Source: Clostridia bacterium (GTDB lineage Bacteria > Bacillota > Clostridia > UMGS1883). From it: a stretch of DNA of 20,907 nt. Below, in pieces: positions 1 to 20,907 of this stretch (its first letter is position 1; each line of letters begins with the position of its first letter). The notes below the pieces were generated by a model that was given only the letters and a program-made list of their open reading frames with translations, did no database searches and was not told the DNA's origin. Both the position numbers and the translations under genes were made by a program. The stretch spans positions 1-20,907 of the forward strand of contig JBJDXJ010000004.1 of the NCBI GenBank assembly GCA_051866635.1. Direction: 5' to 3'.

Positions 1-16
1 GGCATTGCCTTTTTTG

Positions 17-42
17 AACCACGCCACTATGGCGTGGTTTTC
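17..42. terminator. GC-rich hairpin, probable intrinsic terminator
   Basis: AACCACGCCA-CTA-TGGCGTGGTT inverted repeat followed by T residues; the upstream transcription unit lies outside the window. Confidence 0.55.
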
Positions 43-52
43 GTTTACACAA

Positions 53-150
53 AAAGACCATTTCGGGACTGTCCCAACAAAACCTCGCAAGGTTTCTTTT
101 GCAAATTGTCTCCCAATTTGCCATAAGGTGGACTGTCCCAAATGGTCTTT
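53..150. repeat. REP/MITE-like branched palindromic element
   Basis: Outer arms AAAGACCATTT(C)GGGACTGTCC (53-74) and GGACTGTCCCAAATGGTCTTT (130-150) enclose two hairpins, AAACCT-CGCA-AGGTTT (80-95) and GCAAATTG-TCTCC-CAATTTGC (101-121). Confidence 0.55.
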
Positions 151-201
151 ATGATTTCTTTATAGATTTTTTTACAGCTTCTTTAAAGTAAACTGTTTTT
201 A

Positions 202-1677
202 TTATTCGTTTTTAGGAAGTTTTTCGTTTGCAGACGAAGCAAACTTTTTAAGATCTGCCGTTGCCTTTGCGATTGGAATGTTCGTGCCGGCACCTGCCAC
301 ACAGCCGCCCGGGCAGCCCATACCTTCGATAAGATAGCCGTTTAATTTGCCGGCTTTCGCCATCATAAGAGTTCGCTTACATTCGCTCAAGCCTTCACAA
401 TGGGTGGTTTTTATTTCCGTTCCCGGATAGTATTCTTTAATACAAGCCTCTATACCGCTTATTACGCCGCCTGCATGGCCGTAGCTTCTGCCAACGGTTG
501 TAGCATCGTTAATATCCTCCTCGGGAAGGATTGAAAAATCAATTTCCTTTGCAATAAACATAGCGTCCAGTTCTTCAAAGGTTATAACAAAGTCAACATC
601 ACTTCTCACTGTTCTTCTTGACGCTTCCAGCTTTTTTGCGGCACAAGGACCGATAAAAACAATCTTAGCATCGGGATTTTCTGCCTTTACCTGTCTCGCC
701 GTTGCAACCATAGGCGTAAGTGCATTTGAAACTGAATCAATCATCTGTGGAAACTGTTTTTTTGCCAGCATACTCCAGCTGGGGCAACAGGAGGTAAGAA
801 GGAACGGTAATTCCCCTGTTGTAACTTTTTCAACGTAATGCTCGGCTTCTGCCATAGCTCCCTTGTCTGCACCTATTGCAACTTCTCTCACATCTGCAAT
901 ACCCAATTCCAAAAGTGCCGCCTTAATCTTGCCGGGTGTTGCATCGGGTCCGAACTGACTGACAAAAGCTGGTGCAACAATTGCAATAACCCTGCCGCCG
1001 TTTTGTATGGCACGTATAAGCTGGAAAATCTGGCTCTTATCGGATATTGCACCAAATGGGCAACTAACCATACACATACCGCAGCTTACACATCTGTCGT
1101 TGTCTATAATGGCTCTGCCGTGTTCATCGCTCTTTATAGCACCCACACCGCAAGCCTCAGCACAAGGGCGGACATTATGTAATATTGCCCCGTACGGGCA
1201 GGCGTCCTTACACCTTCCGCACTTAATACATTTTGACTGATCAATAACGCTCTTGCCGCCTACCATGCCGGCAGCACCTCTAGGACAAACTTCAACGCAA
1301 GGGTGGGCAACGCATCCGTGACAAAGGTTTGTAACCTCATAAACATTATCCTTACACATATCACACGCCGAAGGAATTACCTGCATAAGCGGCGGTTCAT
1401 AATACTTTTCGTCAATATCGCTGTCCTTAGTACCATAAGTAATGGGCACAGGCTTATTTTCCGGTCTGAGCGAAAGTCCCAAAGCAAGTCTCACTCTTTC
1501 GGACGCAATAGCCCTTTCAAGGTGTACGCTGTCACGGTATGAAGGAAAATCTCCCGGACATATGATATAAGGAATTTCCTCAATTTTATTAATATCTTCT
1601 CCCGAATATGCCAAGCGGGCAACCTCGGTAAAAACTCTTTTTCTGAGCCTTCTTATATCTGTATCTATACCTCTCAT
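202..1677 (-). CDS. Monomeric [FeFe]-hydrogenase, group B-like, with N-terminal 4Fe-4S ferredoxin domains
   Basis: H-cluster motifs TSCCPSW, GPCAAKKLE and EGMGCPGGCVAGAG; several CxxCxxCxxxCP motifs; start moved to ATG 1677 behind RBS AAGGGG. Confidence 0.9.
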   Translation of the reverse strand: MRGIDTDIRRLRKRVFTEVARLAYSGEDINKIEEIPYIICPGDFPSYRDSVHLERAIASERVRLALGLSLRPENKPVPITYGTKDSDIDEKYYEPPLMQVIPSACDMCKDNVYEVTNLCHGCVAHPCVEVCPRGAAGMVGGKSVIDQSKCIKCGRCKDACPYGAILHNVRPCAEACGVGAIKSDEHGRAIIDNDRCVSCGMCMVSCPFGAISDKSQIFQLIRAIQNGGRVIAIVAPAFVSQFGPDATPGKIKAALLELGIADVREVAIGADKGAMAEAEHYVEKVTTGELPFLLTSCCPSWSMLAKKQFPQMIDSVSNALTPMVATARQVKAENPDAKIVFIGPCAAKKLEASRRTVRSDVDFVITFEELDAMFIAKEIDFSILPEEDINDATTVGRSYGHAGGVISGIEACIKEYYPGTEIKTTHCEGLSECKRTLMMAKAGKLNGYLIEGMGCPGGCVAGAGTNIPIAKATADLKKFASSANEKLPKNE

Positions 1678-1707
1678 AAACGTACCCCTTTTCAAGCTTT
1701 TTGTATT

Positions 1708-1737
1708 ATTTTAATACGCATACGCTATATTTGTCAA
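1708..1737 (-). promoter_or_regulatory. Putative sigma-A promoter of the hydrogenase
   Basis: TTGACA (1737-1732), 18-bp spacer, TAAAAT. Confidence 0.5.
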
Positions 1738-1777
1738 CAACAAATTCTTACCGCGTTTTACAATTCTCTGCAAATTC

Positions 1778-1804
1778 AAAAGGCGAGCTTAAAGCCCGCC
1801 CTTC
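1778..1804 (-). terminator. Probable terminator after nfnB/gltA
   Basis: Imperfect hairpin AAGGCGAGCT-TAA-AGCCCGCCCTT; the A-run at 1778-1781 gives a U tail on the minus strand. Confidence 0.55.
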
Positions 1805-1821
1805 AATGCATAAATTTTAAT

Positions 1822-3204
1822 TTAACCCATTATATCTTTATCAATAGCCGCCGCAGCAGTTTTGCCTGCACCCATTGCCAGGATAACAGTTGCCGCACCT
1901 GTTACGGCGTCACCACCTGCATATACTCTGTTTCTGCTTGTGAGGCCGTCTTCGTTTGCAACTATGCCGCCCCACTTTTGTGTTTCAAGACCTTTTGTTG
2001 TACTCTTTATAAGAGGATTGGGGCTTGTACCGATGCTCATGATTACACAGTCACATTCATATTCAAATACTGCACCTTCTTTAGCAACAGGTCTGCGTCT
2101 TCCTGATTCATCAGGTTCGCTAAGCTCCATTTCCTGACAAAGCATACCCTTAACCCAACCGTTTTCATTGCCGAGTATTTCAACGGGGTTAGTAAGCATC
2201 TTAAAGTGAATGCCTTCCTCCATTGCATGTTCAACTTCTTCTTTTCTTGCAGGAAGCTCAGCCTCTGTTCTTCTGTAAACGATAGTAACATCAGCACCAA
2301 GACGCTTTGCACATCTTGCCGCATCCATAGCAACATTACCGCCGCCTACAACACTTACCTTCTTACCCTTATAAATAGGTGTATCACTTCCTTCTTTATA
2401 AGCCTTCATAAGATTGATACGTGTTAAGAATTCGTTAGCGGAGAAAACACCGTTAAGGTTTTCACCGGGTATGTTCATAAACTTGGGAAGACCTGCACCC
2501 GAGCCGATAAACACAGCTTCAAAGCCGTAATCCTCCATAAGCTCATCTATTGACAAAACCTTACCGATAACCATGTTTGTCTCAATTTTAACACCAAGTG
2601 CCTTTAATGTGTCAATTTCCTTTTGAACAATGCTCTTGGGAAGACGAAATTCGGGAATACCGTACACAAGTACGCCGCCGGCAGTGTGGAGTGCTTCAAA
2701 CACTGTTACTTCGTAACCCTTCTTTGCCAAATCACCGGCACATGTAAGACCTGAAGGACCTGAACCTATAACGGCAACCTTATGACCATTGCTTTCAGGC
2801 TTGTTAACAGTTACATTTTCCTGTGCATTATGCCAGTCTGCAACAAATCTTTCAAGTCTGCCTATGCCTACAGCTTCACCCTTAATTCCTCTTACGCACT
2901 TACTTTCGCACTGACTTTCCTGAGGACATACTCTGCCGCATACTGCGGGAAGAGCACTTGACTTTGATATAATTTCATAAGCCTTTTCAAATTCACCATT
3001 TGCCACCTCTGCAATAAATTCAGGAATGTGAACCTTTACGGGACAGCCTGAAACGCAGGGCATATTCTTACAGTTAAGACATCTTTGTGCTTCGTCAATA
3101 GCCTGTTCCTTTGTATAACCTAAAGCAACCTCTGAAAAGTTTTTATTTCTTACATCCGCATCCTGGTTAGGCATGGGATTTTTTACTAAACTCATATTAG
3201 GCAT
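1822..3204 (-). CDS. gltA: NfnB/SudA-type electron-bifurcating transhydrogenase large subunit (annotated as NADPH-dependent glutamate synthase GltA, homotetrameric type)
   Basis: RCLNCKNMPCVSGCP and CGRVCPQESQCE Fe-S motifs; GSGPSG and GGGNVAMDAAR dinucleotide-binding motifs; GGDAVTG; adjacent to an NfnA-like gene. Confidence 0.9.
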   Translation of the reverse strand: MPNMSLVKNPMPNQDADVRNKNFSEVALGYTKEQAIDEAQRCLNCKNMPCVSGCPVKVHIPEFIAEVANGEFEKAYEIISKSSALPAVCGRVCPQESQCESKCVRGIKGEAVGIGRLERFVADWHNAQENVTVNKPESNGHKVAVIGSGPSGLTCAGDLAKKGYEVTVFEALHTAGGVLVYGIPEFRLPKSIVQKEIDTLKALGVKIETNMVIGKVLSIDELMEDYGFEAVFIGSGAGLPKFMNIPGENLNGVFSANEFLTRINLMKAYKEGSDTPIYKGKKVSVVGGGNVAMDAARCAKRLGADVTIVYRRTEAELPARKEEVEHAMEEGIHFKMLTNPVEILGNENGWVKGMLCQEMELSEPDESGRRRPVAKEGAVFEYECDCVIMSIGTSPNPLIKSTTKGLETQKWGGIVANEDGLTSRNRVYAGGDAVTGAATVILAMGAGKTAAAAIDKDIMG

Positions 3205-3207
3205 GAT

Positions 3208-4050
3208 TTACTCTACCTCCTTTTTGAATAAGTTACAGGTTTTTTCTCTTTCTCCTGCTTCAAATTCACGGTATGTACCGCCGCGTTTCATAGCTTCGTC
3301 AAAGTCAACCTGATGACCGTCAAATTCAGGACCGTCAACACATGCAAACTTTGTTTCGCCACCAACAGTAAGACGGCAACCGCCGCACATGCCTGTACCG
3401 TCAACCATGATAGGATTCATGCTTACGATAGTTTTAACGCCATACTGTTTTGTAAGCTGACATACAAATTTCATCATGATAACAGGACCAATGCATATAA
3501 CTTCGTCGTATTCATTGCCTTCTTCAATAAGCTTCTTTAAGGCATCTGTAACAAGACCCTTTTCTCCCCAGCTACCGTCGTCGCTCATCTTAACGCACTT
3601 TTTGGAAGCCTTTTCAAAATCTTCTTCCAGAATAACGAGGTCTTTATTTCTGAAACCTATAACACTGTGAACCTCACAGCCATTTTCACTCAATGCCTTT
3701 GCAACAGGGTAAGCAATGGCACAACCAACACCGCCGCCTACAACTGCCACTTTGTTTTTGCCTTCAATATCTGTAGCTTTTCCTAAGGGACCCACGAAAT
3801 CGCAGATATATTCCCCTTCTTCCTTATGATTAAGTTTTTCCGTTGTAGCACCTACTACCTGGAATATGATAGTAACGGTTCCCGCCTCTCTGTCGTAATC
3901 AGCAACAGTAAGTGGTATTCTTTCGCCGTCTTCATCAACCCTTAAGATAATAAACTGACCGGGAAGTGCTTTTTTGGCAACAAAAGGAGCTTCTATATCC
4001 ATTCTTGTAACAGTAGGATTTAAAACCTCTTTTCTTACAATCTTATACAT
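3208..4050 (-). CDS. NfnA/SudB-type ferredoxin-NADP reductase small subunit (FAD/NAD-binding, 2Fe-2S)
   Basis: PGQFIILR..GERIPLT, GPLG, GGGVG, MVDGTGMCGGCR and FACVDGPEF; RBS AGGAGG; 3 bp from the large-subunit gene. Confidence 0.92.
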   Translation of the reverse strand: MYKIVRKEVLNPTVTRMDIEAPFVAKKALPGQFIILRVDEDGERIPLTVADYDREAGTVTIIFQVVGATTEKLNHKEEGEYICDFVGPLGKATDIEGKNKVAVVGGGVGCAIAYPVAKALSENGCEVHSVIGFRNKDLVILEEDFEKASKKCVKMSDDGSWGEKGLVTDALKKLIEEGNEYDEVICIGPVIMMKFVCQLTKQYGVKTIVSMNPIMVDGTGMCGGCRLTVGGETKFACVDGPEFDGHQVDFDEAMKRGGTYREFEAGEREKTCNLFKKEVE

Positions 4051-4105
4051 AAATTAGTCCTCCTAATACATATTTCGCACTACAGTTTTATGCTATATTT
4101 TTTAT

Positions 4106-4134
4106 ATTATAGCACTGCACTTTTTTATTGTCAA
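4106..4134 (-). promoter_or_regulatory. Consensus sigma-A promoter of nfnAB
   Basis: TTGACA (4134-4129), 17-bp spacer, extended -10 TGcTATAAT (hexamer 4111-4106). Confidence 0.8.
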
Positions 4135-4139
4135 TACAG

Positions 4140-4163
4140 AAAAAAGGAGCTAAAAGCTCCTTT
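4140..4163 (-). terminator. Intrinsic terminator after the anti-sigma gene
   Basis: AAAGGAGCT-AAA-AGCTCCTTT with an A-run at 4140-4145 (U tract on the minus strand). Confidence 0.75.
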
Positions 4164-4172
4164 GTCGGTATA

Positions 4173-5144
4173 TTACTCTCCGTAGACAATATCAGTTACA
4201 GCACCGCTAAATTCAACAAATACCGTCTGGCAACCCCCGACTGTATCATTTTTTAAAAAAGTAATTCTCCAAAGCCTCGTTTCATTGTCGTAAGAAACAT
4301 CAATATTATCATATTCAACAGTGCAGACAGACTTTGCTACCTCCACCGCTTCGTCTTCGGTGATTACATTTTCACTCTCATCCCAAGCATCATCTTCATC
4401 ATATGCGGAAGTTTCCTCTGTTTTGGGCATATAGCTGCTTACCATCAAACCGGCATCTTCATCATTTTCATTTACAACCTCATCCTCTTCAAAAAATGAC
4501 ATAGTTGCAACGCCAACTTCTGCAGTTATGTTTTCTGCTTCGTCTTCCACAGACCTTCTATTTGAGAAGACGGCTGCTTCATTGTTCGTTTCAGGCGTAT
4601 CTTCAGAAATTACGCTTTTCGGTTCTTGTTTTTCAGCGGAATTTGCACCGGACACATTAGTACTGCCTACAGCAATTGATGATGTGTCCGGTTTTGTTTC
4701 AGCCGTGCTCTTCCCTTTTTCAGTTTGATTTTCTTTTGTCACCGATAAATCACCGTCGGATGTATTGGAAAATTCGGGAAGATTAATATTATTTTCTGCT
4801 TCATTTTCGTCAGATACTAAGTCATTTGCAAGGACTGCTGCTTTATCTTCAAGGGCTGATATATCTTCTTTCTCAGACATAATTCGTTCCGACTTTTCCT
4901 GTGTAATTACAGAATCATCTTCACCGACCGGTTTAATATCCTTCCCTTTTTCCAAAAACAGCTCGGAATTCATAAATATGGCACCTGCAACCACAACTGC
5001 CACAACTGCGGTTCCTAAAGCAGAAAACTTCCATATGGGGGACGAGGTTTTTTCCGGCTGTGCCGCCTGCAAAAATGCCTTATCCAATATTTCTCTGTCG
5101 CCCTTTATGCAGTCATTGGCACTTTTATAAACATCTTTAAACAT
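4173..5144 (-). CDS. Putative membrane-anchored anti-sigma factor with acidic linker and C-terminal PepSY-like domain
   Basis: Overlaps the ECF sigma stop codon; short N-terminus, one TM helix (ALGTAVVAVVVAGAIFM), long E/D/S/T-rich linker, C-terminal ITEDEAVEVAK...WRITF; ATG 5144 has better RBS spacing than 5150. Confidence 0.65.
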   Translation of the reverse strand: MFKDVYKSANDCIKGDREILDKAFLQAAQPEKTSSPIWKFSALGTAVVAVVVAGAIFMNSELFLEKGKDIKPVGEDDSVITQEKSERIMSEKEDISALEDKAAVLANDLVSDENEAENNINLPEFSNTSDGDLSVTKENQTEKGKSTAETKPDTSSIAVGSTNVSGANSAEKQEPKSVISEDTPETNNEAAVFSNRRSVEDEAENITAEVGVATMSFFEEDEVVNENDEDAGLMVSSYMPKTEETSAYDEDDAWDESENVITEDEAVEVAKSVCTVEYDNIDVSYDNETRLWRITFLKNDTVGGCQTVFVEFSGAVTDIVYGE

Positions 5145-5613
5145 AGTCATACTCTCCTTTGAGCTTCGCCGAAAGCATTTCCCTGCCTCTTTTAAGCTGA
5201 GATTTTACAGTTGATTCATTAATTCCAAGACACTTGGAAATCTCAGCAATAGGCAAATCTTCATAATAAAACAGATGGATAACCGTGCGGTATTTTTGCG
5301 GCAACTCTCTCACAGCATAATACACATCGCTTTTTTCCTGAGAATCAAAAACCAAATTATCTTCAAGCGGCTCCGTTTTCTTAAACCAGCTTGATGTAAA
5401 ATAGCTGTTTGATGCGTTTATTGCCACACGAATGAGCCAGGCTTTCACATGCTCCTCCGTTTCAAATTCCTTATCGGTTTTTATGTATTTATAAAAAACA
5501 TTCTGCACAATATCATCTGCCGCATCTTTCGATTTGGCACGGCACAGCACCAGACGGTAAATACTGTCAAAATATTTTTCGCAAACAGCTTTTTTATCTG
5601 TCAACACCAACAC
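5137..5613 (-). CDS. ECF RNA polymerase sigma-70 factor (SigV/SigW-like)
   Basis: Region 2 DDIVQNVF...KAWLIRVAIN; region 4 LPQKYRTVIHLFYYEDL..EIS..LGINESTVKSQLKRGR; GTG 5613 behind GGAGGAGG. Confidence 0.92.
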   Translation of the reverse strand: MLVLTDKKAVCEKYFDSIYRLVLCRAKSKDAADDIVQNVFYKYIKTDKEFETEEHVKAWLIRVAINASNSYFTSSWFKKTEPLEDNLVFDSQEKSDVYYAVRELPQKYRTVIHLFYYEDLPIAEISKCLGINESTVKSQLKRGREMLSAKLKGEYDYV

Positions 5614-5636
5614 GTTATCACCCCTCCTCCACATGT

Positions 5637-5665
5637 AATACTTTTCAGAAGCTCAAAAAGTTGCA
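5637..5665 (-). promoter_or_regulatory. Putative ECF autoregulatory promoter
   Basis: TGCAAC (5665-5660), N17, AGTATT immediately upstream of the sigma RBS; resembles the ECF TG(A/C)AAC..CGTA consensus. Confidence 0.55.
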
Positions 5666-5681
5666 TTAAACTAAAAATTTT

Positions 5682-5858
5682 TTATTCAGTTGGCAAAACA
5701 CCAAATTCCGTATTTTCCAAAAAGCCCAGCGTCACATCTTCTGTAGGTTCTACAAGAACAGATTTACTTTCAAAATTTTCATTAAAACCGAACTTTGAAA
5801 TTATCACAAGCAGTATTATAATAATAACTGCAATAATTGTACCTTTAAAACTTTTCAT
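5682..5858 (-). CDS. Small (58 aa) single-TM hypothetical protein
   Basis: MKSFKGTIIAVIIIILLVIISK hydrophobic helix; RBS GGGTGG; good promoter directly upstream. Confidence 0.55.
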   Translation of the reverse strand: MKSFKGTIIAVIIIILLVIISKFGFNENFESKSVLVEPTEDVTLGFLENTEFGVLPTE

Positions 5859-5875
5859 AAAAACCACCCAACGAG

Positions 5876-5947
5876 ATTATATCATCATTATCGTGACATT
5901 TCAACAAATGTAACCGTATTGTAATTATTACACTTTCATGTTATACT
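5876..5947. promoter_or_regulatory. Divergent sigma-A promoters sharing a WalR-like direct-repeat box
   Basis: Minus: TTGAAA(5904-5899)-17-TGaTATAAT(5881-5876). Plus: TTGTAA(5919-5924)-17-TGtTATACT(5942-5947). Box TGTAAC-cgtat-TGTAAT at 5909-5925. Confidence 0.6.
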
Positions 5948-5978
5948 GAAAAAAACATTATAGTAATAGGAGCATTTT

Positions 5979-6542
5979 ATGACTTACTTCGATAAAAACG
6001 CATTAAAGCTTTCGCATGAATATATAAAATCAAAAATAACGGAAGGTGACACCGTTGTGGATGCAACTGCCGGCAGAGGGCGTGATACGCTCTTACTTTC
6101 AATTCTGACAGGAAACAAAGGTAAAGTTTATGCCTTTGACATACAAGAGGATGCAATAAATTCCACCCATCAGTTACTTGCAGAAAACAGTTGTACAAAC
6201 GTAGAGCTTATTTTAGACAGCCATCACAATATAAAAAAATATGTCACAAGTGCAAAATGCGTTGTGTTTAACCTTGGCTTTCTTCCCGGGGGTGATCACG
6301 GTATATTTTCCCACTCAGACACAAGTATAAAAGCTATAGATGAATCTTTAGACATTTTAACACCCGACGGTTTTATATCAATCTGTTCCTACTACGGAGG
6401 TGACACAGGGTATGAAGAAAGGGACAATCTTTTAAAATTCCTTGAAAAGCTTGACCCTAAAAAGTATACGGTTATGCTCCACTCCTTTTATAACCGCCCC
6501 AACTGTCCTCCTATTTTCATCGTAATTGAAAAAAATTGTTAA
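5979..6542 (+). CDS. Class I SAM-dependent methyltransferase, YtqB/MnmM-like (putative tRNA mnm5s2U34 methyltransferase)
   Basis: VVDATAGRGRDT, YAFDIQ, VFNLGFLPGGD, YYGGDTGYEE; RBS AGGAG. Confidence 0.82.
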   Translation: MTYFDKNALKLSHEYIKSKITEGDTVVDATAGRGRDTLLLSILTGNKGKVYAFDIQEDAINSTHQLLAENSCTNVELILDSHHNIKKYVTSAKCVVFNLGFLPGGDHGIFSHSDTSIKAIDESLDILTPDGFISICSYYGGDTGYEERDNLLKFLEKLDPKKYTVMLHSFYNRPNCPPIFIVIEKNC

Positions 6543-6548
6543 ACTTTC
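6522..6548 (+). repeat. 27-bp direct repeat, left copy (att-like; 3' end of the methyltransferase gene)
   Basis: GTAATTGAAAAAAATTGTTAAACTTTC, identical to 8212-8238. Confidence 0.92.
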
Positions 6549-6657
6549 CCTGAAGCCTTTGTAAACACAGAGGTTTCACCACTTTAACACATACACAAAG
6601 GGTGCTGAAACGAGTTTTCAGGCACTCTTGGTATATACGGATGGAATTCATAAGCGT

Positions 6658-6696
6658 GAAAAAGCAATCTGATTAATTTCAGGTTGCTTTTTCCTT
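6658..6696. terminator. Probable bidirectional terminator inside the islet left end
   Basis: GAAAAAGCAATCTGA-TTAATT-TCAGGTTGCTTTTTC hairpin. Confidence 0.65.
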
Positions 6697-6711
6697 TGCA
6701 CTTAAAGCTTA

Positions 6712-6811
6712 AATTTTGTGAAAATACACAAAATTATCGAAAGTGAATATTGACATTTGAAAATGTATATGATATAATCAAAACCGTAAAAATGTAGAAA
6801 TACACAGATTT
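6712..6811 (+). promoter_or_regulatory. Consensus sigma-A promoter flanked by two operator-like palindromes
   Basis: TTGACA(6750-6755)-17-TGaTATAAT(6773-6778); AATTTTGTG-N6-CACAAAATT (6712-6735) and degenerate AAAAATGTA-N6-CACAGATTT (6788-6811). Confidence 0.8.
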
Positions 6812-6829
6812 CTTGAATGAGGTATTGCT

Positions 6830-8128
6830 ATGATTGAGAGAAAGAAATATCTTGATAAACTTATCAGCAAAAAGGAAAACGGACTTGTTAAGGTTATTAC
6901 GGGTATCCGTAGGTGTGGTAAATCCTATCTCCTTTTTAACATATATAAGGACTACTTGATTTCTACGGGAGTATCCGAAAAACAGATAATTGAACTTGCC
7001 CTAGATGATGATGAAAACATCAGATACCGTAATCCGCTTGAACTTGGAGAATATCTCCGTTCCCTCACAGCGGATAAGAGTAAGACTTATTACATCTTCC
7101 TTGACGAGATACAGAAAGTAGTATCAATTCAAAATCCGTATATCAAAGATGTGGAAGATAAAATTGGGTTTGTAGATGTCCTCCTTGGTCTTATGAAGCA
7201 TGACAATATAGATGTCTACGTAACAGGTAGTAACTCCAAAATGCTCTCTTCCGACATTCTCACAGAATTCCGTGGCAGAGGTGACGAGATAAGAGTTAAT
7301 CCATTGTCTTTCAGCGAGTTCTACAATGCCTATGAAGGTGATAAGAGAGATGCTTGGCAGGAATACTATACCTATGGCGGATTGCCTCTTGTAATGAAAA
7401 AGCAAGGGCATGAAGATAAGGCAAAATATCTCGGGAGTCTGTTTGACAAAATCTATTTAAGTGATATTATGGAACGAAACAAGATACTCCATGAAAAGTC
7501 GGTACTTTATGATATATTGAACATTGTATCTTCTTCAATCGGTTCTCTTACCAATGCAGGTAATATTGCAAAGACTTTCAAGAGTAACCGTCAAATCAAC
7601 ATCGACAATGCTACCGTCGGAAGATATCTTGACTTGTTTATTGATGCATTTATGCTATATAAGGCAGAAAGATACGATGTGAAAGGCAGAAAGCATATTG
7701 GTTCTCCTTTGAAGTATTATTTTAGCGACGTTGGTCTCCGTAATGCGAGACTACAGTTCAGACAGATGGAAGAAAATCACATTATGGAAAATATCATTTA
7801 CAATGAACTGATTTGCAGAGAATTTAATGTAGATGTTGGTGTGGTTGAATACTTCTACCGTGGTGATGAAGGAAAGAGTAAAAGGGCAAATCTTGAAATT
7901 GATTTTATTGCCAATAAGGGTAGTCAAAAGTACTATATTCAGTCAGCACTTACGGTAGCGGATGAAGATAAGCGTGAGCAGGAAATTCGTTCCCTTAACC
8001 GTGTTGGTGATTCCTTCAAGAAGATTGTAGTCGTCAAGGATAACATCATCCCTTGGCATGATGAAAATGGCATTTATTATATCGGCATTGAAAAGTTCTT
8101 GCTTGACGAAAATGCGATGAACGGTTAA
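6830..8128 (+). CDS. AAA+ ATPase (AAA_14 plus DUF4143-type C-terminal domain)
   Basis: Walker A GIRRCGKS, Walker B IFLDEIQ, TGSNS, YGGLP, KYYFSDVGLR, EIDF..YYIQ; RBS GAGGT. Confidence 0.9.
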   Translation: MIERKKYLDKLISKKENGLVKVITGIRRCGKSYLLFNIYKDYLISTGVSEKQIIELALDDDENIRYRNPLELGEYLRSLTADKSKTYYIFLDEIQKVVSIQNPYIKDVEDKIGFVDVLLGLMKHDNIDVYVTGSNSKMLSSDILTEFRGRGDEIRVNPLSFSEFYNAYEGDKRDAWQEYYTYGGLPLVMKKQGHEDKAKYLGSLFDKIYLSDIMERNKILHEKSVLYDILNIVSSSIGSLTNAGNIAKTFKSNRQINIDNATVGRYLDLFIDAFMLYKAERYDVKGRKHIGSPLKYYFSDVGLRNARLQFRQMEENHIMENIIYNELICREFNVDVGVVEYFYRGDEGKSKRANLEIDFIANKGSQKYYIQSALTVADEDKREQEIRSLNRVGDSFKKIVVVKDNIIPWHDENGIYYIGIEKFLLDENAMNG

Positions 8129-8211
8129 ATATGTAATAAAAACAAACTATTTGAGGATACTGAGTTTGGTAGCATATTTTAAGTTTGGCAACAGATTATT
8201 AATACAGAATT

Positions 8212-8238
8212 GTAATTGAAAAAAATTGTTAAACTTTC
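8212..8238 (+). repeat. 27-bp direct repeat, right copy (att-like)
   Basis: Identical to 6522-6548. Confidence 0.92.
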
Positions 8239-8318
8239 TTCCAACTATTTCTTTGGATAAAATTCCTCATAATTCAAACAATAGTCTTGAACTAAATTGA
8301 ATTTAAAGGAGTATATAT

Positions 8319-8855
8319 ATGAAAGCAACAGGCATTGTAAGACGAATTGACGACTTGGGCAGAGTTGTTATTCCAAAAGAAATAAGAAGGGTTCTTCGCA
8401 TCCGTGAAGGGGACCCCCTTGAAATATTTACAGAACGTGACGGAGAAGTTATTTTTAAAAAGTATTCCCCCATCGGTGAGCTTGGTGATTTTGCATTAAG
8501 TTATGCCGAAACATTGTCAAAAACAAGCGGTACAGCCGCAGTTATCACTGACAAGGATAATATAATCGCAGTATCAGGTGTTCCTAAACGTGAGTTTGCC
8601 CAGAAGCGTGTCAGCCATGCATTAGAGAAACTTATGGAAGAAAAATCTTCATTTATAATGAAAAATGATTCCGATACGTTCCCCGTTGTTGAGGGAACTG
8701 ATAAATATATGGCAGGCGTTGTTCATCCCATAATTTCCGAAGGTGATACAATAGGAAGTGTTGTACTTTTGAAGGAAGACGGCACAATAGGCGAAATACA
8801 GGACAAATTGGCAGAATCTGCCGCAGGTTTTTTGGGCAAACATATGGAAAACTAA
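8319..8855 (+). CDS. spoVT: Stage V sporulation protein T (AbrB-like regulator with GAF domain)
   Basis: MKATGIVRRIDDLGRVVIPKEIRRVLRIREGDPLEIF N-terminus; C-terminal AAGFLGKHME; RBS AAGGAG. Confidence 0.96.
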   Translation: MKATGIVRRIDDLGRVVIPKEIRRVLRIREGDPLEIFTERDGEVIFKKYSPIGELGDFALSYAETLSKTSGTAAVITDKDNIIAVSGVPKREFAQKRVSHALEKLMEEKSSFIMKNDSDTFPVVEGTDKYMAGVVHPIISEGDTIGSVVLLKEDGTIGEIQDKLAESAAGFLGKHMEN

Positions 8856-8883
8856 AACATTTATTTTTTTAGAATATGCATCA

Positions 8884-8930
8884 AACCCCAACGGAAGACT
8901 TTGTTCTTTTCCGCTTTGGGGTTTCTTGTT
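8884..8930 (+). terminator. Terminator after spoVT
   Basis: AAACCCCAA-CGGAAGA...TTTTCCG-CT-TTGGGGTTT hairpin with a T-rich tail. Confidence 0.6.
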
Positions 8931-9085
8931 TACAAAAAATGTTGCATTTTTGAAACCAAGTTAAATTTTACATGATTTTATTTTACATACCTTGCACACA
9001 ATACTATTGTGACATTGAAAAAGCTTTTAAACGCTTTTGATGCTCACTTAATAATATAGATATAAAAACAAGGAGTAAATGAAAA

Positions 9086-9292
9086 ATGGCTAGAAATAAG
9101 AATCTCGTACCCCAGGCAAAGAGTGCTATGAACAAGTTTAAGATGGAAGCTGCAAACGAAGTTGGAGTAAATCTCGCAAACGGTTACAACGGTGACCTTA
9201 CAAGTAAGCAGGCTGGCTCTATCGGTGGTCAGATGGTTAAGAAAATGATTATGAACTACGAACAGGGTCTTGCAAATAATTCTCAGAACTAA
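9086..9292 (+). CDS. Alpha/beta-type small acid-soluble spore protein
   Basis: LVPQAK.AMNKFKMEAANEVGV..GYNGDLTSKQAGSIGGQMVKKMI; RBS AAGGAG. Confidence 0.95.
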   Translation: MARNKNLVPQAKSAMNKFKMEAANEVGVNLANGYNGDLTSKQAGSIGGQMVKKMIMNYEQGLANNSQN

Positions 9293-9308
9293 ATAACAAA
9301 ATTCAACT

Positions 9309-9346
9309 TAAAAGGGTCGGGCATTAAATCGCCTGACCCTTTTTTA
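9309..9346. terminator. Bidirectional terminator (SASP gene and, probably, the ancestral tRNA-Leu transcript)
   Basis: AAAAGGGTCGGGC-ATTAAATC-GCCTGACCCTTTTTT. Confidence 0.8.
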
Positions 9347-9431
9347 CGCAAAAAATTCTGGTGTTCTTACAGGACTTATGCAAAAACAAAATAAAATCAA
9401 GAGTTTCAGACACTAAGTAATCGTCAACAAC

Positions 9432-9640
9432 CTAATCTATGATTTTGACTGATACCTTGTAAGCAACAATTCTTCTTGCAAATAAATCTAAAACAGTGCA
9501 TACATAATTAAACCTGTCAGCAACACGGATATAGGTAAAGTCACATGACCAAATAAAATTCAGAGCAGGTTTATTAAAATTTTGGGCAAGAATATTGCCG
9601 CACTCGCCTTCATCGGTTTTGTGATAAGATAATTTGGGTG
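9432..9640 (-). pseudogene. IS3-family transposase fragment (N-terminal part of the rve/DDE domain)
   Basis: Manual translation NILAQNFNKPALNFIWSCDFTYIRVADRFNYVCTVLDLFARRIVAYKVS matches the IS3 pattern W..D(I/F)TYI....YL..V.DLF.R.IV.Y; no start codon, truncated. Confidence 0.8.
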
Positions 9641-9701
9641 GAAAAAGAGGGTGCTAACTCAATGCAGTGAAATTTCACTTATTGAGATATGCCTTTGCAT
9701 T

Positions 9702-9756
9702 TTCCACATATATTCCACATAGCTCTCATAATCATTCCAAAAATACACAGTATAAT
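9702..9756 (+). promoter_or_regulatory. OmpR/PhoB-type tandem boxes and -10 element
   Basis: 11-bp period: TTCCACATA (9702), TTCCACATA (9713), TCTCATAAT (9724), TTCCAAAAA (9735); then TATAAT at 9751-9756 with no consensus -35. Confidence 0.6.
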
Positions 9757-9808
9757 CAAGCCATAGAAACCAAGAAGGTTTCAAAAAATAAAAAGGAGTT
9801 GTTTTATT

Positions 9809-10231
9809 ATGACTAAGAAAATGAAGGTAATTGGAATGGCAACAGCGGCAGTATTGGTAATTTCAAGTATGTCTGTTTTTGCAGCAGATACTGAATATAG
9901 TTATCTGGCAGGCAGAGCAAAAGGTAGCCAATATGCAAGTACTGATGAAAGAGCCGATGTGGAAAGCTATGGTTTCAGAAAGGGTGGCAATCTTGAAACA
10001 AGACTTGAGAACGGTGAAATCACTCAGGAAGAATATGATGCCATAGAATCTGACAAAGGTAACAGAGACGCAAAGCTCAAGGAAAAACTCGCCACAGGTG
10101 AAATTACTCAGGAAGAGGTTGATGCTATAAAAGCTGAAATTGAAGCAAGGCATGAGGGAAAAGGAAAATCAGGTTTTAGAAAAGACACAGTAAAATCAGA
10201 AAGCAACATAGGAACTGATACAGAAGTATAA
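9809..10231 (+). CDS. Secreted hypothetical protein with two GEITQEE(Y/V)DAI repeats (SHOCT/DUF2680-like)
   Basis: Signal peptide ending SVFA|A; repeats LENGEITQEEYDAI and LATGEITQEEVDAI; RBS AAGGAG. Confidence 0.8.
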   Translation: MTKKMKVIGMATAAVLVISSMSVFAADTEYSYLAGRAKGSQYASTDERADVESYGFRKGGNLETRLENGEITQEEYDAIESDKGNRDAKLKEKLATGEITQEEVDAIKAEIEARHEGKGKSGFRKDTVKSESNIGTDTEV

Positions 10232-10246
10232 ATTGTTTGTGAGTTT

Positions 10247-10283
10247 TACGGCACAGCATAGTTGTCTGTGCCGTATTCTTTTT
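10247..10283 (+). terminator. Intrinsic terminator
   Basis: TACGGCACAG-N9-CTGTGCCGTA followed by TTCTTTTT. Confidence 0.75.
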
Positions 10284-10356
10284 ATTCTGAAAAAGACATT
10301 GAAAAATCAAACAATGTAGTATAATATATATGTAATAACAAATCAAGGTGATAAAA

Positions 10357-11034
10357 ATGGCGAGACTACTCATAGTTGATGATGAATCTGATATACGCTC
10401 ACTTATCAAAAGATATGCAGAGCGTGAGAAACATGAGGTTATGACTGCATCTGACGGACTACAGTCTATCGAATTGTGCAAGAAAAACGATTTTGATATC
10501 ATTATCATGGATATAATGATGCCTGAAATGGACGGATTTACGGTGTGTAAAGAAATCAAAAAGATTAAAGATATCCCTGTTCTCATGTTATCGGCACGTG
10601 GCGAGGAATATGACAAGCTATTCGGATTTGAAGTCGGTGTTGACGATTATGTGATAAAACCTTTTTCACCGAAGGAGCTTATGGCAAGAGTGAATGTAAT
10701 AGTGACACGCAATAAAAAGCGTGATATATCCATAGATGATAGAGAAGAAATTGTACTGAACGGAATTAGAATTGACACACTCGGAAGAAATGTATATATT
10801 GACGATGCTATAATAGCACTTACCGCAAAAGAATATGATATATTATTGTATTTTGTGCAAAATCAAGGCATCGCATTATCGCGGGATAATATCTTAAATG
10901 CTATTTGGGGATACGACTATTTTGGCGAAGACAGAACAGTCGATTGGCAAATAAAACTCCTGCGTTCAAAATTAGGAAATTATCGTACATACATAAAAAC
11001 ACTCAGAGGGGTGGGATATAAATTTGAAAGCTAA
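10357..11034 (+). CDS. OmpR-family response regulator
   Basis: LIVDDE, DIMMPEMDG, GVDDYVIKPFS and winged-helix RTVDWQIK.LR.KL..TLRGVGYKF; ATG 10357 behind AAGGTG. Confidence 0.95.
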   Translation: MARLLIVDDESDIRSLIKRYAEREKHEVMTASDGLQSIELCKKNDFDIIIMDIMMPEMDGFTVCKEIKKIKDIPVLMLSARGEEYDKLFGFEVGVDDYVIKPFSPKELMARVNVIVTRNKKRDISIDDREEIVLNGIRIDTLGRNVYIDDAIIALTAKEYDILLYFVQNQGIALSRDNILNAIWGYDYFGEDRTVDWQIKLLRSKLGNYRTYIKTLRGVGYKFES

Positions 11035-12460
11035 ATCCTTTGGCGTAAAACTGTGGATGTATTTTGCATTGTTTACCGCAGTTATATTTTGCCTGTTATG
11101 GCTTATGCAAACGGTTTTTCTGCAATCATTTTATAATAAAATGGAAATCAGAAATATAAATTACTGTGCTGAACGAGTGGTAAATGAGCAAAACAATGAA
11201 GAGTTGACAGAAATTATTGATGACATTGCACATAAGAATGCCTTACTTGTTTTTTTAACTGCCCTTGACGGGAATGTTATTTACAGCACAGATGAACATA
11301 ACTATAAAAAAGGAAATTGGCAAAGAACACAGCAGAATGAAAATCCGTTCAAAAACAATACGGAACAATTGAACTGGCAGAAGGGAACTTTTCGCAATCT
11401 TCCCGATGGGTATGAAGATTTTTTATTAAAGTTATCCGAAAGCGATAGAAAAACAGTTAATTACGAAAATGATGATTCATTTATATATGGAACTGTTCTT
11501 GATAACAACAATGTGTTATATATAAGCAAGCCTCTTGATTCGGTTGAGGGAACAATAAATATCCTTTGCAAACAGCTTATATTGGTAACGTTTGCCTCTC
11601 TGATTTTCGGCTTTATACTTTCGTATTTTGTTTCACGCAGATTTTCAAAACCGATTAAATCTATTACAGAGCAGGCGTTAAATATCAACAATGCAGAATA
11701 CCAACCACATTTTGACAAAGGATTTTGTAAGGAAACCGATGAATTATCCGAGATTATAGAAAAAACTTCTAAGGATTTAATAAAAGCGGAAAATTACCAC
11801 CGTGAGTTTTTTGCCAATATTTCTCATGATCTTCGCACGCCGTTGACAATGATAAAAGGATATGCGGAGATGGTAAAGGATTTTTCGTGGCAGGAAAAAG
11901 ATGCACGTGAAAACGACCTTGATGTCATTATTAAAGAAAGTGACCGCTTAACAAGTCTTGTAAATGAGATTTTGGAATACGGAACATTGCAATCAAAGAC
12001 CAAAAAGTATGATATTAAAAGATGCAATATGTCCGAGATTGCTTCTGATATTGTAAAACAATTTGCCTCACTGTGTGAAAACAACGGAATAGTTATAAAC
12101 GCAAATATTGAAAATGATTTATTTGCATTATGTGATGAACAGGAAATATCCCGTGTATTGTATAACTTTATAGATAATGCCATGAATCATACTAAAAATG
12201 AAATTACAGTATCCATAGAACAAAATGATGATAAAGTGTTTGTGGAAGTGCATGATTTTGGGGACGGAATAGACGAAGAAAGCTTAGAATATATATGGGA
12301 CAGATATTTTACAGAAAAACAGAGTAAACGTACAAAAACAGGCTCTGGGCTTGGACTTGCCATTTCAAAGGAAATACTGTCTGCTCATAATGCTGAATAT
12401 GGTGTTGCAAGCAAAACCGGTGACGGGACAACATTTTGGTTTGCTTTAGAAAGGGCATAA
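11024..12460 (+). CDS. Sensor histidine kinase (2 TM, HAMP-like, HisKA, HATPase)
   Basis: H-box ANISHDLRTPLT, N-box NFIDNA, G1 DFGDGI, G2 GSGLGLAI; overlaps the regulator stop. Confidence 0.95.
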   Translation: MKAKSFGVKLWMYFALFTAVIFCLLWLMQTVFLQSFYNKMEIRNINYCAERVVNEQNNEELTEIIDDIAHKNALLVFLTALDGNVIYSTDEHNYKKGNWQRTQQNENPFKNNTEQLNWQKGTFRNLPDGYEDFLLKLSESDRKTVNYENDDSFIYGTVLDNNNVLYISKPLDSVEGTINILCKQLILVTFASLIFGFILSYFVSRRFSKPIKSITEQALNINNAEYQPHFDKGFCKETDELSEIIEKTSKDLIKAENYHREFFANISHDLRTPLTMIKGYAEMVKDFSWQEKDARENDLDVIIKESDRLTSLVNEILEYGTLQSKTKKYDIKRCNMSEIASDIVKQFASLCENNGIVINANIENDLFALCDEQEISRVLYNFIDNAMNHTKNEITVSIEQNDDKVFVEVHDFGDGIDEESLEYIWDRYFTEKQSKRTKTGSGLGLAISKEILSAHNAEYGVASKTGDGTTFWFALERA

Positions 12461-12513
12461 AATACATAAAGTCTAATAACTGTTGTTACAAAAAATGTAA
12501 AATGTTGATGATT

Positions 12514-12684
12514 ATGGCTAAAATTCTTATGGTATAGCACCCACGCAAAGGGGAGAATTATTGTAACAGCAGTATTAAAATCACTATTAAAGGAAATACG
12601 GAACGTATTGCCGACTTTATTCAAAAAGTGGCACGCGATGATTTGTTTAAAACTCAAATCATACATGAATACTGCAAAGGATAA
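12514..12684 (+). pseudogene. Flavodoxin pseudogene fragment
   Basis: Manual translation MAKILMV*HPRKGENYCNSSIKITIKGNTERIADFIQKVARDDLF resembles the flavodoxin N-terminus (Y.SR.GENY...KGNTE..A..I....GGDLF); in-frame TAG at 12535; truncated. Confidence 0.65.
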
Positions 12685-12855
12685 CAACCAAATAGGAAGT
12701 AATCAATTTGGGAATATTAAAACAATAAAGATGCAGATTCAACAGTATATGTTATTTTTGATTGGATTATTCATAGTCTCAATGGTCATTGCTTTTTCAA
12801 AAAAGCGGATAGGATTTATTTTGTTGAAAAAGAATCATAAGGATATTTTTGTTTA

Positions 12856-13028
12856 GTGAAATATCAAGCTGAGCTTGATGTGAAATAATTTACTTCGTAA
12901 ATCGTGAAATTTGAAGCTATTGTTTCAAGTAAAATGAAATAAATCCACACGCCGCAAGGCGTATTTCACATTGTGTAGCAATATTTCACGCCCGAAGGGT
13001 ATTTCACAAATCCGATAGGATTTATTTC
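12856..13028. repeat. GTGAAAT/ATTTCAC heptamer-hairpin array (structured non-coding element)
   Basis: GTGAAAT at 12856, 12880, 12904 (GTAAAAT at 12929) and ATTTCAC at 12963, 12983, 13001 (ATTTC at 13024), separated by short hairpins of differing sequence. Confidence 0.85.
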
Positions 13029-13031
13029 GTT

Positions 13032-13065
13032 GAAAAAACGACTTGTTTCGACAAGTCGTTTTTTC
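13032..13065. terminator. Bidirectional terminator abutting the tRNA CCA end
   Basis: Perfect 15-bp stem GAAAAAACGACTTGT-TTCG-ACAAGTCGTTTTTTC. Confidence 0.85.
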
Positions 13066-13149
13066 TGGTGCGGATGACAGGACTTGAACCTGCACGCCGA
13101 TGGCACCAGAACCTAAATCTGGCACGTCTGCCAATTCCGCCACATCCGC
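13066..13149 (-). tRNA. tRNA-Leu (anticodon TAG)
   Basis: GCGGATGTGGCGGAATTGGCAGACGTGCCAGATTTAGGTTCTGGTGCCATCGGCGTGCAGGTTCAAGTCCTGTCATCCGCACCA: acceptor stem GCGGATG/CATCCGC, anticodon arm CCAGA-TTTAGGT-TCTGG, long variable arm, GGTTCAA T-loop, encoded CCA. Confidence 0.97.
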
Positions 13150-13189
13150 ATACAGCAATGCAAAACATCTTAGTTTTGCATTGCTAACA

Positions 13190-13435
13190 TCACTTATTAA
13201 GATAATCTTTGAAAACTACTTCTAATATTTCGTCACGTTCAAATCTGGTAATCATGCCTCTTGCACCTTTATGGCTTGTAATGTAAGTCGGATCGCCTGA
13301 CATTATATAACCAACTAACTGACTTATAGGATTATACCCTTTTTCAGTCAATGCTTCGTGAACCAGTTTCAATATTTCACGTATTTCATCATTTTTGTCG
13401 CTTCCCAAATCAATCTTTGTAGTAAAGCTTGTCAT
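13190..13435 (-). CDS. ireB: IreB/ReoM-family regulatory phosphoprotein (UPF0297)
   Basis: VHEALTEKGYNPISQLVGYIMSGDPTYITSHKGAR..I...ERDEILE; ATG 13435 behind AAAGGA. Confidence 0.92.
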   Translation of the reverse strand: MTSFTTKIDLGSDKNDEIREILKLVHEALTEKGYNPISQLVGYIMSGDPTYITSHKGARGMITRFERDEILEVVFKDYLNK

Positions 13436-13458
13436 TTTAATCATCCTTTCCGACTATA

Positions 13459-14826
13459 TTATTTCTTAAGGAAATCATCAACGAAGTCTTCCTTCCTCAT
13501 GGTGGCATTACGTCTTTCTGCTTCCTGCTGTTTATGAATACGTCTGGCTTCACGTAATTCTTTCCTTTTCTTATTATAATTATACTGTCTTATTATAAGC
13601 AAGATTATAAAGAACAGTATAAAAGGCAAGTACAAAAATGGGGATGTAAGTATTGAACCAACCACATTCAGTACATTTTTAATAGGGTCAAATGCATAAT
13701 CCTTATCGGCAACCAAAGATATTGTACCAATTGAAACAGAATCAACAAAAAACTCTGCCGTACCAAGCACATCACCTTTTTTAACGGGAGCTTTTATATT
13801 TTCGTTAATGATATCCGTACGTTCAACCACTCCAAGTTCACTGTCCACAGCTATAAGCTGGGATAAATCTCCCCCTGCTTCTAAAAGCACCTGCTTTGCA
13901 CTTTTTGCACTTTTGATTGGAGCTTGGGCAACAATCGTTCCCTTTTCAACAACATTTGTTCTTTTATAATTTGCAAAACCATATTCAAAAAGGTTCTTAC
14001 TGTCTGCAAAATCCCTTTGTACCATATCCACCACATCAGCACCAAGGACTACACAAATAAGATTTATGCCATTCTTCGTTGCGGAAGATACAAGACATCT
14101 TTTTGCCTGGTTTGTAAAGCCTGTTTTAATACCTGTGGCGTATTCGTAATAATACAAGGAAGTCTTTCTTTTTGATACAAGGTGGTTAGTATTTAAAAGC
14201 CTTCTATCTTCAGTGTATTGTTCTGTTGCCGGAATTATGTATACATCAGTTTTTACAATTTCGCGGAAAACATCATATTTCATAGCCTCTCTGGCTAAAA
14301 TTGCCATATCCGATGCTGTTGTATAATGTAAATCATCATGGGCACCTGAAGCATTTACATAATTGGTATTAGCCATTCCAAGCTCCATTGCCCTTGTATT
14401 CATAAGCTTTATAAATTCATCCACACTACCTGAAATTCTTTCGCCCAACACGTTTGCCGCATCCCCTGCCGAAGAAACCAACAATCCGTACAAAAGCTGG
14501 CGGACACTTAACTGCTCCCCATTTTTAATGCCGATATTGGTATGCCCCGGAGGCAACAAATTCAGAACTGAATTATTTGCAGTTATAATTTCATCAAGCT
14601 CCAAATTCTCCAACGCTAAAAGTGCAACCATCACCTTCGTTGTACTTGCGGGATACATTTTTTGACTTTCATTTTTGGCAAACAAAACCTCGCCTGTGTC
14701 AGCATCTATCAAAATAGCGGCTTCTGCCATAACCTCAGGTTCCAATCCTTCCGCACAAGCCACTACCGACAATCCAAGTACAAACACAAGCACTGCCGCA
14801 CAAATTCTTATAAATTTACAATTCAT
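13459..14826 (-). CDS. D-alanyl-D-alanine carboxypeptidase (peptidase S11 plus PBP5_C), C-terminal TM anchor
   Basis: Signal peptide; YPASTTK (SxxK); KTGFT; second motif reads SAG instead of SxN; C-terminal TM and basic tail. Confidence 0.9.
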   Translation of the reverse strand: MNCKFIRICAAVLVFVLGLSVVACAEGLEPEVMAEAAILIDADTGEVLFAKNESQKMYPASTTKVMVALLALENLELDEIITANNSVLNLLPPGHTNIGIKNGEQLSVRQLLYGLLVSSAGDAANVLGERISGSVDEFIKLMNTRAMELGMANTNYVNASGAHDDLHYTTASDMAILAREAMKYDVFREIVKTDVYIIPATEQYTEDRRLLNTNHLVSKRKTSLYYYEYATGIKTGFTNQAKRCLVSSATKNGINLICVVLGADVVDMVQRDFADSKNLFEYGFANYKRTNVVEKGTIVAQAPIKSAKSAKQVLLEAGGDLSQLIAVDSELGVVERTDIINENIKAPVKKGDVLGTAEFFVDSVSIGTISLVADKDYAFDPIKNVLNVVGSILTSPFLYLPFILFFIILLIIRQYNYNKKRKELREARRIHKQQEAERRNATMRKEDFVDDFLKK

Positions 14827-14844
14827 TGGAAAAAACCTTTCTGA

Positions 14845-16053
14845 TTAGTTTGTACTTACATATGTCAGCGGATCTGCGGTCTGACCGTTAATTCTTACTT
14901 CAAAATGCAAATGGTTACCCGTGGACACACCTGTTGAACCAATCTTCGCAATTGTCTGTCCTTTCTTCACCTTATCACCGCTACTAACAAGAAGTGAACT
15001 GCAATGTCCGTACAATGTGGTGATTCCGCTACCATGGTTAATAACTATGTATTTACCATAACCAGAACCGTACTTTGCCGTTACAACAGTACCATCCTCT
15101 GCGGCTACAATGGGCAGGCCGTATGCGGCACCGATGTCAATACCTGAGTGAAATTTTTTAGTTTTATACACAGGATGTATTCTGTAACCGTATTTAGAAG
15201 TAATACGCTTGCTGTTAGGCACAGGCCACTGAAATTTGCCGGAACCTGTATACACTGTCTTACTTCCGCTTTCCGCTTCCTTCTTTGCTAATGCTTCAAG
15301 CTCCTTCTGAACCTTCGCTTCGTCAGCCTCTGCCTTTTCGTAAGCCTTTTTATAAGCCTCTTCATCTGCCTGAAGCTGAGTAAGAAGAAGGGATTTTGAC
15401 TCCAGCCTGTAATCCAATTCTTCCTTTAAGGTGGCGAGAGATTCTCTTTTTGATTCATTTAAAGCCTTTTCTTCTTCGATAGCCTGCTTTGCCTGTGCAA
15501 TGGCATTACGGGAGGCAATCATATCCGCAAGCATCTTTTTGTCATATTCAACAATTTCTTTAATAAGCTCAATTCGTGATAAAAAATCACCAAAACTTGA
15601 GGCACCCAAAAGAACTTCAATGTAGGAGGTTGTTCTGTTTTCATACATTATTCTTGCACGGTTTTTGAATTCGTCATCATATTCCATACAATTCTGCTCT
15701 GCAATCTGAAGCTCCTGCTCCTTTATTATAAGGTCCGCCTCAGACTGGGCTATTGCCGCCTCTGTCTGTTCAATTTCATTTTCTGTTCTGTTTATTTCAG
15801 AGTCAATGCTTAAAACTTCCTTTTCCACATTGGCTTTATTTGCTTTAACATTATCAAGCTGCTTTTTTGCGTTGGCAGTATTCTGTTTTGCCTCGTCAAC
15901 CTCTTTTTGCAGTTCAGCCTTTGTTGCAGCATGGGCAACTGTTGTGAAAGCAGGATACAGTATACCTGCCAGAACCGCAATAGCAACCAATACAGCACAT
16001 ATGGAAGCACCTATACGTTTTCTTCTAGTTCTCTTATTTTCATGTTTATTCAT
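14845..16053 (-). CDS. Coiled-coil M23 peptidase (EnvC/PcsB-like architecture), probable FtsEX partner
   Basis: Signal peptide ending AHA; long coiled coil with YIEVLLGASSFGDFLSRIE; Zn motifs HSGID and HLHFEV intact. Confidence 0.9.
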   Translation of the reverse strand: MNKHENKRTRRKRIGASICAVLVAIAVLAGILYPAFTTVAHAATKAELQKEVDEAKQNTANAKKQLDNVKANKANVEKEVLSIDSEINRTENEIEQTEAAIAQSEADLIIKEQELQIAEQNCMEYDDEFKNRARIMYENRTTSYIEVLLGASSFGDFLSRIELIKEIVEYDKKMLADMIASRNAIAQAKQAIEEEKALNESKRESLATLKEELDYRLESKSLLLTQLQADEEAYKKAYEKAEADEAKVQKELEALAKKEAESGSKTVYTGSGKFQWPVPNSKRITSKYGYRIHPVYKTKKFHSGIDIGAAYGLPIVAAEDGTVVTAKYGSGYGKYIVINHGSGITTLYGHCSSLLVSSGDKVKKGQTIAKIGSTGVSTGNHLHFEVRINGQTADPLTYVSTN

Positions 16054-16076
16054 AGGTTTTCACTGCCTTTCCGTCA

Positions 16077-16964
16077 TTACACCTTAAGGTGCTTTACAAG
16101 TGCAATGAAACTTCCTATTGCACCCATAATTATACCGAAAATAAGTGTTGTTGCAAGCATGAACGGCAAAATTACCCAAAACGGTATAAGATTAAATATA
16201 TCCAAAAATTCCTTAATTGAGTTAAGAACTGCATTATAGCCGAAGCCTATCAAAACCATAGATATAATACCACCTATTATGCCTGTAAGAACACCTTCCA
16301 GAATGAAGGGCTTCCTTACAAACCCTGCGGTGGCACCAACGTACTTCATAATATGTATTTCGTCACGTCTTGCCGCCACGCTGAGCTTTATAGTGTTAGA
16401 TATTATAAATATTGCAACAACAACCAGAATAAGCATGGCAATAAGACTGCCCAGCTTAATAACATCTGTTACGTCAATTACCTTCTGTAAAATATCCTGA
16501 CGGTTTGTAACCTTTGCAATATTCGGGAGCATAGATATTTGTGTTGCAAGTGTTTTGGCCTGTTCAATATCAGTCATATTAATTTTAACACTGCTTCTGA
16601 GGAACTCCTCCCCCTGTAAGCCTTCAAGAGCCTCGGCATCATCGCCCAGATAGTCAACATATTCAGCCATTGCATCAGACTTTGACACAAAGGTACATTC
16701 ACTTACATTATTCATAGCGGCAATTGACTGATAGGCAATCTGTTCTTGCTCGCTTGTAGCATTTATATCAATATAAGCCTGAAGCTGGCACTGATTTCTG
16801 ATTTGTTCGCCAATATAGTTAACGTTGGCTGAAAGAAGCATGAAAACACCGAAAAGAAGCAAGCAGCTTGTTACGGTAATAATAGCTGTCACTGTCATTT
16901 CGCCGTTTCTTTTCATACATTTAATTGCGTTTTTCCAAAAGTAAAGCTGTCTGCTAATTACCAA
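16077..16964 (-). CDS. ftsX: Cell division permease-like protein FtsX
   Basis: Four TM helices; ISNTIKLSV.ARRDEI.IMKYVGAT..FVRKPFILEG; TTG 16964 behind GGAGG. Confidence 0.95.
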   Translation of the reverse strand: MVISRQLYFWKNAIKCMKRNGEMTVTAIITVTSCLLLFGVFMLLSANVNYIGEQIRNQCQLQAYIDINATSEQEQIAYQSIAAMNNVSECTFVSKSDAMAEYVDYLGDDAEALEGLQGEEFLRSSVKINMTDIEQAKTLATQISMLPNIAKVTNRQDILQKVIDVTDVIKLGSLIAMLILVVVAIFIISNTIKLSVAARRDEIHIMKYVGATAGFVRKPFILEGVLTGIIGGIISMVLIGFGYNAVLNSIKEFLDIFNLIPFWVILPFMLATTLIFGIIMGAIGSFIALVKHLKV

Positions 16965-17640
16965 TGTTATAGCCTCCCTTCTTTTCATCTCTTATAAGCA
17001 TACCCCTGTCAAGCTCAATAACACGCTTGTTCATATCATTAACTATTTTTTCGGAATGGGTTACCATGAGAATAGTTGTACCCTGATTATTAATTTCCTC
17101 GAAAAGCTCCATGATTGATGCCGCTGTCACATTGTCAAGGTTACCTGTAGGCTCGTCCGCAATAATTAAGGACGGCTTATTTACAAGTGCACGGGCAATG
17201 CCCACTCTCTGCTGTTCACCACCTGAAAGAGATGAAGGGTATTCTCTTGTCTTCTGGCTAAGGCCAACAAGCCTTAAAATGTTTGGAACCTCGGTTCTTA
17301 TTTCCTTTTTTGATGCACCTACAATTTCCATTGCCAGTGCAACATTTTCATAAACGGTTTTATCCCTCAAAAGTCTGAAATCCTGGAACACAACACCGAT
17401 TTTTCTTCTGTGATAGGGAATTTTTCTGTTCTTAAGTCCGTTCACCTTTACACCGTCAAGGTACACATCACCTGAAAAGGGCTTTATTTCAGCAGTTAAA
17501 AGCTTTATCGCCGAACTTTTACCTGCACCGGTCTTACCAACAAGGAACACAAATTCCCCCTTGTCTATATGAAAGGATACTTTATCTAAACCTGTCACAT
17601 TATTTTTATATATGACCGTAACATTATCAAAATCTATCAT
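16954..17640 (-). CDS. ftsE: Cell division ATP-binding protein FtsE
   Basis: GKTGAGKS, RRKIGVVFQDFRLL, LSGGEQQRV, IIADEPTGNLD. Confidence 0.96.
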   Translation of the reverse strand: MIDFDNVTVIYKNNVTGLDKVSFHIDKGEFVFLVGKTGAGKSSAIKLLTAEIKPFSGDVYLDGVKVNGLKNRKIPYHRRKIGVVFQDFRLLRDKTVYENVALAMEIVGASKKEIRTEVPNILRLVGLSQKTREYPSSLSGGEQQRVGIARALVNKPSLIIADEPTGNLDNVTAASIMELFEEINNQGTTILMVTHSEKIVNDMNKRVIELDRGMLIRDEKKGGYNIGN

Positions 17641-17667
17641 AGCATTTCCTTCCTCGCATAAACCATA

Positions 17668-18765
17668 TTAATAACGGTTCTGCGTATTATTAAGATATTT
17701 CTTAACCATCATCGCAACTTTGAAAACAATTGCATGGTCCAATATACGAAGATCCAATCCTGTTATCTTCTGAACCTTGTCAAGACGGTACACCAAAGTA
17801 TTTCTGTGAACATAAAGCTGGCGTGATGTTTCGGAAACATTAAGGTTATTTTCAAAAAACTTCTGTATTGTGAGAAGTGTTTCTCTGTCTAAAGAATCAA
17901 TCGAGCCGGATTTGAACACTTCGGATAAGAACAGCTCACACAAGGTTGTGGGAAGCTGATAAATGAGTCTTCCGATACCCAGGCTTTCATAATTTATAAC
18001 ACACTTTTCTTCATCAAAAGCCTTGCCCACTTCAATGGCAATCTGGGCTTCTCTGTAGCTCTTGGGAAGGTCACGGACACCTGTAATAACAGTGCCTATA
18101 CCTACGGTAACATTTATCATAACCTCACTTAAGAGTGTGTCAACAATAGTCTTCGCAATCTTTTCAAGCTCGTCAGATGTAACTGTATCTTCAACTTCTT
18201 TAACAAGCACAATATTTTCGCTGTCGATTGTAACTACGAAATCCTTATCTGTATCAGGGAAAAGGCCTTCTACAACTTCTCTGATATTAAGCTCATTGGC
18301 AGACATATTTTCATCTGCAATATTGAAAACCACACGCTTAACATCCCCGGAAAGATTGAGTTCCCTTGCTTTTGCGTAAATATCCCCGGGGAGAATATTA
18401 TCAAGAACAACATTTTTAATAAAGTTGCCTCTGTCATACTTTTCATCGTACAGAACCTTTACACCTGCCACCGCAACACCCAAAGCTCTGCAACATTTCA
18501 TAGCTTCTTCATCTGTGCCGAAAGCAAATGTTATATACTCCATCTGCCCTTGACCACATGCAAGGAAAGTACAGTCTGCAAAACGGTAAACATCCCCCTC
18601 ATTCTGGCAATTTTCCAAAATTGTCTCCACATGAGCATCCACTTCCCTGGGGCTGTTAGGTGAAATAATGAACCCTGTATCATCAATAACACCCAGTTTC
18701 CTTTCGAAAACATCTCTGAATTGATACACTAATGTTCTAACGTAATTGTTGGGCATCTTCCTCAC
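17668..18765 (-). CDS. CdaR/PucR-family transcriptional regulator
   Basis: C-terminal HTH NLNVSETSRQLYVHRNTLVYRLDK; GGDEF-like middle domain; alternative start ATG 18756. Confidence 0.9.
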   Translation of the reverse strand: MRKMPNNYVRTLVYQFRDVFERKLGVIDDTGFIISPNSPREVDAHVETILENCQNEGDVYRFADCTFLACGQGQMEYITFAFGTDEEAMKCCRALGVAVAGVKVLYDEKYDRGNFIKNVVLDNILPGDIYAKARELNLSGDVKRVVFNIADENMSANELNIREVVEGLFPDTDKDFVVTIDSENIVLVKEVEDTVTSDELEKIAKTIVDTLLSEVMINVTVGIGTVITGVRDLPKSYREAQIAIEVGKAFDEEKCVINYESLGIGRLIYQLPTTLCELFLSEVFKSGSIDSLDRETLLTIQKFFENNLNVSETSRQLYVHRNTLVYRLDKVQKITGLDLRILDHAIVFKVAMMVKKYLNNTQNRY

Positions 18766-18808
18766 TCCGTCCTCTTTAGTTTATACTTTCTGTACATAAT
18801 TTTATTTA

Positions 18809-18837
18809 ATTGTAGCATTTTTTTTTGTGTTTTTCAA
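18809..18837 (-). promoter_or_regulatory. Sigma-A promoter of the cdaR-ftsEX operon
   Basis: TTGAAA(18837-18832)-17-TGcTACAAT(18814-18809). Confidence 0.6.
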
Positions 18838-18875
18838 CACTATTCATGAAAATTTAATATATTTTAATGAAGACT

Positions 18876-18907
18876 TTGACACATTTTACAACTGCAACAT
18901 AAAATGT
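18876..18907 (+). promoter_or_regulatory. Promoter of DUF3343-cysteine desulfurase (sigma-A-like and/or sigma-K-like)
   Basis: TTGACA-18-TAAAAT overlapping AC-N17-CATAAAAT; inverted repeat ACATTTTA-N11-TAAAATGT. Confidence 0.45.
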
Positions 18908-18953
18908 ACTATAGCGTAAATCTCGTTACAATTATTGAAAATGGAGGAAAACA

Positions 18954-19205
18954 ATGCTTGCGACAGTAGCATCTATAAACAGTGCCAACAGAATACGGCA
19001 ATATGTTTCATCAAAGCATAACATACAGACAAAAATAATACAGACACCATCATCACTTACAAAAGAAGGTTGCGGCTACTCACTACGGTTTGAAGATAAG
19101 CACAAGAGTATTGTTTCCCGAGCCGCCAAAGAATTGAATATAAATATACGTTCATTTTTCAGAGAAGAAAAAGGTCCAAAGGGTACCGATTATATAAAGG
19201 AGTGA
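18954..19205 (+). CDS. DUF3343-like small protein
   Basis: SINSANR...IIQTPSSLTKEGCGYSLR motif; RBS GGAGG; typical neighbour of a cysteine desulfurase. Confidence 0.75.
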   Translation: MLATVASINSANRIRQYVSSKHNIQTKIIQTPSSLTKEGCGYSLRFEDKHKSIVSRAAKELNINIRSFFREEKGPKGTDYIKE

Positions 19206-19210
19206 TTTTT

Positions 19211-20326
19211 TTGGTATATCTTGACAACGCTGCAACAAGCTTTCCCAAGCCACGGGTGGTTATCGATGCTGTTTATAACTTTATGACACAGTGCGGTGCA
19301 AGCCCCGGCAGAGGAGGATATGACGAAGCCATACGTTCATCGGAAATAGTTTACGATTGTCGCTTTGCCATAGCAGACCTTTTTTCCATCCCCTCCCCTG
19401 ACAGGATTTTCTTTACTAAAAACTCCACAGAAGCAATAAATACTGCCATTTTCGGGCTTCTTAATCCCGGTGATGAAATCATTATTTCTTCAATGGAGCA
19501 TAACGCTGTAATGAGAAGTGCGTTTCACGCATCGAAAAGGGGAGCAGTGCTTAAAATAGCACAAGCAGATTCATTGGGCAGAGTTTCGCCTGAAAGTGTT
19601 CAAAGGTTAATCACAAAGAAAACAAAGCTTATCTGTATAATTCATTCATCAAATGTTTCAGGTACAATAAACGATATTTATAAAATTCAAAAAATTGCAT
19701 CCCGCTACCGCATTTATGCACTTTTCGACTGTGCACAAAGTGCCGGAGTAATCCCCATTGATGCATCAGGGCTTGACATGATTGCATTTTCAGGGCATAA
19801 AGGGCTTTTAGGTCCCATGGGTACAGGCGGTCTTTATGTAAGGGAAGGAATTAACCTAAACCCCCTTTTATACGGCGGCACAGGCAGTTATTCTGAAAGC
19901 CCCTATATGCCTGCATCTTTTCCCGACCGCTTCGAGGCAGGGACTATGAATGCGTCGGGTATAGCAGGGCTTTTAGAAGGTGTTAAATTTATAAAGCGTG
20001 AAGGTGTGTTCGAGAAAGAAAAGGAAATTACAGAGTATCTTTATGACTCTCTTTCATCTGTTGACGGTATAATTATCCCCGGCGAAAGAGTCAGAACAAG
20101 TGCAATCAGTATAGTCGTACCATCCTTTGACTCGGTATCTTTGGCAGAAGAATTAAACAGTTCCTATTCTATAGCAGTTCGTGCAGGGCTTCACTGTGCT
20201 CCCATGGCACACAGGACATTGTCCACAAGCCACACGGGAACAGTACGCTTTTCACCCGGATTTTTCACAGAAAAGTCAGATGTTGATTACGCCGTAAATT
20301 CATTAAAAAAAATTATAGGAAAATAA
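19211..20326 (+). CDS. Cysteine desulfurase family protein (class V PLP aminotransferase)
   Basis: YLDNAATSFPKP, MEHNAV, FSGHKGLLGP (PLP Lys), RAGLHCAP (catalytic Cys); TTG 19211 behind AAGGAG. Confidence 0.92.
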   Translation: MVYLDNAATSFPKPRVVIDAVYNFMTQCGASPGRGGYDEAIRSSEIVYDCRFAIADLFSIPSPDRIFFTKNSTEAINTAIFGLLNPGDEIIISSMEHNAVMRSAFHASKRGAVLKIAQADSLGRVSPESVQRLITKKTKLICIIHSSNVSGTINDIYKIQKIASRYRIYALFDCAQSAGVIPIDASGLDMIAFSGHKGLLGPMGTGGLYVREGINLNPLLYGGTGSYSESPYMPASFPDRFEAGTMNASGIAGLLEGVKFIKREGVFEKEKEITEYLYDSLSSVDGIIIPGERVRTSAISIVVPSFDSVSLAEELNSSYSIAVRAGLHCAPMAHRTLSTSHTGTVRFSPGFFTEKSDVDYAVNSLKKIIGK

Positions 20327-20402
20327 AAAAAGCACTTTATTTTAATAAGATTTCATTGTATAATAGAATAAAGTATTATGATGAAATCGAGGTGTCTGTG
20401 CG

Positions 20403-20907
20403 GTGACTTCTTTTTTGAATAATATTGTCGAATTTTTTTCGCTTCTTCGCCCTGCTGATGTTATTGATGTGGCTATTGTCGCCTATGTGTTTTACATATT
20501 CAGCGATCTTATCCGCGAAGCACGTGTCTGGCAGATTTTAAAAGGTATTATTCTGTTTATCTTAGCAACATGGATAAGTGGTATTCTTCAGCTTCATGCC
20601 ATAAACTTTATTTTAAGAAATACTATGCAGGTGGGTATTCTTGCCCTGGTAATTCTTTTCCAGCCTGAATTAAGGCGTATGCTTGAAAAAATCGGCAGAA
20701 CGAATTTTGAGTCCCTTTTCCGTGAAAATCAGGCAGATATGGTAAAAACAGCTTCCGAAATTACAAAAGCGGCATGTGCTCTGTCCCGTGCAAGGTTGGG
20801 TGCCCTAATTGTTATTGAGGGTAATTCAGGCTTAAGTGACATTTTCGGCACAGGTACACAGATTAACGCCACAGTTTCATCAGACCTTTTAATAACGATA
20901 TTCTTTG
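20403..20907 (+). CDS. cdaA: Diadenylate cyclase CdaA (5' part, runs off the window)
   Basis: Not in the ORF track. Manual translation from GTG 20403 (RBS GAGGTG): ..DVIDVAIVAYVFY..QILKGI..LVILFQPELRRMLEKIGR..GALIVIE..TGTQINATVSSDLLITIFF. Confidence 0.92.
   Translation, partial: MTSFLNNIVEFFSLLRPADVIDVAIVAYVFYIFSDLIREARVWQILKGIILFILATWISGILQLHAINFILRNTMQVGILALVILFQPELRRMLEKIGRTNFESLFRENQADMVKTASEITKAACALSRARLGALIVIEGNSGLSDIFGTGTQINATVSSDLLITIFF

Follow-up and report, generated by a model that had tools for sequence, protein, structure and literature searches.

A Gut-1 hairpin array behind a tRNA-Leu gene of a Clostridia bacterium, probably the gene-less head of a dispersed cassette

The window analyzed here is the whole of a 20,907-nt stretch of DNA from a Clostridia bacterium (contig JBJDXJ010000004.1, assembly GCA_051866635.1). 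It carries a compact, hairpin-rich element between two convergent units, a tRNA-Leu gene on the minus strand and a histidine-kinase two-component operon on the plus strand (Table 1). Read along the tRNA strand, the first base of this module is the base directly after the CCA of tRNA-Leu(tag). The arms of its first hairpin, hp0 (13032-13046 and 13051-13065), are 100% complementary, and the stem adjoins the tRNA gene. Array A, with its four GC-rich hairpins, follows in the order L0 (CAACGAAAT), hp1 (13023..13008), GTGAAAT, hp2 (13000..12990), GTGAAAT, hp3 (12982..12970), GTGAAAT, and the start of hp4; on the plus strand, this right half reads as hp4 and then ATTTCAC at 12963, 12983, and 13001 (spacing of 20 and 18), with the other three hairpins around these words. 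Array B, the left half, has on the plus strand GTGAAAT at 12856, 12880, and 12904 and GTAAAAT at 12929 (spacing of 24, 24, and 25), and its hairpins (12863-12879, 12887-12903, and 12911-12928) are each of a different sequence. Between the arrays, the segment P0' can pair with L0 and the left arm of hp1 to form P0, an 11-bp closing helix that is mutually exclusive with hp1; the two stretches that compete in this way (12933-12946 with 13018-13031) are 93% complementary. Beyond array B and a conserved flank lies a stub of a second module, a direct repeat (D1) with 90% identity to 13008-13037.

Table 1. Features of the tRNA-Leu-associated element, in order along the tRNA strand (positions in the window)
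Feature	Positions	Strand	Basis
tRNA-Leu (anticodon tag), encoded CCA	13066..13149	-	ARAGORN; Rfam tRNA, 54.5 bits
hp0, bidirectional intrinsic-terminator-like hairpin, first hairpin of the module	13032..13065	.	A6, stem with 15-nt arms, T6
Array A, Rfam Gut-1 match	13032..12958	-	RF01706, 68.4 bits against a cut-off of 50, E = 5e-12
hp4, fourth hairpin of array A; loop GCAA on the plus strand	12949..12962	-	Sequence; parse of 28 modules
P0', center segment, complementary to L0 + hp1 left arm (13018-13028)	12936..12946	-	Inverted-repeat search; covariation; RNAalifold
Array B, inverted weaker Gut-1 copy, three AT-rich hairpins between GTGAAAT (three times) and GTAAAAT	12854..12935	+	RF01706, 36.6 bits, below cut-off
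Conserved distal flank of the module; tRNA strand TAAACAAAAATATCCTTATG...	12832..12853	.	Common to the C12 and C49 copies and to other genera
Truncated start of a second module (T-tract, CAAC, L0, hp1 left arm)	12802..12831	-	Direct repeat D1; blastn against module starts on C49 and C12

The original prediction had described a ladder of hairpins and heptamers at this place, and all of the parts that it described are present. GTGAAAT occurs 359 times and ATTTCAC 372 times in the 2.33-Mb genome, which holds nine runs of at least three heptamers spaced by no more than 40 nt, 9/9 of them at Gut-1 loci; since arithmetic from the heptamer densities gives about 0.1 such run by chance, the ladder is non-random. 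The same prediction had taken the element for an unnamed and possibly novel family, and here cmscan decides otherwise: the element in the window is a copy of Rfam RF01706, Gut-1, matched by array A and, over 12854..12940 (+), more weakly by array B, so that the motif loses its novelty by the standard which that prediction had set. The alignment contains the covarying hairpins joined by GUGAAAU that mark the family (94.4% of hp1 cells paired), while all other Rfam families searched between 12600 and 13250 stayed at chance level (all E >= 0.14; CRISPR-DR33, for example, at 14.5 bits and E = 6.8). The searchable text of Weinberg et al. 2010 (Genome Biol 11:R31, PMC2864571) presents Gut-1 as probably a non-coding RNA, confined to sequence from the human gut, and rates it "RNA? 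Y" in a table. By name, we found it elsewhere in the literature only as an example in a structure-prediction benchmark, and the texts covered by our literature searches contain no account of a link to tRNA or to PF05635.

All copies in the genome were brought into one orientation, and the genome together with its relatives yielded 28 full modules for parsing; because the MAFFT alignment (A1) misregisters several hairpins, hairpin statistics were taken from this parse. The plan is constant: tRNA-CCA; G-A6-stem-T6-C (hp0); CAAYGAAAT (L0); hp1 to hp4 with linkers between them; a short joint; P0'; array B, in which four reverse-complement linkers surround three AT-rich hairpins; and a conserved tail. 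The Rfam model spans hp1 to hp3 only. Linker words among the relatives include GTGAAAT, ATGAAAT, GCGATAT, GTGAAGTT, GATGAAATC, and GTGGTAT and further GCTAAAT and ATGAAG, with one type per element, the second half always using the reverse complement of the word in the first. The stems belong to a small shared vocabulary that is reused across genomes. A further arrangement beside other tRNA genes, which we call Module Z, has no match in Rfam.

The genome has 15 Gut-1 matches at nine loci, six of which are convergent (inverted) pairs. A module stands directly behind 6 of the 35 tRNA genes (Cys-gca, Leu-tag, Asn-gtt, Glu-ttc, Leu-cag, and Arg-ccg), each time within the frame CCA-G-A6-stem-T6-C and with differing stems; a seventh, Arg-cct, is followed by a variant with CGATAT linkers, and other tRNA genes of the genome have a plain terminator. 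The claim of a non-random, hairpin-rich, non-coding element tied to a tRNA 3' end is borne out by this placement (6 or 7 of 35 tRNAs) and by the predicted fold, which reaches z = -7.42 and -7.46 on the two strands, with 0/200 shuffles as good. A called tRNA precedes 21 of the 28 parsed modules, at a distance of 23 to 35 nt (one mis-assigned call at 107 nt), and 24 come after CCA and an A-tract; of the seven without a called tRNA, four (L056, L079, L081-, and L083) come after a tRNA 3' fragment, as judged by eye. A pattern scan of public genomes gave at least 122 stretches; the pattern demanded a T-tract and so favors copies beside a terminator. Among the matches listed, all are labelled as uncultured Clostridia from human or animal guts, in the families Acutalibacteraceae, Oscillospiraceae, Ruminococcaceae, Christensenellaceae, and others. 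There, too, among the matches listed, 51 of the 77 copies with enough flanking sequence follow a called tRNA (22 tRNA species), 63/77 follow CCA and an A-tract, and 68/77 have the inverted half, so that the palindromes are dispersed, extragenic, and often arranged as inverted doublets in the genome and beyond it. Gut-1 matches occur in 24 of 41 relatives, with up to 41 per genome and many at contig ends; one genus of six genomes is without them.

At the orthologous tRNA-Leu(tag)-ireB locus, the tRNA end was found at 10 of 13 loci, and a Gut-1 pair is present at two of these ten (the window and one congener, with differing hairpins), the remaining eight having other terminators. Gut-1 copies are mosaics. 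C4 and C12 have arrays that are 94% alike and terminators that are 58% alike, whereas the terminators of C4 and C49 are 97% alike and their arrays 85%, and those of C12 and C30 are 97% alike and their arrays 68%. Although the occurrence of the family among genera is patchy, two copies from different genera are 96.1% alike over 335 nt with flanks that are unlike, and the protein-coding neighborhood of ireB is 69-76% alike even within the genus. Of 21 modules, only three have a duplicate of the tRNA 3' end (last 10 nt) downstream, two of them trivially, through tandem tRNA-Glu genes; the modules therefore lack an insertion scar and a known mode of transfer. In the window, the tRNA-Leu(tag) 3' end is not repeated within 700 nt downstream.

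The original prediction had connected the element with tRNA-targeted gene capture and proposed a look at its neighbors, but no integrase, HUH/RAYT, GIY-YIG, reverse-transcriptase, or transposase gene is among the 23 ORFs of the window, and no transposase, integrase, or HUH gene stands beside the four full copies described below. The element accordingly does not fit a tRNA-targeting island with a tyrosine integrase, as the window has neither an integrase nor an attL/attR-like repeat of the tRNA 3' end, or a MITE or other transposon, as there is no regular target-site duplication and no transposase in the window or beside full copies. A RAYT as mobilizer of Gut-1 was rejected: the genome has two PF01797 matches, and its intact RAYT-like gene (C38:210333-211100) is flanked by GC-rich hairpins of its own at CTAC/GTAG, not by Gut-1.

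Several observations connect the arrays with a protein family, PF05635. This family (S23p) is known from selfish intervening sequences of 23S rRNA genes, which have inverted repeats at their borders and which RNase III cuts out (PMC4990558), and S23p is a homopentameric toroid (PMC4990558, citing Lin et al. 2006). PF05635 occurs in 26 of the 41 relatives. Gut-1 and PF05635 are both present in 23, both absent from 14, and found singly in four (Gut-1 alone in one, with two weak matches, and PF05635 alone in three), counts which come from kin and are not independent evidence; three genera hold both states in agreement, and the discordant cases are all in one genus. At least 13 of 76 PF05635 places among the matches listed have a listed Gut-1 match no more than 470 nt upstream on the same strand, a lower bound given that 129 further Gut-1 matches stand outside those listed. 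Four full forms consist of tRNA, terminator, arrays, promoter, and a gene of 114-119 codons. Twenty further PF05635 loci were fetched and the gene was found in 14, of which 10 have, by eye, a hairpin/heptamer array with other linker words directly upstream. The protein subtype tracks the linker type: the eight places beside Rfam Gut-1 are all among the 11 full-length matches with at least 63% identity to the Gut-1-linked protein, and the genes behind GCTAAAT, GTGGTAT, ATGAAG, and TATTCAT arrays have 51-61%. Several array and protein types also occur together in one genome (G031).

These findings admit a reading in which the heptamers, four or five per array, shown between the hairpins and looped by P0, are putative binding words, as RNA or DNA, of a PF05635 pentamer. 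The pentamer would regulate the gene that encodes it, or else keep or mobilize the cassette, and solo copies would be decoys or relics. The position of the gene directly behind Gut-1 and sister arrays, the match of subtype to linker with several types side by side in one genome, the single linker type whose halves always agree, and the toroid form of S23p all speak for it. We consider this reading doubtful all the same. Matching types are expected in any case from physical linkage and common descent of gene and array, and three genomes with many GTGAAAT arrays (G000, G019, and G034) have best matches of only 51-53% to the Gut-1-linked protein. Moreover, we know of no sequence-specific nucleic-acid binding by PF05635 proteins.

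The only PF05635 gene of the genome (C58) lies behind tRNA-Pro with a different, hairpin-less heptamer array, at 51-52% identity to the Gut-1-linked type; with nine or more arrays against this one distant gene, either the arrays persist without a close cognate or the gene is in unassembled DNA (96.6% complete, 63 contigs). The window has no PF05635 match, the best tblastn hit of the spacer 12461-12853 being at E = 11, and blastn found in this spacer only the 30-nt stub of a module start.

Whether the element works as RNA is the question that its Rfam entry raises. On that account, each array would be transcribed on the GUGAAAU strand as a structured ncRNA, putatively an sRNA or a protein sponge, and there is evidence in favor: array A passes the Rfam cut-off, the motif received a rating as RNA from Weinberg et al. 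(PMC2864571), the fold is strong, and both alternative helices covary. The competing helix of the original prediction holds up well, P0 having 98.5% of cells paired and 6 of 11 pairs changed on both sides in an 18-sequence alignment, with a score of 0.441 versus 0.178 in shuffles (0/500 as high); RNAalifold picks it over hp1. The latter covaries too (double changes in 4 of its 6 pairs; score of 0.585, again with 0/500 shuffles as high). Both strands fold equally well, though, and the pairs themselves do not favor one of them. A structure selected as RNA on one strand is expected to tolerate G·U and avoid A·C. Of 626 stem positions in 112 unique hairpins, Watson-Crick pairs occupy 589 (94%), with G·T at 10 and A·C also at 10; because the last two counts are equal, no strand looks like a selected RNA strand. 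A preference for the plus strand had been argued partly from two G·T pairs on that strand of the window; these pairs exist, but neither the bias nor the preference holds across the family. Similarly, it had been argued that hairpins which differ in sequence and still pair must reflect selection on structure; the pairing is real, but the argument is weaker than it seemed, as the stems come from the shared vocabulary and are near-perfectly Watson-Crick. On these counts, the pair pattern of the stems reads as that of DNA palindromes, which can also stay perfect through template switching within a repeat.

Nested pairing of left and right heptamers into stacked four-way junctions had also been proposed. 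If linkers pair in this way, the variable first base of a linker (G/A) should match the last base of its partner (C/T); 46 of 60 were Watson-Crick, compared with 43.3 +/- 2.5 when permuted within modules (fraction at least as high, 0.24), and 13/21 versus 10.3 in the seven informative modules, which is no position-specific covariation. A faint signal appears only on alignment A1 (94.1% of cells paired versus 92.9% shuffled; seven double changes versus 2.6), and it comes from a few related modules with kinship ignored. About a third of the Gut-1 loci of the genome have array A without array B. The stacked ladder is thus possible, without independent support.

Between 12300 and 13400, four promoter-like sites were found versus 3.9 expected by chance, which is no excess. 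The terminator and array A share the final T of the former, so that there is no space between them for a promoter belonging to the array. Relatives with GCTAAAT linkers are different: by eye, a promoter-like site precedes hp0 and none lies between the array and the ribosome-binding site, so that the array must be transcribed as a 5' leader, a point in favor of RNA; one such copy is behind tmRNA and has no T-tract. Any single transcript, however, would always hold one half in the "wrong" orientation, and the copies are multiple, mosaic, and often at contig ends. Taking both sides together, a true ncRNA is unlikely here, and a role as DNA or ssDNA, which the original prediction had already considered, is at least as likely as one as RNA.

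The place of the array, between convergent units and with a bidirectional terminator, suggests a simpler alternative, namely, a REP/BIME-like passenger of 3' tails that blocks 3' exonucleases and read-through and insulates the tRNA from the convergent kinase operon; in keeping with this, 12300-13400 contains no plus-strand terminator-like site and hence none between the kinase stop (12460) and hp0. We think it improbable as a full account, as it leaves the constant heptamers, the inverted pairing, P0, and the PF05635 link all unexplained, and a plain terminator suffices for other tRNA genes of the genome. The loops are the sole asymmetric part of the hairpins: on the ATTTCAC strand, 45/60 unique A-side and 27/52 unique B-side hairpins have G...A loops, as GNA triloops or GNNA tetraloops mostly closed by C-G. 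Mini-hairpins of the type d(C-GNA-G) are unusually stable. These loops, the perfect palindromes, and the REPIN-like inverted doublets would fit a module that folds as ssDNA and is recognized by a strand-specific HUH enzyme or recombinase (with RAYT/IS200, integron attC, or Xer exploitation as models), which would cut beside the heptamers and move the module to tRNA ends. With the RAYT-like gene on C38 flanked by its own GTAG-type hairpins, no gene for such an enzyme in the window or by the four full copies, and no target duplication, this reading is very improbable.

On balance, we favor, by a modest degree of confidence, the reading of 12802-13065 as one complete, gene-less copy of the head of a dispersed hairpin-array cassette together with the stub of a second copy. 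The module would form the non-coding head of a small cassette which lodges behind genes for stable RNAs and whose complete form carries a gene for a PF05635 (S23p/Avd-like) four-helix bundle; in the window copy, this gene may have been lost or may never have been present. It would act or be maintained mainly as DNA, a role suggested by near-perfect palindromes without strand-specific wobble, and its constant words, the heptamers, are probably read by a trans-acting factor. This cassette-head reading draws on the RF01706 matches, the nine loci, the tRNA link, the replaceability of the module at the ireB locus, and the mosaic copies, and equally on the 96.1% likeness between genera, the DNA-like stems, the link to PF05635 with no remnant of that gene in the window, and the lack of both a promoter excess and a plus-strand terminator-like site in 12300-13400. 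Against it stand the facts that the module has no transposase, integrase, or recombinase associated with it, that co-occurrence with PF05635 among kin does not count as independent evidence, that there is no insertion scar, that the arrays here have no close cognate PF05635 gene, that GCTAAAT-type arrays in a 5' leader favor an RNA role, and that high conservation could reflect selection rather than transfer. At the locus itself, hp0 would be the only likely worker, ending transcription of tRNA-Leu (-) and of the convergent histidine-kinase operon (+); if it does end the latter, the arrays would ride in the 3' untranslated tail of the operon. Locally, then, the effect of the window copy would most likely go no further than its bidirectional terminator, placed between tRNA-Leu and the two-component operon that converges on it.

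The motif has been catalogued since 2010 and the window adds one more copy, so it is the context that matters. Gut-1 is filed as an sRNA of no known function, but the evidence speaks more for a dispersed DNA module of mosaic make-up, which directly follows tRNA genes, supplies a bidirectional terminator of its own, and in complete form has a PF05635 gene behind it. To our knowledge, PF05635 is otherwise at home only in diversity-generating retroelements and in selfish intervening sequences within rRNA genes. We tentatively suggest, as a possibility still well short of an expectation, that a pentameric PF05635 protein has its cis partner, in DNA or RNA form, in Gut-1 and the sister heptamer arrays, and that array and protein together make up an undescribed class of very small selfish cassettes which colonize stable-RNA genes (tRNA and tmRNA) at their 3' ends, each protein subtype reading its own heptamer; the window would then hold an orphaned binding array. 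If the PF05635 link is true, Gut-1 and S23p, two long-standing unknowns, become one testable system, and annotation pipelines should stop calling these arrays sRNA genes. The arrays have a practical side as well, in that they break assemblies of gut Clostridia, as seen from the many copies at contig ends.

Among known systems, REP, BIME, and REPIN elements are short extragenic palindromes with a constant short word per hairpin, occurring in inverted clusters and many copies in intergenic DNA, often at transcript ends. The module shares with them and their RAYTs the palindromes beside a constant word, the inverted clusters, the copy number above one, and the intergenic position, but its heptamer is not GTAG, each element has several different hairpins, copies number tens rather than hundreds, and the site behind tRNA genes is fixed; no RAYT (Y1 HUH) gene flanked by the same repeats is present in the genome. 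Arrays of TRAP-binding triplets and of plasmid parC iterons likewise set short constant words at regular spacing at or around the promoter of the gene for a small oligomeric protein. They serve as a works-like comparison only, since the spacers here are hairpins, the arrays are inverted, and binding is putative. The 23S rRNA intervening sequence of Coxiella burnetii, which encodes S23p, has several features in common with the module: as described in PMC4990558, it is small and selfish, resides at a stable-RNA gene between inverted repeats, spreads horizontally, may carry a PF05635/S23p gene, and has gene-less or decaying forms. It differs in lying inside the rRNA, from which RNase III excises it (PMC4990558), whereas the Gut-1 module comes after the tRNA, beyond the terminator, and in having one long stem where the inverted parts of the module are arrays of hairpins and heptamers. 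In the window, the module follows the tRNA CCA and a terminator and has no ORF and no PF05635 match, which related copies elsewhere do have. Gut-1 as first described likewise has three or more small hairpins joined by GUGAAAU and comes from uncultured gut bacteria only; the searchable text of PMC2864571 mentions none of the larger-unit, tRNA, or PF05635 features. In Rfam, Gut-1 is one array filed as an sRNA; here it belongs to a larger unit of terminator hairpin, array A closed by the alternative helix P0, and inverted array B, which, unlike the Rfam account of Gut-1, sits right behind tRNA genes in multiple mosaic copies and elsewhere precedes a PF05635 gene.

The Gut-1 modules (Rfam RF01706) of two relatives belonging to different genera, one in G031 (contig C157) and one in G034 (contig C54), are 96% identical over 335 nt. 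In the former, the 3' end of tRNA-Leu(gag) recurs as an 11-nt direct repeat on either side of the module; in the latter, the module is bordered by 3' fragments from two distinct Leu tRNAs. We also observed a conserved noncoding insert of 190 to 330 nt, here called Module Z, immediately 3' of some tRNAs. It opens with a terminator together with the tRNA T-arm copied in inverted orientation, and its 3' end is a direct copy of the final 11 to 18 nt of the tRNA, CCA included; a Gut-1 module is sometimes present after this terminal tRNA copy. Module Z had no match in Rfam, and it resembles either the scar of an integration event or some small element.

A third family of tRNA-trailing repeats, made up of a terminator (AAAATCGACAAG...CTTGTCGATTTT) and then facing runs of ACTTATTCACTATT-type repeats, was seen in the tRNA flanks of G000, the window's own genome, where its hosts are tRNA-Leu(aag) (twice), Gln-ctg, Glu-ctc, and Lys-ctt; on contig C12 it immediately follows a Gut-1 module.

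Coordinates of features in the window, elsewhere in G000, and in the relative G009
Feature	Location	Position	Strand
Spacer from histidine-kinase stop to Gut-1 module, 393 bp	window	12461-12853	
Small ORF in kinase-module spacer region	window	12385-12687	minus
Small ORF in kinase-module spacer region	window	12608-12856	plus
ACTTATTCACTATT-type family	G000:C12 (L005)	about 1240-1400	
Module Z	G000:C49 (L003)	about 1251-1470	
Module Z	G000:C46 (L006)		
Module Z	G009:C29 (L054)	about 2369-2700	
RAYT-like Y1 transposase gene	G000:C38 (within L076, C38:209307-212549)	210333-211100	

In the window, neither of the two small ORFs of the kinase-module spacer had a Pfam match, and the spacer is single in the genome except for a 30-nt stub of a module start (12802-12831). 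A hairpin of 13 perfect base pairs with a 6-nt loop (13154-13185) separates the stop codon of ireB from the 5' end of tRNA-Leu; it lacks a T-run and is probably the ireB terminator or a processing stem.

At L074 (231-461, contig C58), the sole PF05635 gene of G000 is located behind tRNA-Pro(ggg), and its promoter has facing runs of TATTCAT-like heptamers on both sides, without hairpins; such a facing array is also found behind four other G000 tRNAs (Leu-caa, Pro-tgg, Asp-gtc, and Pro-ggg). Among relatives of the module with a GCTAAAT linker, the 250 nt upstream of the PF05635 gene in L123, L124, L127, and L128 contain a promoter-like site ahead of the terminator hairpin, hp0, and none from the array to the start codon. 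The unit is doubled in tandem in L128, and in L120 it is situated behind tmRNA, its hairpin having no T-tract. In forms of this kind the array would constitute a 5' leader or, as a spacer, be cotranscribed with tmRNA.

Lastly, G000 carries a RAYT-like gene on contig C38, in a stretch that includes a run of masked bases. Upstream of this gene are two copies of a GC-rich hairpin beside CTAC, which is a classical REP-type repeat.
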